From: Thermomicrobiales bacterium
GTDB lineage: Bacteria; Chloroflexota; Chloroflexia; Thermomicrobiales; UBA6265
Assembly (NCBI GenBank): GCA_023957015.1
Contig: JAMLHR010000001.1
Span: 28,841-92,840, forward strand
Direction of reading: 5' to 3'
Length of the DNA stretch: 64,000 nt
Shown here: one piece after another, positions 1 through 64,000 of the stretch
Position numbering within the stretch: position 1 is the first letter of the stretch
How the letters are laid out: every line of letters starts with the position of its first letter
Translations under genes and position numbers: made by a program
The notes under the pieces: model-generated
Databases searched by the model: none
What the model was told of the DNA's origin: nothing
The model's input: only the letters and a program-made list of their open reading frames with translations

Positions 1-333
1 GATATCGCCCGAGCGCGGACGTTCTACGAATCGATCCTGGAGATGGACGTGATTCTGGAACTACCGGAGCACGTTGCCTGGCATATCGGTAGCGGATTCG
101 TGTTCGCGATTCAGTTCGATCCCGAGTCCGATCTCTCTGGCAAGGTACGACGCACAGCGGAGTTGGCGGTGGCCGTGAACCTACCTGATGCCGAGGTGGA
201 TGCGCTCTACACCGAATGGATTGCCAATGGCGCTCGCGAGGTGGAATCGCCACATAATGAGCCGTGGGGATACACCTTCCTGGTCGCCGATCCCGATGGC
301 AATCAGGTACGGTTCGCACCAGCTAACGAATAG
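1..333 (+). CDS. VOC (glyoxalase/bleomycin-resistance/dioxygenase) family protein, 5' end outside window
   Basis: Frame is open from base 1 (DIARARTFYESILEMDV...) to TAG 331-333. The C-terminal ...NEPWGYTFLVADPDGNQVRF resembles terminal strands of VOC-fold proteins. Confidence 0.6.
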   Translation, partial: DIARARTFYESILEMDVILELPEHVAWHIGSGFVFAIQFDPESDLSGKVRRTAELAVAVNLPDAEVDALYTEWIANGAREVESPHNEPWGYTFLVADPDGNQVRFAPANE

Positions 334-343
334 GAGTGATGCG

Positions 344-1195
344 ATGAGCGACGCTATGGCAACGGACAATCTGATGAAGATCGCGACTGCGACCCTCGCC
401 TTCACCGAATCGAGGGGAGCCGATCTCCCCTCGACACTGATTCGCTATCAATGGTTCGATGGATCCCTCGACGAAGTGATCGCGGCTCTGGCGACATATC
501 AGAATGACGATGGCGGATTCGGTAACCGGCTGGAGCCGGATATTCACGCTCTGGAGAGCAATCCGTTTGCGGCCAGAATCGCGATGCAGTACCTACGACT
601 CCTGCCGCCGGATACCGCTCCGGAAATGCGCTCCCGCCTGCGCGAGTGGTTGGTCACAAACCAACATGAGGATGGCGACTGGCACTTCAGCGAGGCGACC
701 AAGGCAGGATTCCTCCAACCCTGGTTCGGCGCATGGGAGTTCCCATCGCTCAATCCAGCCTGCTGTGTTGCCGGACTGGCAGAGTCACTTGGATTGGTGT
801 CTTCGGGTATATTGTTGCGCACAACGACGCTGTTCGCGGAGAAGGCATCGGTGGAACAGGTCAGTTCGGGTGGATTCTACGACCTCCTTCCCTACGTGGA
901 ATACTCACTTGGTGCGCAACTGCCGGATGAATATACGGATGCAATCTCTGACAGCATCGTTCGCCGCGCGAAAGCAGACGAGTTCGAGAATGCGGAGCAC
1001 TTCTTCACGTTGGCCATGGGCGGATCGGCGGAGATCGCTGCCCGAATACCGGCGGAGATGATCTCCCGATATGGTGAACAGCTAACCGCGGAACAGCAAG
1101 AGGATGGAGGCTGGCCGACACCGTACGACGACGCTTGGCGGGTTTGGACGACGGCGAATGCGATGACAATTCTGTCCCGGCTATCATCCGCCTAG
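344..1195 (+). CDS. prenyltransferase/terpenoid-cyclase-repeat (alpha-alpha toroid) protein
   Basis: ATG 344 lies 7 nt after GGAG 333-336. Spaced motifs YQNDDGGFG, NQHEDGDWH and QQEDGGWP are typical of prenyltransferase/squalene cyclase repeats. The ORF-track start at 188 overlaps the upstream gene and is rejected. Confidence 0.6.
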   Translation: MSDAMATDNLMKIATATLAFTESRGADLPSTLIRYQWFDGSLDEVIAALATYQNDDGGFGNRLEPDIHALESNPFAARIAMQYLRLLPPDTAPEMRSRLREWLVTNQHEDGDWHFSEATKAGFLQPWFGAWEFPSLNPACCVAGLAESLGLVSSGILLRTTTLFAEKASVEQVSSGGFYDLLPYVEYSLGAQLPDEYTDAISDSIVRRAKADEFENAEHFFTLAMGGSAEIAARIPAEMISRYGEQLTAEQQEDGGWPTPYDDAWRVWTTANAMTILSRLSSA

Positions 1196-1226
1196 GAGGC
1201 AGAGTCACACTCGATGCGCAATGTCA

Positions 1227-1256
1227 ATGCGGTGGTTATGGCCACCGCATTTTCTT
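1227..1256 (+). terminator. rho-independent terminator-like hairpin
   Basis: ATGCGGTGG (1227-1235) pairs with CCACCGCAT (1242-1250), followed by TTTCTT. Confidence 0.6.
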
Positions 1257-1361
1257 GTCCTTCACCTGCTGTAGGGGTTCAGAAACCTGTGAGCTGTAGC
1301 CAATTGTGATGCGTTGCTCCGATCTGTATGATTGGGGCACCACCTACGGCGGGAGCGTGCG

Positions 1362-3671
1362 ATGAATGAACCAGTGCTGGAACCAGGGGCCGAGGACAAC
1401 CGGTGGGAACACTGGGTAGGCCTCTCCGCACCCCAAACCCGGTTCATTGGACGAGACCGCCAGTTGCAACAACTCCAACACCTGCTGTCGGAACCCTCCT
1501 GTCGCCTGTTGACCATTACAGGTCCCGGTGGGGTGGGCAAAACACGCCTGGCACTGGCGTTAGCTGCGCACCCTGATTTCGCCGTGCGCGTTGGGGTGGT
1601 GGCGCTGGCTGAAGTGCAGGATGCGACGCTGATTCCGGCGACGATACTGCGGGCGCTGGGTTTGGAGGTGCTCTCCGGCCAGGCGATTGAGGATGTGCTT
1701 GTTGCCAGCCTGGCCGATCGCACGGTGCTGGTGCTAGACAACCTGGAACACTTGCACGGCGCGCCCGTGGTTGCCAGATTGCTGGATCAGTGCCACGGAC
1801 TTCGTATTCTCGCGACCAGCCGGGTTCCGATTGGTATCTCCGGCGAGCACCTGTATCCGCTGGAACCACTGGAAGTGCGTGTCGAGGGTTCAGCGGCGAT
1901 TGAGGCGCCTGCGGTACAACTCTTCATCGATCGAGTTCGCTTGGCGCTGCCGTCATTTCAGATGACCCCCGGCGCACTGACCGACATCACCGCGGTCTGC
2001 CAGCAGCTTGACGGTATGCCCCTGGCGATCGAACTGGCAGCCGCCCATTGTCGCCAGCTGGCGCCCCACGCGCTTGCCCAGCGCATACACAATCGTGCCA
2101 CGCTGCCAGCCAGCGGATTGCAGAACGTCCCCCCGCGTCACCAGTCGATGCAGGCCACCGTGGCCTGGAGTGTGGGTCTGCTGGATCCGAAGGTCGCCGA
2201 GTTGTGGCGGACGATGGGGGTGTTCGAGGGTGGATTCACCCTGGAAACGGCCGAAGCGATGGCCGGCGCGTCGGGACTACCGGTTGCTTCGGTTCCCGCG
2301 ATGTTGGATGAGCTGGAAATGCACGGGCTGGTGCGGTTGGGGACCAACTCGCTGGGCGAACCGCGCTACTCCATGCATCCCATCACCCGGGAGGTTGCCC
2401 TGACGGCGCTGCAGGCAGAGGAACACTACCCGGAGGTGCTGGAGGCACAGGCGGAGATCATTGCCCAGTTCTGTGCCGAAGTCGAGCCTGGTTTGATGGG
2501 GACCGAAGGTGTTACCTGGTTCGCGCGGGTGAATGCCGAGATGGCCAATATCCGGGCTGTTCTCAATCGCGACCAGAAAGCCGGACAACACCTGCGCCCA
2601 CTCACAATGGTCACTCATTTGCACTGGTTTTGGACCGATCCGGGATACCTGCAAGAGGGACTTACGTGGCTATCTGGTCTGCTCGCTGAAGCAGACGAGT
2701 CGGTGCCGGCGTCGCTGAGAATGTCTGCGCTATCAGCCGCCAGTTCACTCGCGGATTGGCTTTACCAGACCGAGATTGCTCTCGACTACGCCACTCAGGC
2801 ATTCGATCTCGCACGTGAGACGGGGGATCGCTTGGCCGAGATGAAAGCGCTGCTTGATCTTGGCAACGTCTATTTCGACGAGTCCGATCTGGTACCTGCG
2901 GAACGGTACTTCCGGGAGGGACATGCCCTCGCCCAGGAGTTGCAAGATGGCTGGCACATGGCCGCATTCGCCAATCTGCGTGCCACCCTGGCTGCTGCCC
3001 AGGGCGACCCGGTCAGCGCTGTTGCCTGGCATCGCGCCGCTCTCGCGGGGTGGCAGGCAACGGGCTTCCAGAGTCACACTGGAATCGCCGCGACTGGGTT
3101 GGTGGTTGTCCTCGCCGAGACTGGAGAATTCGAGGAGGCGGCTTCTCTTCTGCTCCAATCCGTGCCTCAGATCGATCGCTCAGCGGTTTCACCAGAAGCC
3201 ACGATGGCCATAGCAGGTGCCGCTCTCATAGCTATGGGAGTTGATCTGCCGATCCCAGCGGTACGGTTCGTGGGGGCGGCGACCCATCTGCGACGGGTGA
3301 TGGGAGCAGACTTTCGTCCCTACTTCGTCAACATGTTGGCGAAGCAGATCGAGAGGTTGCGGAGCGAGTTAACGGCACCTGTTTTCAGCCGAGCCTGGAG
3401 TGAAGGGGTCGCTCAGACGCTCCCGGAGGCACTGGATGCCATGACGGAATTCCTGAGCGATTTGCCTCCCCGAACCGGTCTGACCTCGCGCGAGCGCGAG
3501 GTGTTGCGGTTTATGGCAGAGGGGGCCTCCGATGTTGAGATCGCCGAACGGCTCTATATCTCCCGCCACACGGCCTCCAAACATGTGGCTGCCATTCTGG
3601 AAAAACTACAGGCGCCGAATCGCACCACCGCGGTAGCAATTGCCTATCGCCGGGGAATCGTGAACGCCTGA
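1362..3671 (+). CDS. STAND (NB-ARC-like ATPase)-TPR-LuxR family transcriptional regulator
   Basis: P-loop ITGPGGVGKTRLAL, a long helical/TPR-like middle region, and a C-terminal LuxR HTH (LTSREREVLRFMAEGASDVEIAERLYISRHTASKHVAAILEKL). ATG 1362 (MNEPVLEP) is preferred over 1332. Confidence 0.8.
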   Translation: MNEPVLEPGAEDNRWEHWVGLSAPQTRFIGRDRQLQQLQHLLSEPSCRLLTITGPGGVGKTRLALALAAHPDFAVRVGVVALAEVQDATLIPATILRALGLEVLSGQAIEDVLVASLADRTVLVLDNLEHLHGAPVVARLLDQCHGLRILATSRVPIGISGEHLYPLEPLEVRVEGSAAIEAPAVQLFIDRVRLALPSFQMTPGALTDITAVCQQLDGMPLAIELAAAHCRQLAPHALAQRIHNRATLPASGLQNVPPRHQSMQATVAWSVGLLDPKVAELWRTMGVFEGGFTLETAEAMAGASGLPVASVPAMLDELEMHGLVRLGTNSLGEPRYSMHPITREVALTALQAEEHYPEVLEAQAEIIAQFCAEVEPGLMGTEGVTWFARVNAEMANIRAVLNRDQKAGQHLRPLTMVTHLHWFWTDPGYLQEGLTWLSGLLAEADESVPASLRMSALSAASSLADWLYQTEIALDYATQAFDLARETGDRLAEMKALLDLGNVYFDESDLVPAERYFREGHALAQELQDGWHMAAFANLRATLAAAQGDPVSAVAWHRAALAGWQATGFQSHTGIAATGLVVVLAETGEFEEAASLLLQSVPQIDRSAVSPEATMAIAGAALIAMGVDLPIPAVRFVGAATHLRRVMGADFRPYFVNMLAKQIERLRSELTAPVFSRAWSEGVAQTLPEALDAMTEFLSDLPPRTGLTSREREVLRFMAEGASDVEIAERLYISRHTASKHVAAILEKLQAPNRTTAVAIAYRRGIVNA

Positions 3672-3866
3672 TCCCTGGCATCATGAAATAGCGAAAATTA
3701 CTACTATCCATTCCACTCGCCCTATCCCAAGCTGAAATTGGCGACCACTCGTACCGGTTGCCTGGCTTGGCGTACGCCGACGATGATGTCCGGCACGTCT
3801 GTTCTAGCCGTTCTATCCGCCTGGGTAACAAACCGAGGAGTTGGCCCGCTCAGCAGGAGGGGTACC

Positions 3867-5174
3867 ATGTTCCGTAAGCTCTTCTCGATCGCATTCATCA
3901 TCGTGATCGTGTGCAATGGCCTCTACTCCACCAATCCGGCCATCGCCCAGGATGCGACTCCCGTAGTTGAGTCGAAAAACTCTACCGAGACACCGGTCCC
4001 CGCCGCTTCACCCGAGAATCTCGATACGCAATCCAAACCCGCCACATCCCAAACCCTCCGCAGTTTCGATGTCCAACCTCTGGATGCGGAGGTCATCAAC
4101 GTCACGCTCACCGCCAATGGAGAATCATCCAGCCTGACCGTCGATATCAACACCCCCATCAGCTTCGTGGCAACCGGTCCCTGGCAGTTTGACGATAGCA
4201 GCATGAACCTCTGGGTCTACTCCAATCCGGTCCCCGCAAACACTTGCTCCGGTGGCTCCGGCGTCAGTACCCAGGGCACACATCCAAACGGGAGCGGCAC
4301 ATCCTCCTACTCCTGGACTCCAACCGTTTCGGGTAGTTACTACGCCTATATCTATTGGTATCCCAATGGTGCGTCCGGCAGTATCTACTCCAACTGCGTC
4401 ACCATCACCGTCAAAGCGCCGGACGGGGCTGTCCATCTGACCATCAATGGCAGTGACGCGGATCGGGAGGTACCACTTGGTACATCACTCAACTTCGTCT
4501 TCACCGGCCCCTGGTCAGCAGGGAATCCAAATGTCGGCATCACCACTGTCTACGACTGCGGCCCTTCACAAGATGGAGACGGAAACCTCGGCGTCACAGT
4601 GAACGACGGCTCTGCTACCTACCAAGGCTTAATGGAGAACTGCACATACACGTTCTTCGGCACCATGCTGGTAAGTGGCGTCCTCTACAAATCCAATGAG
4701 ATAAGCCTCACGCCAGTCGCACCAACCCTCCATCTGACCGTCAATGACAGTGACGCGGATCGGGAGGTGCCACTTGGTACACCACTCAATATCGTCCTCA
4801 CCGGCCCCTGGTCGGCTGGAAATCCAAATGTCGGCATCACCACTGTCTACGACTGCGGCCCTTCACAAGATGGAGATGGAAACCTCAGCGTCATAGTCAA
4901 CGACGGTTCTGCTACCTACCAAGGCTCAATGGAGAACTGCACCTACACGTTCTTCGGCACCATGCTGGTAAGTGGCGTCCTCTACAAATCCAATGAGATT
5001 AGCCTCACACCAGTCGCACCAACCCTCCATCTGACCGTCAATGACAGTGACGCGGATCGGGAGGTGCCACTTGGTACACCACTCAATATCGTCCTCACCG
5101 GCCCCTGGTCGGCACAAATCAAAATGTCGGCATCACCACTGTCTACGACTGCGACACTTCTGAGATGGAGATGA
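3867..5174 (+). CDS. secreted repeat surface protein, N-terminal fragment (ends at in-frame TGA 5172-5174)
   Basis: AGGAGG at 3855-3860, 6 nt before ATG 3867. Signal peptide MFRKLFSIAFIIVIVCNGLYSTNPAIAQD. Contains 99-aa repeats with a TGPWS core. The same frame continues after the stop. Confidence 0.7.
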   Translation: MFRKLFSIAFIIVIVCNGLYSTNPAIAQDATPVVESKNSTETPVPAASPENLDTQSKPATSQTLRSFDVQPLDAEVINVTLTANGESSSLTVDINTPISFVATGPWQFDDSSMNLWVYSNPVPANTCSGGSGVSTQGTHPNGSGTSSYSWTPTVSGSYYAYIYWYPNGASGSIYSNCVTITVKAPDGAVHLTINGSDADREVPLGTSLNFVFTGPWSAGNPNVGITTVYDCGPSQDGDGNLGVTVNDGSATYQGLMENCTYTFFGTMLVSGVLYKSNEISLTPVAPTLHLTVNDSDADREVPLGTPLNIVLTGPWSAGNPNVGITTVYDCGPSQDGDGNLSVIVNDGSATYQGSMENCTYTFFGTMLVSGVLYKSNEISLTPVAPTLHLTVNDSDADREVPLGTPLNIVLTGPWSAQIKMSASPLSTTATLLRWR

Positions 5175-5324
5175 AACTACCTCAGCGTCATAGTCAACGA
5201 CGGTTCTGCTACCTACCAAGGCTCAATGGAGAACTGCACCTACACGTTCTTCGGCACCATGCTGGTAAGTGGCGTCCTCTACAAATCCAATGAGATTAGT
5301 CTCACGCCCGTTGCTCCAGACATC
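4434..5324 (+). repeat. 3 x 297-nt (99-aa) tandem coding repeat
   Basis: The CATCTGA landmark recurs at 4434, 4731 and 5028 (period 297). Copies 2 and 3 are near-identical except for the segment 5112-5178. Confidence 0.9.
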
Positions 5325-6719
5325 ACGCTCACCGCCAATGACTCAAACAGAGAGGCCACCGTCCAGATCAATGAACCCGTCAACTTCGTCACTACCGGCC
5401 CCTGGTCGGCAGGCGATACCACGCTCTTCTACACCATCCGTCTGTCCACCGACGAATCCTGTGGGGGTAACATCATCTTCGATCAAGCTCTCACGCCGAC
5501 CATTGCCGGTACGGCATCCTTCTCCTGGACGCCAACCACGCCAGGACTCTACCCCGTTCATGTCGGGTGGGTGTATGGCGGAAGCAACTACTCCTCACCC
5601 TGCGTCCTGGTGACGGTGACTGCTCCAGACATCACGCTCACCGCCAATGACTCAAACAGAGAGGCCACCGTCCAGATCAATGAACCCGTCAACTTCGTCA
5701 CTACCGGCCCCTGGTCGGCAGACGATACCACGCTCTTCTACACCATCCGTCTGTCCACCGACGAATCCTGTGGTGGCGAGGTCCTCCTGAAACAAGATCT
5801 CACACCAACCTCCGCCGGTACGGCATCCTTCTCCTGGACGCCAACCACGCCAGGACTCTACCCCGTTCATGTCGGGTGGGTGTATGGCGGAAGCAACTAC
5901 TCCTCACCCTGCGTCCTGGTGACGGTACTGGAGACAGCGACACCGACCGAAACGGCTACCCCGACCGAAACAGCCACACCGACGGAGACAGCAACACCAA
6001 CGGAGACGGCAACACCGACCGAAACAGCCACTCCGACGGAGACGGCTACCCCGACGGAAACAGCTACCCCGACCGAAACGGCTACCCCGACGGAGACGGC
6101 CACACCGACCGAAACGGCTACCCCGACGGAAACGGCTACACCGACCGAAACAGCCACTCCGACCGAAACGGCTACACCGACCGAAACAGCCACGCCGACA
6201 AGCGGAGCGGTCACCATTCTGATCAATATGTCGGACGGTAGCTCGCTAGAAGGCGCACCATGGGCGCTCTATGCGGAAACAGCCAGTATGCAGACTATGC
6301 CCGCCTACCGCACGGGAACGGTCGGTGCGAACAACACGATCGTGGTCGACGATATGCTGGATGGGGACTATCGCCTGGTCGTCTCACCGGAGAACATGGC
6401 ACCGATGTCGTTTACGTTCACCGTCGTCATTGGACCCGATGGCACAGCCTCTATCGTCCTGAATTTCGACGTGGTGACACCGACAGCTACGATCCCGGTC
6501 ACCGAAACACCGGTGACAGAAACACCAACTGGAACGACACCAGCGGCAACGGAAGACCCAGCGCAGGAAACACCCACATCTGCGACGGTCAACCTCCCCT
6601 CTGCCGGGTCTGGTGCGTACACAAGCTCTATGTGGCTGGGAAGCGCCACGGTCCTGGTACTGCTGACGATGCTGGTGGGAGCCTTCGTTGCTCGCATCAA
6701 TCATCGACGGCAATCATGA
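5226..6719 (+). CDS. repeat surface protein, C-terminal fragment with LPXTG-like sorting signal
   Basis: Same frame as 3867-5174. Repeat homology resumes right after the TGA at 5175 ([21 protein letters not shown]). Contains 2 x 103-aa repeats and 15 x ETATPT. C-terminus is LPSAG (6594-6608), a hydrophobic helix and a RINHRRQS tail. Confidence 0.7.
5313..5930 (+). repeat. 2 x 309-nt (103-aa) tandem coding repeat
   Basis: GCTCCAGACATCACGCTCACCGCCAATGAC occurs at 5313 and 5622. The encoded units [33 protein letters not shown]... are almost identical. Confidence 0.9.
5931..6200 (+). repeat. 15 x 18-nt in-frame tandem repeat encoding (ETATPT)15
   Basis: I counted 15 consecutive GAR-ACN-GCN-ACN-CCN-ACN units. 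The protein repeat is perfect while third codon positions vary. Confidence 0.95.
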
Positions 6720-6740
6720 CCAACATGAAGTCGTGAAAAT

Positions 6741-6776
6741 GTGTGACGATGGGCCAAGACAAGCCTATCGTCACAC
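6741..6776 (+). terminator. 10-bp-stem hairpin downstream of the surface-protein gene
   Basis: GTGTGACGAT (6741-6750) pairs with ATCGTCACAC (6767-6776). There is no clear T-tract, so terminator function is uncertain. Confidence 0.35.
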
Positions 6777-6860
6777 ACTCATGGCGTACGATCTCTCTCC
6801 CGATGTGTGTTTGCCCATACAATATCCTCATGACGGATCGATACACATCAGGAGGTCACC

Positions 6861-7967
6861 ATGGCGTGCCGCGATTGGGTTGTTGGTGCTATCAAAAAGA
6901 TCGAAGCGGATATCGCGCGGTCCGCGGATACGCACCTCATCCCCTGCAACGCACCGGGATTGCCCGGCATCACGATTTACCTTAAGGATGAAACGACGCA
7001 TCTGACCGGATCGCTCAAGCATCGGTTGGCGAGATCGCTCTTCCTCTATGGTCTCGCCTCCGGCTACATCCACGAAGGCACCACGATCGTCGAGGCGTCC
7101 AGCGGTAGCACGGCGATCTCCGAGGCGTATTTCGCCCAACTGATCGGCGTGCCGTTCATCGCGGTCGTTCCCGCCAGCACCTCGAAAGCCAAGATCGATG
7201 CGATCGCCTTCTATGGTGGGAGTTGTCACTTCGTCGAGAATCCGGCGGATGTCTACGATGCCGCTCACAGGTTGACGCATCGCACCAACGGCTACTACAT
7301 GGACCAGTTCACCAACGCCGGTGTGGCCACTGATTGGCGCGGCAATAACAATATCGCCGAGAGCATTTTCCGCCAGATGGAACATGAGGAGTATCCGGAG
7401 CCACGCTGGATCGTGGTCGGTGCGGGTACCGGCGGTACCAGCGCGACGATCGGTCGCTATCTCCGCTACCACGGTGCCTGCACCAGCCTCTGTGTGGTAG
7501 ATCCGGAGCGATCCGTCTTCTACGATGCCTTTATCGGCCAGAAGGTCGATCCCTGTTGCGATGAATGCCCGGATACGGTCGTTGAGGGTATTGGGCGACC
7601 ACGGGTCGAACCATCCTTCGTGCCGGAGGTTGTGGATCGCATGATCCGCGTGCCGAACGCCGCCAGTTATGCTGCCAGTCATTTCCTGGAGAAGATCAGC
7701 GGGCGTCGGTATGGCGGCAGCACTGGCACCAATCTGTATGGTGTGATGCAGTTGGCCACCGAGATGAAGGCACGCGGCGAATCGGGATCGATCGTAACGC
7801 TCGCCTGCGATAGCGGCAGTCGGTATGAGGATTCGGTGTACAACCCGCATTGGCTGAGCAGCAAGCATGTCAATGTGGTGCCGTATCTGGAGCAGATTCA
7901 GACCGCCTACGAGACCGGCGAGTGGATTCAGGTTGCGACCTGCGGTGTGGCGAGGGTGATGGGGTAG
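6861..7967 (+). CDS. PLP-dependent (fold type II) cysteine synthase-family protein
   Basis: AGGAGG at 6851-6856 precedes ATG 6861. PLP-lysine context [10 protein letters not shown]. Glycine loop [12 protein letters not shown]. Overall CysK/CBS-like organisation. Confidence 0.75.
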
Positions 7968-8014
7968 TTCAATCAAACTTCCATCGTCACTCGGCGTGGG
8001 TTGCATTGGTCAAC

Positions 8015-8104
8015 GCCGCCTGTAGGCGGAACCCGGGCAACTCACGGTCGCGATAGGCAAAATGACACACGTCTTTGTGTCGCGACCGATCGGCCCGGGT
8101 CTAC
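8015..8104. repeat. nested GTAG-bounded palindromic intergenic element (copy 1 of 2)
   Basis: Outer stem ACCCGGGC/GCCCGGGT, middle stem GGTCGCGA/TCGCGACC, inner stem GACACA/TGTGTC. Its ends are homologous to the element at 15086-15200. Confidence 0.7.
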
Positions 8105-8121
8105 ATAAGATAATTGTCCCG

Positions 8122-9543
8122 TCAATTCTCTCGCACCTCGGCAGCGGCGGTAAGTTCGGCGTTAATCGCGACAATAGCAGCTGACCAACGCCGGGTGCGG
8201 TCAAGCAGGTCAGTCCGCTGCTGGATCATACGCTGATCCACACCTGCCAGCCAGGCGCGCGTGCGATCGGCTTTCGGGGAGCCAAGCACATCACGGCGCT
8301 CGATGTAGCGCCGCGGCGCGATATAGCGTCCCAGCGTCTCCATCTCCACCTTCAACTCCTGGCCAATCACCATCACGGCGGCGGCATCGATCACATCCGG
8401 TGTGATCTGGGATGCCTCCAGACTCTGCTCCTTCAGCCGCGCCACTGCCAGACCGGCGATCCGTTGCGCCGCCGCCGGATTCAACTGCTGATCCTCCATC
8501 AGAAACGCAGCCAGATCAGACGCGGTGGAGTACAGCCGGCCGGCACGATTGGCCAAATAGGCGCGGTTGACGATCAATGCCTCGCGCACGGCACGTGTTG
8601 CCAGGGCAATCGTCTCCTCCGCGTGACCGATGACACCATCGACCGATCGCGCGATGAGGGTCCAGTTCACACCGATCGGACCATAAGGTTGCGATCGCAG
8701 GAGTTCCACGGCACCGTTCGCATAGATACCCGTGTGACGGGCACGGTGTTCCAGTTCCTGCAGCCGTGCGCTCACGGCATGAGCCGCATGGCCAGGTTCC
8801 GGTACGCTCTCCCAACGCTCATCAATGAAGAAGCTGGTGGGATCGGTACGAATCCAGGCGAGCAACTCGCTAACGAACCGACGGATAACAGCGCTCTGGG
8901 CGGCCAGTGCCTCCATAAGTGCAACGATATCCTCCACCGATCCAGCGGCATCAAGCGTGTTTTGGATGGTGCCATCAAAGCCGAGCAATCTGGCGATGTC
9001 ATCGCGATCGGGACCATACACCTCGCCAACCATCAGACCAGCACCGAACGGAGAACGATCAACGCTGTCGATCGCAGTCGACAATCGCAGCCAGACGGTC
9101 TCCAGTCCGCCGATAACGCCACCCAGAAAGTGGCCGAGTGTGGTGGGAGCAGCCACACGATGATCGACGAACGCGCCCATCACGGTCACGGAGTGTGCCT
9201 GAGCCAACTCGGCCAGCGCGCTCCGCAGATTCAGAGCTTCGGTGCCGATATCGACAGCCCGCACTCGCCAGGACATCCGTAACGCCGTGGCGATCGTCTC
9301 CGTACGCGTCCGCCCGAGAGCAGCCGCTCCGGCGATCTCCGCGGGAACCTGCCCCTCAACGCGATCCTCGAAATCGCTCCAATTCTGCACCGCATCACCA
9401 AGCCGACTTGTATCGATTGCCCGAAGGATGGCTGCGCCAGCAGTGATATCGATCACACCCTGTCGCTGCAGATCGAGAATGTGAGCCGCCTGCACAATCG
9501 GCGTAAATTCAGCCGCCGGAGCGTCCGTACTCTGTGTACTCAT
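8122..9543 (-). CDS. argininosuccinate-lyase-fold (fumarate lyase superfamily) protein lacking catalytic signatures
   Basis: Aligns by eye with ArgH along its length (AHILDLQRQGVI, LGRTRTETIATALR vs HTGRSRNDQVATDLR, VMGAFVDHRVAAPTTLGHFL vs MPGYTHLQRAQP, LGFDGTIQNTLDAAGSVED). No GSSxMPxKxN loop is present. ATG 9541-9543 (MSTQSTD) is preferred over 9780. Confidence 0.65.
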   Translation of the reverse strand: MSTQSTDAPAAEFTPIVQAAHILDLQRQGVIDITAGAAILRAIDTSRLGDAVQNWSDFEDRVEGQVPAEIAGAAALGRTRTETIATALRMSWRVRAVDIGTEALNLRSALAELAQAHSVTVMGAFVDHRVAAPTTLGHFLGGVIGGLETVWLRLSTAIDSVDRSPFGAGLMVGEVYGPDRDDIARLLGFDGTIQNTLDAAGSVEDIVALMEALAAQSAVIRRFVSELLAWIRTDPTSFFIDERWESVPEPGHAAHAVSARLQELEHRARHTGIYANGAVELLRSQPYGPIGVNWTLIARSVDGVIGHAEETIALATRAVREALIVNRAYLANRAGRLYSTASDLAAFLMEDQQLNPAAAQRIAGLAVARLKEQSLEASQITPDVIDAAAVMVIGQELKVEMETLGRYIAPRRYIERRDVLGSPKADRTRAWLAGVDQRMIQQRTDLLDRTRRWSAAIVAINAELTAAAEVREN

Positions 9544-9615
9544 GGATATCGCCTGTTCCTCATTACACATGCAAGCTATTAGCAGAGATATCCTTCGCTT
9601 TACGCGCCTACAGAC

Positions 9616-9631
9616 GAGTGAACGTTCACTC
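9616..9631. promoter_or_regulatory. perfect 16-bp palindrome GAGTGAACGTTCACTC, candidate operator
   Basis: Lies in the divergent intergenic region between the ArgH-like gene and the BMP transporter operon. Related copies occur at 32286-32300 and 34623-34648. Confidence 0.45.
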
Positions 9632-9779
9632 TGGAATGCGTTCTCGAAGCTCTGCCAAGGGTTCGCAAGCACGGGTGTGAATTTGGTACTATCAAATCGA
9701 TCTCCCCCACACCTTTGCTGGGGGTCTCGCCGGGTGCCGTTCGCCTGAATGGCACGTGTGTCACAGGAGCAACAATACA

Positions 9780-10841
9780 ATGCTTACGAGTCGCTTGAAC
9801 CGACGTCAGCTCGTCATCGCCGGTGGCGCCGCCGTGGCCGCCACACCTTTGCTCTCCCGCCTGAGCGTTTCCGCGCAGGATAGCATCACCGTCACCATGG
9901 TGACCGATACCGCCGGTATCGGCGACCAGAGCTTCAATGATATGGCCAATGCCGGAGGCCTGCGCGCGCAGGACGAGCTTGGTATCACCTTCAATGTGCT
10001 TGAGAGCCAGACCGCTGCTGACTATGTCCGCAATCTGACTGACGCCGCCGAGAGCAGTGATATGAGCATCGGCGTCGGCTTCCTCCTGACCGATGCCTTG
10101 GCCGAGGTTGCCGCGCAGTACCCAGATGGCAAGTTCGCGCTGATCGACTCCGTCGTCGAGGCGGACAACGTGGTCAACTTCCTCTTCCGCGAGCAGGAAG
10201 GCGCCTTCCTCGCTGGTGCCATCGCCGCGCTGGTAAGCAAGACGGGCCAAATCGGCTTCGTTGGTGGCATCCGCATCCCACCGGTCATGCGCTATGAGGT
10301 CGGTTATGTGGCTGGCGCCAAGAGCGTGAATCCAGATATCCAGATCGCGATTGCCTACGCCGATGACTTCGAGAATCCGGATAAGGGCAAGGAGCTCACG
10401 CTGGCCCAGTACAACAACGGTGCCGATGTGGTTCACGCTGCCGCCGGTCGCACCGGTGTGGGTGCGTTCGATGCCGCACTGGAGAAGGGCGAAGGCTTCT
10501 GGGTGATCGCTGCCGATAAGGATCAGGCCCACCTTGGACCGGATGCCCAGCTGGCTGCGGTCATCAAGGGTATCGACACCGCCGTGTTCGATGGCATCAA
10601 GAGCGCGCAGGATGGCACCTTTGTTGGTGGTATCCACAACCTCGGTATCGCCGACGACGGCATGGGCCTGGGCGCGATCCATGCCAGCATCGGTGCCGAT
10701 GTCACCGACGTGATCGATGCCTACTCCGCCGCGATTGCCGGTGGCGCGATCGTGCCGCCGGTGGACGACGACACCCTGGCCGCGTTCGAGCTCGTCAGCC
10801 CGGATGCGATTCCAGCAGTCGAAGCCACTCCGGCCAGCTAG
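9780..10841 (+). CDS. BMP-family (PnrA/Med-like) ABC transporter substrate-binding protein
   Basis: Twin-arginine-like signal MLTSRLNRRQLVIAGGAAVAATPLL followed by a BMP-type body (DTAGIGDQSFNDMA, GFVGGIRIPPV). It is the first gene of an ABC operon. Confidence 0.8.
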   Translation: MLTSRLNRRQLVIAGGAAVAATPLLSRLSVSAQDSITVTMVTDTAGIGDQSFNDMANAGGLRAQDELGITFNVLESQTAADYVRNLTDAAESSDMSIGVGFLLTDALAEVAAQYPDGKFALIDSVVEADNVVNFLFREQEGAFLAGAIAALVSKTGQIGFVGGIRIPPVMRYEVGYVAGAKSVNPDIQIAIAYADDFENPDKGKELTLAQYNNGADVVHAAAGRTGVGAFDAALEKGEGFWVIAADKDQAHLGPDAQLAAVIKGIDTAVFDGIKSAQDGTFVGGIHNLGIADDGMGLGAIHASIGADVTDVIDAYSAAIAGGAIVPPVDDDTLAAFELVSPDAIPAVEATPAS

Positions 10842-10897
10842 TCGATTCCGATATTTACCTGGGCGCGGGGTATCCCGCGCCCAGCGTGTGTTTGCCC

Positions 10898-12469
10898 ATG
10901 GAAACAACCACCGCAACCACAACACAAGCCTCCGCCAACTCGGGCATCGACTATGCGATTCGCATGCAAGGAATCGTGAAGCGATTCCCGGGTGTAGTCG
11001 CGAATGACGGCATTGATCTCCTCGTTAGACCGGGCGAGATCCATGCCTTGTTGGGCGAAAACGGTGCTGGCAAATCGACACTGATGAACATCCTGTTTGG
11101 CCTCTATACGCCAGACGAGGGTGAGATTGCAGTGAATGGCAAGCCAGTCGACTTCTCGGGACCACGGGATGCAGTGTTGGCCGGACTCGGTATGGTGCAC
11201 CAGCACTTCATGCTGATCCCCCGTTTCACCGTGACCGAGAACATCATCCTGGGCAACGAAGGATCGAAATCGGTCCTCGATCGCACCGCTGCCGCCAAAC
11301 GCGTGCGCGAGATCAGCGAATCCTATGGTCTGCTGATCGATCCCGATGCCAAGGTGGATGATCTCACGGTCGGGCTCCAGCAACGTGTGGAGATCCTGAA
11401 GGCGCTCTATCACGGTAGCCGCATACTCATCCTGGACGAGCCGACTGCGTTGTTAACACCGCAGGAAATCGAGGATCTCTATGGCATCCTCAATCGGCTC
11501 AAGGCCGATGGCACGACCATCGTGTTTATCACTCACAAACTCAAGGAAGTCGCTGCTGTCAGCGACAAGGTCACGGTCATCCGCCGCGGCAAGACGGTCG
11601 GCGAACGAATCACCAGTGACACCACCGGCCAGGAACTGGCCGATCTGATGGTGGGTCGCGGTGTCAGCCTGACGGTCGAACGGACGCCAGCAACACCGGG
11701 TCGCACGATTCTCTCCGCTCGCAATCTGACCGCCACTCCGATTCACGGCCATAAACCACTGACGATCGAACATCTGGAGCTGCGAGCCGGTGAGATTCTG
11801 GGTGTCTGTGGCGTGGAGGGCAACGGTCAGAGCGAACTCGTTGAAGTTCTCTCTGGACTGCGACCAATCACCGGTGGCACATTGACCATCAACGACACCG
11901 ATGTCTCCACCTGTGATCCGAACGGATTCCGGGCGGCGGGTCTCAGCTATATCCCCGAGGATCGGCATCATCGTGGTCTTATTCTGGACTTTCCGCTGTG
12001 GGAGAACGTGTTGCTCGGCAACGCCCAGGAGGGGCCATTTGTGCGTAGCGGTATCGTGCGCGAGCGCACGCTCCAGGCGAGAACGAGTCAGCTCATGCAA
12101 GACTACGACGTCCGCGCACCATCGCCATCGACACCGGCGCGATCGCTTTCCGGTGGCAATCAGCAGAAGCTGATCATCGCGCGTGAGTTGTTCCGCAATC
12201 CCGATGTGTTGCTGGCGATTCAGCCGACGCGTGGTCTGGATGTCGGCGCGATCGAATTCGTCCACAAGGAACTCGTGCGCGTACGCGATGAAGGCAAGGC
12301 GGTCATGCTTCTCAGTTATGACCTAGACGAGGTCATGGACCTCAGCGATCGCATTGTGGTGATGAGCGAATACGGTATCACCGGCGAGTTCAACGCTGGC
12401 GAGGTAACCCGCAACCATCTCGGCTTGCTCATGGGAGGACGTCACAGCGATGACCAGGCTGAAGCTTAG
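10898..12469 (+). CDS. ABC transporter ATP-binding protein with duplicated ATPase domains
   Basis: Walker A GENGAGKSTLMN, Walker B ILILDEPT, and a second-half signature LSGGNQQKLIIAREL. The start could also be GTG 10886. Confidence 0.85.
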   Translation: METTTATTTQASANSGIDYAIRMQGIVKRFPGVVANDGIDLLVRPGEIHALLGENGAGKSTLMNILFGLYTPDEGEIAVNGKPVDFSGPRDAVLAGLGMVHQHFMLIPRFTVTENIILGNEGSKSVLDRTAAAKRVREISESYGLLIDPDAKVDDLTVGLQQRVEILKALYHGSRILILDEPTALLTPQEIEDLYGILNRLKADGTTIVFITHKLKEVAAVSDKVTVIRRGKTVGERITSDTTGQELADLMVGRGVSLTVERTPATPGRTILSARNLTATPIHGHKPLTIEHLELRAGEILGVCGVEGNGQSELVEVLSGLRPITGGTLTINDTDVSTCDPNGFRAAGLSYIPEDRHHRGLILDFPLWENVLLGNAQEGPFVRSGIVRERTLQARTSQLMQDYDVRAPSPSTPARSLSGGNQQKLIIARELFRNPDVLLAIQPTRGLDVGAIEFVHKELVRVRDEGKAVMLLSYDLDEVMDLSDRIVVMSEYGITGEFNAGEVTRNHLGLLMGGRHSDDQAEA

Positions 12470-13532
12470 TTCCTCCACGTTGATCAATATCGGCGGTTCG
12501 ATTATTGCCGTCACTATCGCCCTCCTGTTGGGTGCCGTGGTAATGCGACTCTCCGGTGCCGATCCCTGGGCCGCCTACAAAGCGCTCTGGAACGGTGCCT
12601 TCGTCGGCAAACGCTCGATCGCCGAGACGCTGATCTACTCGGCACCACTCATCCTGGCCGGACTCGGCTTCGCGCTCTCCATGCGCGCCGGTCTCTTCAA
12701 TATCGGTATCGAGGGGCAACTGATTGTTGGCGGCTTTATGGCGGCACTGGTCGGCGCCTGGGATCTGGGATTACCATCGGTGCTCTATGTGCCGCTGGCA
12801 CTCTTTGCTGGTGCGGTGGGTGGCGCTTTTTGGGGGTTTATCCCCGGATATCTCAAAGCCAAAGCCGGCGCCCACGAAGTCATCACCACGATTATGCTCA
12901 ACTATCTGGCGATGCGGCTGATTACCTATCTGGTGCTGCGTCGCGACGATATCCTGCCAGTCGATCCCACGTTTGTGGCCACCAAGAAGGTCGTGCCGGA
13001 GGCACGTCTGCCACTGCTGATGCCACCAACCAGATTGCATCTCGGTATCGTGATTGCGATCGCGGCGGCCATCATCCTCTGGTATATCCTGTTCAAGACC
13101 CGCTTCGGGTTCAATGTCCGCGCAGTTGGACTCAGCCAGGGTGCCTCCGCCTACGGCGGTATCAACTGGGGACGAACGGTGGTGATCGCGATGATCATCG
13201 CGGGCGCGCTCGCTGGTCTGGCTGGTGCCGGTGAGTCGCTGGGTCTGCACGGTCGCCACTGGTCGGCCGCACCCGGGTATGGCTTCACGGCCATCGCCGT
13301 CGGTCTGGTGGGACGCAATCATCCCATCGGCGTGATCTTCTCCGGACTCCTCTTCGGTGCCCTCAATGCCGGTGGACCGGCGATGCAAAGCGCCGATGTC
13401 TCCAAGGAAATCGTGCAACTGATCCAGGGCTTCATCATCCTCGCGATCGCTGCTCTGGAAGTCGTCAACCGATTCCCGGCCATTCGTAGTCGATTCTCGC
13501 GGCGATCCGCCGCCAGCAAAGCAGGAGCCTAG
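12450..13532 (+). CDS. ABC transporter permease
   Basis: Multi-pass hydrophobic protein that overlaps the ATPase stop. Typical of BMP/ribose-type permeases. Confidence 0.8.
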   Translation: MTRLKLSSSTLINIGGSIIAVTIALLLGAVVMRLSGADPWAAYKALWNGAFVGKRSIAETLIYSAPLILAGLGFALSMRAGLFNIGIEGQLIVGGFMAALVGAWDLGLPSVLYVPLALFAGAVGGAFWGFIPGYLKAKAGAHEVITTIMLNYLAMRLITYLVLRRDDILPVDPTFVATKKVVPEARLPLLMPPTRLHLGIVIAIAAAIILWYILFKTRFGFNVRAVGLSQGASAYGGINWGRTVVIAMIIAGALAGLAGAGESLGLHGRHWSAAPGYGFTAIAVGLVGRNHPIGVIFSGLLFGALNAGGPAMQSADVSKEIVQLIQGFIILAIAALEVVNRFPAIRSRFSRRSAASKAGA

Positions 13533-13536
13533 CGCC

Positions 13537-14418
13537 ATGGACCATTTCTTCACGCTAGATCTGCTAACCCGTATTCTACGCATGAGCACGCCACTCATCT
13601 TCGCGGCGCTTGGCGGTCTCATCTGCGAGCGCTCCGGTGTGATCAATATCGCCCTGGAGGGTCTGATGCTCATCGGCGCCTTCTTCGCCGTTGCTGGCAC
13701 GTACTGGACCGGTAGCCCCTGGCTGGGACTCATCATCGGCGTGCTCTGTGCGATGGCAGGAGCGATGATTCACGCCGTCTGGAGTATCTCCATCCGCGGC
13801 GATCAGATCGTGGTTGGTACCGCGGTCAATCTGATCGCCTTAGGATTGACCGCCTTTTTGGTGCAATCGATTTGGGGAACGGCTGGGGGGAGCGATCGCG
13901 TTACCAGTTTGCCGAAGCTCGGCGGGATGAGCATACTGGTGCCAGTAGCATTCGTCTTCGTACCGATCGTGGCGTTTGTGCTCTTCCGCACCAAACAGGG
14001 TCTGCGGCTCCAGGCCTGTGGTGAACACCCGCAGGCATCGGTAAGTGCTGGCATCGACATTACGCGCTATCGCTACTCGGCGGTACTTACCAGCGGTTTG
14101 CTGGCTGGTCTCGGCGGTGCCTATCTCAGCATCGGTAACCTGAACTACTTCACACTGGATATGACCAATGGACGTGGTTTCATTGCGCTGGCGGCGGTGA
14201 TCCTGGGTGGCTGGAATCCGTGGGGGGCACTGGCGGCTGCCCTGCTCTTCGGTGCCGCGGAAGGTATCCAGATCCAGGGACAGAGCACACCCGGCTTCCC
14301 GATCTCCAGCGATCTGTTGGTGACACTACCGTACATCGTGACACTGATCGCGATTACGCTCTTCGTGAAGGCGCGCTCCGGTCCGGCGGGACTCGGCAAG
14401 CACGCGACGACGAGCTAG
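13537..14418 (+). CDS. ABC transporter permease
   Basis: Second hydrophobic permease, starting 5 nt after the previous stop. Confidence 0.8.
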   Translation: MDHFFTLDLLTRILRMSTPLIFAALGGLICERSGVINIALEGLMLIGAFFAVAGTYWTGSPWLGLIIGVLCAMAGAMIHAVWSISIRGDQIVVGTAVNLIALGLTAFLVQSIWGTAGGSDRVTSLPKLGGMSILVPVAFVFVPIVAFVLFRTKQGLRLQACGEHPQASVSAGIDITRYRYSAVLTSGLLAGLGGAYLSIGNLNYFTLDMTNGRGFIALAAVILGGWNPWGALAAALLFGAAEGIQIQGQSTPGFPISSDLLVTLPYIVTLIAITLFVKARSGPAGLGKHATTS

Positions 14419-14432
14419 GAGCGCGCGTTCCC

Positions 14433-15029
14433 ATGCCATTGCAGAACGCCGCTCTCCTCTTCTTCTTTGTCATCAGTCCGCTCGGAGTGGTGCCAGCGAT
14501 GCTGGCGGCCCTCAAGGATGTCGATCCGGTCAGACACAAGCGCATCATCGTGCGCGAGTGTCTGATCGCGCTGGGAATACTGCTCACCTTCATGGCGTTC
14601 GGTCGCGGATTGCTGCGGATGCTGAGCATCTCTATCCCGGCGATGACCGCGGCCGGTGGCGTGATGCTCATGCTGATCGCATTGCGACTGATCTTCCCGA
14701 CCGAGGACAAGAACATGCGTGTGACGGTCGAGCACGAACCATTTGTGGTGCCGATCGCCATTCCCTACATCGCCGGTCCGTCAATTCTCGCAACCGAGCT
14801 ATTGTTGGTAGCACAGGAGCCGGATCGCTGGCCGGTGTGGCTGGGCGCGATCCTGATCGCCTGGACGGCGACGCTGGCGATTCTCTATCTCGGTGCCGAC
14901 CTTCGCCGACTCCTCGGCGACCGTGGTCTGATGGCGATGGAACGACTGATGGGCATGATCCTGGTGCTAATTGCCACCCAGATGCTGCTCAATGGGGTGG
15001 TCGCGACGTTGAAGGACGCGGGATTCTAG
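14433..15029 (+). CDS. MarC-family (UPF0056) integral membrane protein
   Basis: MPLQNAALLFFFVISPLGVVPAML..., later PIAIPYIAGPSILAT; about six hydrophobic segments. ATG 14433 is preferred because the 14220 start overlaps the permease. Confidence 0.65.
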   Translation: MPLQNAALLFFFVISPLGVVPAMLAALKDVDPVRHKRIIVRECLIALGILLTFMAFGRGLLRMLSISIPAMTAAGGVMLMLIALRLIFPTEDKNMRVTVEHEPFVVPIAIPYIAGPSILATELLLVAQEPDRWPVWLGAILIAWTATLAILYLGADLRRLLGDRGLMAMERLMGMILVLIATQMLLNGVVATLKDAGF

Positions 15030-15085
15030 CAATTTTCGGTTCGCGTCACATGGAGAATATGGCGCGAATGGCAGCGTCGATCACC

Positions 15086-15200
15086 GCCGTCAGCGGCAGA
15101 ACCCGGACCCCTGCGGCTCCGATCGAGATCGCAGGGTCACGGTCGCATTCGGTTGGATTTCAACACTCCTGTTGGTTGCGACCGATCGGTCCGGGGCTAC
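15086..15200. repeat. nested GTAG-bounded palindromic intergenic element (copy 2 of 2)
   Basis: Shares GAACCCGGRC...TCACGGTCGC...GCGACCGATCGGYCCGGGKCTAC with 8015-8104. It carries an extra internal hairpin CCCTGCG...CGCAGGG. Its last bases overlap the treZ stop codon. Confidence 0.7.
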
Positions 15201-16999
15201 GGATTCCGCAGGATCAATGCGCTCCGAGCCGGAACAACTCCCGCTTCAGTCGGGATGCCGCTGCCACCGTACTTCGCATCATCGGTCGAGAACAGAACAG
15301 ACCAGTCGCCATGGATCGGCACCGAGGTTTCCGGACCAAAGTTCGCCCGCAGCATCAATTCCTGGCCATTGGCGGATCGAACGACCTGGATCAGTTCCGC
15401 TCCCATCGCCGTAGCCACACAGGTACGACGGTCAGTTGATCTCATCGCCGGCTGACTGCGGCGGAGTTGGATCAGATCGCGATAGAGCCCGTAGATACCG
15501 CCGTGAGTGTCACGCTCCTCCAGGCGCAGTTTCGAGCGCGTGAAGGTCGATTCCGCCTGCGGATCGGGGATGCCATCCCTGGTGGCGGGATCGCTGAAGG
15601 CAGCGAATCCGGAGAACTCGCGACGTCGTCCCTCCGTCACCATCTTGCCAAGTTCCTCCGGCATATCGGTGAAGAAACTAAACGGTGTACTGGCAGCGAA
15701 CTCCTGACCCATAAAGATCAGCGGTGTTTCCGGATCGAAGAGCAGCAGCGCGCTGGCAACCTTGTATCGATCCGAATTGATGAGGTGATGCAGGCGTTCA
15801 CCCAGTGGTCGATTCCCAACCTGATCGTGATTCTGGAGGCAGTGGACGAAGGCATAGGCGGGATCGTCCTCATCCACACCGGAACTCTTACCGATACCAC
15901 CCGTGAATGGACCAAACCCACCGTTGATCGTTGTCGCGATTTCGCTGATCGTGCCAGCGGCATACTGTAGCCACATCTCGCTATCGTTGGTGAGATGAAC
16001 ACGCATCTCGTGATGGAAATCGTCAGCCCAGACGGCATTCATACCGTCGCCGCCACGTTCAACGGACCGGGTGCGGGCGATATCGTGGCGACCATCCTCG
16101 GCAACCAGATACAGCGTCTTGTCGCCAGCAACCTCGCAAGCGCGTTGACCGAGCTCGACCAGAATCGAGATCGGACTGGTATCGAGCAGAGCCTGGGTGG
16201 CATCAAAGCGGAAGCCGTCGATGTGGAACTCGGTTATCCAGTAACAGACATTGTCGATCGCCCATTGGCGCACGTGGTGGGAATGGGCGCCATCCCAGTT
16301 CAGGGCCGGTCCCCAATCGGTCCTATTGGTGGCACTGAGGTAATACGAACTGTAGCGACCGGTGTAGTTTCCTTCCGGTCCGAAGTGGTTGTAGACCACA
16401 TCCAGAATCACCGCGAGTCCGTGCCGATGCGCGATATCGACGAAGCGTCGCATATCATCCGGTCGACCGTAGGAGTTGGCTGGTGCGAAGTGATCGACAC
16501 CATCGTAACCCCAATTGCGATTACCCGGACACTGCGCCACCGGCATGATCTCGAGCACGGTGACACCGAGATCGGCGATCACCGGAAGTTGATCGATCAG
16601 CGCGTCCCAGGTACCTTCCGGTGTGTAGGTGCCGACGTGGAGTTCGTAAACAATGGCATCCTCGGGGCGACAGCCATGCCAGTCCTGATCGGTCCAGACG
16701 AAGGTTGATGGATCGATCACCTCCGACCGCCCGTGGACGCCATCCGGTTGGAAACGACTGTAGACATCAGGCGTTTCTGGTTCATCGCCGGGGAGGAAGG
16801 CGTAGCGCGATCCTGCCGCCGCAAGAGGGCCCGTGACCGACCAAATACCGTCATAGGTCCCGGTCATTTCCAGCGTGCGCTCGCCGTGGTCGTCGGAGAT
16901 GACTACTCGGCAGCGGTCGTGTTCCGGTGCCCAAATGGCGAAGCGGACACCATCATGGGTGATGTTGGCTCCGAGGGTGGGTTGCCAGTGGTTAGTCAT
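15197..16999 (-). CDS. treZ: malto-oligosyltrehalose trehalohydrolase (GH13)
   Basis: N-terminal GANITHDGVRFAIWAP. GH13 catalytic regions GFRFDATQAL, LVAEDGRHD and LQNHDQVGN. Confidence 0.85.
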   Translation of the reverse strand: MTNHWQPTLGANITHDGVRFAIWAPEHDRCRVVISDDHGERTLEMTGTYDGIWSVTGPLAAAGSRYAFLPGDEPETPDVYSRFQPDGVHGRSEVIDPSTFVWTDQDWHGCRPEDAIVYELHVGTYTPEGTWDALIDQLPVIADLGVTVLEIMPVAQCPGNRNWGYDGVDHFAPANSYGRPDDMRRFVDIAHRHGLAVILDVVYNHFGPEGNYTGRYSSYYLSATNRTDWGPALNWDGAHSHHVRQWAIDNVCYWITEFHIDGFRFDATQALLDTSPISILVELGQRACEVAGDKTLYLVAEDGRHDIARTRSVERGGDGMNAVWADDFHHEMRVHLTNDSEMWLQYAAGTISEIATTINGGFGPFTGGIGKSSGVDEDDPAYAFVHCLQNHDQVGNRPLGERLHHLINSDRYKVASALLLFDPETPLIFMGQEFAASTPFSFFTDMPEELGKMVTEGRRREFSGFAAFSDPATRDGIPDPQAESTFTRSKLRLEERDTHGGIYGLYRDLIQLRRSQPAMRSTDRRTCVATAMGAELIQVVRSANGQELMLRANFGPETSVPIHGDWSVLFSTDDAKYGGSGIPTEAGVVPARSALILRNP

Positions 17000-17016
17000 G
17001 AAGTTCGCAAGTCATA

Positions 17017-17060
17017 CGTAGGGGCAAACCCGATCGCAATCGGTGTTTGCCCGAAATGAT
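17017..17060 (+). repeat. REP-like hairpin, family CGTAGGGGC...GCCCGAA (copy 1)
   Basis: CGTAGGGGCAAACCCGATCGCAATCGGTGTTTGCCCGAAATGAT; arms AAAC/GTTT enclose CCGAT..ATCGG. Confidence 0.75.
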
Positions 17061-17066
17061 AGTCCC

Positions 17067-17112
17067 ATCAATCAGGGTCAACACCGGCGAGCGCGCCGGG
17101 TTGACCCCTACG
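17067..17112 (-). repeat. REP-like hairpin, same family (copy 2, inverted)
   Basis: The reverse complement reads CCGTAGGGGTCAACCCGGCGCGCTCGCCGGTGTTGACCCTGATTGAT, with the same architecture as 17017-17060. Confidence 0.7.
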
Positions 17113-17132
17113 GAGACCCCCAACCGTTCCAT

Positions 17133-18577
17133 CTATCGCGTAAACAAGGCATCCTGTTGGGCACGCTTCCCGTTGACCCAGCCAGTTTCCGATGCGAGCA
17201 CGCCGCGCAACTCCTCGCGGGCGGCATTGACCCGGTTCGGGGCAGTACCACCTGGAAGATCGCGGAGTTCGGTGCTCCCCAAACCATCCAACGGTGGTCG
17301 CTGGGTGGTGAAGACGGGATGAATCGCGGCCCACTCCTCGTCGGTCAGATCAGCGAAGGTCTTGCCCACACGGATACAGGTGCCAACCAGCGCACCAACG
17401 ATCTCGTGCGCTTCGCGGAACGGCACACCAGCCTTGGCCAGGACATCGGCGGCATCGGTGGCGAGCGTGAAGTCCTTGATCGATGCCTCGGCGGTGCGAT
17501 CGCCGTGCACGGTGATACTGGCGATCATCGGTGGGAAGACATCGAGCACAGCGAGAATAGTATCGAAGCTGTCGATCAGCCCCTCCTTATCCTCCTGGCT
17601 GTCCTTGTTGTAGGTCATCGGCTGGCCCTTCATCGTCACCAGCAGACCGATGAGATTGCCGAACCCGACCACTCTTACCCGACCGAGGCTCCGCGATATC
17701 GGCGTTCTTCTTCTGCGGCATGATGCTGCTACCGGTGCTGAAGCGATCGGCGATGGTGATATATCCGAACTCGCCCGAGCTCCAGTAGACCATCTCCTCG
17801 CTCAACCGACTGATGTGCATGGCAATCAGCGAGCAGGCGTAGAGGGCATCGAGGGCAAAATCGCGATCGCCGACCGCATCCATGGAGTTACGACTGATGC
17901 GGCTGAAACCAAGTTCGGCTGCGACCGCCTCGCGATCGAGTGGATACGTCGCGCCAGCCAGGGCAGCACTACCGAGCGCGAGCACATCGGCGCGGTCGTA
18001 TGCCTGACGGACACGCTCAAGATCGCGCAGGAACATCTCACAGTAGGCATGCATGTGGTGGGCAAAGAGCACCGGCTGCGCTCGCTGGACATGGGTGTAG
18101 CCGGGCATGACGCTTATCGGCGTATTTGGTCGAAATCTCGAGCAAGGCATTGATCAGATCGGTGAGACCGCTGGCAACCTCGATCAACTGCCGCTTTGTC
18201 CAGAAACGGAAGTCGTTCGCCACTTGATCGTTGCGGGAGCGACCGGTGTGCAAACGACCAGCTGTCGCGCCAATTAGCTCACGCAGCCGACGCTCGACAC
18301 CGGTGTGGACATCCTCATCGGCGATGGTGAGCGCGAACTCACCCAATTCAACCTCACCCAGGATTGTCCAAAGACCATCGATGATGGTCTCGGCATCGCT
18401 CTGGGCAATCACACCCTGTTTGCCCAGCATGCGCGCGTGAGCGATCGATCCCCGAATATCCTCCCGCACCATACGGACATCGAACCCGACGGAGGCATTG
18501 AACGCCTCCAGCCGCGCATCCGGATTCTCCGCGAATCGTCCACCCCACGCCTTGCGTGTGCCTGATTGTTCTGCCAT
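17133..18577 (-). pseudogene. argH: argininosuccinate lyase, disrupted by two frameshifts
   Basis: Three consecutive minus-strand ORFs cover one ArgH. N-terminal part: WGGRFAENPD...TGRSRNDQVAN. Middle part: [12 protein letters not shown]...[12 protein letters not shown]-terminal part: [27 protein letters not shown].... Frame changes fall near 18108-18116 and 17661-17668. Confidence 0.85.
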
Positions 18578-18600
18578 GTCCATCCCCACGCGACCTATCG

Positions 18601-18684
18601 ATGGTAGAAGGGCAGGTAACCTGCCCCTCAATCACCTACGAAGGGGAGACTAGCTCCCCGACTACCGGTGCCGGTATAGGCACC
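18601..18684. repeat. REPIN-like doublet of inverted GGTAG-hairpin modules plus a third hairpin
   Basis: GGTAGAAGGGCAGGTAACCTGCCC on the plus strand. On the minus strand, GGTAGTCGGGGAGCTAGTCTCCCC (18643-18668). Then GGTGCCGGTATAGGCACC. Homologous to 39526-39590. Confidence 0.7.
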
Positions 18685-18749
18685 CAAATCTATCGGATAG
18701 CGTATCCCATTTCGAACGAGAGGCAGAGCATTCCACTATACTTGGTTGT

Positions 18750-18763
18750 CGAACACGTGTTCT
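18750..18763. promoter_or_regulatory. LexA (SOS) box, Cheo type: CGAACACGTGTTCT
   Basis: Perfect 12-bp palindrome GAACACGTGTTC (GAAC-N4-GTTC). It lies 8 nt downstream of a TATACT -10-like hexamer (18737-18742) and 18 nt upstream of the nurA start. Confidence 0.6.
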
Positions 18764-18780
18764 GAAAGGATGCTTCGTCG

Positions 18781-19833
18781 TTGATTGAAACCGCTCCCCG
18801 CTTCGAACCACTCGCTAGCCGCGTGCAGCGGATCGAGGATGCGCTGCGACGATCCGGCGTGCAACCAATCGATATGCGCAGATCAGGTACGCTGGAGACG
18901 GATATCGCACTACCGGAGTTCGGTCGTAATGAACCGCTCGAATCGCCGACGCTGGAATTCCTGGAGGGAACGCTCGATCACATCGAGGCTCGTCCAATTA
19001 CACGGGCGAACACCACGGCGTTCCGTTGGTTCATTGACGGTAGTCAGAAGACGATGCCGATCTGGCGAGTGGGCGTGGTCCCGATTGTTGTCAGTATCGC
19101 CGTCGCCGGTTTACTGGAACGCAATGATGAGGGCGAATGTAGGTTGGTACCGGGTTCGCTGCGGGAATCGTTGACCTGGATCGTACCTCAGCAAACAGGA
19201 AATCCGGAATTGCGCGCAATCGTGGATATCCTGGAGGCATACAATCAGCAAGTAGTTGATCCGCTTGAAGACCAACCGGATTACCAGCGATTGGCGGGTA
19301 TGTACGATTACGTACTCTACTACGCCAGCGAAACCGCTGGTAGTCAGCGACAGAAAGCCGAGTACGCGATCGCCCAGGCATGGGATGAGGAACACCAACA
19401 CGACCGTTCCGATGGATGGTTGGTTGTCGACGGTCGCTTACCAGTTGATGCCGATCACGCTGTTGGACTCATAAAGAGTCCGGAGGGACAGCACCTCGCT
19501 GGTCGCGATGCGATCACGCTGCTCAATCTTCCTGCCGGACAGAGGACAACGGCCTATCGCATCGCCAGTCGTGCCAGTGCTCGCACGCATTTCTACCAAC
19601 GCATGTGGCCAGCGGAGGGGCTGGACGCCCGCCGTGCACTGATCCGGATCGAATTGAGCGGCACCGATCGCGACACCGACGAGTTCAACGATATCGCGAC
19701 CTGGCTGATGGCCGAGCGTGTCCCCACACCTCGATCGGATAGTCGCTGGCCAACACTGCTGTATCCCGTGCATTTGCTGGAACGCATGCTGAAACAACGC
19801 CTCAATCAGATCACCGCCGGCTGGCCGGTATAG
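18781..19833 (+). CDS. nurA: NurA-like 5'-3' nuclease
   Basis: FRWFIDGSQK and WLVVDGRLP resemble the two DG(S/x)L-type catalytic Asp motifs of NurA. Genomic context with herA supports the call. It has a TTG start, so the exact start is uncertain. Confidence 0.6.
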   Translation: MIETAPRFEPLASRVQRIEDALRRSGVQPIDMRRSGTLETDIALPEFGRNEPLESPTLEFLEGTLDHIEARPITRANTTAFRWFIDGSQKTMPIWRVGVVPIVVSIAVAGLLERNDEGECRLVPGSLRESLTWIVPQQTGNPELRAIVDILEAYNQQVVDPLEDQPDYQRLAGMYDYVLYYASETAGSQRQKAEYAIAQAWDEEHQHDRSDGWLVVDGRLPVDADHAVGLIKSPEGQHLAGRDAITLLNLPAGQRTTAYRIASRASARTHFYQRMWPAEGLDARRALIRIELSGTDRDTDEFNDIATWLMAERVPTPRSDSRWPTLLYPVHLLERMLKQRLNQITAGWPV

Positions 19834-19916
19834 GATTTTTTCACGTGCAGCATTAATCGTATCTGGCTAGGAGTTGTTCATGTCCGTCATTGATCGTATC
19901 GGGGTAGGAGTAGTTC

Positions 19917-22013
19917 ATGCCCGTCATTGATCGCATCTGGGAGCTTCCAGAGTTCACCGATCTGGTCGACCACCATCAAGATGTCATCGGTCGCGTGGTG
20001 AGCAGCGAAAAGGAACCGGCCGGGAGCCATCAGTTCCACTTTTGGGGGGCCGATGATGCGCTGGCATTGGATATCGGCCATATCGTCGTCACCTTCAGCG
20101 AAGAGGCCGCGGTGATCGGTGTGGTCGATGAGCCGCGCCGCTTCAGCGATATGCACAGCTTCCTGGACGATTATTTCGACCGCCGGATGGAGATCGCGCT
20201 GCCGGAGGATGGCCCCACCCAGCGGCCGGAAATCCTGGTCTTTACCGTCAATGTGCTCGCCACCAAGCATCTGCGCAGGGATGTGCAGAGCAATCGTCCG
20301 GCGATCAATGGACCTGTTTACTTCGCGACCGAGGCTGCGATCAACTACGCGCTCGGTGTCGAGCACTTCGATGGCAGTCCGATCCCGGCACTGATGCACA
20401 CCAATGGAAACTACGTGCGCGACGCTGAGGGGAACATCCTTCTCGACGTGAATGGGCACAAAAAATTCCAGAAGACACCACTGTATCTGGACGAGAACTA
20501 TCTCCTCGGTCCGGAGGCAGGTCACGCCAACTGGACCGGCCAGAGCGGTCTGGCCACAAAAACCAGCCACGCGCTGTTCCTGACCAGCAGCATCTTCCAA
20601 ACGCTGCAGCGTTCCGACACGAGCGTGGCCGCCCTAATGTTCAACGTGAAAGGGCCGGATCTGCTCTGGCTGGACAAGCCAGCCGTGCCTGTACCCGGCA
20701 TGGAAGCGCTCTACGATAGCGCCGGTGCCCGGGGACTGGACGATGATCAGTTGAATGCCTACACATCGCTGAGGCTGGAGCCGACACCGTTCGACAACTT
20801 CAATATCTTTGCGCCGTTCAAGCCAGGTCAGGAGCCACAGAGCTACAGTGGCAAGGTTGATCTGGCGGGATTCTCCGACCAACAGATGCTGAACACGCAC
20901 CGCAATATGTCGGGGCAGAATGATCGCGTCTTCCCGATCCTGTGGTCGCTGGATCGGCTGCTCGCCTATCCGCATCGCATCTTTGATCACAACGATCTGG
21001 ACGACAAACTCTTCGGCTTCATCTACGAGTTGCGCGAGATGGGGATCAAGAGCATCGATCAACTCAACAAGCAGTTCGAGAAGATCAACCAGTACTTCGA
21101 AACACCGGACGAGAACGGTCGCACCAGCGACACCTGGAACGGACATCACAAGGCGACGATCCGCAAGGCACAGAATCGATTCAAGGGTCTGCAGGACAAG
21201 TTCGCTGGTTTGATCGCGAACGGCGCGGTCGATTACGGCACGACACCGATGGTGGACTATGCGTTCACTCCACAAGAGTTACGTGTTGTCGATATCAGTG
21301 CCTGCAATACCAATGTGCAAGAGCTCATCGTCACCTCCACCATCAACGCGATCTGGAGGTTGGCGGAGAAGTCCGACATGGGTGTGGATAAACTCATCGT
21401 CTTCGTCGATGAGTTGAACAAGTACGCTCCCGCTGGTGGCGAGGGCGGTCTGCGCGATACGTTGGTCGATATCGCCGCCCGCGGTCGGCACCTGAACGTC
21501 GTGCTCCTGGGGGCGCAGCAGTTCCGCAGCAAGGTCGACGGCGAGATTCTCGGCAACTGCGGCACCAGCTTCTATGGTCGTATCGGCGATGAGGAGATCA
21601 TCAACGCCGCCTATCGCAGCATTTCCGAGACGCAGAAGCAGGAACTACTGGGACTCAGCAAGGGGCGAATGCTGGTACGGCACGCGCATTATCGCTCGCC
21701 GTTGTTCGGCACCTTCCCCTACCCGCCTTCCATCCCGGGCATCTTCGGCCAGCGTGTGTTTGGCGGCGAAGATGGTCCGGCCGGTGATCCAGTCGACGGC
21801 TTAATGGCCCTTCTGGACAAGTACATGGGCGACAATGCCCCCCGTAAGGGAGAGGTCCAGGCACATGCCGACGGACTGGATCGTGAAGACATAGAGCGGG
21901 TACGAAGCAAACTATCCAACGTACTCAATGGCAACACCAACCGACGCAGCAACCCGTGGGAGATGATGAAACGAGAGTTGGCAAACAGTAAGGAAGCGAA
22001 GCGGTTCACATGA
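19917..22013 (+). CDS. herA: HerA-like (FtsK/HerA superfamily) hexameric ATPase/translocase
   Basis: N-terminal barrel-like region (HQFHFWGADDALALDIGHIVVTF). Walker B KLIVFVDELNKYAP. HerA-typical AARGRHLNVVLLGAQQFRSKVDGEILGNCGTSFYGRIGDEE. The Walker A is atypical (TGQSGLATKTS). Confidence 0.7.
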   Translation: MPVIDRIWELPEFTDLVDHHQDVIGRVVSSEKEPAGSHQFHFWGADDALALDIGHIVVTFSEEAAVIGVVDEPRRFSDMHSFLDDYFDRRMEIALPEDGPTQRPEILVFTVNVLATKHLRRDVQSNRPAINGPVYFATEAAINYALGVEHFDGSPIPALMHTNGNYVRDAEGNILLDVNGHKKFQKTPLYLDENYLLGPEAGHANWTGQSGLATKTSHALFLTSSIFQTLQRSDTSVAALMFNVKGPDLLWLDKPAVPVPGMEALYDSAGARGLDDDQLNAYTSLRLEPTPFDNFNIFAPFKPGQEPQSYSGKVDLAGFSDQQMLNTHRNMSGQNDRVFPILWSLDRLLAYPHRIFDHNDLDDKLFGFIYELREMGIKSIDQLNKQFEKINQYFETPDENGRTSDTWNGHHKATIRKAQNRFKGLQDKFAGLIANGAVDYGTTPMVDYAFTPQELRVVDISACNTNVQELIVTSTINAIWRLAEKSDMGVDKLIVFVDELNKYAPAGGEGGLRDTLVDIAARGRHLNVVLLGAQQFRSKVDGEILGNCGTSFYGRIGDEEIINAAYRSISETQKQELLGLSKGRMLVRHAHYRSPLFGTFPYPPSIPGIFGQRVFGGEDGPAGDPVDGLMALLDKYMGDNAPRKGEVQAHADGLDREDIERVRSKLSNVLNGNTNRRSNPWEMMKRELANSKEAKRFT

Positions 22014-23248
22014 GTCGACCGATCCGTATCGCCCATATCACCGATACCCACCTCGGCTATCGGACGCTGAACAAGCCCGATCCTGCGAGCGGTCGCAATC
22101 AGCGCACCGTCGATTTCGAGCGCGCATTCGAGTGGGCTGTCAATGACATCATTGAGCAGGAGAAAAAACCGGATGCGGTCATTCACGCCGGCGATGTCTT
22201 CCACCACGCCCGTCCGACCTGGCAATCGATGCGGCATTTCATCCAGCAATGGCAGAAGATCGAGCGAGCCGGTATTCCATCGTTGGTGATCGCTGGGAAC
22301 CACGATACCCCGAGAGTACGCACAGGCGGCAGCGCGTATTCGATCCTGGAACTTGTGCTGCCAAACACAACGTTCTACGCCGGTTACGAAGACAAGCACG
22401 ATCACGAAACGTTTCAGCATTTGGGTATTCACGTTCATGCGGTGCCGCACGGCGCACTAACCAGCGATAATCCGGTTGTTCCACAGGTGTTCGCCAACCG
22501 AATCAATGTGATGGTGATCCACGGTATGGTGAAGGGCATTCTCAAGCCCGGTCAACATGCCGAACCTGGTGAAGAGGAGCTTGATACCAGTCTCCTGGAC
22601 CACGGTTTCGATTACATCGCACTCGGCCACTATCACCAGCGAATGCAACCACCGGGTATCGGCAACGGTTGGTATGCCGGAAGCACTGAACGCAATGGCT
22701 GGGGCGACTACGAGACACAACCGGGCTACCTGATGGTGACACTCAACGGACCTGGCGAGGGTTTCGACGAGCCAGAAGTTCACAAGATTCCGGAAGATAT
22801 CGTGCGTCCGATGATTGATCTGAAAGCGACGCATGCAGAGAACATGCGCGGTCCGGAGATCGCAGAGGAAGTACTGCGCAAGATCAACAGCCTGAAAGAG
22901 AACGAGGAGACGCGACAGCGCGCCATGGTTCGGGCTCGCATCTGGGATGCGGAACGCGGCGATCGCCGCGAGGCGGAGTCGATTCTCAAACGTGAGGCAG
23001 CTGATCTCGTCTGGCACTTGAGCGTACCAACGGAAGCATCAGGCAATGCGAATACCGGTGAGCGACCAGAGGTCGCGCAAGAGTTCCCGGACATCCGCGA
23101 ACTCTTCGGGCAGTTCGTGGAAAGTCGCACCGGTATCGCCTTCAATGATCGCTTCGCCCAGATTTTCCGCGAGCGGGGTGATGCCACATTGGCCGAAGCT
23201 ATCGCGGCGGCAGTAACGGTCGCGCCGGAGGAGGATGAACTCACATGA
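22010..23248 (+). CDS. mre11: Mre11/SbcD-family metallophosphoesterase nuclease
   Basis: Phosphoesterase motifs IAHITDTHLG, HAGDVFH, VIAGNHD, VMVIHGMV and ALGHYHQ. ATGA overlap with herA. Confidence 0.85.
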   Translation: MSRPIRIAHITDTHLGYRTLNKPDPASGRNQRTVDFERAFEWAVNDIIEQEKKPDAVIHAGDVFHHARPTWQSMRHFIQQWQKIERAGIPSLVIAGNHDTPRVRTGGSAYSILELVLPNTTFYAGYEDKHDHETFQHLGIHVHAVPHGALTSDNPVVPQVFANRINVMVIHGMVKGILKPGQHAEPGEEELDTSLLDHGFDYIALGHYHQRMQPPGIGNGWYAGSTERNGWGDYETQPGYLMVTLNGPGEGFDEPEVHKIPEDIVRPMIDLKATHAENMRGPEIAEEVLRKINSLKENEETRQRAMVRARIWDAERGDRREAESILKREAADLVWHLSVPTEASGNANTGERPEVAQEFPDIRELFGQFVESRTGIAFNDRFAQIFRERGDATLAEAIAAAVTVAPEEDELT

Positions 23249-26049
23249 TCCTCTCTCGCGTGCATATCACCAACTACAAGCAATACGGTGGCAACCAGAC
23301 GATCGAGATTCCGCAGGCGGGAACAGTCGGTGTGATCGGCACTAACGGCGTCGGCAAGACGACGCTGTTCGAGGCGATCGAATGGGCGCTCTACTCGCCC
23401 TCTACAATCAAGGCCGCGGATGTGCGACCGCGCACCTGGCGAGGGAACACCCTGGTCGTGGTTGAACTGGATGATCCGGCCACGGGTCAGCAGTACGTCG
23501 TCGAACGCGAACTCGGCAAGGGGTCAGCCAAGGCACGTATCTATCGTCGCGATGCCAACGGATACGAAGAGAAGATCGTCGATGGCGCTGCCCAGGTCAC
23601 GCAATACGTCGCGAATACGCTGATCGGGCTGGAACATTCTGCCTTTGTCGCGACGTTCTTCACACGACAGAAAGAGCTTGGATTCTTCAACGGCTCCCCG
23701 ACCGCGCGGCGGCGAGAAGTCGGCAAATTGCTCGGTCTGGAGATCATTCGCGATGCGCAAGAGCGCATCGCCGAGGTGCGAAAGCGTGCCCAGGCGGACG
23801 CTCGCAGCTATCTGAGCATGAGCGAAGAACAGGCAAAGGAACGCGATTTCGCAGCCGAGCTTGTTAGTGCCGACGGAGCGATCGCTATCGCTCAGCGCGA
23901 GGTTGCGGAGGCGCAGGGAGCCCTCGAGATCGCACATCAGCAGGTTGCGGCGGCGCAGATGCAGCTGGCAGCGATCGAGAAACTGCGCGACGATGATGCC
24001 TCGTTGAATGAGCAGATCCTACAGAAACAACGCGAGCACGATCTGGCGCAACAGCAGATGATGTCGGCAACCCAGGAACTGGAACGCCTGGAAGCACTAG
24101 AAAGGGAGCGAATCGACCTGCTGCCAATCGCGTCACAAGTCGAGGAGCTGACCGAAAAAGAGACGGCACACAGCGAGCGACGACAACGAGCACTCCGCAG
24201 ACGCGAGTTGGCGCAAGCGCTATCAGCGATTGATCTTCGCGAGCAAGGTATACAAGCAGCGATCGAGCAAGCGATCACAGACACGCCGCCACCCGATCAC
24301 AATCCCCTATGGTCCACCACCGATGTCACGCAGGCGGTAGCCTGGGCCGAGAGAATTCGCCTGGATGAGATCGAGGCCCGAACAGAGGCGATTCAGCACG
24401 CGAAAGCCGTGAGCGACAACCTCGATCAGGAGCAGAAGCGGTTAGCCAGGTTCCTGGATCGTGTCGCCGTACTCCAGAGACAGATGAGCGATGCAACCGC
24501 TGATGGCGATCCGGCAATCAGGATCACGGCAATCGACGCACGGTTACAGCAAGTTCAAGGGAGCTCGGCGGCCGTAGAAACGACCAGGAAACGGCTCCAG
24601 ACTGAACTTCAGAAGAACGAGCGTATTCTCTCCAATCTTGAGCATCAGCACGAGGGCGAAGTCTGCCCGACCTGTCACCGGCCATTCACTGCAGATGACG
24701 CGGCACACGTCACCGAGGTCTTCCGGAAGGAGATCGCCAGCTTGCGGGATCAGTTGCTCGCGGTGCACCAGCAGATCACCGCGAACGACGAACAACTACG
24801 TGCGCTTCAACCGGAGCGGCAACGACTCATCGAGACGAGCAAGGTACTCGATGGTGTGCGGTCATCATTGGCGACCGGGCAACAATATGTCGCCGATCAA
24901 CAGGCGGCCGTGCAGCAGCTAACCGAGCAACTCTCCGCCGCAGTCGTCACAGCTGGGTTGTCCGGTCCACCAACAGCGGAGGATATCGACGTCGCCAGGG
25001 AGCAACTTAAGAAGTGGCAGCAAATCGTCAACGCACTGAAGGTCATCAAGCGTGCCTTGGCCGAACTCCCAAGATTGGCGGCGGAACGGGTGCCCGTAAC
25101 GGAGGAAGTAGCAGCGCTCGGTGAGGTTGTCTACGACGAGGCGGCTCATCGCACGGTGATTGAGCAGTTGAACCAGGCGCGGCAGGCACAGATCACGGCA
25201 CTACGCATTGATGGCGAGCTCTCGCGGAAAGCGACGGTCGAGCAGTCGAAGGAGACTGCCGCGCGTATCCTGGGGGGAGCGCGGCAGACGATGGCCACGC
25301 TACAGGACCAACGATCACGGCTCGGATTCGATCCGACCACGCTGCTCACGGCTCAGAACGAACACAATCGCGCACTCGAGCACGAACGGACCGCCACGCA
25401 GCATCACTTCCGCCAACAGACGCAACTCCGTGACGCCGAAACGGCGAGAACCCGGATTACTGACGATCGGAAGCGGCTGGAGCAGCTCACGCGAACTGCC
25501 GAGATCAAACGTCGCGAGGCCGATGATCTGGATCTGATGTACAAGGAGTTCAGTGAGTTCGAGCGGTATGCCGCCGCCTGGTATGCGCCGCGGCTGGGCG
25601 AGATCACCAGCGATCTGGTGGCACAGGTGACGGATGGCAAGTACGACCGGGTCGATTTCGATAACAACTTCTCGATCCAGGTCTACGATCGCGATGATGA
25701 GAAGTACCCCTATGAGACCTTCTCCGGTGGCGAACGTGACGCGATCGCGCTCTGCGCGCGCATCGCGCTGAGCCGACTCATCGGCGGTGCCAGCGCCAAT
25801 CCACCGGGCTTCCTGGTGCTGGATGAAGTCTTCGGATCGCTCGATCTGGAGCGACGACAGCGGTTGCTAGAGATGTTAGGCATGATCACCCATGCCGACC
25901 ACCAGTTCCAGCAGGTGTTCATCATTAGCCACGTGGATGACATCCGCACCTCACCAATCCTGGACGAGATCTGGCAGGTGAAGGAGACGGGGGATGGCAT
26001 CAGCCAGATTGAAGTTGTCGGTGCTGGCACGGATATTGGAGAGATATGA
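23245..26049 (+). CDS. rad50: Rad50/SbcC-family SMC-like ATPase with zinc hook
   Basis: Walker A GTNGVGKTTLFEAIEWALY. Long coiled coil with a central CPTCHRPF hook. Signature FSGGERDAIALCARIAL and Walker B FLVLDEVFGSLD. ATGA overlap with mre11. Confidence 0.85.
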   Translation: MILSRVHITNYKQYGGNQTIEIPQAGTVGVIGTNGVGKTTLFEAIEWALYSPSTIKAADVRPRTWRGNTLVVVELDDPATGQQYVVERELGKGSAKARIYRRDANGYEEKIVDGAAQVTQYVANTLIGLEHSAFVATFFTRQKELGFFNGSPTARRREVGKLLGLEIIRDAQERIAEVRKRAQADARSYLSMSEEQAKERDFAAELVSADGAIAIAQREVAEAQGALEIAHQQVAAAQMQLAAIEKLRDDDASLNEQILQKQREHDLAQQQMMSATQELERLEALERERIDLLPIASQVEELTEKETAHSERRQRALRRRELAQALSAIDLREQGIQAAIEQAITDTPPPDHNPLWSTTDVTQAVAWAERIRLDEIEARTEAIQHAKAVSDNLDQEQKRLARFLDRVAVLQRQMSDATADGDPAIRITAIDARLQQVQGSSAAVETTRKRLQTELQKNERILSNLEHQHEGEVCPTCHRPFTADDAAHVTEVFRKEIASLRDQLLAVHQQITANDEQLRALQPERQRLIETSKVLDGVRSSLATGQQYVADQQAAVQQLTEQLSAAVVTAGLSGPPTAEDIDVAREQLKKWQQIVNALKVIKRALAELPRLAAERVPVTEEVAALGEVVYDEAAHRTVIEQLNQARQAQITALRIDGELSRKATVEQSKETAARILGGARQTMATLQDQRSRLGFDPTTLLTAQNEHNRALEHERTATQHHFRQQTQLRDAETARTRITDDRKRLEQLTRTAEIKRREADDLDLMYKEFSEFERYAAAWYAPRLGEITSDLVAQVTDGKYDRVDFDNNFSIQVYDRDDEKYPYETFSGGERDAIALCARIALSRLIGGASANPPGFLVLDEVFGSLDLERRQRLLEMLGMITHADHQFQQVFIISHVDDIRTSPILDEIWQVKETGDGISQIEVVGAGTDIGEI

Positions 26050-26129
26050 CGAAGTCATCCTGAGCATCGCGAAGGATCTCGGTATCACCATCCGTCGAAT
26101 GGTTGCATATGGCATTATCTGAACGAGAT

Positions 26130-26283
26130 TGATGGCCGATCGGCTTCATCGGTAGCGTCACCCCTTGTGGGTGACAACGACCATCTTCCGCCTTCGGAAG
26201 TCACCGCACATAAAGTGCGGTGGTACCGCCAACACCGCCTGCCTCGGGGATAAGGGCCTACGGCCACCTATGGTACCCCGAGG
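26130..26283. repeat. array of five consecutive GC-rich hairpins, including a GGTAG/GGTAC-hairpin doublet
   Basis: Hairpins: GATGGCCGATCGGCTTCATC; GGTAGC-GTCACCC-CTTGT-GGGTGAC; CTTCCG-CCTT-CGGAAG; CACCGCAC-ATAAA-GTGCGGTG-GTACC; GCCTCGGGG...CCCCGAGGC. Confidence 0.65.
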
Positions 26284-26310
26284 CTACGCCGACAAACATG
26301 GACTGAGTCT

Positions 26311-27705
26311 TTGAGTAGCACCAACACCGTTCCATTCGAAGCAGTTACGACCCGATCCGGTCCGCGGACACAGACCGCCTGGGATACAGCCCGGGAACAT
26401 CTGCCGTTCGCGTTCCTGGTCTGGCTGGCGCATTTCATCGTCACCCAGGGTGTCGCCATCCTCTCCTTCCGCTACAGCGAGGAGCGGTCGGTGCGAATCA
26501 TCCGCGGGACGAGCGATTTCGTGGCCGATATCGGTTCGAACTCGCGCGCGTACGCATCGTCACTCCCGCCGCTGGAGCCGCTTCCCGGTTGGCAACACTG
26601 GCTGGTGGAACCTTTCCGAAACTGGGATGGAACCTGGTACCGACACATCGCGGAATCCGGTTACGACGATCGTTTGCCCGCCCTCTCCGCATTCTTTCCA
26701 CTTTATCCCTGGCTGATGCGATGGGGGCATAATCTCACCGGCTTGCCGGTGGAAACAGTCGGCTGGATCATCTCGCAACTCGCGTTCTTTGGAGCACTCG
26801 TCTTCATCAGCCTGCTAGTCACCACGGACTTCAATATCAACATCGCACGCTGGACGATGATCGCCATCGCCGTCTTTCCCACGGCCTTCTTCTTCAGCGC
26901 GATCTACACGGAATCGCTCTTTCTGTTCCTGGCGGTCACCACACTATGGGCGGCCCGCAAGAACGATTGGCTCCTTGCCGTCCTGCTCTGCTTCCTGGCG
27001 GTACTGACGCGTTCGGCTGGCATCATGCTGGGGATTCCGCTGGCGGTGCTGTTCGCGCAGCAGCACGGCCGCGATCTCCGGGCCTGGTTCCCAAAAGTGC
27101 TGCTGGGCTTGATTCCGCCGCTGGGTCTGATGATCTTCGGCATGGTGCTGCGGAGCAACGGACTGGCGTTCTTCGATTGGCAAAACCAGCAGTGGCAATG
27201 GAATCGGTTCTCGGCCACACCGTGGCGCACGTTTACGTGCGTCACCCAAGGTTGTGAAGCGACGGTGCGACAGTTTGGCAACAGCGTCGATCAGTTCACG
27301 GTCTATCCGGTGCGATTCGACTGGATCAGCCTCGCCTTTGAGGAACGATTCCGCTGGAGCTATATCACCAGCACGGAGTACCGCACACTCATCGCCGATA
27401 GTCAGGCGCTTGATCTGATGGTAACGATCCTCGCCTTCGCGCTGATCATCGTTGGGCTGAAGAAGCTGCCGCTCTACTACAGTGCCTGGTCGATTGTGCC
27501 CATGATCGTGCCGCTCCTGGCACCCAGCAGCGTCTCACCATTGATGAGCATGCCGCGATTCGTGCTGCCATTGGTACCGCTCTTCGTGATGGCAGTGCTG
27601 CTGATCTACCCGCACAAACGCACTGGTATCGTGCTCGCCAGCTTCTCAGCGATGCTGCTGATGCTGTATACGGCGCAGTTCGTGATGTGGTACTGGGTGG
27701 CGTAA
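26311..27705 (+). CDS. polytopic membrane protein, PIG-V/mannosyltransferase-like
   Basis: More than 8 hydrophobic segments. WDGTWYRHIAESGYDD and FFPLYPWLMRW resemble the GPI-mannosyltransferase-2-like bacterial glycosyltransferase family. TTG start. Confidence 0.5.
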   Translation: MSSTNTVPFEAVTTRSGPRTQTAWDTAREHLPFAFLVWLAHFIVTQGVAILSFRYSEERSVRIIRGTSDFVADIGSNSRAYASSLPPLEPLPGWQHWLVEPFRNWDGTWYRHIAESGYDDRLPALSAFFPLYPWLMRWGHNLTGLPVETVGWIISQLAFFGALVFISLLVTTDFNINIARWTMIAIAVFPTAFFFSAIYTESLFLFLAVTTLWAARKNDWLLAVLLCFLAVLTRSAGIMLGIPLAVLFAQQHGRDLRAWFPKVLLGLIPPLGLMIFGMVLRSNGLAFFDWQNQQWQWNRFSATPWRTFTCVTQGCEATVRQFGNSVDQFTVYPVRFDWISLAFEERFRWSYITSTEYRTLIADSQALDLMVTILAFALIIVGLKKLPLYYSAWSIVPMIVPLLAPSSVSPLMSMPRFVLPLVPLFVMAVLLIYPHKRTGIVLASFSAMLLMLYTAQFVMWYWVA

Positions 27706-27892
27706 TTTGGAGATGGGCATTTGCCCGGACCACTCACGATCACAATCGGCCGACCACAGTTTGGATTCTCCATCGCGATCGATCGGTCCGAGCCTACTCA
27801 AGCCCCGGATATCGCTCTACAATGCCGAGAGCAGCCCGACTTCACCATGCATTAAGGGAGCATTAAGCGTGATCGCATCCGAGAAACAGACG

Positions 27893-29512
27893 ATGACCGG
27901 TGGACAGGCATTGGTCAGAACATTGCGTGCCTATGACGTACACACGATCTTCGCCCTACCCGGCGTGCAACTGGATGGCGCATTCGATGCCCTCTACGAC
28001 GAGCAGAAGGCTGGCAATATCCGCATCATCCATACGCGCCATGAGCAGGGTGCGGCCTATATGGCCGATGGCTACGCGCGGGTGACCGGCGAGATGGGTG
28101 TCTGCATGGTGGTACCTGGCCCCGGATTGCTGAATGCATCCGCCGCACTCTCGACAGCATATGCCTGCAACCAACCCGTCCTCTGCGTTACCGGGCAGAT
28201 CAAGAGCGATGCGATCGAGGCTGGCTATGGCCTTCTTCACGAGATTCCGAACCAGCTGGGTATGGTCCGGAGCGTCACCAAATACGCCGAGCGCGCCGTC
28301 ACTCCAGACGCTATTCCGGGCGCGATCCATAATGCCATCAATGCGATGTGGGACGGTCGGATTCGACCCGTGGAAGTCGAGGTCCCGCCGGACACGTTCT
28401 TCGCCACCGGTGAGGTCGACCTCGGTACCCTGGCTGAAGGTCGATCACCGCAGGATGTCGATCCGGAAGCGATCGCATCCGCCGCCAAAATACTGGGCCA
28501 CGCCGAACGACCAGTCATCTTCGTCGGAGGTGGCATCCACGGTTCCGAAGCCTGGGATGAACTGAAAGAGATTGCCGAGTTGTTGCAGGCGGCCGTTGTA
28601 CCCACCCAAAACGGAAAGGGCGCGCTCAGCGATCACCATTACCTCAGCCAATCGCAGTTCGCGGGCAAGGATCTGATGGCCGAGGCGGATGTCGTCTTCG
28701 CAATTGGTACCCGTTTCAGCGATGCCACCACCTATGCCTGGGGGATCAAACCCGGCAAAACCTTCATCCAGCTCGATATCGATGCCGATATGGTAGGCAA
28801 GACCTTCCCCACCACTGTCGGCCTGGTCGGCGATGCCAAACGCGGATTGGCGGCGCTGATTGACGCAATCCCGGCACACAATCGCGCCCGCTCCTCGCGC
28901 GAAGCGGAGATGTTGGCGCGCAAGGCTGTTGCAGAGGAGGCCATGGCCAGCGTGCAACCGCAGGCAGGATTCGCCAAAGCCATTCGCCAGGCGTTGCCGG
29001 AGGATGGCATCTTCGTCGGCGAGATGACCCAGCTCGGGTATTACAGCAATATGACCATGCCGGTTTACCAGCCGCGCACCTACCTCACACCTGGTTATCA
29101 GGGCACACTGGGTTGGGGCTTCCCAACCTCCCTCGGTGTCAAGGTTGGCGCGCCAGACAAGGTGGTATTCAGCATTAACGGCGATGGCGGTTTCGGCTTC
29201 TGCCTGAACGAACTCGCTACCCAAGCCCAGCATGGTATCGCCAGTATCACCCTGGTGTTCAACGATGGCGCGTTTGGCAATGTCAAACGCATCCAGCAGG
29301 AGACATTGAGCGGACGCACGATCGCCAGCGATCTCCGCAATCCGGACTATGTGAAGCTGGCCGAGGCGTTCGGTGTCACCGGTCGCCGCACGGATTCAGC
29401 GGATGGACTCGCGATCCATTTGGACGAAGCGATCAAGGCGAACGAACCGACACTGGTCGAGATTCAGGTGCCACCAATGCCAAATCCGTGGAAGGCATTG
29501 GGGCTGCGGTAA
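27893..29512 (+). CDS. thiamine-pyrophosphate-dependent enzyme (acetolactate synthase large-subunit family)
   Basis: N-terminal MTGGQALVRTLRAYDVHTIFALPGV. TPP motif INGDGGFGFCLNELAT...VFNDGAFGN. The start could be GTG 27869. Confidence 0.8.
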   Translation: MTGGQALVRTLRAYDVHTIFALPGVQLDGAFDALYDEQKAGNIRIIHTRHEQGAAYMADGYARVTGEMGVCMVVPGPGLLNASAALSTAYACNQPVLCVTGQIKSDAIEAGYGLLHEIPNQLGMVRSVTKYAERAVTPDAIPGAIHNAINAMWDGRIRPVEVEVPPDTFFATGEVDLGTLAEGRSPQDVDPEAIASAAKILGHAERPVIFVGGGIHGSEAWDELKEIAELLQAAVVPTQNGKGALSDHHYLSQSQFAGKDLMAEADVVFAIGTRFSDATTYAWGIKPGKTFIQLDIDADMVGKTFPTTVGLVGDAKRGLAALIDAIPAHNRARSSREAEMLARKAVAEEAMASVQPQAGFAKAIRQALPEDGIFVGEMTQLGYYSNMTMPVYQPRTYLTPGYQGTLGWGFPTSLGVKVGAPDKVVFSINGDGGFGFCLNELATQAQHGIASITLVFNDGAFGNVKRIQQETLSGRTIASDLRNPDYVKLAEAFGVTGRRTDSADGLAIHLDEAIKANEPTLVEIQVPPMPNPWKALGLR

Positions 29513-29559
29513 CCAGACGGGTTGTGCGCGCTGCTCAAATCCGACCGATTTTCTTGTAT

Positions 29560-29587
29560 TTGCGCGGATTTCGCGGAGGCGTATACT
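29560..29587 (+). promoter_or_regulatory. sigma70-like promoter TTGCGC-16-TATACT upstream of the ferredoxin gene
   Basis: -35 at 29560-29565 and -10 at 29582-29587, about 100 nt upstream of ATG 29687. Confidence 0.4.
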
Positions 29588-29686
29588 CGGAGGTAGCCTG
29601 CAAGTTCGTCAAGGACGAACGCCGTTGCATCAGTGGGCCCAGCGCACGATTTTCCTCATGCCCGTGTGGGCGAAGGAGTCTGCCAG

Positions 29687-29926
29687 ATGGCATACGTCAT
29701 CGCACAACCATGTATCGGAACCAAAGACGCCAGCTGCGTTGAGGTTTGTCCCGTGGACTGCATCCATTCGGATGACGATTCGGAGCAGTATCACATCAAT
29801 CCGGCTGAGTGTATCGACTGCGGCGTCTGCGCCGAAGTCTGCCCGGTAGAGGCGATCTTCTTCGAAGACGACCTACCGGAGCAATGGTCCGCATTCAAGG
29901 CGATCAACGCGAAGTACTTCGAGTAA
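29687..29926 (+). CDS. ferredoxin (2 x Fe-S cluster, FdxA-like)
   Basis: GGAG 7 nt upstream of the ATG. MAYVIAQPCIGTKDASCVEVCPVDC and CIDCGVCAEVCP cysteine clusters. Confidence 0.85.
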   Translation: MAYVIAQPCIGTKDASCVEVCPVDCIHSDDDSEQYHINPAECIDCGVCAEVCPVEAIFFEDDLPEQWSAFKAINAKYFE

Positions 29927-29940
29927 CGCATCGCCAGGTC

Positions 29941-29970
29941 AAAGGGCCGGATCGTCTGATCCGGCCCTTT
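29941..29970. terminator. bidirectional terminator hairpin between convergent genes
   Basis: AAAGGGCCGGATC-GTCT-GATCCGGCCCTTT: a 13-bp perfect stem flanked by an A-tract and a T-tract. Confidence 0.75.
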
Positions 29971-29978
29971 GCTGTTCG

Positions 29979-32261
29979 TCACTCAGCCTCGGGGGTAGCA
30001 TCTCCATTGCCGAGCGCTGGCAACGTGTAGTTTGCACTCCACACAGCATCTCCATTAATCAGATAGAGTCGCCCCGTATCCTCATCGACCACGATATCCT
30101 GGAGACCGGCAAACGGAGCGAGGTTATCTGCGCCATCGACCATGAAGTCGATCGGAAGCATGAGTATGACGGCGTTTTCGCCCTGTTTGTCGATCGCGAT
30201 CACGCGGCCATTCCCCTCGGCATCGACCACGGCCACATAGAGATAGCCCGTGGCGGCGCCGTTAACGATGGCAACCGGCGTATCACTTTCGTAGTCAAAT
30301 CCAGGAAGATCGAAGCGCCCCGTTTCCAGGCCTCCGCGCAACGTCACCACCTGACCATCCTCCAGCAGGACATAGATATTGCCGTCGATCGCCATATCGA
30401 CGGCAATGTTCAGATTGATGCGATCGCCCACCGAAACCCAGTCAGATGGTCCAACGGTCTGTTGGTTGGGATCGAGCGTGAACTCATAGATATTCCGGTA
30501 CGTGTTCACGAGCATGTACATGCTCTCGCCAAACGTATCGATTGGAGAAGCGGTCCAGGGTCCCTGACTGTTGATGGTATCGAGGGTCATCGATTGCCAG
30601 ACCGCGCCATCGGTGCTGCTGGCGAAGAAAGCGGCTCGTCCATCGGTCACCACGAGATAGGTGCCATCGTAGGAAACACCAAAGAGATTACCAACCCGAA
30701 TCCCCTCGATCTCGCGTCCCTGCTCCAGCATCATCTGCATCTGCGCTGTCTCAGGATTGAGGCGATAGAGATTCCCGTTGGCCAGGAAAATACCGCCAGC
30801 AGTCCAATAGGCGGATGTCCGACCATTACTCAGTTCATCGGGCAGACTTCCGATCCGACGCACACCACTGAGACGATAGACACCCAACACCTCATCGCGC
30901 TTCGCGGTAATCGCATTCTGGCGATCATGCACCTCCGAATCCGGTGCACCGAGCCGGTCGGCCCGCTCCAGGTCACTCTGGGCGGCATCCAGCTCCGTCA
31001 GGATCGCCGCCGGATCGTCCTGCGTCTCGGTAACATGCAATCGTTGATCAACTTGCGCCAATACGGGTGCATAGACCGACTCATCGGGCAGAAAGATATC
31101 CCGTTGACTCCAGATCAGCATACCGATGAGAAACACCGCCACCATCATGATGCCGATAAAGATCGGACTGGAGATAAGCGGAGCCCGGGGCAATCCAGAT
31201 CTCCAGGCGCTGGTATCTCCCATGCTCGTGATACGGCGATGTCGCCGCACACCGTGCGTACCCGGTGCTCCGAATTGCGCCTCCGGGCGGCGCGGTTGCC
31301 AGGTGCCGCCACCCTCTGTGGGTCGGCCCTCGGTGATGCGAATGAGTCGTTTCTGCAACGATATCCGCGGCACTGCAGGCGCGGGGGCGGTGATCTCCTC
31401 TTCCTCAACGGGAGCTGGAACAGACTGGCGCTGCGGCAAAGTGGGGGTGATGGCGCGGACGGCCGCCCGCATGTGTCGCAGCTGTTCCCGGGCGCTACGC
31501 CCCACGTCGGCGAGCGTCTCGATCTCCGACGCTACAGGATTCGGTGGGAACGAGATGACCGCGACAGCGGCAAAGCGCTCACCGGCGTCCAACGCCGCGG
31601 TACGAACATCGTCCAGCACGTCCTCGGGATCACGGGCAAAGTACCGGCGAAGCTCGAGTGGTTGCCCTGTGTCACCATGAGCCAAGGCCGATGCTGTGGC
31701 TGTATTGCAAAGCAAAAGGGTATCGCCGGGAAGAAGTTCGGTCTGGACCAGCACTGGCGCAACCCATGAGGAGAACCCCAAAGGTTCCGCTGGGGGACCA
31801 TCGGCATCCGCATTGGCCCAACGTGGCAGGTGCGAATCGAGATCGGGCACGCTGTAGACCAGATGATCCTGGACCAGGATCAGTTGTCCTGGCGGGAGGT
31901 GACCGATGGTCGCCACCGAATCCTCGAAGATGATCGCCGTCAAACCAATGAGCGCTGGTGGACCGATCGTACTCCGACCATCGTCACAGACAAGAGCGTT
32001 GGCGATACCAAACGCGTGTACCAACGCGGCATCCGGTGCCTGGCGCGCATGGAGTCGGAGCTGACCCAACACGACATCGCGCACCTGCTGCGCCAGTTCG
32101 CGGGAACGGCCATCGTCGCTAAGTGGCTCAACCAATACTGCCAACCCACGCCGATGCACGGACGGCGCGCCGACGATATCGACCGCAATCCATTCCCGGA
32201 CATCTGTTGGTTCGCCACCAGCGACAGCAGCAGCGACAGCGATTGGCTGCGGAAGCGCCAT
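29979..32261 (-). CDS. membrane protein with a PP2C-like (apparently degenerate) cytoplasmic domain, one TM helix and a beta-propeller-like ectodomain
   Basis: N-terminal region GLTAIIFED...PGDTLLLCNTA resembles PPM phosphatases. TM helix LISSPIFIGIMMVAVFLIGMLIW. The C-terminal ~370 aa is rich in repeated G-x-Y/L-Y-V patterns. Confidence 0.45.
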   Translation of the reverse strand: MALPQPIAVAAAVAGGEPTDVREWIAVDIVGAPSVHRRGLAVLVEPLSDDGRSRELAQQVRDVVLGQLRLHARQAPDAALVHAFGIANALVCDDGRSTIGPPALIGLTAIIFEDSVATIGHLPPGQLILVQDHLVYSVPDLDSHLPRWANADADGPPAEPLGFSSWVAPVLVQTELLPGDTLLLCNTATASALAHGDTGQPLELRRYFARDPEDVLDDVRTAALDAGERFAAVAVISFPPNPVASEIETLADVGRSAREQLRHMRAAVRAITPTLPQRQSVPAPVEEEEITAPAPAVPRISLQKRLIRITEGRPTEGGGTWQPRRPEAQFGAPGTHGVRRHRRITSMGDTSAWRSGLPRAPLISSPIFIGIMMVAVFLIGMLIWSQRDIFLPDESVYAPVLAQVDQRLHVTETQDDPAAILTELDAAQSDLERADRLGAPDSEVHDRQNAITAKRDEVLGVYRLSGVRRIGSLPDELSNGRTSAYWTAGGIFLANGNLYRLNPETAQMQMMLEQGREIEGIRVGNLFGVSYDGTYLVVTDGRAAFFASSTDGAVWQSMTLDTINSQGPWTASPIDTFGESMYMLVNTYRNIYEFTLDPNQQTVGPSDWVSVGDRINLNIAVDMAIDGNIYVLLEDGQVVTLRGGLETGRFDLPGFDYESDTPVAIVNGAATGYLYVAVVDAEGNGRVIAIDKQGENAVILMLPIDFMVDGADNLAPFAGLQDIVVDEDTGRLYLINGDAVWSANYTLPALGNGDATPEAE

Positions 32262-32285
32262 ACCCTCTCCATTCCTCGCGTACGC

Positions 32286-32300
32286 GAGTGAACGTACATC
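32286..32300. promoter_or_regulatory. GAGTGAACGTACATC, partial copy of the GAGTGAACGTTCACTC palindrome
   Basis: 25-40 nt upstream of ATG 32261 of the PP2C-like membrane protein gene. Confidence 0.35.
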
Positions 32301-32385
32301 ATGGGGAGTATATCGCGCTAACGATAACGGGGTCCGAAGAAGTGAGGGATCGCCACTTTCGGTGGATCAAAAGACGCCGCCTGCG

Positions 32386-34494
32386 CTACTGGATGGAATC
32401 CTGCATTTCCGGCTCAGCCTGATAGGCGTAGGCAGACCGGTCCGGCTGAGGCTGTGGTTGCTGTCGAGTTGATGCAGGCTCCTGTCCCCGTCGACCACCA
32501 CGGGCCTCGCGCACAAGGGATCGAGCCCGGTTGGCGATACGCTCTCCGGCAACACCCTGAGCATCGGCGAGGTGAATCGCATGTTCCAGCACTTCGACCG
32601 AGTCGCGGCGCTGGCCCTCGGCCAGCAAGCGAGCACCGACGTTGGTGAGCAACATGGCCTCTGCATACTCATCGCCCACACTGCGGGCTATCCGCAGAGC
32701 GTACTCGTAGGTATCCATGTAGCCGGGATGATTGGCGGCGTCTCGGGCAACAGCCAGATGCTGCAACGCCTGATTGAGCAATAACGGCTGATCGATACCT
32801 TCCGCGATCTCAACAGCCTGCTCAAGTGCGATCAAGGCTGCCCGCGTATCGCCTTGCTTCTGCGCCAGGCGACCAAGCCGACCGTAGAGTCGCACCGCGG
32901 CACCGCGCTGGCCACTCTCCGCAGCCAGATTGAGCGCATCCTGATAGAGCGCCATCGCATCCTTGACCTGGCCCGAATCCATCGCCATTGTGCCAAGTTG
33001 CGAGAGCACATTGACCTCTTCATCCTTGCGACCGAGCTCACGATAGAGATCAAGCGCCTGGTGGTAGAAGTGAACTGACTGACGGATATCACGATCGGAA
33101 AGCGCAATCTGGCCAAGCAGGCTATACATACCCGCCTGCAGATCGACGTCGTCAACCTTACGGGCGGCCTCGATCGCCTGATGAATGGAGCGGAGCGCGT
33201 CCTCGCGCTGGTTGTACTTCCACAACGCCTCGCCGATGCTGCCCAGCCACTGGGCCTCGTGCGCGACATCCTGGGTATCCCGCGCGATCTCCAACGCCTG
33301 CATCAGGTTGTTAAGCGCATCAATCGGATGATTCATGGCGCTGAGGGTTACACCCAAACCACCGTAGGCGCGTTGGGCAACATAGCGATCACCGGCGTCC
33401 TCTGCCAGCTGAATCGCGCGTTCAAAGACCTCACAGGCATCATCGTAACGACCGAGTGTCAGCAGGGTGGAGCCGTAGTGAACAGCGTCTGCCGCTGCCG
33501 CCGGTACGTTCCCGAGCCGCTCCTCGACCTGGATCAGATCACGCTGGCGATCGACCGCGTTATCGAAACGCCCGATCTTCTGCTCAACTTCGCTGAGCAT
33601 GGCCAGACAGGCATTCTCGAGCTCAAGGTCCTGCATCTCCCGGGCAACTTCCAGACCATCTTCCAGATGAGCAGCCACATCTTCATAGCGGTGCAGCGAC
33701 ATCAAGGTGCTGGCGTGGCGACCGATCAGCTGGGTTAGGATGAGATCGTCGTGCAGCTCGGTGGAAAGACGGAGGAGATCCTCCTCCAGACCAGCACGAG
33801 CCTCCAGATCGATTCGTTCGCCATCGATATCGAGACGACGGACAAGAGCATCGGCCAATCCACGCGAATAGCGAAGACGACGAGCGGACTCCTCGGCGCG
33901 AGCGTAAAGATGGAGAGCGGTCTCGGCATCGCCATCACGCAGGATGATATCGCCAAGCATGATCGCGCTCTCGACTTCGTCAGGGGAATCACTGTTGGCA
34001 GGACCGAGATCGAGTTGTTGTTGGAAGAGCACACGAGCCTTCTCGGCCTCACCAGAAGCAAGCTCGCGATGACCAAGTCGACCGAGTGCGCGTCGACCTC
34101 CGAGTACATACCCGGATCGTTGCGCGGCTTTGTATGCATCACGGAGCAATTTCTCGCGCTCGCGGGCCGGATCCTCCGCCGGAAGAAGCACATCCAGTTG
34201 CAGGGCGGCATCTACTGTTTGCCGATCAAAACCCTTGGCATGTGCGGCGGCATGCGTCAGCCGAGCCAGAACCTGCGCGAACTCGCGATCGGAATCAATC
34301 CGTTCGTCAATCAACTCACTGAGGATCAGGAAATCGTCATCGGACAGCGCATCCAGCACAGCTGGATGCCGCACCTCGCTGATCGCACCATTAATGGAGC
34401 GCTTACGTCCCACGACTTCGCGGGAAATCTGCACCAGGACGCCGTTACCACCCTTGCGTCCCTTATTGGCCAGCTTCTCAATCCAACTGCTCAC
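32386..34494 (-). CDS. TPR-repeat protein
   Basis: About 14 tandem 40-aa A/L/Y/G-patterned TPR units (e.g. AQRAYGGLGVTLSAMNHPIDALNNLMQALEIARD). GTG 34492-34494 follows AGGGAG and is my preferred start; the ORF is open to 34671. Confidence 0.7.
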   Translation of the reverse strand: MSSWIEKLANKGRKGGNGVLVQISREVVGRKRSINGAISEVRHPAVLDALSDDDFLILSELIDERIDSDREFAQVLARLTHAAAHAKGFDRQTVDAALQLDVLLPAEDPAREREKLLRDAYKAAQRSGYVLGGRRALGRLGHRELASGEAEKARVLFQQQLDLGPANSDSPDEVESAIMLGDIILRDGDAETALHLYARAEESARRLRYSRGLADALVRRLDIDGERIDLEARAGLEEDLLRLSTELHDDLILTQLIGRHASTLMSLHRYEDVAAHLEDGLEVAREMQDLELENACLAMLSEVEQKIGRFDNAVDRQRDLIQVEERLGNVPAAAADAVHYGSTLLTLGRYDDACEVFERAIQLAEDAGDRYVAQRAYGGLGVTLSAMNHPIDALNNLMQALEIARDTQDVAHEAQWLGSIGEALWKYNQREDALRSIHQAIEAARKVDDVDLQAGMYSLLGQIALSDRDIRQSVHFYHQALDLYRELGRKDEEVNVLSQLGTMAMDSGQVKDAMALYQDALNLAAESGQRGAAVRLYGRLGRLAQKQGDTRAALIALEQAVEIAEGIDQPLLLNQALQHLAVARDAANHPGYMDTYEYALRIARSVGDEYAEAMLLTNVGARLLAEGQRRDSVEVLEHAIHLADAQGVAGERIANRARSLVREARGGRRGQEPASTRQQPQPQPDRSAYAYQAEPEMQDSIQ

Positions 34495-34622
34495 ACACGT
34501 TGCTCCCTGGCGTATGGGCGCCGAATGTGGGGGACCACATTCAACGCCCTCAGCCTTCCCTTCCCTCGGCGTTCGTGGGTGCGGCCGATATCGCCGCCTG
34601 ATAGTTCTATTTTGCCACATCT

Positions 34623-34648
34623 GACTAGAGTGAACGTACACTCTAGTC
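34623..34648. promoter_or_regulatory. 26-bp inverted repeat GACTAGAGTG-AACGTA-CACTCTAGTC containing the GAGTGAACGT motif
   Basis: 10-bp perfect arms, located between the divergent TPR gene and pyrF. Confidence 0.4.
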
Positions 34649-34781
34649 ATCGCATGGGAGGAGTGTACCACGGCGATCTGTGGGTGCCTACGTGTGTCAC
34701 AAAGTCATGATCATACCTGCACGATTGGGGCATTTCTGGTATTGTGGGTCAAGCGTGATTCGCCATCATCCCGAGGTCCCC

Positions 34782-35627
34782 ATGCCCCAAACCAAACCCT
34801 TCTATGACCTGCTGGCCGCGAGAACCGCGTCTGCCGATTCGTTGCTCTGCGTCGGTCTCGATCCCGTCGTGGAGAAACTGCCCGAGGGCTTCGCCCACGA
34901 TACAGATGGTGTCACTTCCTATCTTACGGAATTGATCGCCGCCACCAGCGACCTCACCTGCTGCTACAAGCCGAATCTTCCCTTCTACCTCTCCCTCGGC
35001 GACGACGGACTGCGCGTACTCCGGGCCGTACGAGAAGCGATACCAGCGGAGATACCGATGCTACTCGACTGCAAGGTGAACGATCTGGGCGATACCGCCA
35101 GGGCGTGGGCCCGGATGGCATTCGACTACCTGGAAGTCGATGGTGTGGTCGTCAATCCTTATATGGGAGAGGATGCCCTCACACCCTACTTCACCTACGG
35201 CGACAAGGGTGTGATCGTGCTCTGCAAAACCAGCAATCCCGGTAGCGGCGATCTGCAGGACCTGGTACTGGAGAACGGCGAACCGCTTTACATGCATATC
35301 GCCCGCAGTACCAATACATGGCAACAAGAGTATCCAGCCGAGATCGGCATGGTGGTCGGCGCGACCTACCCCGATCAGTTGGCGCGGATTCGCGAAACAT
35401 GCCCGAATGCGATCATTCTGCTACCAGGGCTCGGTGCCCAGGGCGGCGATGTGCAGGCATCGGTCTCGGCTGGCGTCGATGCGAATGGTGGAGCGCTCCT
35501 CTGTTCGTCCTCTCGCTCAATCATGTATGCCAGCAGCGGCCCAGACTTCGCCGAGGCCGCCCGCGCAGAAGCGCAGAAACTTCGCGATGAAATCAACCTC
35601 TATCGACATCAGGTCGTAAACGCGTAA
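34782..35627 (+). CDS. pyrF: orotidine 5'-phosphate decarboxylase (type 2)
   Basis: LLCVGLDP and LLDCKVNDLGDTA (catalytic Lys context). Length is about 281 aa. ATG 34782 (MPQTKPFYD). Confidence 0.85.
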   Translation: MPQTKPFYDLLAARTASADSLLCVGLDPVVEKLPEGFAHDTDGVTSYLTELIAATSDLTCCYKPNLPFYLSLGDDGLRVLRAVREAIPAEIPMLLDCKVNDLGDTARAWARMAFDYLEVDGVVVNPYMGEDALTPYFTYGDKGVIVLCKTSNPGSGDLQDLVLENGEPLYMHIARSTNTWQQEYPAEIGMVVGATYPDQLARIRETCPNAIILLPGLGAQGGDVQASVSAGVDANGGALLCSSSRSIMYASSGPDFAEAARAEAQKLRDEINLYRHQVVNA

Positions 35628-35662
35628 AACCGATCATTCACTTCTCGGCGTATAGTTGAGTG

Positions 35663-35692
35663 ATGGCGGCAGTAATGATGCCGCCTTTCGTG
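35663..35692 (+). terminator. possible terminator hairpin after pyrF
   Basis: GGCGGC (35665-35670) pairs with GCCGCC (35680-35685), followed by TTTCGTG. Confidence 0.4.
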
Positions 35693-35715
35693 CGATCGTA
35701 TCTCAAGGTGCCCGA

Positions 35716-36963
35716 ATGCTGGCTTCACTCTTTCGAACTTCGACCAAGCTCCTGATCGTGAGCCTGTTGACGATTCCGTTGGTATTTTCTCCGCGCGCAG
35801 TGATCGCAGCAGCACCAACGGCAGCCGAGCTCGGGCTCCCGGAGGCCGCTATGCCGCGCGAGTTCGGGGCCAGTTCGATCGAAGCCTACGTTTCGGAAAC
35901 GGGGCATTCGGTTACGGGATACATGCTGGATTACTGGCGCGCCAACGGTGCAGCCTCCGTCTACGGCAATCCGATCTCGCAGCCATACGCGGCGGATAAT
36001 CATCTCTATAGTCAGGCGTTCGAACGCGGTATCTTCCAGTACTCCGAAGTCTGGCTCTATTCCGATGACGCCGCTGTTCGCCTCAAACCTGTCATTAAAG
36101 AGGAGATTAAGGCGGATCGATCACAGACGCGATCCGATGGTCGACGCGGGGGTGCCGATCGTCGCAGCGGTATGATGCCAGCCGCAGTCAATACCGTGCG
36201 CGCAAACGAGGTCGCGAACGAGGGTGGTCGCATCAGCAAGGTTACTGGCTTCGGTATCTCCGGTGTCTTTGGTCAGTGGTATGACAATCATGAGGGTTGG
36301 TTCTACCTGGGTGCACCGGTGAGTGAACCGATGCGCATTCGCGGTGTTTACGGGCAGATGTTCGAGAACGGTATCCTCCTGCTCCAGGATGACCAGGTGA
36401 ACGTGGCACCGCTGCCGCGGGAGAATCCGGAGAAGTACGGTATCGACACCACACCGATCGCGCAGGGCGATATGCCGGTGTACTCCGAGACCCTGTTCTA
36501 CACCACTTATAACCCCTACGGCGTCGACCCCACCACCATCGATGGACCCAAGCGGATCGAGGTGAGCATCAGCGAGCAAACGATGTGGGCGTATCAAGGT
36601 GACACCCTGGTGCTGCAATCGTTGGTGAGTACTGGCAAGGAACCGAATCACACCGAGATCGGCTTCTTCCACGTTCGCATCAAATACAAGAGCCAAACGA
36701 TGGAGGGGTTCACGAACGGTTCGGGCGAGGTGATTAGCCTCGGTTCCGAGAACGAGGGTGATGACGAGGGCGAAGCGTACAGAGTCGAAGATGTGCCAGA
36801 CATCATGTACATCAATTACGAGGCAGAGGCGCTCCATGGTGCCTACTGGCATAACAACTTCGGTCAGCGCATGAGCCACGGTTGCATCAATCAGCCCCTG
36901 GACGTGGCGGCATTCATGTTTGAGTTTGCGCCGCTCGGTACACCGGTGACTGTGCGCGAGTAG
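35716..36963 (+). CDS. L,D-transpeptidase (YkuD domain) with signal peptide
   Basis: Signal peptide MLASLFRTSTKLLIVSLLTIPLVFSPRAVIAAAP. C-terminal YkuD catalytic context YWHNNFGQRMSHGCINQP. Confidence 0.8.
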   Translation: MLASLFRTSTKLLIVSLLTIPLVFSPRAVIAAAPTAAELGLPEAAMPREFGASSIEAYVSETGHSVTGYMLDYWRANGAASVYGNPISQPYAADNHLYSQAFERGIFQYSEVWLYSDDAAVRLKPVIKEEIKADRSQTRSDGRRGGADRRSGMMPAAVNTVRANEVANEGGRISKVTGFGISGVFGQWYDNHEGWFYLGAPVSEPMRIRGVYGQMFENGILLLQDDQVNVAPLPRENPEKYGIDTTPIAQGDMPVYSETLFYTTYNPYGVDPTTIDGPKRIEVSISEQTMWAYQGDTLVLQSLVSTGKEPNHTEIGFFHVRIKYKSQTMEGFTNGSGEVISLGSENEGDDEGEAYRVEDVPDIMYINYEAEALHGAYWHNNFGQRMSHGCINQPLDVAAFMFEFAPLGTPVTVRE

Positions 36964-36987
36964 CGGCACCCTGCAGCGCCCGCCGAA

Positions 36988-37075
36988 CGGTAGTTGAGCC
37001 CCTTGTGGGCTCCCCGTATAGTTGGTTTGTCGTTGCGATTCTCTCCCGGGTGGCCACAAGGGCCACGACTACCGA
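36988..37075. repeat. REPIN-like doublet: two inverted GGTAG-hairpin modules with CTTGT loops
   Basis: Plus strand: CGGTAGTT-GAGCCC-CTTGT-GGGCTC. Minus strand: CGGTAGTC-GTGGCC-CTTGT-GGCCAC (37050-37074). Confidence 0.7.
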
Positions 37076-37103
37076 TGGTCCGCCACCACGCCAACCAGGT
37101 GGA

Positions 37104-37131
37104 TTGCCAAACGCGAATCTTACGGTAGAAT
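37104..37131 (+). promoter_or_regulatory. sigma70-like promoter TTGCCA-16-TAGAAT upstream of soj
   Basis: -35 at 37104-37109 and -10 at 37126-37131, about 95 nt upstream of ATG 37225. Confidence 0.5.
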
Positions 37132-37224
37132 ATGCGGAATCGATATCGCATCAGGCGTATCGCATTCCACACTGGATCCGGATCACCGTTGAACGTCACC
37201 AACCCATCATTGTCAGCATCCTCC

Positions 37225-39518
<2,294 letters not shown>

Positions 39519-39525
39519 CCATCTC

Positions 39526-39590
39526 GGTAACAGGGGAGACAAACTCCCCCTCCCGATCTCAAGGGCAGACGAGCTGCCCTGCTACCTGTT
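39526..39590. repeat. REPIN-like doublet, homologous and inverted relative to 18601-18668
   Basis: GGTAACA-GGGGAG-ACAAA-CTCCCC ... GGGCAG-ACGAG-CTGCCC-TGCTACC. Outer pairing AACAGG/CCTGTT. Confidence 0.7.
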
Positions 39591-39600
39591 AGGAACAACT

Positions 39601-40020
39601 ATGGCAATTGATTTCAGCACGGAGCACGGTCAACGCGTGCTCAAGCAACTCGAAGAGGAGCAGGTGATCTGGTTGACCACCGTCGCCAAATCGGGGACAC
39701 CGCAGCCGAATCCGGTTTGGTTCCAGTATCTGGATGGCGATATCTTCATCTACACGCCTGCGGATGCGAAGCGGCTGAACAACATTGTGGAGAACAATCG
39801 CGTCTCGCTCAACTTCAATACCGATGCCGACGGCGAGGGTGTCACTGTCATCACCGGCCGCATCCATTGGGCAGATGATTTCCCCAAGGTTATCGACAAT
39901 CCCACTTACCTCGAGAAGTATGCCGAGGGTATCAAAGCGCTCGGTTGGTCCAACGAGAAGATGTCCGCCGATTTTCCGGTTGTACTGCGTGTTCATCCGG
40001 AGAAACTGCGGGGCTGGTAG
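39601..40020 (+). CDS. PPOX-class (pyridoxamine 5'-phosphate oxidase-like) probable F420-dependent enzyme
   Basis: 139 aa. VIWLTTVAKSGTPQPNPVWF..DGDIFIYT...NPRVSLNF pattern of the split-barrel F420/FMN-binding family. Confidence 0.65.
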   Translation: MAIDFSTEHGQRVLKQLEEEQVIWLTTVAKSGTPQPNPVWFQYLDGDIFIYTPADAKRLNNIVENNRVSLNFNTDADGEGVTVITGRIHWADDFPKVIDNPTYLEKYAEGIKALGWSNEKMSADFPVVLRVHPEKLRGW

Positions 40021-40029
40021 GCGGTCGCC

Positions 40030-40848
40030 ATGATGGCGAACCCACCCAACGGCTGGTTGACTCCAGCCGTTGATCAGCCTCCGTCTCGCCCGCAGGGACT
40101 CGTCGAGACGCTCAAACGATCCGCCTGGGTGCTTGGGCAGGGCACACTCATATTCGTTGCCTTCCAGATCTACAAGACGGTACGCCGTTACGGCATTCCA
40201 GACGACCCGGCGATCGCCTATGATCACGCCCGGAACATCATCCGCATCCAGGATCGTCTTGGCCTCTACTTTGAGCCAGATTGGCAAAGCTGGGCGCTGA
40301 ATCGCAGCGACAACTACATTCGCTTCTTCAACTATGTCTATGCCTACTACATGTGGTGGGTGATTGGCGGACTCAGTCTGCTCGCATTCCTGGCACCAGT
40401 GCGCTATCGATTCCTGCGTCGGGCTTTCTTCATCAGCATGTTTCTGGTCACCCCGATGTATCTGATCTATCCGCTGGCTCCGCCGCGCTTCATACCCGGC
40501 TTCGTCGATACGATGGCTGTCTACGGTCCGAACTATTTCTCCGAAAGTGGCCTGGTGCAAGCGAATCGTTATGCTGCGATGCCTTCCATGCATGTCGGCT
40601 GGACGACATTTGTGGCGATTGCGGTGGGTATGCTGCTGCCCTCCGCGAGGCTGCGGATACTCCTGGTAGTGTTCATGGCCTCGCTGATTACCTATGTGGT
40701 CATAATTACCGGCAATCACTATTGGCTGGATGCCGTGGTGGGTTGGATGTTCATTGGGGCCGCCATCGTGATCAACCACTACCTGCCGTATCCCTTGCTG
40801 CTGCGAGATCCTACGCCGGAGGCTCTTCCGGATTCCGGACTAGAGTGA
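40030..40848 (+). CDS. PAP2_C/inositol-phosphorylceramide-synthase-like membrane phosphatase family protein
   Basis: Multi-pass membrane protein with AAMPSMHVGW and GNHYWLDAVVGW (SxH ... HxxxD type PAP2 motifs). Confidence 0.6.
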   Translation: MMANPPNGWLTPAVDQPPSRPQGLVETLKRSAWVLGQGTLIFVAFQIYKTVRRYGIPDDPAIAYDHARNIIRIQDRLGLYFEPDWQSWALNRSDNYIRFFNYVYAYYMWWVIGGLSLLAFLAPVRYRFLRRAFFISMFLVTPMYLIYPLAPPRFIPGFVDTMAVYGPNYFSESGLVQANRYAAMPSMHVGWTTFVAIAVGMLLPSARLRILLVVFMASLITYVVIITGNHYWLDAVVGWMFIGAAIVINHYLPYPLLLRDPTPEALPDSGLE

Positions 40849-40906
40849 CTCACTTGACTCAAACCTGACACGAATGTTAAGAGAATATGACGATATGCTG
40901 ATATGC

Positions 40907-40935
40907 TTGACACGAGATATCGGTAGCGCTATGAT
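40907..40935 (+). promoter_or_regulatory. near-consensus sigma70 promoter TTGACA-17-TATGAT
   Basis: -35 at 40907-40912 and -10 at 40930-40935. This predicts a ~90-nt leader containing the hairpin CCCGCAC-AACGGC-GTGCGGG (40989-41008) before the first small gene. Confidence 0.6.
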
Positions 40936-41032
40936 GAGGTCGATGGTTGAGACCCGCATGGACGCCATCACAACATTGAGTCAAACAACCCGCACAACGG
41001 CGTGCGGGATCGCCACAGGAAAGGAGGCCACC

Positions 41033-41203
41033 GTGTATTTCCCGGCCTCAATTACGATGCAGATGCATGAGAACCAAATCGAATCTTCCCAGAATCCGGA
41101 GACACGCCGCATGGCGATGTTCAATCGAGCCCGCCGGGAAGATACCAATGGACTCCTCGTCGCATTGATCTCCCGCAAACTGCGCGGAACCAGCAGCAAG
41201 TAA
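41033..41203 (+). CDS. small basic protein, paralog 1 of 3 (56 aa), unknown family
   Basis: AAGGAGG at 41021-41027, then GTG 41033. Core NPETRRMAMFNRARREDTNGLLVALISRKLRG is shared with the next two genes. Confidence 0.6.
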   Translation: MYFPASITMQMHENQIESSQNPETRRMAMFNRARREDTNGLLVALISRKLRGTSSK

Positions 41204-41247
41204 CCGGATACCCGCTCGTATATCAGTACAGAAAGGTAAGTAACGAC

Positions 41248-41415
41248 ATGATGCCAGTAGCTTTTATCACCAGCTTCCCAACCGAAATCGAAGAGGCTCG
41301 TAGCCCAGAACTGCGCCGCATGGCAATGCTCAATCGCGCGCACCGCGAGGAAGTCAGCACGCTGTTCTCCGCGCTCACACCACGCAAGCTACGACGCTTC
41401 CGCCGGAGCATCTAG
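41248..41415 (+). CDS. small basic protein, paralog 2 of 3 (55 aa); absent from the ORF track because it is under 60 aa
   Basis: My translation: MMPVAFITSFPTEIEEARSPELRRMAMLNRAHREEVSTLFSALTPRKLRRFRRSI*. Differences from the paralogs are concentrated at third codon positions. Confidence 0.6.
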   Translation: MMPVAFITSFPTEIEEARSPELRRMAMLNRAHREEVSTLFSALTPRKLRRFRRSI

Positions 41416-41430
41416 TTCCGAGGAGGGTAT

Positions 41431-41694
41431 ATGTACCAACCCCACCTCCATACGACATTCACATCAGCAGCCGAAACGGCTACCAGCCCTGAACTGCGGC
41501 GAATGCAGTTGGCAAATCACGCGCGACGAGAGGAACTTGATCTCTTGATCTATACCTCCACGCAACGCGGTCGGCGACAAACGCCACCGACCAGCACAAT
41601 CCAGCGAGGCGCGATCGATCGAACCATCCACGCGCTCCGCGATAGTATCGGCGGCATGCTGATCTCCGCGGGTAACAGAATCCAATCGGCGTAA
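41431..41694 (+). CDS. small protein, paralog 3 of 3 (87 aa) with C-terminal extension
   Basis: GAGGAGGG 5 nt upstream of ATG 41431. The core is SPELRRMQLANHARREELDLLIY. Confidence 0.65.
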   Translation: MYQPHLHTTFTSAAETATSPELRRMQLANHARREELDLLIYTSTQRGRRQTPPTSTIQRGAIDRTIHALRDSIGGMLISAGNRIQSA

Positions 41695-41710
41695 CCTATC
41701 CGATGAATGA

Positions 41711-41756
41711 CAACAAGGAAACAGGAGGTCCAGCCGGACCTCCTGTTTCCTTGTTC
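41711..41756. repeat. 46-bp direct repeat (left copy), itself a perfect 20-bp-stem palindrome
   Basis: CAACAAGGAAACAGGAGGTCCAGCCGGACCTCCTGTTTCCTTGTTC is identical to 43337-43382. Confidence 0.95.
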
Positions 41757-43336
41757 CTTAAGTTTGGCACTCTGAGGAGGCGAGGGTTCTGGTGAGAGCC
41801 GTCGTCATCGTGGGACATGTCTGGATTGTGCGAGTCTGAGGCGTATCGTTGGCGTTAGATGGCATCCGCGACCGCCAACAGCACCTTCAAGGCGGTATTT
41901 TCCGTGGGGTTGGTCCGGAACCACGCACAATGGGGTGTTACCTGCCGGGGTGGTGCGGTCATCAGCTCTTCCCGGAGTTGCATCGTCAGGTCACGCAATA
42001 TCCAGCGACGCTGGCGGTACCAGCGCCGGGAATGCCGAATGGACGGCGGACACCTGACTCCCGTCAGGATGAGGACCGCGTACACCCAGACCACCCACTG
42101 CGTCACGGTTACTGCACCTCGGGCCGACCACTGTTGCTGGTCACCCAGTCCCCAGCCACTCTTCAGTTCCCGATGCATTACCTCCACTTCCCACCGTTGC
42201 CACACCCAGAGCGCCAGCTGTTCCACCGGATAGGGCAGCTCCCATCCGTGTGAAGTTTGGCGGGCATTGACCAGGAAGTGCATCATGTCACGCGATCGTC
42301 GTGACGATCCACGCCCACGTCCAATCCCGGCAATCGTGATGAGCATCAGGGGATGGTCGGCTGCCTTCTTGATCACCCAGGGACCGGTCACCTGGATCCG
42401 TAGATGACGGTCTTTGCCCCGCACCCGAATGACACATGTCTGCCACCCGGAATGCTCCTGTCCCTGTACAGGTGTGAGACCGCGGTCTCCATAGAGCCGC
42501 TTCCGTCCACGTCGGGGTGGTTCGTTCGGATCCGGGAGATGGTACAGCGCCTGATTCTTCGCACAGCGCGCAATCCCGGTCGTGGCCGGTGGCAGTGCAT
42601 TCCAGGTTCCGCACCACTATAGGCACCATCCCCCGTCACCACGAGGGGACGATCCCGTTCACCCAGCGCGTCCATCGCCTCCCGGATGGACCGCACACCT
42701 CCAGCGCGGCCTGCCATTCCGTCTGAGGAGGATGATCTGCCCATGGCTGCGAGGTCGCAGGATGGAGCTGGTGCAAACACCAGCGGGATGGCACGACTGT
42801 CTCCTTCCGCGGTGGGTGGTGTCAAAACTCGTCGTCCCTTCCCAGCGCTGGGCATGATGGATGCCAGGCTCCCAGGGTGGTGTCCGCGGGGATCGTCCCC
42901 ACCCCGATCCCGCATCTTCCGCCCGGTCCGCGGGAGCTGAGTGCCATCGACCACCACCACCACCGGATCATGACGTACACAGCCGCAGCCAGTGGGCGAT
43001 AACCTGACGCTGCAACGCGCTGATCGCAACCCGTGGGGCGGAGAACACCCGGTAGGTCGCGGTCCAGTCACGCGATGCCATGCCCATGAACGAGGAGCAT
43101 GCGTGAGACCATGCTCCGGCCGGTCACCAGAACCAGACCAACGGTCAGCACCAGGAGGCGCAGCGCAGCTCTGGTACAGGCATGTGACGGAGCATGGTGG
43201 CACAGGTAGTAACAAATCAGGTCGAGAACGTGGTAGGATCGGGCATCACAGACCTCTACGGATCATGAAGAGGCCCTTAGCCTACGGAGTCTGTGACTTC
43301 TTGACAATCCCCTGTACGAAAACTGCCAAAGTTAAG
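41757..43336 (-). mobile_element. IS4-superfamily (IS701/IS1634-like) insertion sequence, about 1.58 kb, decayed
   Basis: Terminal inverted repeats CTTAAGTTTGGCAC (left) and CTTAACTTTGGCAG (right, reverse complement). An internal DDE transposase is split over several frames. Confidence 0.8.
41855..43215 (-). pseudogene. DDE transposase, at least 4 frameshifts
   Basis: Pieces lie in different minus frames: GLVLVTGRSMVSRMLLVHGHGIA; DWTATYRVFSAPRVAISALQRQVIAHW; VVVVDGTQLPRTGRKM (first D); LVVTGDGAYSG (second D); QRWEVEVMHRELKSGWGLG (E/K region of IS4-type enzymes). Confidence 0.75.
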
Positions 43337-43382
43337 CAACAAGGAAACAGGAGGTCCAGCCGGACCTCCTGTTTCCTTGTTC
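43337..43382. repeat. 46-bp direct repeat (right copy), perfect palindrome
   Basis: Identical to 41711-41756. It lies 46 nt upstream of the parA start. Confidence 0.95.
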
Positions 43383-43428
43383 GGTATCATTGAGCAGATA
43401 TGACCGACCGGATCACTCCGAGGGCTAC

Positions 43429-44199
43429 ATGACCCGCATCATCGCGTTCTTCAACCAAAAAGGCGGTACTGCCAAAACCACCAGCACACTCAATGTGGCG
43501 GCTGCGCTGGCTGAACGCGGCCGACGAGTACTGACGATTGATCTCGATCCGCAGGCCAGCCTCAGTATGGCCATCGGCACCGATGTCGCCCACCTTGACC
43601 TCTCCGTGTACGACCTGCTGCTGGACGAAGAGGTAACCATCGCCGATGTGGTGCAACCAACGACAATCGCCGGGATCGATATCGTGCCCTCGCATCCGGA
43701 TCTCGCAGCCGCCGAACTGGAGCTGCTGAACGTCCTCGAGCGCGAGCGCCAGCTGGATCATCGACTCAAATCAGCGGATCTGACCACATATGACTATGTC
43801 CTGATCGATTCGCCGCCCGCGCTCAATATCATCAGCATCAATATCCTGGTGGCGATCCACGAACTCGTGATTCCGATCGAGCCGCATCCGCTCTCGCTGA
43901 TGGTGCTGAAGCGACTCTTCGAGACGATCAATCGCATCAGCCGCCTGAATCCCGATCTGCGCGTGCTCGGCTTCCTGCCAACGAAGGTTCACCACAGCTC
44001 CCGGCTCGCACAGGATATGCTGGTCCAGTTGGAGGAGCAGTTCCCGCAACTACCGCTCCTGCCGAGTATCCCGCTCAGCGTGCGTGGGGCGGAAAGCACA
44101 GCCGAACGCACGAGCGTGCTGCAATACATGCCGAGATCGAACGTCGCCGCCGCCTATCGCGATGTCGGTGCCTGGCTGGAAGGGAGCGACCATGAGTGA
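43429..44199 (+). CDS. parA: ParA-family partition ATPase (second copy in window)
   Basis: MTRIIAFFNQKGGTAKTTSTLNVAAALA, TIDLDPQAS, LIDSPPALN. Overlaps parB by 8 nt. Confidence 0.85.
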   Translation: MTRIIAFFNQKGGTAKTTSTLNVAAALAERGRRVLTIDLDPQASLSMAIGTDVAHLDLSVYDLLLDEEVTIADVVQPTTIAGIDIVPSHPDLAAAELELLNVLERERQLDHRLKSADLTTYDYVLIDSPPALNIISINILVAIHELVIPIEPHPLSLMVLKRLFETINRISRLNPDLRVLGFLPTKVHHSSRLAQDMLVQLEEQFPQLPLLPSIPLSVRGAESTAERTSVLQYMPRSNVAAAYRDVGAWLEGSDHE

Positions 44200-45196
44200 C
44201 AGACCTCGACGTAGCCGCAGATTCTCCGTCGAAGATCTCTTCACCGATACGCGACCCCAGGCTACTGGTGTCGCCGATTTGACCGAGGCCAAGGTGATCG
44301 ATCTGGATCGCATTGAACCCGATCCCGATCAGCCGCGCCATCACTTCGATGAGAACCGTCTGGCTGAACTGGCGGATGCGATCCGTCTGGAGGGTGTCCT
44401 GCAACCGATTGTGGTGCGCTATGACGGTGGGCGCGATATCTATGTCATCGTCCACGGTGAACGCCGCTGGCGGGCCAGCAAATTGGCCGAGCAGCAAAGC
44501 ATTCCGGCGATCGTGCGCGATGTACCCGAGCGGCGGCGACTGGTGCAGCAGTTGATGGAAAACGTCGTTCGCGATGATCTAAACGCCATCGATCGCGCGG
44601 CGGCACTGCGCGCCCTGCGTGCGCAGATGGACAACGCCCCCTGGGAACAGGTCGCGGACGCTGTCGGTATCAAGCGAAGTCGGTTGTTCCAGTTACTGGG
44701 TACGGAGAAGCTATCGGATGCCGCCCAGGATGATATCCGTAGCGGCAAACTAAGTGAGAAGCAGAGCCGGGCACTCCAGGGATTGACTCCCGCCCACCAG
44801 GAGGCGCTTCGGGCGCTGATGGTGGAGGAGGATATCTCGGCGGCCACCGCCATGAAGATCGCCCAGGCATTACGAACCTATGCGGAAGGTCCCAGTCACT
44901 CCAGCGCTCAGAGCGACGTTCGTACCCTCTTCGATCTACTTGAGCCAAAGGACGCGGAGGCGCTGCGTTCCCAGACGCACACCCTCCTCCTCGCAGTGCA
45001 ACAGCGGCAGAGCTCCGATCTGGCCAGGCTGCTTGGCGTACCGAGAATCAGCGATGATCGATTGACGAAGGATGTTTCGGTGTTGGCGAAATCGCTTACC
45101 CGTGCCGAGGAGCTGGGCGAGGAATCGAAGTCGACACTCGCCGAGCTGCGTGACGCAATCGACGCCATTCTCGATAGTCCGGAAAAACGCAAATGA
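44192..45196 (+). CDS. parB: ParB/Spo0J-family partition protein
   Basis: IEPDPDQPRHHFDENRLAELADAIRLEGVLQPIVV and VHGERRWRAS (ParB N-terminal box). An HTH region follows (APWEQVADAVGIKRSRLFQLL). Confidence 0.85.
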   Translation: MSDRPRRSRRFSVEDLFTDTRPQATGVADLTEAKVIDLDRIEPDPDQPRHHFDENRLAELADAIRLEGVLQPIVVRYDGGRDIYVIVHGERRWRASKLAEQQSIPAIVRDVPERRRLVQQLMENVVRDDLNAIDRAAALRALRAQMDNAPWEQVADAVGIKRSRLFQLLGTEKLSDAAQDDIRSGKLSEKQSRALQGLTPAHQEALRALMVEEDISAATAMKIAQALRTYAEGPSHSSAQSDVRTLFDLLEPKDAEALRSQTHTLLLAVQQRQSSDLARLLGVPRISDDRLTKDVSVLAKSLTRAEELGEESKSTLAELRDAIDAILDSPEKRK

Positions 45197-45216
45197 CCCG
45201 CACGACGGTGTGCGGG
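45197..45216. terminator. hairpin CCCGCAC-GACGGT-GTGCGGG between convergent parB and a small ORF
   Basis: 7-bp GC-rich stem immediately after the parB stop. Near-identical to the hairpin at 40989-41008. Confidence 0.5.
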
Positions 45217-45231
45217 CCATCAACGTTGTTT

Positions 45232-45342
45232 CTAAATCTCAGGCTGGGTGCGATTGGTTCGACTGTCGGCACCGAAGCGCACGGCCAGAACATCAAGCAG
45301 AATCAGCGAAGCGACAAGAGAAACGACGATCAACAGTTCCAT
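45232..45342 (-). CDS. 36-aa hydrophobic small protein (not in the ORF track)
   Basis: AGGAG 9 nt upstream of the ATG (complement of 45340-45342). My translation: MELLIVVSLVASLILLDVLAVRFGADSRTNRTQPEI*. Confidence 0.4.
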   Translation of the reverse strand: MELLIVVSLVASLILLDVLAVRFGADSRTNRTQPEI

Positions 45343-45505
45343 TGGTATGATCTCCTGGTTGCTGTGTCCCAGAACACTGCGTTGTGCCCGGAACTTTGAC
45401 GAACAACGTTGTATCTCTCAGTAACTGACTAGATCATATCACGGTATCGCGATATGCGCAATAGGTTGTATAGCATATCGCCAACATTCAGATTCGGAGT
45501 CCGCC

Positions 45506-46252
45506 GTGCGTCGACCTGCTTATCTCCTCTCCTTGCTAGCCCTGGTGTTCCTGTTCGTCGCATGCGGCGGTGAAGACACGCCAACCCCGGCGGCGACGGT
45601 CGGTCCTCCGACAGCGGAATCGGGTCAGATGATGGTTGCTGATTTGGTCGCAATGGCCGATGCAGCCTGGCCGAATGTGGAATCCATGCGCACGACATCC
45701 CGCAGCAGCGTAATCACGACTGCGGGTGATCAACCGTTCAACGGCAGTGTTCAAGATTGGAACCGTAACGGGAACCGCCATATCATCGAGTTCCAGGATG
45801 GTACCGCGGTCAACGAACAGATCTATGCCGATGGTGTGATCTATATGCGCGGTGTCTTCGTCAGCGCGGCGGTTGCACCGGGGTTGAATGTCAACACCTG
45901 GATCATCGTCGATAGCGTTGCTATCGACCCGGACTCACAAATCGGTGTTCAGGTTACCTATCTGACCAGAGAACAAGCGAATCCATATGGTCTGCTGTCA
46001 GATGATCTCCTCCAGACTCCGGTGCACGAATCCGGTCGGGTCACCGTTGGCGCCCGCAGCTGCATGCTCTACACCTTCGGTGATGAAGCCAATACCGGTA
46101 ACGAGATACGGTATGAGATCGCAATCGATAGCGGTGGTCTCCCCTGTCAGGTGGTCCAACGCGCCGGAGATGCACAGAACAGCACCCTCTACGAGTTCAA
46201 CAGCGGGATTACGATCGAGGCACCACTGGATGATGCAACACCGGAGCCATAA
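45506..46252 (+). CDS. lipoprotein of unknown function
   Basis: GTG start. Signal plus lipobox MRRPAYLLSLLALVFLFVAC-GGEDTP. No recognisable catalytic motif. Confidence 0.65.
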   Translation: MRRPAYLLSLLALVFLFVACGGEDTPTPAATVGPPTAESGQMMVADLVAMADAAWPNVESMRTTSRSSVITTAGDQPFNGSVQDWNRNGNRHIIEFQDGTAVNEQIYADGVIYMRGVFVSAAVAPGLNVNTWIIVDSVAIDPDSQIGVQVTYLTREQANPYGLLSDDLLQTPVHESGRVTVGARSCMLYTFGDEANTGNEIRYEIAIDSGGLPCQVVQRAGDAQNSTLYEFNSGITIEAPLDDATPEP

Positions 46253-46312
46253 CGCAGGATTTCGGCGGCGAGATGCGATGTAGAGGTAGAGAATGGTCTA
46301 CGGAGGGCATGT

Positions 46313-47428
46313 ATGACCACCCAATCTACCAAGCGAATACCCACTGCCGCCGAGCGTACCGATATCCTGCGCACTCTGACTATCTGGACACAGAACCAGA
46401 CGGCCGCTGAGGACCTAACCCAACAGACCATGTTGGAAGCCTGGAAAAGCGAGCGGCAGCCTCCAGACCCCGAATGGCGGCCATGGCTCTTCGGTATTGC
46501 CCGCAACATGTTCTACCGCTGGCGTCGCGATCTGGCACGAGATCTCCGACGCACGATCGCGATGCCGGAAACTGATGCGATCTTCGAAGCTACCGCCAGC
46601 GATATCGACCTGGATATCGAACTCGAGCGCAATGAGATAGCCGCCCTACTGCATGATCTGCTCGATAGGTTGCCGAAAGAGACACGCGACATCCTGCTGC
46701 ATAAGTACATCAATGATCTGCCACAGGCCGCGATCGCGGAGAGTCTGGGCTTGCATGAGAAAGCAGTGGAAGGTCGTTTGTATCGGGGTAAGAGACTCCT
46801 CCGCGATCAGTTGTTGATGTTCCGCGCTGATGCGGCGGTGGAGCTAGGAATCGTGACAGAGAGCAACACCTGGCAGCAGACCGCTCATTGGTGTCCACGC
46901 TGTGGAGATCAGCAACTCCTGGCCCGATGGAGCGACAAGGGTACGCTTCGGTTCGAGTGTCCTTCCTGCCTGGATGGGGCTCGCACAGAGGTGTATGTTG
47001 GTGATGAAATCCAATCCCGCACCTTCAACCGTCGCCCCACATACTCGAGAGTTATGAAGTTCTTCAATCTCCAATCGGATGCTTGTGTGCGTACCAACCC
47101 CTCTCTCCCAGTGACATGCCCGGCCTGCGACAGCACAATGCGGTATACGGCCCAACGCTTTAACGAGCCTCTGGCATTCGAAGCAGCCTTCTTCTGCAAC
47201 TCCTGTGACGCGTACTTCCGGTTCGAAAACCTGCTGGAATGCGGTATCGATGCAAAAGCTGGGGTTGCGTTTCGTCTTCAGCATCCTCGCGTAGCCGCAT
47301 CCCCGCCGACGCTTATCAACTATCAGGGAATGGAGGCAATCCAGGTACGCTGGATTGCTCGCGACGGTTCAGCGGAGTTGATAGCGTTCCATGATCCCCA
47401 GTTGGGGTATCTCATCGAGACCGTTTAG
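46313..47428 (+). CDS. ECF-type sigma-70 factor fused to a C-terminal double zinc-ribbon domain
   Basis: Region 2 (AEDLTQQTMLEAW...WLFGIARNMFYRWRRD). Region 4 (LPQAAIAESLGLHEKAVEGRLYRGKRLLRDQL). Then CPRC..x17..CPSC and CPAC..x21..CNSC. No TM segment. Confidence 0.8.
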   Translation: MTTQSTKRIPTAAERTDILRTLTIWTQNQTAAEDLTQQTMLEAWKSERQPPDPEWRPWLFGIARNMFYRWRRDLARDLRRTIAMPETDAIFEATASDIDLDIELERNEIAALLHDLLDRLPKETRDILLHKYINDLPQAAIAESLGLHEKAVEGRLYRGKRLLRDQLLMFRADAAVELGIVTESNTWQQTAHWCPRCGDQQLLARWSDKGTLRFECPSCLDGARTEVYVGDEIQSRTFNRRPTYSRVMKFFNLQSDACVRTNPSLPVTCPACDSTMRYTAQRFNEPLAFEAAFFCNSCDAYFRFENLLECGIDAKAGVAFRLQHPRVAASPPTLINYQGMEAIQVRWIARDGSAELIAFHDPQLGYLIETV

Positions 47429-47498
47429 CGCATCAGACTACCTCGTTCATCACTCTTCATCCTCATCGCGCAGATGAGATCTTAGCAAGGCTGCCCGT

Positions 47499-48713
47499 AT
47501 GCATAGCGTCAAAACCACAATCTCCGGAGATATTCGCTGGTACTGGAGCAACGCGGTCGGTACGAGCTTTGCCGATAGTCTCATCAGTTTCGCCCTGATA
47601 CTGCTGGTGCTGAACGTTACCGGGTCCCTTTCCATGATGGCCGCCATGTCCATCACAATGGCTCTACCAAACATCGTCATCGGGTTGTTTAGTTCCGTTT
47701 GGGTGGATCGCTGGCATCCGCGACGCGTAGTCCAAATCAGTCAACTTTGTCGCGCTGGTGTTGTCTGCTGTTTCATACTGGTCGATCACTTCGATGCCAT
47801 CTGGTTGGCATTTGTTATTGCCTTCGCACAGTCGGTTATCGGCACATTCGATGATCCCTCTCGCGGCAAGATCGTGCGGGCACTCACGACTGATGAGAAC
47901 AGACTCTCGGTCAACTCGTTCACGCAGACAGGACGATCCATCGCCAGTGTGGCGGGCACGACATGTGGTGGTGTCATCGTGGTCTATACGCCCGATTCAT
48001 TTGGCGTCGTCTTCCTATTGGCGGCTGCCTGTTACGCCGCGATGGGGTGGATCGTGGCCCATATCTCGGTGGATGCAACCACCGAGCACATTGAACCCGG
48101 AAGATCCGGAAACTATTGGCAGGAACTTCGGGTGGGCCTGAAGGCGGTCCGGGAGTCTCCGGCACTCATCGCTGTGCTGGTCGCAGCTATGACCACAACT
48201 ATCGGCGCAGCTGCGGCAACGGTGCTCCTTACCCCTCTGCTTGTCAACGAACTCGGTATCTCACCTGCCTGGTTTGGTATCGTCGAAGGTAGCCAGGCTG
48301 TCGGTAGCGTCGCCGTCTCCCTCGTGATAGGAGTGATCGGATCCCGATTGAATGTGAATCGATTGATCGTCTGGGCACTCGTTGGCACCGGAATCGTCAT
48401 CGCTCTCATCGGCAGCGCTCCGAACATCTGGACACTGCTCATCTGCATGTTGGCGGTTGGTATCACCATCACACCTGTTGGGTCCTCGTTCTCCACGATC
48501 TTGCAGTCGCATGCCGATCCCACGGTGATCGGTCGCGTTGGAGCCGTTCTGAATATGATCCTGGAGCCGTTTTCGATACTGGGCATGGCAGGGGCGGGCC
48601 TGATGGCGGAGCGTGTCGGTATTCAACCGGTCTACTGGCTCGCCGGTCTTCTCTGCGTAATAGGCGGTATCTCGGCTTCGGTTCTTCTTGGAGGAGAATC
48701 CGAGGTGGCGTAG
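47499..48713 (+). CDS. MFS transporter
   Basis: 12 predicted hydrophobic segments in 404 aa. The DRWHPRR loop after TM2 is typical of MFS. Confidence 0.8.
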   Translation: MHSVKTTISGDIRWYWSNAVGTSFADSLISFALILLVLNVTGSLSMMAAMSITMALPNIVIGLFSSVWVDRWHPRRVVQISQLCRAGVVCCFILVDHFDAIWLAFVIAFAQSVIGTFDDPSRGKIVRALTTDENRLSVNSFTQTGRSIASVAGTTCGGVIVVYTPDSFGVVFLLAAACYAAMGWIVAHISVDATTEHIEPGRSGNYWQELRVGLKAVRESPALIAVLVAAMTTTIGAAAATVLLTPLLVNELGISPAWFGIVEGSQAVGSVAVSLVIGVIGSRLNVNRLIVWALVGTGIVIALIGSAPNIWTLLICMLAVGITITPVGSSFSTILQSHADPTVIGRVGAVLNMILEPFSILGMAGAGLMAERVGIQPVYWLAGLLCVIGGISASVLLGGESEVA

Positions 48714-48869
48714 TTTAGGTCAGTGTTCCAGTCCCAACAAGAGTGGTACAACCAACTCATTGCGAGAATCTGCACATCGAATCGCGATCACATGCGGTCC
48801 GCGCCAGGATGAAGGATTTCGTCGCGTTAGTGCGATGTATAGGTAGACGATGGTAAACGGAGGAATCAC

Positions 48870-50027
48870 GTGACCAAAACATCTACCAAACGAATACCTA
48901 CCCCCGGCGAGCGCGATGATATCCTGCGCACCCTGACAATCTGGACGCAAAACCCAACTGTCGCCGAAGATTTGACCCAGCAGACGCTGATCGAAGCCTG
49001 GAAAAGCGAACGGCAGCCTCCAGACCCCGAATGGCGACCATGGCTGTTCGGTATCGCTCGTAACGTGTTCTACCGCTGGCGTCGTGATCTCGCACGAGAT
49101 CTCCGACGCACGATCGCGATGCCGGAGACTGATGCATTCCTTGAGGCATCGGGAACTGAGATTGATCTCCATCAGGCCGAGATGATCTCCCTTCTTCAGG
49201 AAATGATTGACGAACTTCCTGAAGACACACGGCGAGCGTTACTGCTGAAATACGTTGAGGGACTACCTCAAACCGAAGTGGCCGACCGCCTCGGTGTCGG
49301 TGAGAAAGCGCTGGAAAGTCGCCTCTTACGCGGGAAACGCAAACTTCGCGACCACATCATTATGAACCGCCCCGATACCGCAATCGATCTGGGGCTTGTG
49401 ATCGACACGGAGGTATGGCACACAACCAACATCTGGTGCCTTTCCTGCGGCCGCGAACGGTTGGAAGCTCGCTGGTTTGAGGACGGCACAGTTCGGTACG
49501 ACTGCCCAAGCTGTCATAACGACTGGTTCATGCCAGACGAACGCACCATTCAAACATCGCATCGATTCTTGAGCGGAATCCCCAGAAATCCACCACCATT
49601 CACACCGCTACACCGCCTTATCTCCGAACAATCGGGACTGATACTCCATCGCAGCGGTCCGAGCGGTACACCGTGCCCGCACTGCGGACGAACGATCGAA
49701 CCCGTGCGGTGGTCACCACCGGAGAGCTCCTCTGTCCCAATCGAACCCGAGATACAACTAGACGTAATCTACACTTGCCGGGCTTGCGCCTCCGTCCTGA
49801 AGTTCTCCTATCTGCCCGGGTCAGGAATCTGGACCGGGCAAGGAAACACGTTCACCGCCAAGCACCCTCAGGTGGAGATGCTGAAACCTGTCGCGACCGA
49901 ATGGCAGGGCCGACCTGCAATCCGCACAACCTGGAAAAGCCTCAACGATCCTGGCGAGTTTACCTGTTGGGTCGATACCGAGATGCTGACACTGCTAGAT
50001 ATCATGGTCGACGGCGAGTTGCAGTGA
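48870..50027 (+). CDS. ECF-type sigma-70 factor fused to a C-terminal double zinc-ribbon domain (paralog)
   Basis: GTG start after GGAGG. The N-terminal ~96 aa are nearly identical to the 46313 gene. The zinc ribbons are CLSC...CPSC and CPHC...CRAC. Confidence 0.8.
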   Translation: MTKTSTKRIPTPGERDDILRTLTIWTQNPTVAEDLTQQTLIEAWKSERQPPDPEWRPWLFGIARNVFYRWRRDLARDLRRTIAMPETDAFLEASGTEIDLHQAEMISLLQEMIDELPEDTRRALLLKYVEGLPQTEVADRLGVGEKALESRLLRGKRKLRDHIIMNRPDTAIDLGLVIDTEVWHTTNIWCLSCGRERLEARWFEDGTVRYDCPSCHNDWFMPDERTIQTSHRFLSGIPRNPPPFTPLHRLISEQSGLILHRSGPSGTPCPHCGRTIEPVRWSPPESSSVPIEPEIQLDVIYTCRACASVLKFSYLPGSGIWTGQGNTFTAKHPQVEMLKPVATEWQGRPAIRTTWKSLNDPGEFTCWVDTEMLTLLDIMVDGELQ

Positions 50028-51844
50028 GTAGCGGTTCCAACTCGCTTGTCGCGATTCAACCCTTGCTCGGTGAGAGCAAGCGGTCGCTCCTCTCACGCGT
50101 GCGATCGTTCATATGGCTCATTGGCAAACTCGCCGAGACAATACCACTGCCCTTCATCTGCTGGCTCGGCATGAATATCCTGCAAGGTTCGATGCCTCCC
50201 TTCCAAATCTGGGCAAGCGGGAAGTTGGTCAACGCGATTCAGGTGCGCATTGATGGCCATCAGGCCAATCCGTGGCTGTGGGCGATACTGATGGCCTCTG
50301 GTCTCGCTGGCAGTCGACTCCTGGCTCCAACTAAAAGTTGGTGTGAAGCTGCAATCCATGAGCAAGGAGTACCCGCGGTTCACAGCCGCGTGCTGGAACG
50401 GACAACCGAGGTTGATCTGGCTTTGCTAGAGTATCAGGCGTTCCATGATGTTGCGCTAAGGATCGCTGAACAGGCGAACCAAACCCTTAAGGAAACGCTC
50501 AAAACGCTTGGTGACATCCTTACGAATGTCATACCGATTATCGGTGCTATCCTGATCATCTCCCGTATCCACTGGCTTCTGGTTGCGGCCCTGTTTCTTC
50601 CCCTCATTCCGCTACTGGCGGTTTCCCTGCGACAGGGCGACCTGGTTTGGAGTGCCCTCAGCAAACAGACTCGGGATCGACGAATTGCCCAGTACATCGC
50701 CGCCCGATTTAGCGACCGCCAAGCAGCGAAGGAGATTCGGCTATTTGGTTTGGCTGATGAACTCATTCAACGATGGGAGGTTCATTTCACGGCCACGCGA
50801 AAAGAGATGCGAGGCAAGATCACTCGTGCATTTCTCAGGTTGCAACTGGGCGGAACGGGTGCAGATGTGATCAGCTACGCCGTGCTTATCTGGGCGATCA
50901 CGGGCAGGTTTGTTCACCTCACCGCAGCTGATATCACGGTGCTGATGGGTGCATTCATGACGATTGGCAACCAAAGCTTCCAACTCCAACAGGCAACGTT
51001 GGACATCGGCAAACATGGCGGCTTCGCTGCTGATGTGCGAGCATTTCTCAACCTTCCAGCCCCGTGCGCTGTGATACCCACCTCGGCGACAATCCCTCCC
51101 CAGCCCCTATCGATCACGCTGGATCACGTCAGCTTCGCCTATCCCGGAGCCACGGCTAATGTGATTGACGATGTGAATCTCACGATCCCGGTGGGTCAGA
51201 CGCTGGCGATTGTCGGCGAAAATGGCGCGGGCAAAACAACGCTGCTCAAGCTCATCCTGGGACTGTACCAGCCCGACTCAGGCCGGATATTCTTCGGCGA
51301 CCGCGACCTGCAATCTATCCCGATCGTTGAACGCCAGGCGCTGATGGCAGCGGTTTTTCAGAGCTTTTCTCGTTACCCGGAAAGCATTCTTGAGAACATC
51401 ACCATACCAAAAGGCCACGACGCTGCAGAACTGGAGCGCGTGATCTCCGAAGCGGGCCTGGACAGGATGATTGCCGATGTCCCCGACGGGATAGAGACCA
51501 TTCTCAGCCCGGATCTCGGAGGTATCGACCTCAGTGGCGGCCAATGGCAGCGACTGGCAATCGCGCGGGCAGCATATCGAAATGCGACGATTCTTGCACT
51601 TGATGAACCTACAGCTGCTCTTGATCCCTTGGCAGAAGTGGACATCTTCAAGCGTTTCGCCCAATTGAGTGACAACCGCACCACTATCCTCATCAGCCAT
51701 CGTCTCGGCATGACCAGGCTCGCTGATCGCATCATTGTTATTGAGCACGGCAAGATCACCGAAGATGGAACTCACGCTCAATTATTACGTAACAACCATC
51801 ATTACGCGGAACTCTGGGAGATGCAGAGCCGATGGTATCGATAG
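50024..51844 (+). CDS. ABC exporter, fused permease-ATPase (half transporter 1)
   Basis: GTG 50024 overlaps the sigma stop (GTGA). Six TM segments, then GENGAGKTTLLKLILG, LSGGQWQRLAIARA and ILALDEPTAALD. The ORF-track start at 49673 lies inside the sigma gene. Confidence 0.8.
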   Translation: MSSGSNSLVAIQPLLGESKRSLLSRVRSFIWLIGKLAETIPLPFICWLGMNILQGSMPPFQIWASGKLVNAIQVRIDGHQANPWLWAILMASGLAGSRLLAPTKSWCEAAIHEQGVPAVHSRVLERTTEVDLALLEYQAFHDVALRIAEQANQTLKETLKTLGDILTNVIPIIGAILIISRIHWLLVAALFLPLIPLLAVSLRQGDLVWSALSKQTRDRRIAQYIAARFSDRQAAKEIRLFGLADELIQRWEVHFTATRKEMRGKITRAFLRLQLGGTGADVISYAVLIWAITGRFVHLTAADITVLMGAFMTIGNQSFQLQQATLDIGKHGGFAADVRAFLNLPAPCAVIPTSATIPPQPLSITLDHVSFAYPGATANVIDDVNLTIPVGQTLAIVGENGAGKTTLLKLILGLYQPDSGRIFFGDRDLQSIPIVERQALMAAVFQSFSRYPESILENITIPKGHDAAELERVISEAGLDRMIADVPDGIETILSPDLGGIDLSGGQWQRLAIARAAYRNATILALDEPTAALDPLAEVDIFKRFAQLSDNRTTILISHRLGMTRLADRIIVIEHGKITEDGTHAQLLRNNHHYAELWEMQSRWYR

Positions 51845-53631
51845 TTTCTGTCGCTCAGAAGCACCCCTCCAACTGGCGCGGAATCGTTCAACTGCTTGGC
51901 GGTATTGGACGTCGCAATCCTCTGCCGCTGGTATCACTTACGCTGCTTACCATTATCGGCAATACGCGCACGGGTCTCTATGTGTTGTCACTTGGCGGCA
52001 TTACCGAGGCGCTAATCGTTCAGAACCGACGTCAGGCAATCATGTGGGCATTGGTATTTCTGGGTGCTGGCGTTATGGAGCAACTCTACTGGCCGTTCCG
52101 CAACCATCTTCGCTCGATCGTTGTGGATGATGCCGGTGTCTTACTGCAAAAGCGAGTGCTGCTCAAATCGGCGCAGGTTCCCCTGGAACACTACGAACAC
52201 GCGCCGTTCTTCAATGCTCTTACCCGCGCCAACGATGATCTTGGTGGACGATCTGGCACTATTATCTCGCTCGTTTTCGATCTTCTACAGGTCCTGATTC
52301 TGTTTGCCAGCATACTGGCGCCGGTATGGTTCATCGACGCTCGTATCGTGGGAATGGTTGTTATCGGCTGCATCCCTCTCTTTATCAGCACCTGGCACAC
52401 TGCGCACACCTACTATGAGGTCAAGACTCGCAACGCTCCCATCGAACTCTATGCCAGCAAACTCAGTGACCTCATTCTGCAACGCGATGCCGCAGCTGAG
52501 ATTCGCCTGTTCGGAACGGGACCAAGGCTGGTACAGCGGTGGCTGGGAGCCCGTAACAACGTTGCCGAGCAGAGTATCCGGGCAGTGGGGATTGTTACCC
52601 GCTCACAGTTTGCAGGAGAGATCTTCGTCGCCATGAGCATGGCGGCGGCCATCACGCTGCTGGTGCACAACCTGCTGAACGGTCGTGCTCCGCTGGGTTC
52701 GCTGGTAGCCGTGGTCTTCGCCATAGTTTGGAGCATAGATATGGTGGGCGGATTGGCGTATGTCACCCGCGCTGTGCGCGAGAACGGTGCATTCCTCAAT
52801 GATGTCTTTGTGTTTGAGGAAGAGGCCACGAGATTTCAGCGTCCGGCACCGGCAATCGCTTCCCGCTCAACCGGACCGATGAAGGTTCGTCTGAAAAATG
52901 CGAGCTTCCGCTATCCGGATACCGATCGCGATGTTGTACACAACCTTAACCTGGAGATCGCGGCTGGCGAACATATCGCTCTCCTGGGGGAGAACGGTGC
53001 TGGCAAGAGCACATTGGTACGACTGATTGCCGGGCTCTATACACCCACTATCGGCCGTGTTTACCAAGATGACAGCATCGCGACGGATAACCGCGACGAT
53101 ATCGGGGCCGTGTTCCAGGATTTCGAGCGCTGGCAACTGCCACTCCGTGACAATGTCGGATTCGGAAACATCAACCAAATCAGTGATGATACCGCCATCC
53201 ACCGCGCGTTGGAGAAGTCAGATCTTGGGAACCTGCCGCAGGAACTCGAAGATGGATTGGATACCTGGCTCGGACGCGAGTTTGGGGAGCGAGATCTGAG
53301 TGGTGGCCAGTGGCAACGCCTCGCCATCGCCCGTGCATTCTTCCGGAATGCCCGCCTGCTGATCCTGGATGAACCCACTGCGGCCCTCGATCCGCTCGCC
53401 GAACAACGACTCTTCGAGCGCTTCCGCGAACTCGCCGCGGGAAAGACGGCAATCACTATCAGTCACCGTATCGGACCTGCGCGATCGGCGGATCGAATTC
53501 TGGTGATGGACAGAGGTCAAGTCATCGAGGACGGTACGCATGAATCACTCATGAACCGAAATGGTATGTATGCATCCATGTTCCGATCCCAGCAAGAGTG
53601 GTACAACCATGACAGTGGAGAAACAGACTAG
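51832..53631 (+). CDS. ABC exporter, fused permease-ATPase (half transporter 2)
   Basis: Overlaps the previous gene by 13 nt. GENGAGKSTLVRLIAG, LSGGQWQRLAIARAF, LLILDEPTAALD. Confidence 0.85.
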   Translation: MVSIVSVAQKHPSNWRGIVQLLGGIGRRNPLPLVSLTLLTIIGNTRTGLYVLSLGGITEALIVQNRRQAIMWALVFLGAGVMEQLYWPFRNHLRSIVVDDAGVLLQKRVLLKSAQVPLEHYEHAPFFNALTRANDDLGGRSGTIISLVFDLLQVLILFASILAPVWFIDARIVGMVVIGCIPLFISTWHTAHTYYEVKTRNAPIELYASKLSDLILQRDAAAEIRLFGTGPRLVQRWLGARNNVAEQSIRAVGIVTRSQFAGEIFVAMSMAAAITLLVHNLLNGRAPLGSLVAVVFAIVWSIDMVGGLAYVTRAVRENGAFLNDVFVFEEEATRFQRPAPAIASRSTGPMKVRLKNASFRYPDTDRDVVHNLNLEIAAGEHIALLGENGAGKSTLVRLIAGLYTPTIGRVYQDDSIATDNRDDIGAVFQDFERWQLPLRDNVGFGNINQISDDTAIHRALEKSDLGNLPQELEDGLDTWLGREFGERDLSGGQWQRLAIARAFFRNARLLILDEPTAALDPLAEQRLFERFRELAAGKTAITISHRIGPARSADRILVMDRGQVIEDGTHESLMNRNGMYASMFRSQQEWYNHDSGETD

Positions 53632-53646
53632 TTGATCGGAGCAACA

Positions 53647-54390
53647 ATGGCAGCCTATCGTGAGTATTCCCGGCGGATGTATGATGTTCTCGAAGATATG
53701 TTCGAGACACAGGGCGAGAAGATCGAGACGGTGGCGGAATGGATGGCCGATTCGATTGCCGCAGGTGGCGTGGTTCACCTCTTCGGCAGCGGACACAGCC
53801 ACCTGGTGGCAGAAGAGGTCTTCCACCGCGCCGGCAGTCTGATGGCACTCAACCCGATGCTGGATGTGAATCTGACCTTCCTGGGCAGTGTGAACGCCAC
53901 CCTGTTGGAACGCACCGCCGGGTATGCCAAGGTGGTAATGGGATCGCATGATATCCGCGAAGGCGAGATCGTGATCGTCATTAGCAACTCAGGTGTCAAC
54001 CCGGTACCAATCGAAGCGGTGCTGGAGGCACGAGCGCGCGGGGCGAAGACAGTCGCGATCACAAGTGATCGCCACTATACGGATGCGCCCAGCCGTCACG
54101 AAAGCGGCAAGCGGCTGGCGGAGATCGCTGATATCACGCTCGATACCTGCGTACCGTGGGGTGACGCCATCGTGAATCTGCTCGGGGTCGAACAGCCGGT
54201 CGGTGGTATTAGCAGTGTCGCCGGACTCGCCCTCATCACCTCGATTGTGGTGGAAACAACGCAGCGATTGCTCGATAAAGGCATCGATCCCCCGGTGATT
54301 CCAACGATGAATCTGCCTGGTGGCGATGAGAAGATCGAGGGACTTATCGAGACCTACGGTCATCGGTTGCCGTTATTGAAGAATGCGTAG
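53647..54390 (+). CDS. SIS-domain protein (UPF0309 family)
   Basis: GGAG 6 nt before ATG 53647. VVHLFGSGHSHLVAEE and VISNSGVNPVPIE are typical SIS phosphosugar-binding motifs. TTG 53632 is an alternative start. Confidence 0.7.
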   Translation: MAAYREYSRRMYDVLEDMFETQGEKIETVAEWMADSIAAGGVVHLFGSGHSHLVAEEVFHRAGSLMALNPMLDVNLTFLGSVNATLLERTAGYAKVVMGSHDIREGEIVIVISNSGVNPVPIEAVLEARARGAKTVAITSDRHYTDAPSRHESGKRLAEIADITLDTCVPWGDAIVNLLGVEQPVGGISSVAGLALITSIVVETTQRLLDKGIDPPVIPTMNLPGGDEKIEGLIETYGHRLPLLKNA

Positions 54391-54391
54391 G

Positions 54392-54435
54392 CCCATTCGG
54401 GCGGATGCCGATTGCGATCGGATCCGCGCCCTACG
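54392..54435 (-). repeat. REP-like hairpin, family CGTAGGG..CCGATC..GCCCGAA (copy 3)
   Basis: The reverse complement reads CCGTAGGGCGCGGATCCGATCGCAATCGGCATCCGCCCGAATGGG. Confidence 0.75.
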
Positions 54436-54480
54436 GAATTCTGCGGTGGAACAGCTATCCTGAGCGATGAAGGAGGCATC

Positions 54481-54864
54481 ATGTCCATCACACTTCTCTA
54501 TGATGAAACCTGTGGATTTTGCACACGGGTGGTGAACTGGGTTGCGCAACGAAAGCGGGGCGGCTTGATCCAGATCATGCCGTGTCAGTTCGCACTGCTC
54601 ACCGGGCAGTTCCCGGTAACAGAAACGGACTGTCTGACGTCGATTCAGGTATTCACGCTTAACCAGCAGGTACCGTTGCGGAAGGGGCAGGCAGCAGCGC
54701 AGATCGCCGACGTGCTCTTGGATTCGCATTGGCCGTCACGAATCGCTGGCCTACTGATCATCAAACAGGTACTGGATCTGGGTTACACCTTTATCGCGGT
54801 GAATCGACATCGATTACCGGGCATCAAGCAGATGTGCGCCGCGGGTAATCCGGATGGATGTTAG
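54481..54864 (+). CDS. DCC-family thiol-disulfide oxidoreductase (DUF393)
   Basis: MSITLLYDETCGFCTRVVNWV (CxxC near the N-terminus), about 127 aa. Confidence 0.7.
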   Translation: MSITLLYDETCGFCTRVVNWVAQRKRGGLIQIMPCQFALLTGQFPVTETDCLTSIQVFTLNQQVPLRKGQAAAQIADVLLDSHWPSRIAGLLIIKQVLDLGYTFIAVNRHRLPGIKQMCAAGNPDGC

Positions 54865-55322
54865 TCAGCTCGTTTGTCCCAGGGGAACTGGATCCAGTCG
54901 TCAGTGTGTTTCCAGACGTACTCCGGTGTAATCGCCGAGCGCGATTTCCGGTAGATCACCAGACTTCGCACCTCGGCAACCTGCTGCTGCACAAACTCAT
55001 GCGTCGTCTGCAATGTGGCACCGGAATCGGCAACGTCATCGCAGATCAACACCTTGAGCCCCTGAAACAACCCTGGATCGGGGATGGGAGGGAGCATCAC
55101 TGGCATCTCCATCGTCTCTTCCCGACCGGTATAGAACTCGATATTAACGACATGGAGCAGCTTAACCCCAAGCGCGTACCCCAAAGCTCCCGCGGTGAAG
55201 AGTCCGCCCCGAGCAATCGCCAGAATGAAATCCGGCTTGTAGCCATCGGACAGCACAGATTGGGCCAGACTCTGCGTAGCCTCGCCGAACATCTCCCAGG
55301 TGAGCATCTCGGTCTCGGGCAT
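54861..55322 (-). CDS. purine phosphoribosyltransferase (Gpt/Hpt-like)
   Basis: PRPP-binding motif KVLICDDVADSGATL; 153 aa. Confidence 0.75.
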   Translation of the reverse strand: MPETEMLTWEMFGEATQSLAQSVLSDGYKPDFILAIARGGLFTAGALGYALGVKLLHVVNIEFYTGREETMEMPVMLPPIPDPGLFQGLKVLICDDVADSGATLQTTHEFVQQQVAEVRSLVIYRKSRSAITPEYVWKHTDDWIQFPWDKRAD

Positions 55323-55324
55323 AG

Positions 55325-56227
55325 CTATCCCTCCTTGGCCAACGATTGCGTGCGCTTATAGGCGGCGTACACGGACTTGGAGAGGATCGTGCGCAACCCG
55401 CCTTTCTCCATCTGATAAATGGCTTCGGCGCTGGTGCCACCAGGACTTGTGACCATGTTGCGGAGCTCGGCCAGATGCTTGCCGCTCTCGCGAGCGTAGC
55501 TCACCGATCCGCCGACCGTCTGCATCACGATCTGCTCGGCGATGCGTCGCGGGAAACCCATGTGCACACCGGCATCAATGAGTGCTTCCATCATCATGAA
55601 GACATAGGTAGGACCGGTACCGCTGAGCGCGGTGGCCATATCGACATACTTCTCGTGCTCGACCTCAAGTTCAAGACCGAGCGCTCCGAGCGCAAGTCGC
55701 ACGCGATTCCGGGCAGCTTCACCCACCTCCGGTACCGCGTACCAAACCGCCATGCCCTCACCGATCTGCGCAGGTGTGTTTGGCATAACCCGGACAATCG
55801 GCTTGTGGTTCAGGCCGTTTTGCAGTTGCGCCACCGATGTACCGGCGGCGATGGAAATCACGATCTGGTGCGGTTGCAGAACCTCTGCCAACTCGGCCAT
55901 CACCGTCTGCATCACTTGCGGCTTGATGGTGAGCAGAATGAGATCGGCATCACGCGCGGCTTCGGCGTTGCTGGCCACCACCCGGATGCCGTGCTTGGCC
56001 TCCAGCCGGATTCGGCGGTCCTCACGCGGGTGGCTGGCGGTGATCTGCTGCTGCGGGATCATCTCTCGCGAGAACAATCCGGCCAGCATCGCTTCGGCCA
56101 TCACACCAGCACCGACGATGGCGATACGCGTATCCGCTAATGTTGAATCACCCAATGAACCAGCCTCCTGAACCCCATCCCAACTTGCGCTCAAGTGTAA
56201 CGCGGGCGAATCGTCCGCATGCGGCAT
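55325..56227 (-). CDS. proC: pyrroline-5-carboxylate reductase
   Basis: Rossmann motif IAIVGAGVMAEAMLAGL and C-terminal MVTSPGGTSAEAI. The start may instead be TTG 56153-56155, which follows AGGAGG. Confidence 0.85.
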   Translation of the reverse strand: MPHADDSPALHLSASWDGVQEAGSLGDSTLADTRIAIVGAGVMAEAMLAGLFSREMIPQQQITASHPREDRRIRLEAKHGIRVVASNAEAARDADLILLTIKPQVMQTVMAELAEVLQPHQIVISIAAGTSVAQLQNGLNHKPIVRVMPNTPAQIGEGMAVWYAVPEVGEAARNRVRLALGALGLELEVEHEKYVDMATALSGTGPTYVFMMMEALIDAGVHMGFPRRIAEQIVMQTVGGSVSYARESGKHLAELRNMVTSPGGTSAEAIYQMEKGGLRTILSKSVYAAYKRTQSLAKEG

Positions 56228-56265
56228 AATTGACGGAGTGAACAGCGAACGCTCCCGGAGGACGC

Positions 56266-58288
56266 ATGCCCAACAAACTCGCCGATCAATCCAGCCCCTA
56301 CCTACTGCAGCACAAAGACAATCCGGTGGATTGGTACCCATGGAGCGATGAGGCATTTCGAGCAGCGAAGGCGCGTAATGTGCCGGTCCTGGTCAGCATC
56401 GGTTACTCAACCTGCCACTGGTGTCACGTCATGGCGCACGAATCGTTCGAGGATGCCGCGGTGGCCCAACTCCTGAACGACAGCTTCGTGTGCATCAAGG
56501 TCGATCGCGAGGAGCGACCGGACATCGATGCTATCTATCTCCAATCCATGCAGGCATTGGGATATCACACCGGCTGGCCGCTCAATGTCTGGCTCACCCC
56601 GGATGGATTGCCGTTCTATGGTGGTACGTATTTTCCACCAACATCGCGACAGGGTATGCCGAGTTTCACTCAGGCAATTCTCACGATCCGTGATCTGTGG
56701 CAGCGGGACCGGGCCAAAGTCGTTAAGGGTGGACAAGAGGTAGCGAAACATGTCATCCAGGCTGCCGATGCCGCTGGGTATCCGGAAACGATCAACCACG
56801 ATACCATGCAAAACTGCCTGCGTGCCCTTTTCCATGAGTTCGATAAACAGCACGGCGGTTTCGGTAAGGCGCCGAAGTTCCCCCATCAGACCTCGCTGGA
56901 GTTTCTCCTGCGCCACTATCGCCGGACAAACGATGTGGCCGCGCTGAGTATGGTGGAGCTCACGCTCGGGGCGATGGCTGAGGGCGGTATCCACGACCAA
57001 CTGGGCGGTGGATTCTCCCGCTACTCGGTGGATGAGGAATGGCACGTACCACATTTCGAGAAGATGCTGTATGACAACGCATTGCTCCTGCCATTGTACG
57101 TGGATACCTACCGACTAACCGGGGAATCGTTCTTCCTGCAGGCCGCGGCAGGCATCGTGCGATGGCTACGTACCGACATGCTGTTGCATAACGGCGCGTT
57201 TGCGGCCGCCAGCGATGCCGATAGCGAGGGTGTCGAGGGCAAGTTCTACATCTGGACCGCAGCCGAGATCGATGCATTACTCTCGGCTGAAGACGCCGAT
57301 CTGATCAAGCTGCACTTCGGCGTCGCTGATCCGGGCTCATTCGAGGGTGCGAATGTCCTCCGCATCGTCAAGACGGATGAGGACCTGGCGGAGGATCTGA
57401 ATCTGCCGATTGCGCAGGTTCGTGAGCGTCTGCAACGGGCAAAAGAGATTATGCTGGACGCCCGCAAGAACCGCCTGGCTCCCCACCGGGATGACAAGAT
57501 CATCGCCGGGTGGAACGGTCTGGCGTTCCATGCACTCGCCTACTCTGGCGCGGCATTGAATCGACCTGCCTGGATCAAGATGGCCCGCAATGCGGCCCAG
57601 TTTGTCACCGCGAACATGATCAATGTTGATGGAACGATGTCGCGCAGTTGGGCCAATGGCATGTCCACCGCCAACGGTGTGTTGGAGGATTACGCCAATG
57701 TCGCGCGTGGATTACTGACGCTGTACGGTGTCACTGGCGAAGCGAAGTGGGCGGATATCGCCTGGAACCTCGTGGAAGTAACGCGGGAACGCTTCGCCAT
57801 GCCAGCGGCGTCGGTTTCTATGACACACCAGCATCCACCGATCTCTTCGCCCGGCCACGTGAGTTCACTGATACGGCGTGCCATCCGGAAATGCTGTCAT
57901 GGCCGAAGTGCTGGCGATCTTCAGTGTGATGCGTCGGGACGACACAGTGAGGGCGCAGGCGACGGAGATCGTGGAAGCGATGGGCGGTGTACTGCCACGC
58001 TACCCGCTCCACACCGGTATGCTTTCCTGCGTCGCGGAGCGCCTGATAGCACCAACCCGGGAGTTAGTACTGGTGGGCCACAGCACCACGGAACTACGGG
58101 ACGCCGGCAACGAGTTAGTGGACCCGTTGGTAGTACGTGGTTACGTACATACCGAGAAGGGATCCGGTTGGGCGATGACGGAGGATAAACCATTTACACC
58201 GGAAGCCACCGCCTATTGGTGCACGAGTTACACCTGCAAGGCACCCTCGCATAGCGCTGACGTACTGCGCCAGGCGATGACCAACTGA
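56266..58288 (+). pseudogene. thioredoxin-domain (DUF255, YyaL-like) protein, two frameshifts near the C-terminus
   Basis: N-terminus [17 protein letters not shown]...[11 protein letters not shown]. Homology continues in a second frame ([26 protein letters not shown]) from about 57800. It continues in a third frame ([11 protein letters not shown]...YWCTSYTCKAP) from about 57878. Confidence 0.75.
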
Positions 58289-58333
58289 TGTAGGGGCGGA
58301 TCCGATCATGATCGGTATCCGCCCGAATTGTAC
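58288..58333 (+). repeat. REP-like hairpin, same family (copy 4)
   Basis: ATGTAGGGGCGGATCCGATCATGATCGGTATCCGCCCGAATTGTA. Arms GGAT/ATCC replace AAAC/GTTT of copy 1. Confidence 0.75.
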
Positions 58334-58356
58334 GAGTCCTCAACAAGGCCGCTTGG

Positions 58357-59337
58357 TCAGTCGAACAGCTCGTGCAGGAAATCGATACGAGCGCGGTTGC
58401 CGAAGGCACCGCCGCCATCGTGGCCATTGAACTGATAGATATCCATCGATTTCTCGCCTGCATAATGGTTGTAGGCTGCGTAGACGGTGCTGGGCGGACA
58501 GATCGCATCCATCAGACCAACATTGAACCGCGCCGGTGCATTCGCGCGAGCAGCGAAGTTGACGCCATCCACGTAATCCAGCGTCGCAAACCCGCGCTCC
58601 ACCATATCAACATGCTGAGAGAAGTAGTTCTTCAGTTCCACGTAGGGCGCGGCATCGGTCACCGTGGCGGCACGGCGATAGTGGCACAAAAACGGTTGCG
58701 ACGTATAGACGCCACTGAGGTCATCGACCAGACCTGCTACCGCCAGCGAGATTCCGCCGCCCTGACTACCACCGGTGACTACCACACGACGATCAACATC
58801 GGGATGGCTACGGGCGGCCTCAACGGCTCTCACCGCGTCCGTAAACACACGACGATAGTAATGCTCGGTGGGCGAGCTGAGGCCGCGTGTCAGGAATCCG
58901 GGGTATTGCGGTTCGCCACTGGCACCGGCGTCCGGTGTATCGCCACGCTGCCAGGCACTCCCCTGCCCACGGGTATCCATAACAAGATGCGCGAATCCGG
59001 CGGACGCGATCAACGTGTAGTTGTGGGGGAAGCCACGGCCGCCACCATAGCCCAGGTACTCCACCACGCAGGACACCGGTCCCGGGCGATGCCTGGGTAT
59101 CAGCATCCAGCCACGAATCGGCTGACCGCCAAAGCCGGCGTAGGTGACATCATAGACATCGTGAGCGGTGATACCGACGTCGATTGGCGCAAAGACGGTC
59201 GCCAGATCGCGAGAGCGAGCATCGGCGAGCGTATCGGCCCAGAAGGCATCGAAATCATCGGGCTCATCTCGCTCGGGTCGATACTGCTCCAGAATATCGA
59301 GCGGATAATCAAAGAACGCCACGGCATGCTCCTTCAT
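58357..59337 (-). CDS. acetyl xylan esterase / cephalosporin-C deacetylase (CE7, AXE1 family)
   Basis: N-terminus FFDYPLDILEQYRPERDEPDDFDAFW, nucleophile elbow GGSQGGGISLA, and C-terminal NGHDGG. Confidence 0.8.
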   Translation of the reverse strand: MKEHAVAFFDYPLDILEQYRPERDEPDDFDAFWADTLADARSRDLATVFAPIDVGITAHDVYDVTYAGFGGQPIRGWMLIPRHRPGPVSCVVEYLGYGGGRGFPHNYTLIASAGFAHLVMDTRGQGSAWQRGDTPDAGASGEPQYPGFLTRGLSSPTEHYYRRVFTDAVRAVEAARSHPDVDRRVVVTGGSQGGGISLAVAGLVDDLSGVYTSQPFLCHYRRAATVTDAAPYVELKNYFSQHVDMVERGFATLDYVDGVNFAARANAPARFNVGLMDAICPPSTVYAAYNHYAGEKSMDIYQFNGHDGGGAFGNRARIDFLHELFD

Positions 59338-59473
59338 CGAATGGTGAGTTTCTGTCGATCACGGTACCACGACAGCGGTGGATGCAAAACCGTCTATCCC
59401 CACCCAGCCCATTTCGTATTTGACAACTCGGCGTCGCGGCACTAGCCTACGCCCACAATCAGAAAGGCGAACG

Positions 59474-60292
59474 ATGTCAGCATCATTCTCGATCTGCGCC
59501 ACCTGTGGCGTGGAGCATAGTCATCCACTTCCCGACATCTGCGCGATCTGCGCCGATGATCGGCAATACCTGCCAGCGGACGGCGTTCAGCGCTGGACAA
59601 CACTGGATGAACTTCGTGACGGACGGTCGGTTCATCTTGAGGAGATTGAGCCACGTCTGTTCGCGATGAGCGTGACACCATCGGTCGGTATCGGTCATCG
59701 CCCGCTGCTGGTACAGACCGATCAGGGCAACCTTCTCTGGGATCCGCCAGGCTACATCGACGACGAAGCCATCCAGCAAATCCTTGCACTCGGCGGGATT
59801 CGCTGGATCGCTGGTAGTCATCCTCACATGTTCGGTGTGCAACTGGAGTGGGCGGCTGCATTCGATGCCCTCGTGCTGGTGTCAGAGAGGGACGCCGGAT
59901 GGATCGCGCGTCAGGGTGAGGCGATCCAACTCTGGGATGACACGCTAGAACTTGCACCGGGATTGACGCTCTATCGGTTCGGCGGGCACTTCGCCGGCAG
60001 CTCCGTGGCTCACTGGAGCGGTGCCGATGGCAAGGGAGTGATGCTAAGTAGCGACACGTTCGCATCGAATGCGGACAAACGCACCGTAACCTTCCTGCGC
60101 AGTTATCCGAATCGGATTCCGCTGTCGGCTAGCACTGTCCAACGCATCATCGCAGGAATCGCGGAACTGGAGTTCGATCGGCTCTATGCGAACTTCCCCC
60201 CTTCGATTACCGCTGATGCCAAGGCCAAAGTGCTGCACTCGGCAGAGCGCCACATCGGCTGGGTTTCGGGAGATTTCGACGATCTGACCTAA
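59474..60292 (+). CDS. MBL-fold-like hydrolase with N-terminal CxxC...CxxC zinc-ribbon
   Basis: MSASFSICATCGVEHSHPLPDICAICADD, then LLWDPPGYID...IAGSHPHMFG. The family assignment is tentative. Confidence 0.45.
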   Translation: MSASFSICATCGVEHSHPLPDICAICADDRQYLPADGVQRWTTLDELRDGRSVHLEEIEPRLFAMSVTPSVGIGHRPLLVQTDQGNLLWDPPGYIDDEAIQQILALGGIRWIAGSHPHMFGVQLEWAAAFDALVLVSERDAGWIARQGEAIQLWDDTLELAPGLTLYRFGGHFAGSSVAHWSGADGKGVMLSSDTFASNADKRTVTFLRSYPNRIPLSASTVQRIIAGIAELEFDRLYANFPPSITADAKAKVLHSAERHIGWVSGDFDDLT

Positions 60293-60759
60293 ACGAACTG
60301 CAATGCACCCAAAATCAATACGGCGATCACCAGGATCGCGATAATCGCCCAGAGTACCCGCGTCGATCCACTAGCGGATGTGGGTTCCACCACCGTGGGA
60401 TGAACCACTGGTTCAACAGCCGGTGTCGCAATGTCTGATTGATCGACGAGTTCAGGGGCTTCCGCCTCCTCGGCCTGCACGACCTTAATGGCGTGCTGGA
60501 CGGCATCGTCAGGTTCCGGAAGCTTCTCTACCTCGCGAGCAGCAATGGTCTGCAACCACTGCGGCAAGTCGCTGACATCCACAAGCGAGGTGGGATCGAT
60601 CACGCTGGTATCGGGTTCGGGCAAGGTGCGCTCAATGCGCTCATCGACGGTTGGTAAGGATCGCCAGGCGGGCGGACGCTTCAACCAGGTCGGCATCGCA
60701 TCCTTGAGACCGCCGTCCGGGATCGGGCGCATAGGTTCCTGATTGTCGGAATCGCTCAT
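60289..60759 (-). CDS. hypothetical tail-anchored membrane protein
   Basis: Acidic/Pro-rich N-terminal region and a single C-terminal TM helix VLWAIIAILVIAVLILGALQFV. Overlaps neighbouring gene ends. Confidence 0.5.
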   Translation of the reverse strand: MSDSDNQEPMRPIPDGGLKDAMPTWLKRPPAWRSLPTVDERIERTLPEPDTSVIDPTSLVDVSDLPQWLQTIAAREVEKLPEPDDAVQHAIKVVQAEEAEAPELVDQSDIATPAVEPVVHPTVVEPTSASGSTRVLWAIIAILVIAVLILGALQFV

Positions 60760-60762
60760 ACC

Positions 60763-61230
60763 CTACCCTCGTCGCGGTGCTCGCAAATCCTCGGTATCTA
60801 GCCAAATGGTAACTGGTCCATCGTTAACCAATTCTACTGCCATCTCGGCGCCAAATACGCCGGTCTCGACCGTAAATCCCTGCGCGCGGAGCGCGTCACA
60901 GAAAGCATCGACCATTGGCGCGGCCATCTCCGGCGGGGCGGCGTGCGCCCAGCTGGGGCGGCGGCCCTTGCGGACATCTCCATACAGCGTGAACTGGGAG
61001 ACAACCAGCATCGAGACTGCCCCGGAATCGAGCGCGGAGACGTTCATGACACCATGCTCGTCCTCCAGAATGCGGAGGTTGACGATCTTGTTCGCCAACA
61101 GATCGATCTCGGCAGCGGTATCGGTCTGGGTGATGCCTACCAGGAGCATATAACCACCCCCGATAGCACCTGTCACCTCGCCATTCACCGTCACCGAGGC
61201 GCGACTGACGCGCTGCAGACAGACTCTCAT
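60763..61230 (-). CDS. dtd: D-aminoacyl-tRNA deacylase
   Basis: [13 protein letters not shown]..., [18 protein letters not shown]. Confidence 0.9.
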
Positions 61231-61709
61231 CGAGGTGCAATCATCGCGGTGGCGATGGCGGCGATACCCTCACCCCGACCAACAAATCCCATCATCTCGT
61301 TGGTTGTCGCCTTGATACTGATGGCATCGACCGAAAGACCGGTGGCCTGCGCGATGCGCTCACGCATCCGCTGGACGTGTGGATTGATCCTCGGAGCCTC
61401 GGCGATTACCGTGGCATCGATATTCACCGGCTGCCAGTTGTTGTCAGTCAGCAATCCCACTGTATGGTTCAGGATCTCGATGCTATCGAGGTCCTTCCAG
61501 CACGCTTCCGATGGTGGAAAGTGGACACCGATATCGCCCAAGGCGGCAGCGCCGAGCAGGGCATCGGCAATCGCGTGCAGCAGCACATCGGCATCACTGT
61601 GGCCGAGCAGTCCCCTCTCGTGCGGGATCTCGATACCCCCAAGCACCAGTCGCCGATTCTCGGCAAACTGATGGACGTCGTAGCCAATTCCGGAACGCGG
61701 CCAGGTCAT
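61227..61709 (-). CDS. ispF: 2-C-methyl-D-erythritol 2,4-cyclodiphosphate synthase
   Basis: GIGYDVHQF and [19 protein letters not shown]. Confidence 0.9.
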
Positions 61710-62398
61710 GATGTGGCTTCCTTTCGCGCACGCAGGATGGCTTCTGCCACCAGCACATCGTGCGGATGCGTGATCTTGAGATTGGTGGAATTACTGGGAA
61801 CGATCGTAACCGGGTAACCCAGATGTTCGGCCAGCGAGGCCTCATCGGTCATCAGGACATCGCCGGATTGCGCCAACGCCATCATCTCGGTCATAAGCTT
61901 CACGTTGAACACCTGCGGTGTCTGGGCCTGCCAGAGGGTGGAGCGATCGATCGTTTCCACGATCTGCCCCTGAATACAACGCTTGATGGTATCGGTAACC
62001 TGGGCAGCGAGAATCGCGCCACCCGATTTCGCCGCGGCAGACACGGTGGCATCAATCTGATCCGAATTGACCAGCGGTCGGGCGGCATCATGCACCAGCA
62101 CGATCTCGGCATCCTCGCGGGCGGCACGTACGCCGTTGGCGGTCGATTGCTGCCGCGTATCGCCACCGAGGACGATCTGTCGCACCTTCGTCCAGGAACG
62201 GAGCGCAAGCAGCTCGGAGATCGGCACCATCGTGTGTTCACCTACAACCAGAACGATCTCGGTCACCGAGGTTGCGTGCTCAAACGCATCGAGCGTCCAG
62301 GCCAGCACCGGGCGGTCCAGCAGCGGTGTCAGCACCTTACTGGCATCGCCAAAGCGCTCTCCCTTCCCGGCAGCCACGATGACGGCAACGGCAATCAT
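61706..62398 (-). CDS. ispD: 2-C-methyl-D-erythritol 4-phosphate cytidylyltransferase
   Basis: VIVAAGKGERFG and VLVHDAARPLV. Confidence 0.9.
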   Translation of the reverse strand: MIAVAVIVAAGKGERFGDASKVLTPLLDRPVLAWTLDAFEHATSVTEIVLVVGEHTMVPISELLALRSWTKVRQIVLGGDTRQQSTANGVRAAREDAEIVLVHDAARPLVNSDQIDATVSAAAKSGGAILAAQVTDTIKRCIQGQIVETIDRSTLWQAQTPQVFNVKLMTEMMALAQSGDVLMTDEASLAEHLGYPVTIVPSNSTNLKITHPHDVLVAEAILRARKEATS

Positions 62399-63240
62399 GA
62401 CAACTGCTCCCGAGCAGCAAAGAGTCGCTCTGCCACTTCCTGGGGGACCGGTGCGGAGCCGAGAATGCGGCCTTCGCGAAAACCGACACCGTGGTAATCG
62501 CTACCACCGGTCGGGATCAGGCCCCACTCGTCAGCGATGGCTCGAAGTTCCTCATGCTGCTCCGGCGTGTACTCGGCGTAGTAGGTCTCAAACCCCTGTA
62601 GGCCCACCGGCACCAACCGCTTGAGTGTTCCCTCGATGTCCCTGGTTGTAAACGGATGCGCCAGCACTGGAATGGCGTGGTGGTCCACCAGAAGACGGAC
62701 CGCATCCTCCGGCATAAAGGGATCACGGGGAACGTAGCCCGGTCTCCCTGCCTTAAGGTAGCGATCGAAGGCGTCCGGGACATCGGTAGCGGCACCGATT
62801 TCGATGAGCGCCCGGGCAACATGCGGTCGGCCAATACTACCGAACTCCGCCTGCGCCAGAATGGCATCACCATCGATGTCGTAGCCAAGTCCGCACAGCT
62901 TCTCGATCATCTGCTCGATACGGCGATAACGGCTCATGGCGAGATCGTGGAGGGCTTCGGTGAGACCGGTATCGGCAATATCGACGAAGTAGCCGAGGAT
63001 GTGCACTTCGGCGCGATCAACGGTCGCGCTGAGCTCGACGCCCGGCACCAGCGTGATGCCAGCGGCATCCGCCCGGCGCTGCACTTCCGGAAGAGCGGCG
63101 ACCGTATCGTGATCGGTCACACCCAGGACAGAAACCCCCTGCTGAACGGCGAAACGCACCAGTTCAGCAGGGGTATCCACGCCATCGCTGGCGGTGGTGT
63201 GGGTGTGAAGATCAATGTTGTGAGGATTCGTCGTTGTCAT
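62395..63240 (-). CDS. PHP-domain metal-dependent phosphoesterase (TrpH/YciV-like)
   Basis: IDLHTHTTASDG, GVTDHDT, GGSDYHG. Confidence 0.8.
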   Translation of the reverse strand: MTTTNPHNIDLHTHTTASDGVDTPAELVRFAVQQGVSVLGVTDHDTVAALPEVQRRADAAGITLVPGVELSATVDRAEVHILGYFVDIADTGLTEALHDLAMSRYRRIEQMIEKLCGLGYDIDGDAILAQAEFGSIGRPHVARALIEIGAATDVPDAFDRYLKAGRPGYVPRDPFMPEDAVRLLVDHHAIPVLAHPFTTRDIEGTLKRLVPVGLQGFETYYAEYTPEQHEELRAIADEWGLIPTGGSDYHGVGFREGRILGSAPVPQEVAERLFAAREQLS

Positions 63241-63249
63241 GAAACGAGT

Positions 63250-63813
63250 TTAGCGCGGTTCGACCACCAGGCGAATCGCGGTGCGATCCTCGTTCTCGAT
63301 AGTGACATCAATGAACGCCGGTATGCAGATCGCATCGATACCGGTTTCCTTGAGGTAATCCCGCGCGATGGCAACGGCTTTAATGGCCTGGTTAGTGGCA
63401 CCAGCACCGATCGCCTGCACCTCGGCTCGACCAACCTCGCGCACCACACCAGCGATCGCACCTGCGACAGCGCTTGGACGTGAGCGGGCGGACACCTTCA
63501 GGACATCCTCGAAATCGATAACGATATCTTCGGAGACTGATCCGTGGCTGGAGACCGATGCGTACTCAACTGTGGTTGTGGTGGTCGTTGACGACCACTC
63601 GGTATGGCCGTTGCTCTCGACCGGTATGGTTTCGGTCTCTATGTAGACGGAGACTTCCTCGTACTCAACGACCGCCTCCGCGACGGGGGCAGTCTCGGCA
63701 ATCGTCTCCTCAACCTCATCAACGAGCTCCTCATCCGCATCCGGCGGGAAGCTGTTGCCCTCGGCCTTGATCTTGATATCGGCCAAATTGAGTTTACTGA
63801 AGAAACGATTCAT
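63250..63813 (-). CDS. spoVS: SpoVS-domain protein with ~100-aa acidic N-terminal extension
   Basis: The C-terminal 86 aa, LKVSARSRPSAVAGAIAGVVREVGRAEVQAIGAGATNQAIKAVAIARDYL...CIPAFIDV...RTAIRLVVEPR, match SpoVS. ATG 63811-63813 follows AGAGGG. Confidence 0.75.
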   Translation of the reverse strand: MNRFFSKLNLADIKIKAEGNSFPPDADEELVDEVEETIAETAPVAEAVVEYEEVSVYIETETIPVESNGHTEWSSTTTTTTVEYASVSSHGSVSEDIVIDFEDVLKVSARSRPSAVAGAIAGVVREVGRAEVQAIGAGATNQAIKAVAIARDYLKETGIDAICIPAFIDVTIENEDRTAIRLVVEPR

Positions 63814-64000
63814 GGAGCCCGACCCTCTTTCCCCAAAACCCGGAATACGGGTGCAAGAATGCACAAGCATCGCCGTAGCGATACGTTCACTGAAATTGTG
63901 GATATCAGCCAATCCGGGCGGAGTTGCCCGAATCTCTCGCCTCCCCCAAAGAGGCATAGGGGTAGTTTACGCTGTTTCATCTTGGTTTTGCATTGCCATG

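Follow-up and report, generated by a model that had tools for sequence, protein, structure and literature searches.

A predicted LexA operator upstream of an archaeal-style nurA-herA-mre11-rad50 operon in a Thermomicrobiales bacterium

A palindromic box in front of the nurA-herA-mre11-rad50 genes of a Thermomicrobiales bacterium is very probably a real LexA binding site, and in that case DNA damage would turn on these archaeal-style repair genes. The box lies in the 64,000-nucleotide stretch of DNA analysed here (the window), and the explanation that best accounts for the data overall, which we hold with good confidence, is that GAACACGTGTTC serves as the operator of the single LexA of this genome and that the operon is damage-inducible. 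That the box acts as a functional operator through which LexA represses nurA-herA-mre11-rad50 is likewise likely. A preliminary description of this DNA had proposed that an archaeal-style end-resection module is under SOS control, and the proposal is supported computationally by the regulon, the score of the box, the LexA protein and conservation.

Read directly from the window sequence, positions 18750 to 18763 are CGAACACGTGTTCT, and the core of this site, GAACACGTGTTC at 18751-18762, is a perfect 12-bp palindrome. We predict that the whole site (18750-18763, assigned to neither strand) is a LexA operator of the Cheo-box class, based on its sequence, its matrix score, its conservation and the motif found at lexA and recA. 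The palindrome GAAC-ACGT-GTTC had been placed within 18750-18763 beforehand, and both the coordinates and the sequence were confirmed. Upstream of it, the hexamer TATACT (18737-18742, plus strand) is the probable −10 element of the nurA operon promoter, as judged from its sequence, its conservation and its match to the −10 of lexA. Seven nucleotides separate the hexamer from the C of CGAAC, the palindrome itself starting 8 nt after the hexamer, and the nurA TTG start codon (18781) follows 17-18 nt after the end of the box, so that the distances first given, 8 nt from TATACT and 18 nt to TTG, were also reproduced. Between the box and the start codon, AAAGGA (18765-18770, plus strand), 10 nt before the TTG, is by its sequence a probable ribosome-binding site, and a purine-rich block occupies the same position in the upstream alignment of the four closest relatives. 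A simple sigma-70 promoter scan of 18500-26400 found no promoter. Because no consensus −35 element was detected for the nurA promoter, it is from the conservation of TATACT alone that its −10 is assigned.

If TATACT is the −10 element, transcription would start near 18749-18751, and since the box starts 8 nt after the hexamer, it would cover approximately +1 to +13 of the nurA-herA-mre11-rad50 transcript. The site had been called a repressor-roadblock position, a slightly loose term: the box probably lies over the transcription start, and LexA bound there would block polymerase binding or open complex formation, not an elongating polymerase. From this arrangement and the comparisons below, we infer that LexA binds the box, where transcription starts, that the four genes are co-transcribed and that damage induces them. 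In the undamaged cell, a LexA dimer on the box would keep RNA polymerase from forming a productive complex, and expression of the operon would be low. Damage would give rise to single-stranded DNA and RecA filaments, which would stimulate the self-cleavage of LexA at its Ala-Gly bond; with the operator vacated, the four end-processing genes would be transcribed along with recA, recR, ruvB, uvrB, uvrC and the gene of a uvrD-like helicase.

The gene names in the preliminary description, nurA-herA-mre11-rad50, proved correct, as judged by the fold of NurA, the match of HerA and the family matches of Mre11 and Rad50. The first gene, nurA (18781-19833, plus strand, TTG start), encodes a 350-aa nuclease with a NurA fold, recognised from its predicted structure and gene context. 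Its product, ORF1, has no Pfam, NCBIfam or PDB sequence match, and all of its 216 homologues in a large protein collection are unannotated. An AlphaFold model built from a 40-sequence alignment (pLDDT 86.8, pTM 0.86) matched D. radiodurans NurA (7f6d_G, E 7.4e-11) and T. maritima TM1739 (1zup, E 6.6e-9 to ~1e-8), each with a probability of 1.00 and a TM of ~0.5, and these were the sole strong structural matches. On the fold of this model and the gene context, ORF1 is assigned to the NurA family, with its RNase H-like/PIWI-like fold; the position of its start codon is common to the closest relatives, either as TTG or as GTG. The second gene, herA (19917-22013, plus strand), encodes a 698-aa HerA-type hexameric ATPase/translocase (ORF2), which matched the D. 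radiodurans HerA chain 7f6d_B with an E-value of 1.6e-35; the archaeal HerA model of NCBIfam gave a marginal match and Pfam gave none.

The third gene (22010-23248, plus strand) encodes a 412-aa phosphoesterase of the mre11/sbcD type (Metallophos, 4e-14), whose top NCBIfam matches are archaeal Mre11 models at 1e-23, below their cut-offs. The fourth (23245-26049, plus strand) encodes a 934-aa SMC-like ATPase of the rad50/sbcC type with a zinc hook (SMC_N, Rad50_zn_hook and SbcC_Walker_B), and its top NCBIfam match is archaeal Rad50, over the full length at 2e-46, also below the cut-off. The herA stop and the mre11 start overlap by 4 nt, as do the mre11 stop and the rad50 start. No convincing plus-strand terminator was found between the operon genes, the nurA-herA gap being empty and one weak hairpin lying inside herA. 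Relatives share the gene order nurA-herA-mre11-rad50 and carry no further box between the genes. In the genome as a whole, an assembly that is ~91% complete, no AddA or RecB scored above the family cut-off, and the only partial AddA/RecB matches came from two UvrD/PcrA-type helicases (773 and 844 aa). RecJ is present, which leaves it and the operon as the visible candidates for end resection.

Of 61 related genomes, 39 had a nurA-like gene, and 29 of the loci had enough upstream DNA to be included in a footprint set (NurA identity 37-73%; range −150 to −10; one mismatch at most). The box is present upstream of nurA in 28 of the 29 relatives, compared with 45 of 706 control windows (6.4%) of equal length from the same loci. 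When all 256 palindromic 4-N4-4 motifs were ranked, GAAC came first (28 loci) and its variant GCAC second (15), with the rest at 9 loci or fewer. In the alignments of the nurA upstream regions, conservation is confined to two blocks, TATACT and the box, and the remainder has diverged, which supports the earlier reading of a −10 hexamer followed by an operator. An exact TATACT precedes the box at 24 of the 28 loci, at a distance given as 6-17 nt in one count and as 0-11 nt in another. Two layouts recur, TATACT-N8-box, as in this genome, and TATACT abutting the box.

The four closest genomes retain the box as CGAACACG(T/C)GTTCT. Many genus-level relatives carry a fixed variant, TAGCACACCTGTTCG, in which the half-site GCAC replaces GAAC and which scores 8-14 bits with the matrix of this genome (described below). 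This pattern suggests that the GCAC-variant box is a weaker operator still under selection, and repression may be weak or differently tuned in the relatives that carry it. Among these relatives, in L030-L035, TAGCACACCTGTTCG is directly followed by a second conserved block, (C/T)GTATACGTAC, which may be a second −10-like element or the site of another protein.

The same box precedes lexA in all 14 relatives examined, with ACACGAACAnnTGTTCG as by far the usual form, and recA in all 13. In a more distant family of the same order (f5, loci L084-L088), the nurA orthologues, at ~30% identity, lack the box, whereas lexA and recA do carry it. Two one-mismatch matches upstream of nurA in this family were rejected as boxes, the sequence being tRNA-like (TTCGAACC). 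In three further families (f2-f4), no nurA orthologue was detectable. Because lexA and recA are boxed in family f5 and nurA is not, the motif is best read as an order-wide property of LexA and its recruitment to nurA as a trait of the family of the present genome (f1): GAAC-N4-GTTC is the predicted LexA motif across the order, and its presence at nurA is, on these comparisons, lineage-specific.

LexA might bind the box and yet have little effect, either because another promoter is the main one or because binding only fine-tunes a high basal level, so that the genes would be effectively constitutive, as has been reported of repair genes in some archaea. We consider this unlikely, although it is the most probable of the alternatives considered. 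In its favour, the search for a −35 element found none, a mismatched half-site is tolerated in many relatives, family f5 manages without the box, and a Sulfolobus UV transcriptomics study reports no rise in repair-gene expression (PMC2246294). However, TATACT and the box are tightly coupled, in two fixed spacings over 24 loci, as selection on a repressible promoter would give, and the perfect palindrome is kept in the five closest genomes within surrounding DNA that has diverged. Both points speak against this reading.

To place the nurA box among the other candidate sites of the genome (2.84 Mb in 104 contigs, 57.9% G+C), a weight matrix of 20 positions was built from 17 sites with the nurA site left out; its seeds were hand-picked from exact matches in A/T-rich intergenic DNA, so the matrix is not fully independent. 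The recA box scored 23.9 bits, the box of the uvrD-like helicase gene 20.8 bits, and the two lexA boxes 17.1 and 15.4 bits. At 19.1 bits, the nurA box falls inside the range spanned by the recA and lexA boxes. Twelve sites that were not seeds scored at least 15 bits; ten of the twelve are intergenic, though the genome is only 13% non-coding, and five of these ten precede repair genes.

The intergenic exact sites with A/T-leaning spacers, together with the one-mismatch sites from the matrix, make up the regulon boxes. They lie 80 nt from the gene start at recA (contig position C8:54314), ~70-110 nt at lexA (two boxes, C72:7263 and C72:7291), 19 nt at the uvrD/pcrA-like helicase gene, 2 nt at ruvB and 21 nt at uvrB, and 15 and 5 nt from the ORF starts of uvrC (C2:26860) and recR (C10:50893), respectively; a DinB_2-family gene has a box directly upstream, and dnaN has two. 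One of the lexA boxes lies inside a TTGACA-N18-TATACT promoter, whose −10 hexamer is identical to the TATACT of nurA. The scan of repair-gene upstream regions called for in the preliminary description thus returned boxes at recA, lexA, uvrB, uvrC, ruvB, recR and the uvrD-like gene, and lexA and recA, which could have used a different motif, both carry boxes of the GAAC-N4-GTTC type. The boxed gene list is unmistakably that of a predicted SOS regulon. The uvrC box is followed by a TATAAT just 6 nt ahead of the ATG, a layout that points to a transcript with a very short leader or none.

A single LexA is encoded, a 213-aa protein (contig C72, beginning MKKLSERQ) that matches TIGR00498 over its full length and above the cut-off (6e-52). 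Its cleavage site (AAG) and Ser/Lys dyad (GLSM serine, TLKK lysine) are intact and, like the winged-helix N-terminus, align with T. maritima LexA (3k2z); no further S24-family protein was found in the assembly. Another transcription factor sharing the GAAC-N4-GTTC specificity could in principle bind the nurA box instead of LexA, and the TAGAAC-N4-GTTCTA boxes beside mobile-element-like genes (ParB-like, Fic, primase-zinc-finger-like) could constitute a separate regulon of this kind. We regard this as very improbable, since only one S24 repressor is encoded and since the motif precedes lexA in all 15 genomes examined and recA in all 14, a hallmark of LexA autoregulation, as well as uvrB, uvrC, ruvB and recR. 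In B. subtilis and M. tuberculosis, experiments have established GAAC-N4-GTTC as the motif bound by LexA (PMC3323433).

The argininosuccinate-lyase-type gene argH (17133-18631, minus strand) lies on the other side of the box. Here it is split over three frames, with the N- and C-terminal Lyase_1 halves in separate ORFs, and it is either a pseudogene or the product of an assembly error. A palindromic box has no strand, the start of argH is ~120-170 nt away on the opposite strand, and argH is the divergent neighbour in the closest relatives too, so the box might be thought to control argH, or both genes, rather than nurA alone. There is scarcely any chance of this, because TATACT reads as a −10 on the plus strand only and is always found on the far side of the box from nurA. 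Even in relatives in which the rest of the upstream sequence cannot be aligned, the box accompanies nurA, and the split argH would be an implausible SOS gene.

The window alone does not set the box apart from chance. It contains one other exact GAAC-N4-GTTC, at 60164-60175, placed in a coding region by a crude gene caller, so the earlier statement that no other intergenic copy occurs in the window holds; the two matches stand against an expectation of 0.84, and a count of two was reached in 16 of 100 shuffles. Because this count is within chance, the significance of the nurA box comes from evidence outside the window. The whole genome has 77 exact GAAC-N4-GTTC sites compared with 44 for the reversed control, and 23 of these lie between genes, compared with the ~10 that the 13% non-coding fraction predicts (2,696 genes from a crude codon-usage caller, 87% coding). 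That the nurA box is a functionless coincidence, as the two matches in the window might allow, has next to no probability: such a reading is effectively refuted by the comparative data, the box standing at 28 of 29 orthologous promoters versus 6.4% of controls and being kept inside diverged flanks, and the score within the recA/lexA range also speaks against it.

LexA proteins of the Cheo-box class recognise the inverted repeat GAAC-N4-GTTC, usually with CGAAC...GTTCG/T flanks and an A/T-leaning RNRY spacer, and in the Chloroflexi the motif is said to have been described in Dehalococcoides by Fernandez de Henestrosa et al. in J Bacteriol in 2002. The assignment of the nurA box to the operator type of Firmicutes and Actinobacteria agrees with the established motif of B. 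subtilis and M. tuberculosis (PMC3323433). There is no difference in kind between those operators and the one predicted here, the palindrome being the same and the repressor being of the same type, a winged helix joined to an S24 self-cleaving domain. The nurA operon would add a member to a well-known LexA circuit, with the same repressor and box as in Firmicutes.

LexA control of Mre11/Rad50-type genes also has precedent, and in this respect the logic is conventional. In S. aureus, sbcDC is repressed by LexA through the SOS box CGAACAAATGTTCT, whereas E. coli sbcCD is not under LexA control (PMC11442139). As at the predicted promoter of the operon here, a Cheo-type box lies at the promoter of genes for an Mre11-like nuclease and a Rad50-like ATPase, and CGAACAAATGTTCT differs from the nurA box in the spacer only. 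In contrast to the four genes here, for which archaeal Mre11/Rad50 models score best and regulation is predicted, S. aureus sbcDC consists of two genes of the bacterial SbcCD type, without NurA or HerA, and its LexA regulation has been shown experimentally. A second precedent is yhaONM (sbcEF-type) of B. subtilis and B. pumilus, which is lexA/SOS-regulated and SOS-induced (PMC3896406). It resembles the operon here in being a putative double-strand break repair cluster, in encoding an Mre11-like exonuclease along with an SMC-like ATPase, and in belonging to a Cheo-box LexA regulon, but it is a Firmicutes cluster of different gene content that lacks a NurA-HerA pair, and its induction has been measured.

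The same four gene families are clustered in the archaeal operon, and the models that score highest for Mre11 and Rad50 of this genome are archaeal. To our knowledge, archaea have no LexA, and the control logic predicted here is purely bacterial, unlike that of the archaeal operon. The radiation response of Deinococcus runs via PprI/DdrO and is not known to run through LexA, and as far as we know Deinococcus has neither AddA nor RecB, for which nothing scored above the cut-off in the genome here either. In thermophilic archaea, nurA-herA-mre11-rad50 form one operon, according to the mention of Constantinesco 2004 in PMC9960219, and in Sulfolobus the response to DNA damage is under the control of Orc1-2 (PMC6061795). 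Among solved structures, the nearest relative of both ORF1 and ORF2 is NurA-HerA of D. radiodurans (PDB 7F6D; PMC9960219), which is bacterial and acts in end resection. In that study, nurA and herA are handled as a two-gene operon and LexA is not mentioned (PMC9960219), whereas here the pair is joined with mre11-rad50 in one operon behind a predicted LexA box.

Few bacteria have NurA-HerA (PMC11442139), and next to nothing has been described of how it is regulated in them. In literature mentioning LexA, NurA and HerA together, we found no report of LexA control of NurA-HerA. A description of the Thermomicrobiales SOS regulon was likewise not found in the searchable literature, and an earlier comparative study had left out Sphaerobacteraceae for lack of a defined motif (PMC3323433). 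The sites listed above give a first outline of the Thermomicrobiales LexA regulon, with TATACT as −10 consensus. If the proposed regulation is true, the SOS response in this Chloroflexota family would induce recA, recR and ruvB and, along with them, all the parts of an end-resection machine, and in a genome without AddA or RecB above the cut-off, the start of homologous recombination would itself be damage-inducible. In its widest form, the proposal is that in this Thermomicrobiales family, which lacks AddAB/RecBCD, NurA-HerA-Mre11-Rad50 was fixed ancestrally as a core part of the LexA regulon and serves as the damage-inducible system for double-strand break resection; it would be the first SOS-controlled NurA-HerA, and a case of a bacterial regulator capturing an 'archaeal' module via a fixed TATACT-plus-operator cassette. 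We favour this wider proposal with some reserve.

Several further boxes in the genome, outside the window, were noted. The strongest of all have the form TAGAAC-N4-GTTCTA and score 20-31 bits (C26:11096, C63:692, C11:26201, C33:15955, C62:5205 and C62:6454). They adjoin a ParB-like gene, a Fic-domain gene, a gene whose 204-aa product has a DnaG-type zinc finger, and several ORFs without annotation; these neighbours may represent prophage remnants or mobile elements under LexA control. A one-mismatch box, TGTAGAACATTTGTGCGAGA (16.1 bits, C2:62749), overlaps the start of a DUF2851 gene, a possible member of the SOS regulon. Two boxes 36 nt apart (C27:14657-14704) lie between dnaN and a divergent gene for a 184-aa slr1353-like protein; a beta-clamp gene under LexA control would be unusual.

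Follow-up and report, generated by a model that had tools for sequence, protein, structure and literature searches.

The four genes of this DNA-break-processing set are best known from thermophilic archaea, which carry them in the order herA-mre11-rad50-nurA. The Sulfolobus operon of this kind has been described as UV-induced, and for the bacterium Oceanithermus profundus (Deinococcota) a tandem nurA-hepA-sbcD-sbcC cluster has been mentioned in passing (Blesa et al. 2017, PMC5448004). Bacterial NurA-HerA has been studied in Deinococcus radiodurans and Thermus thermophilus, where deletion of nurA/herA resulted in modest or even improved damage tolerance, and its physiological role has been called controversial (PMC9960219). 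In Staphylococcus aureus, the sbcDC operon is LexA-regulated via the box CGAACAAATGTTCT (PMC11442139). Here we analyze a chromosomal locus that brings these elements together, within a 64-kb stretch of DNA (the window) from a metagenome-assembled genome of the Thermomicrobiales (Chloroflexota), a soil-type bacterium; the host is bacterial, as originally supposed.

Architecture and conservation of the locus

Four plus-strand ORFs, nurA, herA, mre11 and rad50, were found exactly where four co-directional genes had been predicted (18781-26049). These genes and the associated elements are:

18736..18741, + strand, putative -10-like promoter hexamer TATACT (footprint alignment only)
18750..18764, + strand, LexA-type (Cheo-like) SOS box CGAACACGTGTTCTG (motif and conservation in relatives)
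18781..19833, + strand, nurA, bacterial-type NurA nuclease, 350 aa, TTG start (profile, fold, invariant residues)
19851..19940, + strand, 37-bp tandem repeat, 2.4 copies, duplicating the herA Shine-Dalgarno sequence, ATG and first codons
19917..22013, + strand, herA, predicted bacterial-type HerA hexameric dsDNA translocase, 698 aa (phmmer, Foldseek, invariant residues)
22010..23248, + strand, mre11, Mre11/SbcD nuclease, 412 aa, start overlapping the herA stop (ATGA; Pfam Metallophos)
23245..26049, + strand, rad50, Rad50/SbcC ABC ATPase with coiled coil and CPTC zinc hook, 934 aa, start overlapping the mre11 stop (ATGA; Pfam, NCBIfam)

The four ORFs are real genes and not chance, because many conserved homologues exist (216 NurA-like and 2903 HerA-like proteins) and the same order recurs in related genomes. 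They form a coupled operon: both the herA/mre11 and the mre11/rad50 stop/start overlaps are ATGA (cacATGAgtc and cacATGAtcc), in agreement with the translational coupling proposed earlier, and the 4-bp overlaps are repeated in relatives. Unlike these downstream junctions, nurA and herA do not overlap and are separated by an 83-nt gap. The 37-bp repeat, which may be a true local duplication or an assembly artefact, produces a 16-codon upstream ORF (19880-19930) overlapping the herA start; it is missing in relatives, in which the GGAG of herA overlaps with the stop codon of nurA.

A synteny survey of related genomes found the operon throughout the Thermomicrobiales, its order and housekeeping neighbors being the same in almost every species genome with enough contig, with argH upstream and genes for a PIG-V-like glycosyltransferase and a TPP enzyme downstream. 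Adjacent, co-oriented nurA and herA, in that order, are kept in at least 70 loci, and contigs of sufficient length retain the four-gene order in all cases but three 18-kb loci (L043, L050 and L054), in which nurA-herA is not followed by mre11-rad50, indicating that coupling of the two gene pairs is not obligatory. The window is of housekeeping character throughout (treZ, BCAA permeases, pyrF, guaB, parA, parB, proC, ispD, dtd), and no mobile-element, prophage or other defense genes were found in its 64 kb. Given the same order and housekeeping neighbors order-wide, the locus is a core operon passed on by vertical descent and not a defense island or prophage; no island or prophage of the kind that the original prediction had named as a possible refutation was recognized, and no PADLOC system was called. 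Distant copies of the four-gene module occur on plasmids of Chlorohelix, of the cyanobacteria Sphaerospermopsis and Aulosira, and of Streptomyces. In the Nonomuraea genome, where the comparison covered herA, mre11 and rad50, sequence resembling mre11 and rad50 comes after herA. Linkage of NurA-HerA with SbcCD had been regarded as unusual in bacteria, a view not borne out by its order-wide presence in Thermomicrobiales, the published O. profundus cluster and the plasmid copies: the arrangement is not rare in bacteria.

Assignment of the four proteins

Neither the NurA-like nor the HerA-like protein gave any Pfam or NCBIfam match, even at E = 10. Failure to match NurA/HerA profiles had been set beforehand as grounds for rejecting these names, and taken literally that is what was observed; nevertheless, both proteins are homologues of those of the D. 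radiodurans complex, and the homology holds despite the profile failure because of the phmmer search, the family profile, the Foldseek matches and intermediate family members that reach the PF09376 cut-off.

For NurA, a profile built from 28 homologues retrieved D. radiodurans NurA (7f6d_H) at 1.5e-6 and Thermotoga maritima TM1739 (1zup) at 0.037, and the Pfam NurA cut-off of 21 bits was reached by two second-tier relatives (P0290, 25.0 bits; P0340, 22.1 bits). Foldseek searches with the AF2 model (pLDDT 86) ranked D. radiodurans NurA (7f6d_G, 6.7e-11) first, followed by TM1739 (1zup, 1.9e-9) and by PIWI/Argonaute RNase-H folds, while archaeal NurA structures were absent among the matches at E <= 1e-3. 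The protein is predicted to adopt an RNase-H-like nuclease fold in which the putative acidic active-site residues are conserved: D86, E194, D217, H331 and E334 are invariant and are placed by the model on RNase-H-like fold elements, and the FIDGSQ and VVDGRL motifs reported earlier are both present in the translation.

The HerA-like protein matched D. radiodurans HerA (7f6d_B) in a phmmer search at 1.6e-35. It combines a probable N-terminal HAS barrel, in accordance with the beta-rich residues 25-192 of the model, with a RecA-like ASCE ATPase that has the Walker A Lys/Thr, the Walker B Asp-Glu and an acidic, presumably catalytic residue after strand beta2. Its Walker A is GQSGLATKTS, and the previously noted Walker B VFVDELNKY and GAQQFRSKVDGEILGNCGTSFYGRI were confirmed in the translation. 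Residues K215/T216, D248 and D498/E499 align with K175/T176, D220 and D487/E488 of the D. radiodurans protein and are invariant in 19 homologues. The model is poor at residues 532-622 (pLDDT < 50). In the fold search, D. radiodurans HerA (1e-20) ranked above archaeal HerA (1e-14, 3e-12), which in turn ranked above defense HerAs (1e-10 to 1e-8).

Mre11 matches Pfam Metallophos (4.3e-14, 53.8 bits against a cut-off of 21.5) and has the full set of phosphoesterase motifs claimed for it, namely DTH, GDVFH, GNHD, VIHG and GHYH, whose residues D12/H14, D62, N97/H98, H171 and H207/H209 are invariant across homologues. Rad50 is an SbcC-type ABC ATPase that matches SMC_N, AAA_23, SbcC_Walker_B and Rad50_zn_hook, the last of these (1.7e-6, 28.1 bits against a cut-off of 24.3) bearing out the predicted CPTC zinc hook. 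It contains Walker A GTNGVGKTT, a Q-loop, the signature FSGGERD, Walker B LVLDEVF and an H-loop ISHV, and K38 (Walker A), Q142, C474/C477, SGGE 827-830, D860/E861 and H896 do not vary among 13 homologues. Judging from this invariance, the catalytic residues of all four proteins are intact.

The Mre11-Rad50 pair is intact and, by sequence similarity, nearer to its archaeal and Thermotoga counterparts than to SbcCD of E. coli. In NCBIfam, archaeal Mre11 models matched at 1e-23 against 1.3e-15 for SbcD, all under equivalog cut-offs, and Rad50 matched PRK03918 across its full length at 2e-46 against 1.5e-19 for sbcc. The archaeal Mre11/Rad50 equivalog models (NF041029-31, PRK03918, NF041034-35) are the best-matching models despite scores far under their cut-offs, the best being 84 bits against a cut-off of 500 and 158 bits against one of 700. 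Profile searches of the PDB, from which the similarity ranking archaeal, then Thermotoga, then E. coli derives, gave for Mre11 Methanocaldococcus jannaschii 8e-29, T. maritima 8e-24, Pyrococcus furiosus 1e-22 and E. coli SbcD 2e-12, and for Rad50 M. jannaschii 3e-30, P. furiosus 1e-23, T. maritima 7e-16 and E. coli SbcC 1e-12. Thus, the label "archaeal-style" suits Mre11 and Rad50, which are most like archaeal proteins, but not NurA and HerA, which belong to the bacterial (Deinococcus-type) clade.

LexA-type box and promoter region

A putative LexA-type box, CGAACACGTGTTCT, lies immediately upstream of nurA, its GAAC-N4-GTTC core at 18751-18762 ending 19 nt before the TTG. This palindrome is kept in the promoter region across related genomes: within -260..+30 of nurA, the exact core occurs in 27 of the 70 loci (0.4 expected) and a core with up to one mismatch in 64 (9.1 expected), and a footprint alignment covering the sequence upstream of nurA in five genomes shows the box to be invariant among close relatives. 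In the same regions CTATACT is also invariant while its flanks diverge; a strict sigma-70 consensus scan reported no promoter. Within the 64-kb window there is no lexA gene. This box, of the Gram-positive type, is reportedly used by a LexA protein from the Chloroflexota (Dehalococcoides). GAAC-N4-GTTC is the LexA box of Bacillus subtilis and Mycobacterium tuberculosis (PMC3323433), and it is reasonable to suppose that LexA would bind the box upstream of nurA and that the operon would be induced by DNA damage. In another locus of the same order (L045), GAAC-N4-GTTC was also seen upstream of a Y-family (IMS-family) polymerase gene.

Proposed function of the operon and its relation to known systems

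The conserved LexA-type box upstream of nurA points to an SOS-induced double-strand-break end-processing machine, and we consider it likely that the operon is LexA-controlled and encodes a two-module machine for double-strand DNA end processing. End resection, as proposed in the original prediction, stands as the leading function. By analogy with other Mre11-Rad50/SbcCD complexes, Mre11 (as a Mn-dependent phosphoesterase) and Rad50 (as an ABC ATPase whose coiled coil bears a zinc hook) would recognize and tether DNA ends and clip blocked, hairpinned or protein-bound termini. A HerA hexamer, with its HAS-barrel/RecA-like ring, would pass duplex DNA through this ring to a NurA dimer; NurA would digest the 5' strand as translocation proceeds, in the manner of the D. 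radiodurans complex (PMC9960219), leaving a long 3' tail for RecA. The cooperation of the two modules, the polarity of resection and a role in homologous recombination may be envisaged on this basis. The DNA-binding Arg495 of D. radiodurans HerA aligns with Ala506 here, which counts against this reading, as does the poorly modeled part of HerA.

The two modules could also be co-transcribed and act apart, with Mre11-Rad50 cleaving hairpins or blocked ends in the manner of SbcCD and NurA-HerA having another, possibly repair-antagonizing role. Consistent with this, D. radiodurans tolerated MMC and far-UV better once nurA-herA had been deleted, for which competition with RecJ-RecQ was suggested (PMC9960219); nurA-herA occurs without mre11-rad50 in the three loci mentioned above and in Deinococcus and Thermus; and the nearest relatives of the two pairs appear different, bacterial for nurA-herA and archaeal/Thermotoga for mre11-rad50. 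We regard separate action as unlikely, however, since the 4-bp overlaps of herA, mre11 and rad50 are kept across deep divergence, which argues for stoichiometric co-production, and several phyla have kept or re-assembled the linkage of all four genes. The physical interaction of Sulfolobus Mre11 with HerA (PMC2288612) likewise speaks against it.

A defense role had been offered as an alternative to repair. In a system directed against phages or plasmids, Rad50-Mre11 would sense foreign linear or unprotected ends and NurA-HerA would destroy the DNA wholesale, like a RecBCD without Chi. HerA-family ATPases do head defense systems, SIR2-HerA and DUF4297-HerA being among the Foldseek matches (1e-10 to 1e-8), a Marinitoga virus carries nurA-herA, and a genome-guarding role of archaeal HerA-NurA has been raised (Blackwood et al., PMC3326311). 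Moreover, the distant plasmid modules adjoin defense-like genes (TIR/kinase genes, ImmA/IrrE and Wadjet-like TIGR02678/TIGR02680/DUF2397 genes), which counts against the repair reading. Nevertheless, the locus is syntenic order-wide with housekeeping flanks, unlike a variable island, its surroundings are free of the mobile and defense genes searched for, repair-type HerAs rank above defense HerAs in the fold search, and the conserved LexA-type box suits damage induction. The PADLOC matches of Rad50 to LmuB (1e-33) and, partially, of HerA to mad8 (3.6e-7) are generic ABC/ASCE ATPase cross-matches, the PADLOC HerA model itself giving E = 0.017; in PADLOC-DB v2, NurA had no match and Rad50 (LmuB, DndD, PbeC and others) only generic SMC/ABC ones without partner genes. 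A defense function is thus unlikely. A DNA transfer or uptake machine, a transjugation-like pump in place of a repair system, is suggested by transjugation in T. thermophilus, on which both hepA and a further NurA-like gene have an effect (PMC5448004), and by the membership of HerA in the FtsK/HerA pumping ATPases, but it appears highly improbable, as conjugation, competence and membrane components are absent next to the operon, the Pfam scan found no membrane-associated domain in any of the four proteins, and the LexA-type box and linkage to Mre11-Rad50 indicate DNA-end processing.

Among known systems, the best sequence and fold match for the NurA and HerA proteins is NurA-HerA of D. radiodurans (DR_0836/DR_0837; PDB 7F6D, 7WRW, 7WRX) or NurA-HepA of Thermus. 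The gene order nurA then herA is common to both, the Deinococcus/Thermus proteins are also missed by the Pfam NurA/HerA models, and HerA shares with its D. radiodurans counterpart an unusual Walker A (G-x-S-G-x-A-T-K-T-S), DELNKYAP as Walker B and an acidic residue following NVKG. However, identity to the D. radiodurans proteins is low (about 22-24% for HerA, 16% for NurA); HerA exceeds its counterpart by 80 residues and has a helical extension at the C-terminus (residues 626-697) that is conserved, NurA is extended at the N-terminus by about 50-80 residues that include an invariant DMRRAG-like motif, and in neither Deinococcus nor Thermus do nurA-herA share an operon with mre11-rad50 behind a LexA-type box. 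E. coli and S. aureus SbcCD are the same nuclease and ABC-ATPase pair with a zinc hook, and the S. aureus sbcDC box is nearly identical to the one found here, but the NurA-HerA partner is absent in these bacteria and the E. coli proteins are far less similar than the archaeal ones. SIR2-HerA/Nezha and DUF4297-HerA have in common with this HerA the fold, a HAS barrel and an ASCE ATPase ring; the SIR2 or DUF4297 effector is absent here, the partners being the NurA nuclease and Mre11-Rad50. The archaeal operon of Sulfolobus, Pyrococcus and Thermococcus unites the same four functions, and damage induction, described for Sulfolobus, would be conferred here by a bacterial LexA-type box; in contrast, nurA comes first in the present operon, and NurA and HerA are less than 20% identical to the archaeal proteins and fall outside the Pfam models built on those. 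The O. profundus cluster, likened to ours by its description, lies on a bacterial chromosome of a different phylum in the same order as here. The operon is a real, neatly organized representative of a type of system already known, not a new one.

The operon and the identity of its products

The four co-directional reading frames that the original prediction had placed in this operon were reproduced exactly in the ORF list:

18781-19833, +, nurA, 350 aa, TTG start
19917-22013, +, herA, 698 aa
22010-23248, +, mre11, 412 aa
23245-26049, +, rad50, 934 aa

The herA/mre11 and mre11/rad50 junctions are both ATGA overlaps, as had been proposed, and every motif named beforehand was found in the translations. 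The spacing between nurA and herA is 83 nt, and the G+C content (0.57-0.60) is even over the operon region and its surroundings. At positions 19851-19940 a tandem repeat of 37 bp (2.4 copies, 86% matches) copies the Shine-Dalgarno sequence, ATG and first codons of herA and gives rise to an upstream ORF of 16 codons (19880-19930) that overlaps the herA start; it may be genuine or an assembly error. This repeat is missing in relatives, in which the nurA stop codon and the herA GGAG overlap and the HerA proteins have about 10-17 additional, poorly conserved N-terminal residues. A scan of 18-27 kb with the sigma-70 consensus found no promoter, and the terminator-like matches in the scan of this region were unconvincing. 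Two inverted repeats (positions 26200-26290) are located in the 261-nt spacer 3' of rad50, namely GCGGTGGTACCGC and CCTCGGGG ... CCCCGAGG, the loop of the latter measuring about 30 nt. Neither has an Rfam match, and they could act as terminators or form a structured element.

As to the names NurA and HerA, the outcome that the original prediction had named as refuting it, a lack of family-profile matches, was literally observed, given that neither protein had a Pfam or NCBIfam match up to E = 10. We did not take this silence to refute the names, since searches of PDB by sequence, profile and fold consistently give NurA and HerA, and the homology itself stands. The product of herA matched the HerA of the solved Deinococcus radiodurans NurA-HerA complex (DrHerA, 7F6D/7WRW) at 1.6e-35, in an alignment that includes the unusual Walker A motif (GQSGLATKTS versus GISGVATKTS), the Walker B motif (DELNKYAP) and the acidic residue after NVKG. 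The functional residues K175, T176, D220, D487 and E488 of DrHerA (PMC9960219) correspond to K215, T216, D248, D498 and E499 of the window protein, which are invariant in 19 homologues, and residue 506, equivalent to the DNA-binding Arg495 of DrHerA, is alanine across the Thermomicrobiales family. The AF2 model of HerA, being of moderate confidence (pLDDT 69, residues 532-622 below 50), served for fold ranking only; with this predicted fold, DrHerA was at the top (1e-20), followed by the T. kodakarensis (1e-14) and S. solfataricus (3e-12) proteins, and HerAs of defence systems ranked after the archaeal ones (1e-10 to 1e-8). At its C-terminus, Thermomicrobiales HerA carries a conserved helical extension of about 90 residues (626-697), missing from DrHerA; this extension is, speculatively, a candidate Mre11 docking site.

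For the NurA-like protein, a single-sequence phmmer search against PDB gave no match, and a profile of 28 homologues retrieved D. radiodurans NurA (1.5e-6) and T. maritima TM1739 (0.037). The same two proteins ranked first when the predicted fold was searched (AF2 model, pLDDT 86; 6.7e-11 and 1.9e-9, respectively), followed by PIWI/Argonaute RNase-H folds. Residues D86, E194, D217, H331 and E334 are invariant and are placed on the expected strands and helices. A full-library profile search delimited a NurA-like family of 903 representatives at 50% identity, including 384 at E <= 1e-10; second-tier members including P0290 and P0340 pass the Pfam NurA threshold, and therefore the window protein is tied to NurA transitively. 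The NurA N-terminus also weakly resembled sigma-70 region 4 (E = 0.11), a similarity judged to be chance. The labels 'hypothetical' and 'ATP-binding protein' given to NurA and HerA expose an annotation gap, which arises from curated models that do not capture the bacterial clade.

Mre11 matched Pfam Metallophos, and Rad50 matched SMC_N, SbcC_Walker_B and Rad50_zn_hook, in each case over the cut-off. In NCBIfam the best models were archaeal Mre11 (1e-23; SbcD, 1.3e-15) and Rad50 (2e-46, full length; SbcC, 1.5e-19), with all scores far under the equivalog cut-offs. When profiles built from Thermomicrobiales homologues were compared with PDB, Mre11 matched the proteins of M. jannaschii (8e-29), P. 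furiosus (1e-22), T. maritima (8e-24) and E. coli SbcCD (2e-12), and Rad50 those of M. jannaschii (3e-30), P. furiosus (1e-23), T. maritima (7e-16) and E. coli SbcCD (1e-12), the ranking being identical with single sequences. The catalytic and structural residues of both proteins are invariant (11 homologues for Mre11, 13 for Rad50).

Genomic context and the LexA-type box

An NCBI MAG labelled Thermomicrobiales bacterium has a HerA of 100% identity on record, and the close homologues all belong to Thermomicrobiales/Chloroflexota. The operon is flanked upstream by BCAA permeases, treZ and argH and downstream by genes for a PIG-V-like glycosyltransferase and a TPP enzyme; farther away in the window there are pyrF, an L,D-transpeptidase gene, parA, guaB, parB, a sigma factor gene, ABC transporters, proC, dtd and ispD. 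All of the window is housekeeping in character. Genes of phages, transposons or defence systems were absent from its 64 kb, tRNA and Rfam scans of it gave no matches, and PADLOC returned only generic ATPase cross-matches for the operon proteins. On the gene content of the whole 64-kb window we reject a prophage or defence-island setting.

To assess synteny, the window proteins were searched by tblastn against 80 loci, taken from genomes of different Thermomicrobiales species. The order nurA-herA-mre11-rad50 was unchanged wherever the contig was long enough, except in three 18-kb loci (L043, L050 and L054, the last being chromosome 2 of its MAG by label), in which unrelated genes (peptide ABC transporter, PQQ beta-propeller, LuxR-type regulator) follow nurA-herA instead of mre11-rad50. 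Many of the 80 loci have argH on the 5' side and the glycosyltransferase and TPP enzyme genes on the 3' side. Conservation across loci decreased from HerA (52-82%) to Mre11 (36-73%) and NurA (29-75%), with Rad50 at 32-62% (full-length matches), and the 4-bp overlaps are present again in divergent relatives. The operon is a vertically inherited core operon and not an island.

The argH of the window (17133-18631, -), divergent from nurA, consists of three overlapping ORFs matching positions 2-143, 147-298 and 298-451 of TIGR00838, which implies two frameshifts, and its orthologue in another genome (locus L008) is a single intact ORF of 490 aa; the window copy is either a pseudogene or affected by assembly indel errors. 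The parA-like (37132-38025) and parB-like (44084-45196) genes are separated by about 6 kb that hold guaB and other genes, and suggest that the window may be near the chromosomal origin region. Four putative genes have no Pfam match at E <= 1e-5:

3738-5174, +, ORF of 478 aa
5226-6719, +, ORF of 497 aa
6828-8006, -, ORF of 392 aa
29979-32261, -, ORF of 760 aa, without NCBIfam match too

Upstream of nurA, the palindrome CGAACACGTGTTCT ends 19 nt before the start codon and is preceded by a TATACT hexamer 9 nt to its 5' side; in an alignment of five genomes both elements are invariant and the flanks have diverged. Considering the 70 loci with enough upstream sequence, and an expectation taken from box density elsewhere in the same loci, exact GAAC-N4-GTTC, the core of a LexA-type (SOS) box, was detected within -260 to +30 of nurA in 27 loci (0.4 expected), and a box with at most one mismatch upstream of nurA in 64 (9.1 expected). 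A one-mismatch box is kept in L043 and L050, and L054 has no box even at one mismatch. LexA of B. subtilis and M. tuberculosis has GAAC-N4-GTTC as its operator (PMC3323433), and the sbcDC operon of S. aureus is under LexA control through CGAACAAATGTTCT (PMC11442139). In two other loci (L045, position 3964; L044, position 1287) a perfect GAACATATGTTC is found between divergent ftsK and an impB/mucB-family gene, 23 nt from the ftsK start and 90 nt upstream of the Y-family polymerase gene. Y-family polymerase genes are classical SOS targets, and this site has the look of another SOS-type target within Thermomicrobiales. LexA of Dehalococcoides, also a member of Chloroflexota, reportedly uses the same box, and LexA is predicted to bind at the nurA box. 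A second exact box in the window (60164) is consistent with chance; it is inside or behind coding sequence, and 0.84 are expected per window.

Related modules on plasmids and in a virus

The contig scan was based on Thermomicrobiales-specific peptide patterns and thus gave no view of the wider bacterial distribution, for which tblastn of HerA on plasmid and phage records was used instead, yielding distant homologues of 22-28% identity. By their annotated contexts, plasmids of Candidatus Chlorohelix allophototropha (L082), Sphaerospermopsis (L084) and Aulosira (L086) have genes for NurA-like, HerA, SbcD and SbcC proteins, the Aulosira NurA being a candidate, and a Streptomyces linear plasmid (L085) has the order herA-sbcD-sbcC-nurA; in a Nonomuraea genome (L081), tblastn detected herA and then mre11- and rad50-like sequence only. 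In Marinitoga camini virus 1 (L083, 4927-7635), which is temperate and has a host from Thermotogota, nurA-herA without mre11-rad50 adjoins a LexA-like repressor gene. Flanking hypothetical proteins of the Chlorohelix, Sphaerospermopsis and Streptomyces plasmids and of this virus were NurA-like by profile comparison (92-97% probability). Linkage of NurA-HerA with SbcCD had been regarded as unusual in bacteria, a view contradicted by these plasmid modules and by Oceanithermus profundus, in which sbcD-sbcC are immediately 3' of nurA-hepA (Blesa et al. 2017). Neighbours of the plasmid modules include ImmA/IrrE peptidases at two copies, TIR and kinase genes at one, and Wadjet-like TIGR02678/TIGR02680/DUF2397 genes adjoining one. 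Neither GAAC-N4-GTTC nor cyanobacterial-type LexA boxes were found in the plasmid-borne modules. The plasmid modules, from three further lineages, and the Nonomuraea cluster raise the questions of horizontal movement and of whether they serve repair or defence.

Proposed function and relation to known systems

Mre11-Rad50/SbcCD carries out ATP-driven recognition of DNA ends and clipping of blocked ends. HerA of D. radiodurans forms a stable hexamer that feeds duplex DNA into a dimer of NurA, where the 5' strand is cut at intervals of about six bases as translocation proceeds (PMC9960219), and in Sulfolobus HerA is bound by Mre11 (PMC2288612). From what is known of Mre11-Rad50/SbcCD and of D. 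radiodurans NurA-HerA, the operon therefore most likely encodes an SOS-induced two-step end-processing machine. By analogy, Mre11-Rad50 would recognise ends and clip those that are blocked, HerA would then thread the duplex into NurA with cutting of the 5' strand along with translocation, and RecA would be supplied with 3' tails. That the translation of herA, mre11 and rad50 is coupled is an argument for co-assembly of their products in stoichiometric amounts, and we infer physical coupling of the two modules, the strand polarity and the physiological weight of the process. It is possible that NurA-HerA and Mre11-Rad50 are functionally independent, considering that nurA-herA stands alone in three relatives, but the conserved stop/start overlaps speak against it.

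A defence role, by comparison, fits poorly with the chromosomal operon, in view of its fixed housekeeping locus, its SOS-type box, the absence of a PADLOC system and the fold ranking of repair HerAs above defence HerAs, although such a role is conceivable for the plasmid-borne cousins. A DNA-transfer role has no contextual support. Beyond the two-step machine, we tentatively raise a broader and rather doubtful proposal: that the LexA-controlled operon is the main double-strand-break resection pathway of Thermomicrobiales, with NurA-HerA physically cooperating with archaeal-like Mre11-Rad50 in place of RecBCD/AddAB, and that it is the chromosomal domesticated form of a large unannotated bacterial NurA-HerA-SbcD-SbcC family also circulating on cyanobacterial, Chloroflexota and actinomycete plasmids, there possibly as anti-foreign-DNA nucleases. 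If true, it would provide a bacterial model clarifying the disputed physiological role of bacterial NurA-HerA.

A caveat to the proposed end-processing function is that deletion of nurA or herA in Deinococcus and Thermus results in mild or paradoxical phenotypes (PMC9960219). Bacterial NurA-HerA has so far been seen as a Deinococcus-Thermus curiosity whose role is unclear; in Thermomicrobiales it is a core set of another phylum, present throughout the order. Core status, translational coupling to Mre11-Rad50 and an SOS-type operator together make the clearest genomic argument so far for damage-induced repair with Mre11-Rad50, as in archaea, and the Thermomicrobiales operon offers a cleaner system for settling the purpose of bacterial NurA-HerA, useful rather than surprising to the specialist. 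Known systems of the same kind are the operon of archaea, NurA-HerA of Deinococcus and the cluster of Oceanithermus, to which the Chloroflexota operon adds; noteworthy in it are the apparent mixture of bacterial-type NurA-HerA with archaeal/Thermotoga-like Mre11-Rad50, its conservation across the order, and a conserved LexA-type operator.

Follow-up and report, generated by a model that had tools for sequence, protein, structure and literature searches.

The window, i.e., the whole 64-kb stretch of DNA that was analyzed, contains three successive small ORFs on the plus strand, designated P1, P2, and P3, and, farther downstream on the same strand, the parA and parB genes. The features of the region are as follows:

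40876–40935, plus strand: promoter with an extended conserved block (sigma70 match 11/12; conserved in 12/12 distinct loci)
40942–41032, plus strand: 5′ leader, non-coding, about 92 nt, with two predicted hairpins and a Shine–Dalgarno (SD) sequence
41033–41203, plus strand: P1, 56 aa, GTG start, pI 10.8, truncated paralog restricted to the N-terminal module
41248–41415, plus strand: P2, 55 aa, pI 11.6, truncated paralog restricted to the N-terminal module
41431–41694, plus strand: P3, 87 aa, full-length family member, pI 11.1
41711–41756, plus strand: post-gene RNA hairpin, left copy, with a 20-bp stem; also the left 46-bp direct repeat
41757–43336, minus strand: 1580-bp IS bounded by the terminal inverted repeats CTTAAGTTTGGCA / TGCCAAAGTTAAG, absent from other loci
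43337–43392, plus strand: right copy of the hairpin (43337–43382) followed by GGTATCATTG (43383–43392)
43429–44199, plus strand: parA, Soj-type, 256 aa, pI 5.1; orthologs match Pfam ParA, CbiA, and AAA_31
44192–45196, plus strand: parB, ParB_N + HTH_ParB (Pfam domains on orthologs), 334 aa, pI 5.7, sharing 8 nt with the 3′ end of parA

The sequence and the ORF list returned the three peptides as they had been quoted by an earlier sequence-only reading. Its description of three tandem paralogous small genes of 55–87 aa was confirmed by the pairwise comparisons, in which P2 was 46% identical to P1 and 40% identical to P3. The core PE.RRM...N.A.RE was invariant among P1, P2, and P3, and one database match, P0001, was 98% identical to P2. 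An SD sequence precedes each ORF, strong for P1 and P3 and weak for P2 (GAAAGG), as had been noticed before; that of P1 (AAGGAGG) is located at 41021–41027.

The start of P1 was placed at the GTG codon at 41033 and not at the in-frame ATGs farther upstream, on the basis of three observations. The orthologs P0004, P0008, and P0010 have an ATG at exactly this codon, the products assigned by gene callers to the P1 counterparts in loci L053 and L055 comprise 56–57 aa, and the leader length differs between orthologs (92, 91, and 89 nt) by numbers that are not multiples of three. Some gene calls give a longer in-frame P1 of 81–109 aa, whose start would fall within or at the promoter and leader; it was rejected because the indel pattern indicates a non-coding leader.

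Comparisons with the orthologs from other species gave dN/dS values of 0.09–0.14 for P1, 0.02–0.09 for P2, and 0.08–0.17 for P3 at dS of 0.5–1.7, i.e., with synonymous sites near saturation. Between the paralogs, pS reached 0.59–0.79 vs. pN of 0.36–0.49. The triple arrangement P1-P2-P3 was kept in at least three diverged species. The low ortholog dN/dS at nearly saturated synonymous sites implies that P1, P2, and P3 are real genes; they are genuine protein-coding paralogs under purifying selection. The protein-level selection proposed earlier was thus borne out when both orthologs and paralogs were compared. Genes of fewer than 60 codons, falling below ORF cut-offs, can thus be recovered and validated by comparative analysis.

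Short ORFs repeated in tandem and flanked by conserved RNA structures might alternatively not encode functional proteins at all, but represent leader peptides, uORFs, or chance ORFs over an RNA regulating parAB, or else RiPP precursors or toxin–antitoxin-like modules. We consider this very improbable. The strong purifying selection on each paralog at the amino acid level, with synonymous sites saturated, largely refutes it. Moreover, the indels in the family alignment (A2) preserve the reading frame, each ORF has its own SD sequence, and the stop codon lies 18–30 nt before the post-gene hairpin, too far for classical attenuation. Modifying enzymes, transporters, and toxin partners were not encountered in any locus. 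Toxin–antitoxin, defense, and RiPP precursor functions were rejected on the lack of a PADLOC match and on the neighborhood, which in all loci consists of PAP2, PNPOx, and parAB genes.

A profile built from P1, P2, and P3 retrieved 47 database proteins. The full-length members of the family comprise 83–92 aa. According to alignment A2, a disordered N-terminus leads into an invariant Arg-rich helix (motif SPELRRMDMxNRARREE..NPR), which a variable linker joins to the C-terminal helix, with the motif R..IG..LI.AG.RI. In P3, the Arg-rich helix spans residues 20–46 and is followed by the linker and the C-terminal helix of residues 55–86 with the IGGMLISAGNRI motif; P1 and P2 are devoid of the C-terminal helix. 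P3 is the ancestral full-length form, and P1 and P2 are C-terminally truncated derivatives, old retained duplicates keeping only the N-terminal Arg-rich helix, a relation that had escaped the sequence-only reading. Two independent AlphaFold2 runs predicted two long helices of 23–32 residues each, with the N-terminus and the linker disordered. The proteins are basic (pI 10.8–11.6) and Arg-rich with almost no Lys. The N-terminal helix is hydrophilic and has a low hydrophobic moment, and the C-terminal one is moderately amphipathic. The C-terminal motif was rejected as a membrane anchor or transmembrane segment on account of its insufficient mean hydrophobicity and the no more than moderate amphipathicity of the helix.

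Neither the three peptides nor any of the 38 family members matched Pfam, NCBIfam, PHROGs, or PADLOC. The sequence search of the PDB yielded no real match, the best one, to eL36 (E = 0.73), being noise; Foldseek returned 0 matches from the PDB, and no similarity to a DNA- or RNA-binding domain was detected by fold or by sequence. The earlier statement that no known family can be assigned held after these profile, PDB, and Foldseek searches. Among 1.84 billion proteins, the family accounts for no more than 24 cluster representatives, and the search of genome contigs with the family alignment found only two species representatives. A weak 'relative' of 188 aa, P0063, turned out to be a spurious ORF across a repeat array. 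The family is undescribed and very narrowly distributed, in an uncultured Thermomicrobia/Chloroflexota lineage.

The consensus promoter and the hairpin-containing leader of approximately 90 nt, both predicted before, stood up to scrutiny. The promoter block consists, in this order, of GTTAAG, TAT.AC.ATAT, the invariant 12-nt GATATGCTTGAC (40900–40911) taking in the −35 motif (40907–40912), G.GAT in the spacer, and the −10 motif TATGAT (40930–40935) separated by 17 nt from TTGACA. ATAT boxes with an 8-bp spacing extend across the −35 motif. TTGACA-17-TATGAT is the sole sigma70-like site in the 40700–43600 region, and the promoter motif occurs once in the window. All 12 distinct loci have TTGAC[ATG], exactly 17 nt, and then TAnnAT or TACATT. 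The invariant block extends over approximately 45 bp, in the same loci in which synonymous sites differ at 53–78% of positions. An exact metagenome-wide scan with the promoter motif GATATGCTTGACNNGNGATA gave 39 contigs, none encoding the family, and these were classified as chance matches.

The leader starts with a 5′-terminal stem-loop (approximately 40942–40969), followed by an unstructured A/C-rich linker and the second hairpin (40989–41008; CCCGCAC-AACGGC-GTGCGGG) with a 7-bp stem and a 6-nt loop. Of the 12 orthologous leaders (89–104 nt), nearly all were predicted to share this two-hairpin layout although their sequences differ. The second hairpin was kept by RNAalifold, with compensatory changes at four of the seven pairs, and its loop is not conserved. 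No Rfam family matched anywhere in the window, and permissive scanning of 40850–41800 yielded only sub-threshold generic hairpin noise. The conservation of the promoter block and the leader across species had been missed by the sequence-only reading.

A further structural element follows the coding region. The left hairpin has a 20-bp stem (AACAAGGAAACAGGAGGTCC / GGACCTCCTGTTTCCTTGTT) closed by the loop AGCC, and an invariant 14-bp RNA hairpin, together with the invariant promoter block, frames the small gene(s) across the loci with enough DNA. The post-gene hairpin was found solely at this position in all loci. In the hairpin alignment, 94.6% of cells were paired, four pairs were changed on both sides, and a U.G wobble was present in 8 of 12 sequences; the wobble suggests that the hairpin acts as a sense-strand RNA rather than as a DNA palindrome. 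The MFE z-scores were −6.4 and −4.9. In locus L058 the stem of the downstream hairpin is changed and the protein helix is not, which, together with the loop variation in the leader hairpin, argues against strict sequence-specific recognition of the RNA stems. The canonical parS sequence TGTTNCACGTGAAACA does not occur near the locus in the window and is absent at up to two mismatches from all family loci; hence, the palindromic hairpin is not a canonical parS. An invariant GGTATCATTG precedes parA in all loci; it contains the −10-like TATCAT and could serve as a separate parA promoter. The conserved hairpin following P3 is an addition to what had been described for this DNA.

In the window, P3 and parA are separated by the IS, whose transposase ORFs lie on the minus strand and show a weak match to the IS701 family (NF049999, E = 8.9e-10, below its cutoff). 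The insertion duplicated the hairpin, leaving a 46-bp direct repeat on both sides. The element is missing from the near-identical genome L002 and from all other orthologous loci; it is a recent insertion and not a part of the ancestral locus. A mobile-element association, suggested earlier from the proximity of the IS, is therefore accidental. Mobile-element cargo was likewise rejected, the IS being present only in the window and the flanking genes (pyrF, guaB) being housekeeping. The sigma factor and exporter genes, previously regarded as a meaningful context, adjoin the small genes only in the window and in L002. The window genome tolerates the element between P3 and parA, and the hairpin and GGTATCATTG have remained next to parA; this suggests that the upstream promoter is not strictly required for parAB.

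Wherever the available DNA was long enough, the small gene(s) were located 110–125 nt ahead of parA-parB and in the same orientation. The order and the strand of the small gene, parA, and parB were constant over about a dozen distinct contigs; the copy number of PNPOx and PAP2 genes farther upstream and the genes downstream of parB varied. ParA is 87–96% identical across the loci. That the small gene is a fixed upstream neighbor of a chromosomal parAB had not been recognized before. All loci come from a narrow clade in which the entire 10-kb neighborhood is syntenic, and the conserved adjacency is for this reason weak functional evidence.

Since the small-gene cluster has a strong promoter of its own and a hairpin of very high stability, it could be an independent transcription unit. 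The consensus promoter, strong SD sequence, 5′ stem-loop, and very stable 3′ hairpin form a self-contained layout typical of high expression, and the proteins have a pI of about 11. The product might then be an autonomous, abundant small basic protein (nucleoid-associated, RNA-binding, or ribosome-associated) with its own promoter and terminator, whose adjacency to parAB would be inherited synteny. The narrow, broadly syntenic clade and the tolerated separation of the small genes from parAB by the IS agree with this explanation. However, the order, strand, and spacing of the small gene, parA, and parB never vary, whereas the flanking genes do, and a factor serving the nucleoid or RNA in general should be distributed more widely than the few clusters found. 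The hairpin also lacks a U-tract. In L006, the sole locus scanned, it was not called a terminator, and neither a sigma70-like promoter nor a U-tract terminator was detected between the small gene and parA. Altogether, we regard an autonomous gene as possible, though not likely.

The constant position upstream of parA-parB suggests instead that the family may be an extra component or regulator of the partitioning system. The small genes probably form a tightly regulated and probably highly expressed transcription unit directly upstream of parA-parB. We tentatively favor, with somewhat less than even confidence, a lineage-specific and probably nucleic-acid-binding protein that assists or regulates the chromosomal ParAB locus. 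The functions listed by the sequence-only reading fared differently: the context speaks for a partition adaptor or a small DNA- or RNA-binding regulator, and the antitoxin-like or anti-sigma role found no backing (nothing in PADLOC).

In such an accessory role at ParAB, the Arg-rich helix, which is invariant, hydrophilic, and conserved on all faces, would bind nucleic acid. At the protein's own locus, the best candidate targets would be the invariant block at the promoter/operator or the hairpin, likewise invariant and flanked by GGTATCATTG; acidic ParA or ParB might be the alternative. The amphipathic C-terminal helix may provide a second contact, either for self-association or for a partner. 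P1 and P2, devoid of this helix, would hold the same target without the second contact and in this way tune the system. Through partial termination or 3′ stabilization, the hairpin might set the ratio between the abundant small-protein mRNA and the lower read-through into parAB. In its most specific version, this proposal adds a third component to a chromosomal ParABS system: the Arg-rich helix of the small protein would bind the operator or the hairpin (or ParA/ParB) and control the expression or activity of ParAB, with P1 and P2 as competitors; we put this version forward with low confidence. If it is true, a par operon would have new cis-regulatory RNA elements in the leader and the intercistronic hairpin.

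Chromosomal ParABS systems are generally taken as two-protein machines and extra dedicated small par components are known from only a few plasmids (ParC of pMF1, KorA, AspA). If the link to ParAB is true, the family would represent a new third player before chromosomal parAB in a poorly studied phylum. The three natural variants, two of them lacking one module, make a compact testable system. Should the link be merely positional, this would still be a new orphan family of small proteins with unusually well-defined regulatory elements, though of modest interest.

Among known systems, KorA of RK2 and AspA of the Sulfolobus plasmid pNOB8 are third, small HTH or winged-HTH DNA-binding components of par or central-control operons, which bind a site at the operon promoter and work with ParB. 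The family described here resembles them as an extra small protein encoded beside parA and parB, but it is predicted to form two long helices with a disordered linker and shows neither an HTH match nor homology to these proteins. ParG of TP228 and omega of pSM19035 are small ribbon-helix-helix (RHH) proteins of type Ib par systems that bind phased promoter repeats and autoregulate. The 8-bp spacing of the ATAT boxes recalls the 8-bp-phased boxes of ParG; on the other hand, the small gene precedes parA here instead of following it, and the ParB is of the large canonical type. An RHH fold (ParG, omega, CopG, Arc/MetJ) was rejected: none of the 38 members had such a Pfam or NCBIfam match, and no N-terminal beta-strand was predicted, the N-terminus being disordered, with prolines and acidic residues. 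Arg-rich-motif peptides of the lambda N/boxB antiterminator type bind RNA hairpins and usually read bulge or loop features. Here, too, a short Arg-rich helix (RRMDMxNRARREE) is encoded beside conserved RNA hairpins, one of them between the gene and parAB. In contrast to lambda N/boxB, the loop of the leader hairpin varies, the downstream stem forms one long perfect duplex lacking such bulge or loop features, and the family lies on a cellular chromosome and gave no PHROG or Pfam match.

The closest parallel is ParC of the Myxococcus fulvus plasmid pMF1, a helical orphan of 87 aa encoded just upstream of parA (PMC7843461). It is reported to bind ParA 1:1, restore its ATPase activity, enhance DNA binding by ParB, and modulate par autoregulation (PMC7843461). 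ParC is acidic (pI 4.57), and its gene overlaps parA by 4 nt, with the translational coupling being essential (PMC7843461). P3, too, comprises 87 aa and is predicted to be helical, and its gene precedes a Soj/ParF-type parA in the same orientation. This likeness raises the explanation that the small protein acts purely through protein–protein contact, as an adaptor or a chaperone for ParA or by stimulating or inhibiting the ParA ATPase in the manner of the ParB N-terminal peptide or MinE, without nucleic-acid binding. The position directly upstream of parA, the size, and the all-helical structure, shared with pMF1 ParC, are in line with it, as are the complementary charges of the basic small protein and the acidic ParA and the two modules joined by a flexible linker. 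Nevertheless, we find it unlikely. The family shows no sequence similarity to ParC or to the N-terminus of ParB from the same genome, its charge is opposite to that of ParC, and ParA is here a highly conserved, ordinary Soj-type protein. The spacer with its hairpin before parA speaks against the translational coupling that was essential for ParC (PMC7843461), and an adaptor of ParA would leave the invariant cis-elements unexplained.

Direct comparisons by hhalign agree with these differences. Alignment A2 against ParC (pMF1.21) gave a probability of 0.16% (E = 0.36), and homology to ParC was rejected. A mimic of the ParB N-terminal peptide, suggested by an RxRR...LF likeness seen by eye, was rejected as well at 0.1% when A2 was compared with the ParB N-termini of the same loci (alignment A8). 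The genetic settings differ, too. ParC is encoded by a single-copy gene on a plasmid with a small ParB; the family described here has a pI of about 11, is chromosomal, is accompanied by a full-length ParB_N + HTH ParB, has a 110–125 nt spacer with a stable hairpin in place of the 4-nt overlap, and is triplicated in one clade. Returning to the accessory or regulatory role at the ParAB locus, our best guess by analogy is that the family may be functionally comparable to pMF1 ParC while being unrelated to it in sequence.

Fixed upstream of parA-parB is an expression unit for a small basic protein, self-contained and tightly conserved. Reading of positions 40700-41900 together with ORF listing confirmed that the three consecutive small ORFs proposed by the sequence-only reading, with the peptides it had quoted, lie on the forward strand:

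41033-41203, + strand, P1, 56 aa, GTG start at 41033
41248-41415, + strand, P2, 55 aa
41431-41694, + strand, P3, 87 aa

The Shine-Dalgarno motifs noted before the ORFs are present, and the claimed paralogy was borne out: P2 shares 46% identity with P1 and 40% with P3, and the core PE.RRM...N.A.RE is invariant. Orthologs P0004, P0008 and P0010 have ATG exactly at the position of GTG 41033, and the in-frame stretch upstream of P1 is promoter and leader, the latter of 92, 91 and 89 nt among orthologs, i.e., with differences that are not multiples of three. When compared with each other, P1, P2 and P3 were synonymously saturated (pS 0.59-0.79, pN 0.36-0.49). Comparison with orthologs from two other species-level loci (L053 and L055) gave dN/dS of 0.09-0.14 for P1, 0.02-0.09 for P2 and 0.08-0.17 for P3 (0.02-0.17 altogether, at dS 0.5-1.7), in agreement with the protein-level selection proposed earlier. 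P1, P2 and P3 are genuine genes. Their order is kept in at least three diverged species, so the triplication is old and P1 and P2 are retained genes, not decaying fragments.

The profile of P1-P3, searched against 5.8 billion clusters, retrieved 47 proteins, most of them single-copy, 83-92 aa long, nameless and without a Pfam domain. Exhaustive HMMER analysis of 1.84 billion representatives yielded only 24 clusters at E<1e-3, hence the family has an extremely narrow distribution; among the GTDB species representatives, the gene is carried by two only, "Chloroflexi bacterium UBA6265" and "uncultured Sphaerobacteraceae bacterium". One of the 24 clusters, P0063, was discarded as a spurious ORF across a repeat array. 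This weakly matching 188-aa ORF, with ASIGPALISAGN repeated every ~24 residues, lies outside the window and is most likely a translation of a CRISPR-like array, unrelated to the family. As the earlier reading had held, the family could not be assigned: no similarity was found in Pfam, NCBIfam, PHROGs, PADLOC, PDB sequences or by Foldseek against PDB. The RHH, HTH, TA, RiPP and leader-peptide readings were rejected.

Four parts were distinguished in the family alignment: a variable N-terminus, often starting with MMP; the invariant SPELRRMDMxNRARREEMDAM...NPR; a variable S/T/R/N-rich linker with in-frame indels; and a conserved C-terminal segment R..IG..LI.AG.RI(Q). All four are present in P3, while P1 and P2 end soon after the invariant segment, with a short basic tail, AL..RKLR, in common. 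AlphaFold2 models of two members, P3 and P0017, agreed in a disordered region (residues 1 to ~18), a confident Arg-rich helix (pLDDT ~87), a low-confidence linker and a second long helix; the pTM of 0.29 indicates no fixed tertiary packing. The first helix is hydrophilic, with a low hydrophobic moment and all faces conserved, and the second is moderately amphipathic, its hydrophobicity being too low for a membrane span. Members of the family are very basic (median pI 11.05, ~11 Arg, ~1 Lys), opposite to the acidic ParA (pI 5.1) and ParB (pI 5.7). Outside the two invariant motifs pN was 0.27-0.43 versus 0.03-0.10 for ParA; thus, the small protein evolves fast, and the parA-parB pair beside it very slowly.

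The predicted promoter TTGACA-17-TATGAT (40907-40935) scored 11/12 as a sigma70 site; it is the only such site in 40700-43600. Each of the 12 distinct loci carries TTGAC[ATG], followed after exactly 17 nt by TAnnAT or TACATT. Little or no variation is seen in the 12-mer GATATGCTTGAC, the upstream TAT.AC.ATAT or the spacer G.GAT, in genomes differing at 53-78% of synonymous positions in the small gene and parA alike. Conservation goes beyond the needs of a -35 box and resembles that of a putative operator, its ATAT boxes spaced by 8 bp; this conserved motif occurs once within the 64-kb window. The leaders (89-104 nt) differ in sequence and share a layout of 5'-terminal stem-loop, unstructured linker and second hairpin, the hairpin reported earlier being found at 40989-41008. 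Hairpin 2 (stem 7-9 bp, 6-nt loop without conservation, ~20 nt upstream of the SD) was kept by RNAalifold with compensatory changes at four of the seven pairs.

Another hairpin, 18-30 nt past the stop codon and at this position only, has a 14-bp core stem, GAAACGGGAGGTCC-N4-GGGCCTCCCGTTTC, which reaches 20 bp in the window. The stability of this hairpin is very high (z = -6.4 and -4.9), with 94.6% of cells paired and four pairs changed on both sides; the U.G wobble in eight of 12 sequences argues for structure selected on the sense RNA, not as a DNA palindrome. No Rfam family matched. In L058, the stem sequence is changed except for GGAGG/CCTCC and the protein helix is unchanged, which speaks against a recognition that depends strictly on the stem sequence. 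Directly 3' of the hairpin lies an element invariant in 12 loci, including L058 with its diverged stem:

43383-43392 in the window, and likewise after the hairpin in all loci (e.g., 6320-6337 in L006), CTGTTCGGTATCATTG

Candidate roles for this element are those of a -10-only promoter of parA, a site of RNA processing or a site bound by protein. The sequence GGTATCATTG contains a -10-like TATCAT and is a candidate promoter of parA, with no recognisable -35. A pattern scan from the small gene to parA in L006 showed no U-tract terminator and no sigma70 promoter, and no canonical parS was found in the family loci.

In the window, P3 and parA are separated by an insertion sequence with terminal inverted repeats CTTAAGTTTGGCA / TGCCAAAGTTAAG:

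41757-43336, IS of 1580 bp, weak IS701-family match
41855-42424 and 42388-43215, - strand, IS ORFs, apparently one transposase split in two

A perfect 46-bp direct repeat bounds it (41711-41756 = 43337-43382) and is exactly the conserved palindromic hairpin. The IS is absent from the nearly identical L002 (GCA_039809955.1) and from every other locus, which, with the repeat, indicates a recent insertion; the small genes are no cargo of a mobile element, contrary to the suggested mobile-element-associated function. It is unusual for a target duplication to be this long and to match an entire cruciform-capable palindrome, which suggests staggered cuts on either side of the hairpin, at the two bases of its stem.

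Among L001-L009 and L053-L061, including L002, every locus with enough DNA has the order pyrF - YkuD - ParA-like - guaB - PNPOx - PAP2 - small gene(s) - parA - parB, with extra PNPOx varying. The neighbourhood is chromosomal and housekeeping. The sigma/exporter context invoked earlier did not hold across loci, since a sigma factor and MFS transporter follow parB only in the window and L002, the other loci having SIS or DUF2171 genes. The ParA-like gene, encoding a second, orphan ATPase (37132-38025), overlaps the start of guaB (IMPDH, 38022-39518) by 4 nt, and the two genes are paired in all loci reaching that far, an unusual translational coupling with a nucleotide-biosynthesis gene. The ParB N-terminus (44192-44260) carries in this clade the invariant (P)RRxRRF(S/T)VxDLFTDTRPQATGV and lacks the GLGRGLxALL-type motif usual in other chromosomal ParBs; a likeness of the small protein to this peptide (RRxRRF..DLF), seen by eye, had no statistical support. 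Convergent with parB, a 36-aa hydrophobic ORF, MELLIVVSLVASLILLDVLAVRFGADSRTNRTQPEI (45232-45342, - strand), is kept in L004, L006, L054, L058 and L060 (53-97% identity, GxDSR..R..PE invariant); it probably encodes a genuine small membrane protein that length cut-offs have missed.

The small genes are a solid, real feature of unproven function. In all loci with enough DNA, the gene lies on the strand of parA, 110-125 nt upstream. All loci come from one narrow, syntenic clade, so adjacency to parAB alone is weak evidence, and the unit could be autonomous: the IS insertion was tolerated, the 46-bp duplication kept the hairpin and GGTATCATTG intact beside parA, and GGTATCATTG may itself drive parA. 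We tentatively regard the small protein as an accessory to, or a regulator of, the ParAB locus, a role possible but somewhat short of probable. The best explanation for the hydrophilic, strongly basic helix with every face conserved is that a partner engages its whole surface. Most plausibly the partner is nucleic acid, with the invariant operator-like block and the invariant hairpin flank of its own locus as putative targets; alternatively, acidic ParA or ParB would be the partner. The C-terminal helix might serve self-association or a second contact, and P1 and P2, devoid of it, would bind the same target without the second function, providing built-in tuning. The post-gene hairpin is probably a partial terminator or 3' stabiliser that would make the mRNA of the small protein abundant in comparison with read-through into parAB.

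Neither the family nor its cis-elements have been described, and literature searches turned up nothing comparable besides ParC of pMF1. Thus, a plasmid precedent for a small third protein before parA exists, its bearing here being conditional on the ParAB link. The parC gene immediately precedes parA; its product, a helical orphan of 87 aa, binds ParA in a 1:1 complex and has a modulating effect on autoregulation and on binding by ParB (PMC7843461). The retrieved ParC sequence had no similarity to our family, and the charge is opposite; therefore, ParC is at most an analogue, alike in being a small helical orphan protein encoded 5' of parA.

Follow-up and report, generated by a model that had tools for sequence, protein, structure and literature searches.

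Tandem ECF sigma genes with cysteine-rich extensions and adjoining exporter genes in a Thermomicrobiales genome: a probable product of cassette exchange

On contig JAMLHR010000001.1 of a Thermomicrobiales bacterium, two sigma factor genes stand close together, begin almost alike and end very differently, each with a long cysteine-rich extension and each followed by an exporter. This raises two questions: how the pair came to share a front end, and what the extension does for the sigma factor to which it is fused. An earlier note, made from the letters of the 64,000-nt stretch of DNA that was analysed (the window), had put the first down to gene conversion or strong constraint, and had proposed for the second an in-cis anti-sigma domain that responds to zinc or redox state. 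The reading favoured here, which with all its parts taken jointly is probable though by no means secure, is that of a one-polypeptide device (a sigma core with a cis-regulatory extension, its own promoter and its own pump), present as a tandem mosaic that would have arisen by cassette recombination. The genes and protein parts concerned are as follows.

46313 to 47428, forward strand: sigma 1, 371 aa, cassette type T1
46820 to 47425, forward strand: extension of sigma 1
46892 to 46903 and 46958 to 46969, forward strand: predicted zinc ribbon 1 of sigma 1 (C194/C197 and C216/C219)
47117 to 47128 and 47195 to 47206, forward strand: predicted zinc ribbon 2 of sigma 1 (C269/C272 and C295/C298)
47499 to 48713, forward strand: MFS exporter, 404 aa, MFS_1 and MFS_3/EntS-Mef-like, cargo of cassette T1
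48870 to 50027, forward strand: sigma 2, 385 aa, GTG start, cassette type T2
49437 to 49448, 49503 to 49514, 49674 to 49685 and 49776 to 49787, forward strand: CxxC motifs of sigma 2
50024 to 51844, forward strand: ABC exporter subunit 1, 606 aa, a TMD-NBD half-transporter, MsbA/ABCB-like, whose start overlaps the sigma 2 stop
51832 to 53631, forward strand: ABC exporter subunit 2, 599 aa, with a 13-nt overlap with subunit 1

Both reading frames were recovered where they had been placed, and both encode a sigma core followed by a soluble extension, which measures about 200 aa against the roughly 190 aa first estimated. The proteins are ECF (group 4) sigma-70 factors: TIGR02937 (ECF superfamily) scores 76.3 bits with sigma 1 and 72.0 bits with sigma 2 (cut-off 42.9), Pfam places Sigma70_r2 at aa 18–76 and Sigma70_r4_2 at aa 112–163 (sigma 1) or 108–159 (sigma 2), and the best fold matches in the PDB are the ECF sigmas SigL, SigH, AlgU and SigW. 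Sigma 1 can be divided into sigma-2 (approximately aa 12–78), a disordered linker (79–98), sigma-4 (100–170) and the extension (170–371). None of the NCBIfam models for characterised ECF subfamilies or equivalogs reached its cut-off with either protein, and the last ~200 aa of each gave no Pfam match above cut-off. The two proteins are 45% identical overall when aligned; an orthologue of sigma 2 from a genome of the same genus (protein P0003, genome G008) is 79% identical to it in the extension. The reported lack of a transmembrane segment was borne out, the highest Kyte-Doolittle mean over 19 residues being 0.78 (sigma 1) and 0.99 (sigma 2) versus 2.31 for the MFS protein, as was the lack of an anti-sigma gene near the twins, whose neighbours are lipoprotein-like, MFS, ABC and SIS genes. 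Among the neighbour genes at the inspected loci of the family, no match to an anti-sigma domain was found either.

The four CxxC motifs described for each protein are present (CPRC194, CPSC216, CPAC269 and CNSC295 in sigma 1; CLSC190, CPSC212, CPHC269 and CRAC303 in sigma 2). Their conservation among orthologues, on which the zinc-ribbon proposal had been made to depend, was observed, the pairs being invariant or nearly so in 63 and 122 homologues. Every cysteine that the two proteins possess is in the extension (aa 190 onwards), which leaves the sigma core and linker free of them. The predicted fold of the extension consists of two beta-rich Cys4 zinc ribbons, a connecting helix (aa 244–259 of sigma 1) and, after the second ribbon, a C-terminal alpha/beta lobe with the family-conserved residues F320, R326, G339 and A342. 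The AF2 model of the sigma 1 extension alone reached a pLDDT of 85. For full-length sigma 1 the pLDDT was 83.4, and because the pTM was 0.58, versus 0.81 for the extension alone, the extension is not confidently placed on sigma-2 or sigma-4. No relative of the extension with a solved structure was found in the PDB, nor was a relative found in BFVD.

A profile of the extension alone gathers at least 339 clusters at 50% identity, whose members are nearly all 360–440 aa long with the extension domain at approximately residues 180–390. The named members belong to Chloroflexota without exception, and 21 of 301 Chloroflexota genomes carry the family. PF24042 (DUF7351) is matched at E < 1e-3 by 35 of 63 family members, over a span of up to profile positions 4–170 of 177, and P0032 and P0093 exceed its cut-off (32.8 and 33.0 bits versus 31.2). 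Sigma 2 itself falls short of that cut-off with 20.4 bits, confined to the first ribbon, and no match was obtained with sigma 1; membership of the window proteins would hold by transitive homology only, because their homologues reach 33 bits with most of the model aligned. The extension appears to be a divergent, remote relative of this uncharacterised superfamily. In control genomes the DUF7351 model found matches in archaea only (Haloferax, Methanocaldococcus and Sulfolobus), of which a single one exceeded the cut-off, and no mention of DUF7351 was found in the literature.

As the earlier note had it, sigma 1 is followed by an MFS gene (MFS_1/MFS_3, after a gap of 70 nt), and sigma 2 is coupled through a GTGA overlap of its stop with the GTG start of the ABC pair at 50024–50027. 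In the gene calls of locus L014, the orthologue of sigma 2 shows the same 4-nt overlap with an ABC gene. Both subunits contain ABC_tran, the ABC_membrane match of subunit 2 is weak, and MsbA-type models align over approximately residues 100–600 of both; the cargo of sigma 2 is a type IV (ABCB-like) heterodimeric ABC exporter. Of the 19 family loci inspected, 15 have an MFS_1/MFS_3 or ABCB-type exporter as the next gene, a count that takes in the non-syntenic L021 and L022 and paralogues in genome G037, and several of these genes overlap the sigma gene by 4 nt. T1-type sigma genes with an MFS gene behind them recur at L015, L017, L018, L020 and L025, and in P0032, a single database ORF, sigma-DUF7351 reads through into the MFS gene. 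The link to a pump is true of a subfamily and not of all members, because the sigma genes of L023 and L024 (Ktedonobacterales) have no exporter next to them; the promoter motif described below is absent there as well. Each extension type is strictly inherited together with one class of pump (MFS for T1, ABC for both T2 and T3), which physical linkage alone could possibly explain. The pumps diverge in step with the sigma type, the first ABC subunit being 57–59% identical between T3 and T2 and 71–72% within T2.

Upstream of the sigma genes, the following elements were found.

46256 to 46282, forward strand: promoter-like bipartite motif of sigma 1, AGGATTTC-N11-GCGATGTA, with GGATTT as putative -35 and the putative -10 within GCGATGTAGA
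46302 to 46306, forward strand: Shine-Dalgarno GGAGG of sigma 1
48813 to 48839, forward strand: promoter-like motif of sigma 2, AGGATTTC-N11-GCGATGTA
48859 to 48863, forward strand: Shine-Dalgarno GGAGG of sigma 2

The family consensus, GCAGGATTTYC-N10-11-GCGATGTA, lies ~55 nt upstream of the sigma gene and is kept at nine loci, among them the non-syntenic L021; no syntenic locus lacks it. A search for the upstream block in front of the MFS and ABC genes had been suggested; the block was found before each sigma gene, and the strict pattern occurs nowhere else in the 2.84-Mb genome (two copies in total). To call the 57 nt upstream nearly identical was too strong: the shared blocks AGGATTTCG, GTGCGATGTA, AGGTAGA, ATGGT and ACGGAGG are there, but identity is 39 of 57 (68%) and concentrated in these blocks.

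The description of the coding regions as a mosaic fared better. Over the first 96 codons 15 amino acid differences were counted (some 14 had been reported), codons 1–92 are 87% identical in amino acids and 83% in nucleotides, and amino acid identity in the far more diverged remainder is 34%, with 27–29% in the extension. A direct repeat of 298 nt in the window, 81% identical, is far beyond chance. Two further features bear on the origin of the pair.

46313 to 46579, forward strand: constant N-block of sigma 1 (gene nt 1–267), 83% nucleotide identity with 48870 to 49136
48724 to 48754, forward strand: non-coding ABC relic, from the 3' end of the second ABC gene, 28/31 identical to 53579 to 53609 (repeat D7)

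Stronger purifying selection on sigma-2 alone, with neither recombination nor conversion, might be thought sufficient to keep the front ends alike, as sigma-2 is the most conserved region of the family (EWRPWLFGIARNVFYRWRR, for example, is almost invariant across lineages) and N-blocks are 48–59% identical even with distant members. Such selection has, however, hardly any chance of being the explanation. Synonymous divergence falls too (pS 0.46 in the N-block versus ~0.76, with ranges of 0.31–0.52 there and ~0.7–0.9 elsewhere), and the non-coding motif upstream is co-duplicated. Trees of the N-block group by lineage, against cassette type, and those of sigma-4, the extension and the pump group by cassette type. 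In AU tests, monophyly of the types is rejected for the N-block (p = 2e-4; without P0237, p = 0.002 and 0.013), and the lineage groups are rejected for the C-part (p ~1e-44). The sharpest breakpoint separates the near-identical loci L013 and L020, which share 96–100% of nucleotides over the stretch that begins at parB and ends with nt 234 of the sigma gene, and switch cassette at nt 235 in a step from 99% to 60%, dropping to 40%, although L020 is a single 5.3-kb Logan contig in which chimeric assembly across a shared 31-mer is possible; the tree tests hold without L020. In two sister genomes, a short tract (gene nt 197–266) evolves in concert with the paralogue, its concerted sites being restricted to nt 204–228. 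Because of the lower pS in the N-block, the incongruent histories and the concerted tract, the shared front end is attributed to recombination and not to constraint alone.

The main process is the replacement of cassettes, with the crossover located in the part of the gene that encodes sigma-2; ongoing homogenisation contributes less. As read from these comparisons, the promoter and the stretch coding for sigma-2 make up a constant 'socket', and the linker, sigma-4, the extension and the pump an exchangeable cassette, with crossovers that fall at codons 78–90, the end of sigma-2. At least three cassette types can be told apart: T1 comes with MFS pumps, and ABC pumps go with T2 and T3. T1 and T2 stand side by side in tandem in this genome, an arrangement also present in a second assembly (L025), and the alternative cassettes of relatives are alleles at one chromosomal locus of conserved order: parAB, a 36-aa gene, a lipoprotein-like gene, sigma and pump, a SIS gene. 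The relic at 48724–48754 is the scar left when a sigma-MFS cassette took the place of an ancient sigma-ABC-ABC cassette. The same ABC relic follows the MFS gene of L017, a locus that has no ABC genes; relics of replaced genes were found in the window, at L017 and at L015/L016.

Each gene would specify a one-polypeptide signalling device in which an ECF sigma core is joined to a cytoplasmic domain of ~200 aa. Most likely, each sigma directs transcription of the short operon in which its own gene lies, acting on the family-specific putative promoter, the cargo being an MFS_3-type pump (sigma 1) or a heterodimeric ABCB-type pump (sigma 2). The fused domain may be an in-cis regulatory or sensor module that replaces an anti-sigma factor and couples sigma activity to a cytoplasmic cue tied to the pump, be it the transported substrate or the transporter; a structural role would fall to the zinc sites. 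The domain architecture, the conserved cysteines, the promoter motif with its conservation and its restriction to two copies in the genome, the operon coupling, the joint inheritance of extension and pump types and the recombination history are shown by the data; we infer the autoregulation, the gating of sigma activity by the extension together with its direction, and the nature of the signal. The twin arrangement and its mosaic structure result from recombination at the conserved parAB-SIS locus.

Other readings of the extension have been weighed. In the ZAS-like logic of the earlier note, oxidation or loss of zinc would unfold the domain, free the sigma and induce efflux, which is in keeping with eight near-invariant cysteines in four CxxC motifs, with their confinement to the extension and with the missing anti-sigma gene. 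Nothing, however, points specifically to zinc or redox, and we regard this switch as unlikely: the H-x3-C-x2-C motif is absent (the first CxxC is preceded by HWC in sigma 1, by IWC in sigma 2), the listing of Pfam matches, which extends to E = 0.1, does not include zf-HC2, and beta-ribbons with an alpha/beta lobe are predicted instead of a helical anti-sigma domain. Cys4 zinc ribbons are usually structural. Moreover, the first ribbon is the part best conserved between cassette types, and the stretches between and after the ribbons are 14–27% identical, which fits a specificity that resides elsewhere. The pumps belong to the generic MFS_3 and ABCB types and match no thiol- or metal-specific equivalog, and no ABC equivalog passes its cut-off.

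Alternatively, the extension might sense the transporter, contacting the cytoplasmic face of the pump or its NBDs and reporting transport activity as in Bce-type flux-sensing. The strict pairing of extension and pump types would be explained in this way, and the translational coupling of the sigma and pump genes speaks for it as well; but this would require homologous domains to bind transporters as unrelated as MFS and ABC, and members without an adjacent pump exist, so that we hold this to be decidedly unlikely. Very unlikely, in our judgement, is a constitutive, signal-free transcription accessory, the ribbons of which would contact promoter DNA or RNA polymerase like those of the A12.2/TFIIS type, with regulation through expression of the sigma gene. 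Its attraction is that the weak matches of the extension lead solely to the two-ribbon RNA polymerase I subunit A12.2, that the conserved promoter block runs past the putative -10 into GTAGA-like repeats, and that the ECF42 group needs its extension for activity (PMC8999054). The A12.2 matches are, however, not significant (Foldseek E = 0.02, probability 0.47; hmmsearch E = 0.11), and a module that contacts DNA or RNA polymerase at a constant target would not be expected to diverge, as the extension does, quickly and along cassette lines next to an unchanging promoter.

The preferred reading, an in-cis regulatory module, has counterparts among ECF sigmas with fused extensions, which have been reviewed (PMC8999054) and classified (PMC7826278). 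With more than 50 aa after sigma-4 and no cognate anti-sigma gene, the twins appear to be one-component ECF sigmas with a C-terminal extension. ECF41 (M. tuberculosis SigJ, PDB 5XE7), ECF42 and ECF56 (SigG1, PDB 7QH5) likewise join a sigma-2/sigma-4 core to a soluble domain of >100 aa in a small dedicated operon with no anti-sigma gene nearby, and there, too, the extension is presumed to substitute for an anti-sigma factor. Their extensions are SnoaL or TPR domains, whereas two Cys4 ribbons and a DUF7351-like alpha/beta lobe are predicted for the twins, and neither sigma 1 nor sigma 2 gave a SnoaL or TPR Pfam match. The groups with a SnoaL-like extension (ECF41, ECF56, ECF294 and ECF295) were rejected on this ground and on the Foldseek comparison with 5XE7 (E = 0.066, TM 0.15–0.19); 5XE7 and 7QH5 align with the twins via the sigma core only. 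Unlike ECF41, ECF42 and ECF56, the family of the twins is known from Chloroflexota only and is linked to exporters, and Table 2 of PMC8999054 gives no Chloroflexota representative for any of the extension-bearing groups that it lists.

CorE and CorE2 of Myxococcus xanthus (ECF44, now ECF238) resemble the twins in having no anti-sigma factor and in their C-terminal metal-binding cysteines. Their Cys-rich tail is ~20 aa long (PMC7826278) and their sigma-2/sigma-4 linker carries a CxC motif (PMC8999054), in contrast to the ~200-aa extension, predicted to be folded, and the Cys-free core and linker of the twins. An assignment to ECF238/ECF44 was rejected for these reasons, and the NCBIfam SigZ models gave 49–70 bits versus cut-offs of 169–212. 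Zinc-binding anti-sigma (ZAS) domains such as RsrA, RslA, ChrR and RsiW are alike in zinc and in the control of an ECF sigma, but they occur either as proteins of their own or in fused form, then mostly linked to the membrane, and they have a helical fold and H-x3-C-x2-C; the twins have neither that motif nor that fold, and with beta-hairpin ribbons predicted and zf-HC2 missing from the listed matches, a ZAS domain was likewise rejected. Engineered chimeric ECF sigmas joined in the sigma-2/sigma-4 linker reportedly work (Rhodius et al., Mol Syst Biol, in 2013). In these chimeras, as in the twins, sigma-2 and sigma-4 are separable with a crossover in the linker, the natural breakpoints here being those at codons 78–90. 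The twins differ in being natural and in that the swapped part would also carry a sensor-like domain and a pump gene. They would represent a variant of the known theme of ECF sigmas with a fused regulatory extension, within which cassette exchange is an unusual feature.

The two genes described in the earlier note as sigma factors with a soluble, Cys-rich extension were confirmed at their positions in the genome of an uncultured Thermomicrobiales (Chloroflexota; 2.84 Mb, 104 contigs):

46313-47428: sigma 1, 371 aa
48870-50027: sigma 2, 385 aa

Both proteins contain Sigma70_r2 and Sigma70_r4_2 (Pfam) and score above the cut-off of TIGR02937, the ECF superfamily model; for neither did a subfamily or equivalog model come near its cut-off. 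Sigma-4 ends at about residue 168 in sigma 1 and 164 in sigma 2, and the 203 and 221 residues beyond it, the extension, gave zero Pfam matches above threshold. All cysteines of both proteins are confined to the extension, among them the four CxxC motifs per protein already listed, and a hydrophobic stretch long enough to span the membrane is absent, as was claimed. The pump genes are likewise as described: an MFS_1/MFS_3 transporter gene lies 70 nt after sigma 1, and behind sigma 2 come two MsbA/ABCB-like half-transporter genes, the first with a GTG start that overlaps the sigma 2 stop codon.

Overall, the twins are 45% identical, with 87% amino acid (83% nucleotide) identity over codons 1-92, 50% over the linker and sigma-4, and 27-29% over the extension. 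The 15 amino acid differences counted in the first 96 codons are close to the roughly 14 reported before. The near-identity ascribed to the 57 nt upstream holds only for shared blocks and is not uniform, as 39 of the 57 positions are identical.

The gene order around the pair is parA-parB, a 36-aa minus-strand gene, a gene for a lipoprotein-like protein of about 250 aa, the sigma and pump genes, a SIS_2 gene, a phosphoribosyltransferase gene and proC. Related loci carry alternative cassettes, each comprising linker, sigma-4, extension and pump, of types T1 (MFS), T2 (ABC) and T3 (ABC); sigma 1 belongs to T1 and sigma 2 to T2.

Sigma and pump genes at related loci
L013/L014 (same-genus genome G008): T2 sigma, ABC, ABC
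L017, L018, L020: T1 sigma, MFS
L015/L016: T1 sigma, MFS, ABC, ABC; second sigma absent
L019: T3 sigma, ABC
L025 (second assembly): T1 sigma, MFS, then T2 sigma, like the window; the contig ends within sigma 2

The 36-aa gene after parB (window 45232-45342, minus strand) has the same length and place in at least five related loci (L014:6877-6987, L015:6872-6982, L017:45-155, L018:5897-6007 and L019:2454-2564), which supports its being a genuine small gene. The lipoprotein-like gene (window 45506-46252) encodes a 248-aa protein that matches no Pfam family and carries a lipoprotein-type signal (...LVFLFVAC-GGE). Its product is 55-60% identical among all syntenic relatives, where the gene lies directly upstream of the sigma locus whatever the cassette. 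Non-syntenic loci of the family lack this gene, and its product is therefore probably not a partner of the sigma factor. In the sister assembly GCA_039809955.1 (L025), the order of small genes, parAB and sigma is the same, and parA is not separated from the small genes by any gene of transposase size. The IS4-like element at window 41757-43336 thus seems to have entered the window's genome recently.

The mosaic identity proposed for the twins proved to be real, since regional identity, trees and AU tests all give the N-block (the first ~267 nt of the sigma gene, encoding the sigma-2 part) and the rest of the gene different histories. By region, sigma-4 and the extension track the cassette type and the N-block tracks lineage. 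The extension of sigma 2 is 79-83% identical to its T2 orthologues and 27% to sigma 1. In the N-block, the window twins are 87% identical to each other and 73-78% to their own orthologues in L013, L015 and L020. A T2 protein of G008 (P0003, orthologous to sigma 2) and a T1 protein (P0237) share 93% identity in the N-block and 31% in the extension. The maximum-likelihood tree of the C-terminal part resolved well-supported T1, T2 and T3 clades, whereas that of the N-block gave three lineage clusters with T1 and T2 mixed in each. Monophyly of T1 or T2 was rejected for the N-block (AU test, p = 2e-4; p = 0.002 and 0.013 when P0237 was left out), and lineage groupings were rejected for the C-terminal part (p ~1e-44). 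The pumps co-diverge with the sigma type.

A breakpoint is visible between L013 (T2 and ABC) and L020 (T1 and MFS), which are 96-100% identical in nucleotides from parB to nt 234 of the sigma gene (a single mismatch within the gene up to that point) and differ densely from nt 235; L020 is a single short Logan contig, for which a chimeric assembly is possible. The identity boundary of the window twins lies at nt 267; the breakpoints are thus unequal, and the exchange events were independent. For the twins, pS is 0.46 within the N-block and about 0.76 (saturated) outside it, which indicates that the shared block is younger than the rest, yet not recent. In a four-sequence comparison of the window with L025, 51 sites showed the pattern of orthology and only three that of concerted change. 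All three lie at nt 204-228, within a 70-nt tract (nt 197-266) devoid of orthology-pattern sites. Such clustering points to a short gene-conversion tract beside the N-block boundary rather than wholesale ongoing homogenisation.

Remnants of exchange are also found further downstream. The last ~30 nt of the second ABC gene occur as a non-coding scar right after the MFS gene in the window (48724-48754), and the same scar follows the MFS gene in L017, a locus without ABC genes. In L015 (10415-10513) and L016 (7619-7717), a chimeric 32-aa ORF consists of the first ~10 SIS codons (MATYREYFRR) fused to about 22 codons from the end of a T2-type sigma (VHVWIDTETHVLLDFMINGEIR, then the stop). The ABC genes follow immediately, and the first of them starts in overlap with the stop of this ORF, an arrangement also seen in the window. 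This ORF is a deletion or illegitimate-recombination scar, which left ABC-ABC behind a T1 sigma and MFS. A separate observation concerns the homologue P0187, whose extension is of T2 type (55-61% identity to other T2 proteins) and whose sigma-4 (aa 97-168) resembles T3 proteins (62-73%) at least as much as T2 proteins (65-71%); a second recombination boundary may lie between sigma-4 and extension.

The extension defines a protein family of its own. A word-indexed homologue search with the extension alone returned only two proteins, and an exhaustive profile search was required. Using a profile built from the two window extensions alone against 1.84 billion representative proteins (E <= 1e-3), 339 clusters were found. 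Nearly all members are 360-440 aa long and match the extension at about residues 180-390, which implies that sigma plus extension is the rule in the family. Lack of conservation of the Cys pairs among orthologues had been named as grounds for rejecting the earlier reading, and this was not what the alignments showed. Across 63 and 122 aligned members, each of the eight cysteines is either invariant or more than 90% conserved, as are a W-x2-T-x2-W-C-x2-C-G signature before the first ribbon and F320, R326, G339 and A342 of the C-terminal lobe (sigma 1 numbering). Members with a named source come without exception from Chloroflexota (Thermomicrobiales, Ktedonobacterales). With the same two-sequence profile, 21 of 301 sampled Chloroflexota genomes were found to carry the extension, in up to 4-6 copies per genome, and its distribution is patchy in the window's genus (3 of 14 genomes). 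Six copies are present in G037, a 7.0-Mb genome of the same order (L007-L012). An MFS_3-type pump follows at least three of these, and a probable ABC exporter another; sigma-pump modules have undergone a lineage-specific expansion here.

A remote relative was found in Pfam, where DUF7351 (PF24042) matches 35 of the 63 members weakly, over most of the model, and two family members exceed its cut-off. In control genomes, the model matched in archaea only, and a literature search found no paper that names DUF7351. The extension was also sought as a standalone domain. Most short matches turned out to be truncated sigma genes, P0120 was a false positive caused by WWE repeats, and P0040 and P0056 are ambiguous. 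In the 547-aa database ORF P0032, sigma-2, sigma-4 and DUF7351 (32.8 bits, above the cut-off) continue into the N-terminal half of an MFS transporter; this is a true fusion of sigma and pump, or else an artefact of a frameshift or of gene calling.

The structure of sigma 1 was predicted with AlphaFold2 from the 122-sequence alignment. [quoted passage not shown]

Predicted elements of the extension (AlphaFold2, sigma 1 numbering)
C194/C197 and C216/C219: zinc ribbon 1, a beta-hairpin
aa 244-259: long helix
C269/C272 and C295/C298: zinc ribbon 2
C-terminal alpha/beta lobe: two helices and a five-stranded sheet

A Foldseek search of the extension-only model against PDB and BFVD gave no significant match. 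The best in PDB was the two-ribbon RNA polymerase I subunit A12.2 (E = 0.02, probability 0.47) and the best in BFVD had E = 0.008. Resemblances (A12.2, MqsA, TFS-like proteins) were local and confined to a single zinc ribbon. The full-length model retrieved sigma cores only, and a PDB sequence search with the extension found nothing below E = 0.1. As modelled, the whole fold has no relative of solved structure in these searches. Among known extension types, SnoaL and TPR were ruled out by Pfam and fold comparison, and a CorE-like arrangement by the Cys-free linker and an extension of 200 aa rather than about 20.

Both window genes have AGGATTTC-N11-GCGATGTA upstream, with GTAGA-like repeats and GGAGG as ribosome-binding site behind it. 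All seven aligned syntenic loci of relatives carry the motif (consensus GCAGGATTTYC-N10-11-GCGATGTA) in front of the sigma gene, and so does the family member at L021, a protein 38-39% identical at an unrelated locus. In the window's genome, the strict motif occurs exactly twice, once per sigma gene. The earlier note had proposed a search for the block before the MFS and ABC genes; no extra copies were found there or genome-wide, which leaves no separate regulon. Pattern scans detected no sigma-70-like promoter before either sigma or pump gene, and a simple terminator scan found no terminator between the sigma and pump genes, sigma 1 and its MFS gene among them. Such a signature is usual for an autoregulated ECF promoter with a one-operon regulon, and we infer from it that the sigma genes control themselves and one operon each. 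Since the motif is common to both genes, sigma-2 is near-identical and the sigma-4 recognition helix is similar (EKAVEGRLYRGKR in sigma 1, EKALESRLLRGKR in sigma 2), promoter cross-talk between the twins is predicted. Right after the putative -10, two to three tandem GTAGA/GTATA-like hexamers are seen (window 46278-46292 and 48835-48849; three at about L017:1093-1127), which could be start-site slippage variants or a binding site. The next gene downstream encodes an MFS_1/MFS_3 or ABC exporter in 15 of 19 family loci, often with a 4-nt overlap; two Ktedonobacterales loci are exceptions to this linkage.

The earlier interpretation is supported in part: the mosaic, the dedicated pumps and the idea of regulation in cis stand. 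The conserved two-ribbon domain on an ECF core, the lack of an anti-sigma gene, the private promoter motif, the exporters in the operon, the co-inheritance of extension and pump, the cassette exchange within the gene and the precedent of ECF41, ECF42 and CorE-type sigma factors (PMC8999054, PMC7826278) suggest that the extension acts in cis. It would substitute for an anti-sigma factor and make the activity of the sigma factor depend on a cytoplasmic cue linked to the pump, in the simplest case the pump substrate; once active, the sigma factor would induce itself and the pump. The most variable part of the extension (aa 225-315 of sigma 1, 14-27% identity between T1 and T2) is the obvious candidate for the specificity region. 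A more elaborate reading may be put forward tentatively: a plug-and-play regulator with a fixed socket of promoter and sigma-2 that remain matched to each other, in which cassettes of sigma-4, DUF7351 sensor and cognate pump are exchanged by recombination at the sigma-2/linker boundary and DUF7351 is a hitherto unrecognised small-molecule-sensing fold that gates the ECF sigma directly. Given the common motif and near-identical sigma-2, each sensor would then switch on both pumps, as an OR gate.

Other explanations were considered. The invariant cysteines could be read as a zinc/redox switch, which seems unlikely; the zinc sites would most simply be structural, and the ZAS-like logic of the earlier note did not hold, as the H-x3-C-x2-C motif, a zf-HC2 match among the Pfam matches listed up to E = 0.1 and the helical anti-sigma fold are all absent. 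It is slightly less probable that the extension senses the transporter itself, a reading that would account for the pairing of each extension type with a single pump type. That the extension is a constitutive accessory to DNA or RNA polymerase is doubtful to a somewhat greater degree; the non-significant likeness to A12.2 speaks for it, and the divergence of the extension by cassette type behind an unchanged promoter speaks against it. Constraint as the only source of the N-terminal near-identity is highly improbable beside the mixing of T1 and T2 in the N-block tree.

[quoted passage not shown] The present family adds to the extension types a new, confidently modelled fold without a solved relative. 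Being widespread in Chloroflexota and mostly wired to export pumps, it is a good candidate for a sigma factor that responds directly to xenobiotics or antibiotics. The general kind, an ECF sigma factor with a fused regulatory extension, is known, and this domain type was not found described. Literature searches and the group lists covered (Table 2 of PMC8999054 and the main text of PMC7826278, which names no Chloroflexi group) yielded no Chloroflexota extension group.

What is new is the tandem pair and the finding that promoter and sigma-2 form a module that stays constant, and that sigma-4, sensor and pump change behind it, cassette by cassette. The locus is a clear natural example of a sigma factor gene as a recombinational mosaic: within one genus, strains have the promoter and sigma-2 in common and differ in the cassette of rear half and pump that follows. 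No relevant precedent turned up when the literature was searched for natural chimeric ECF sigma factors. The natural chimeras can be used to separate the part of the protein that chooses the promoter from the part that confers signal specificity. The nearest analogue, as we take it, is the engineered sigma-2/sigma-4 chimera; the locus shows that nature, too, makes use of the modularity on which synthetic biology draws.
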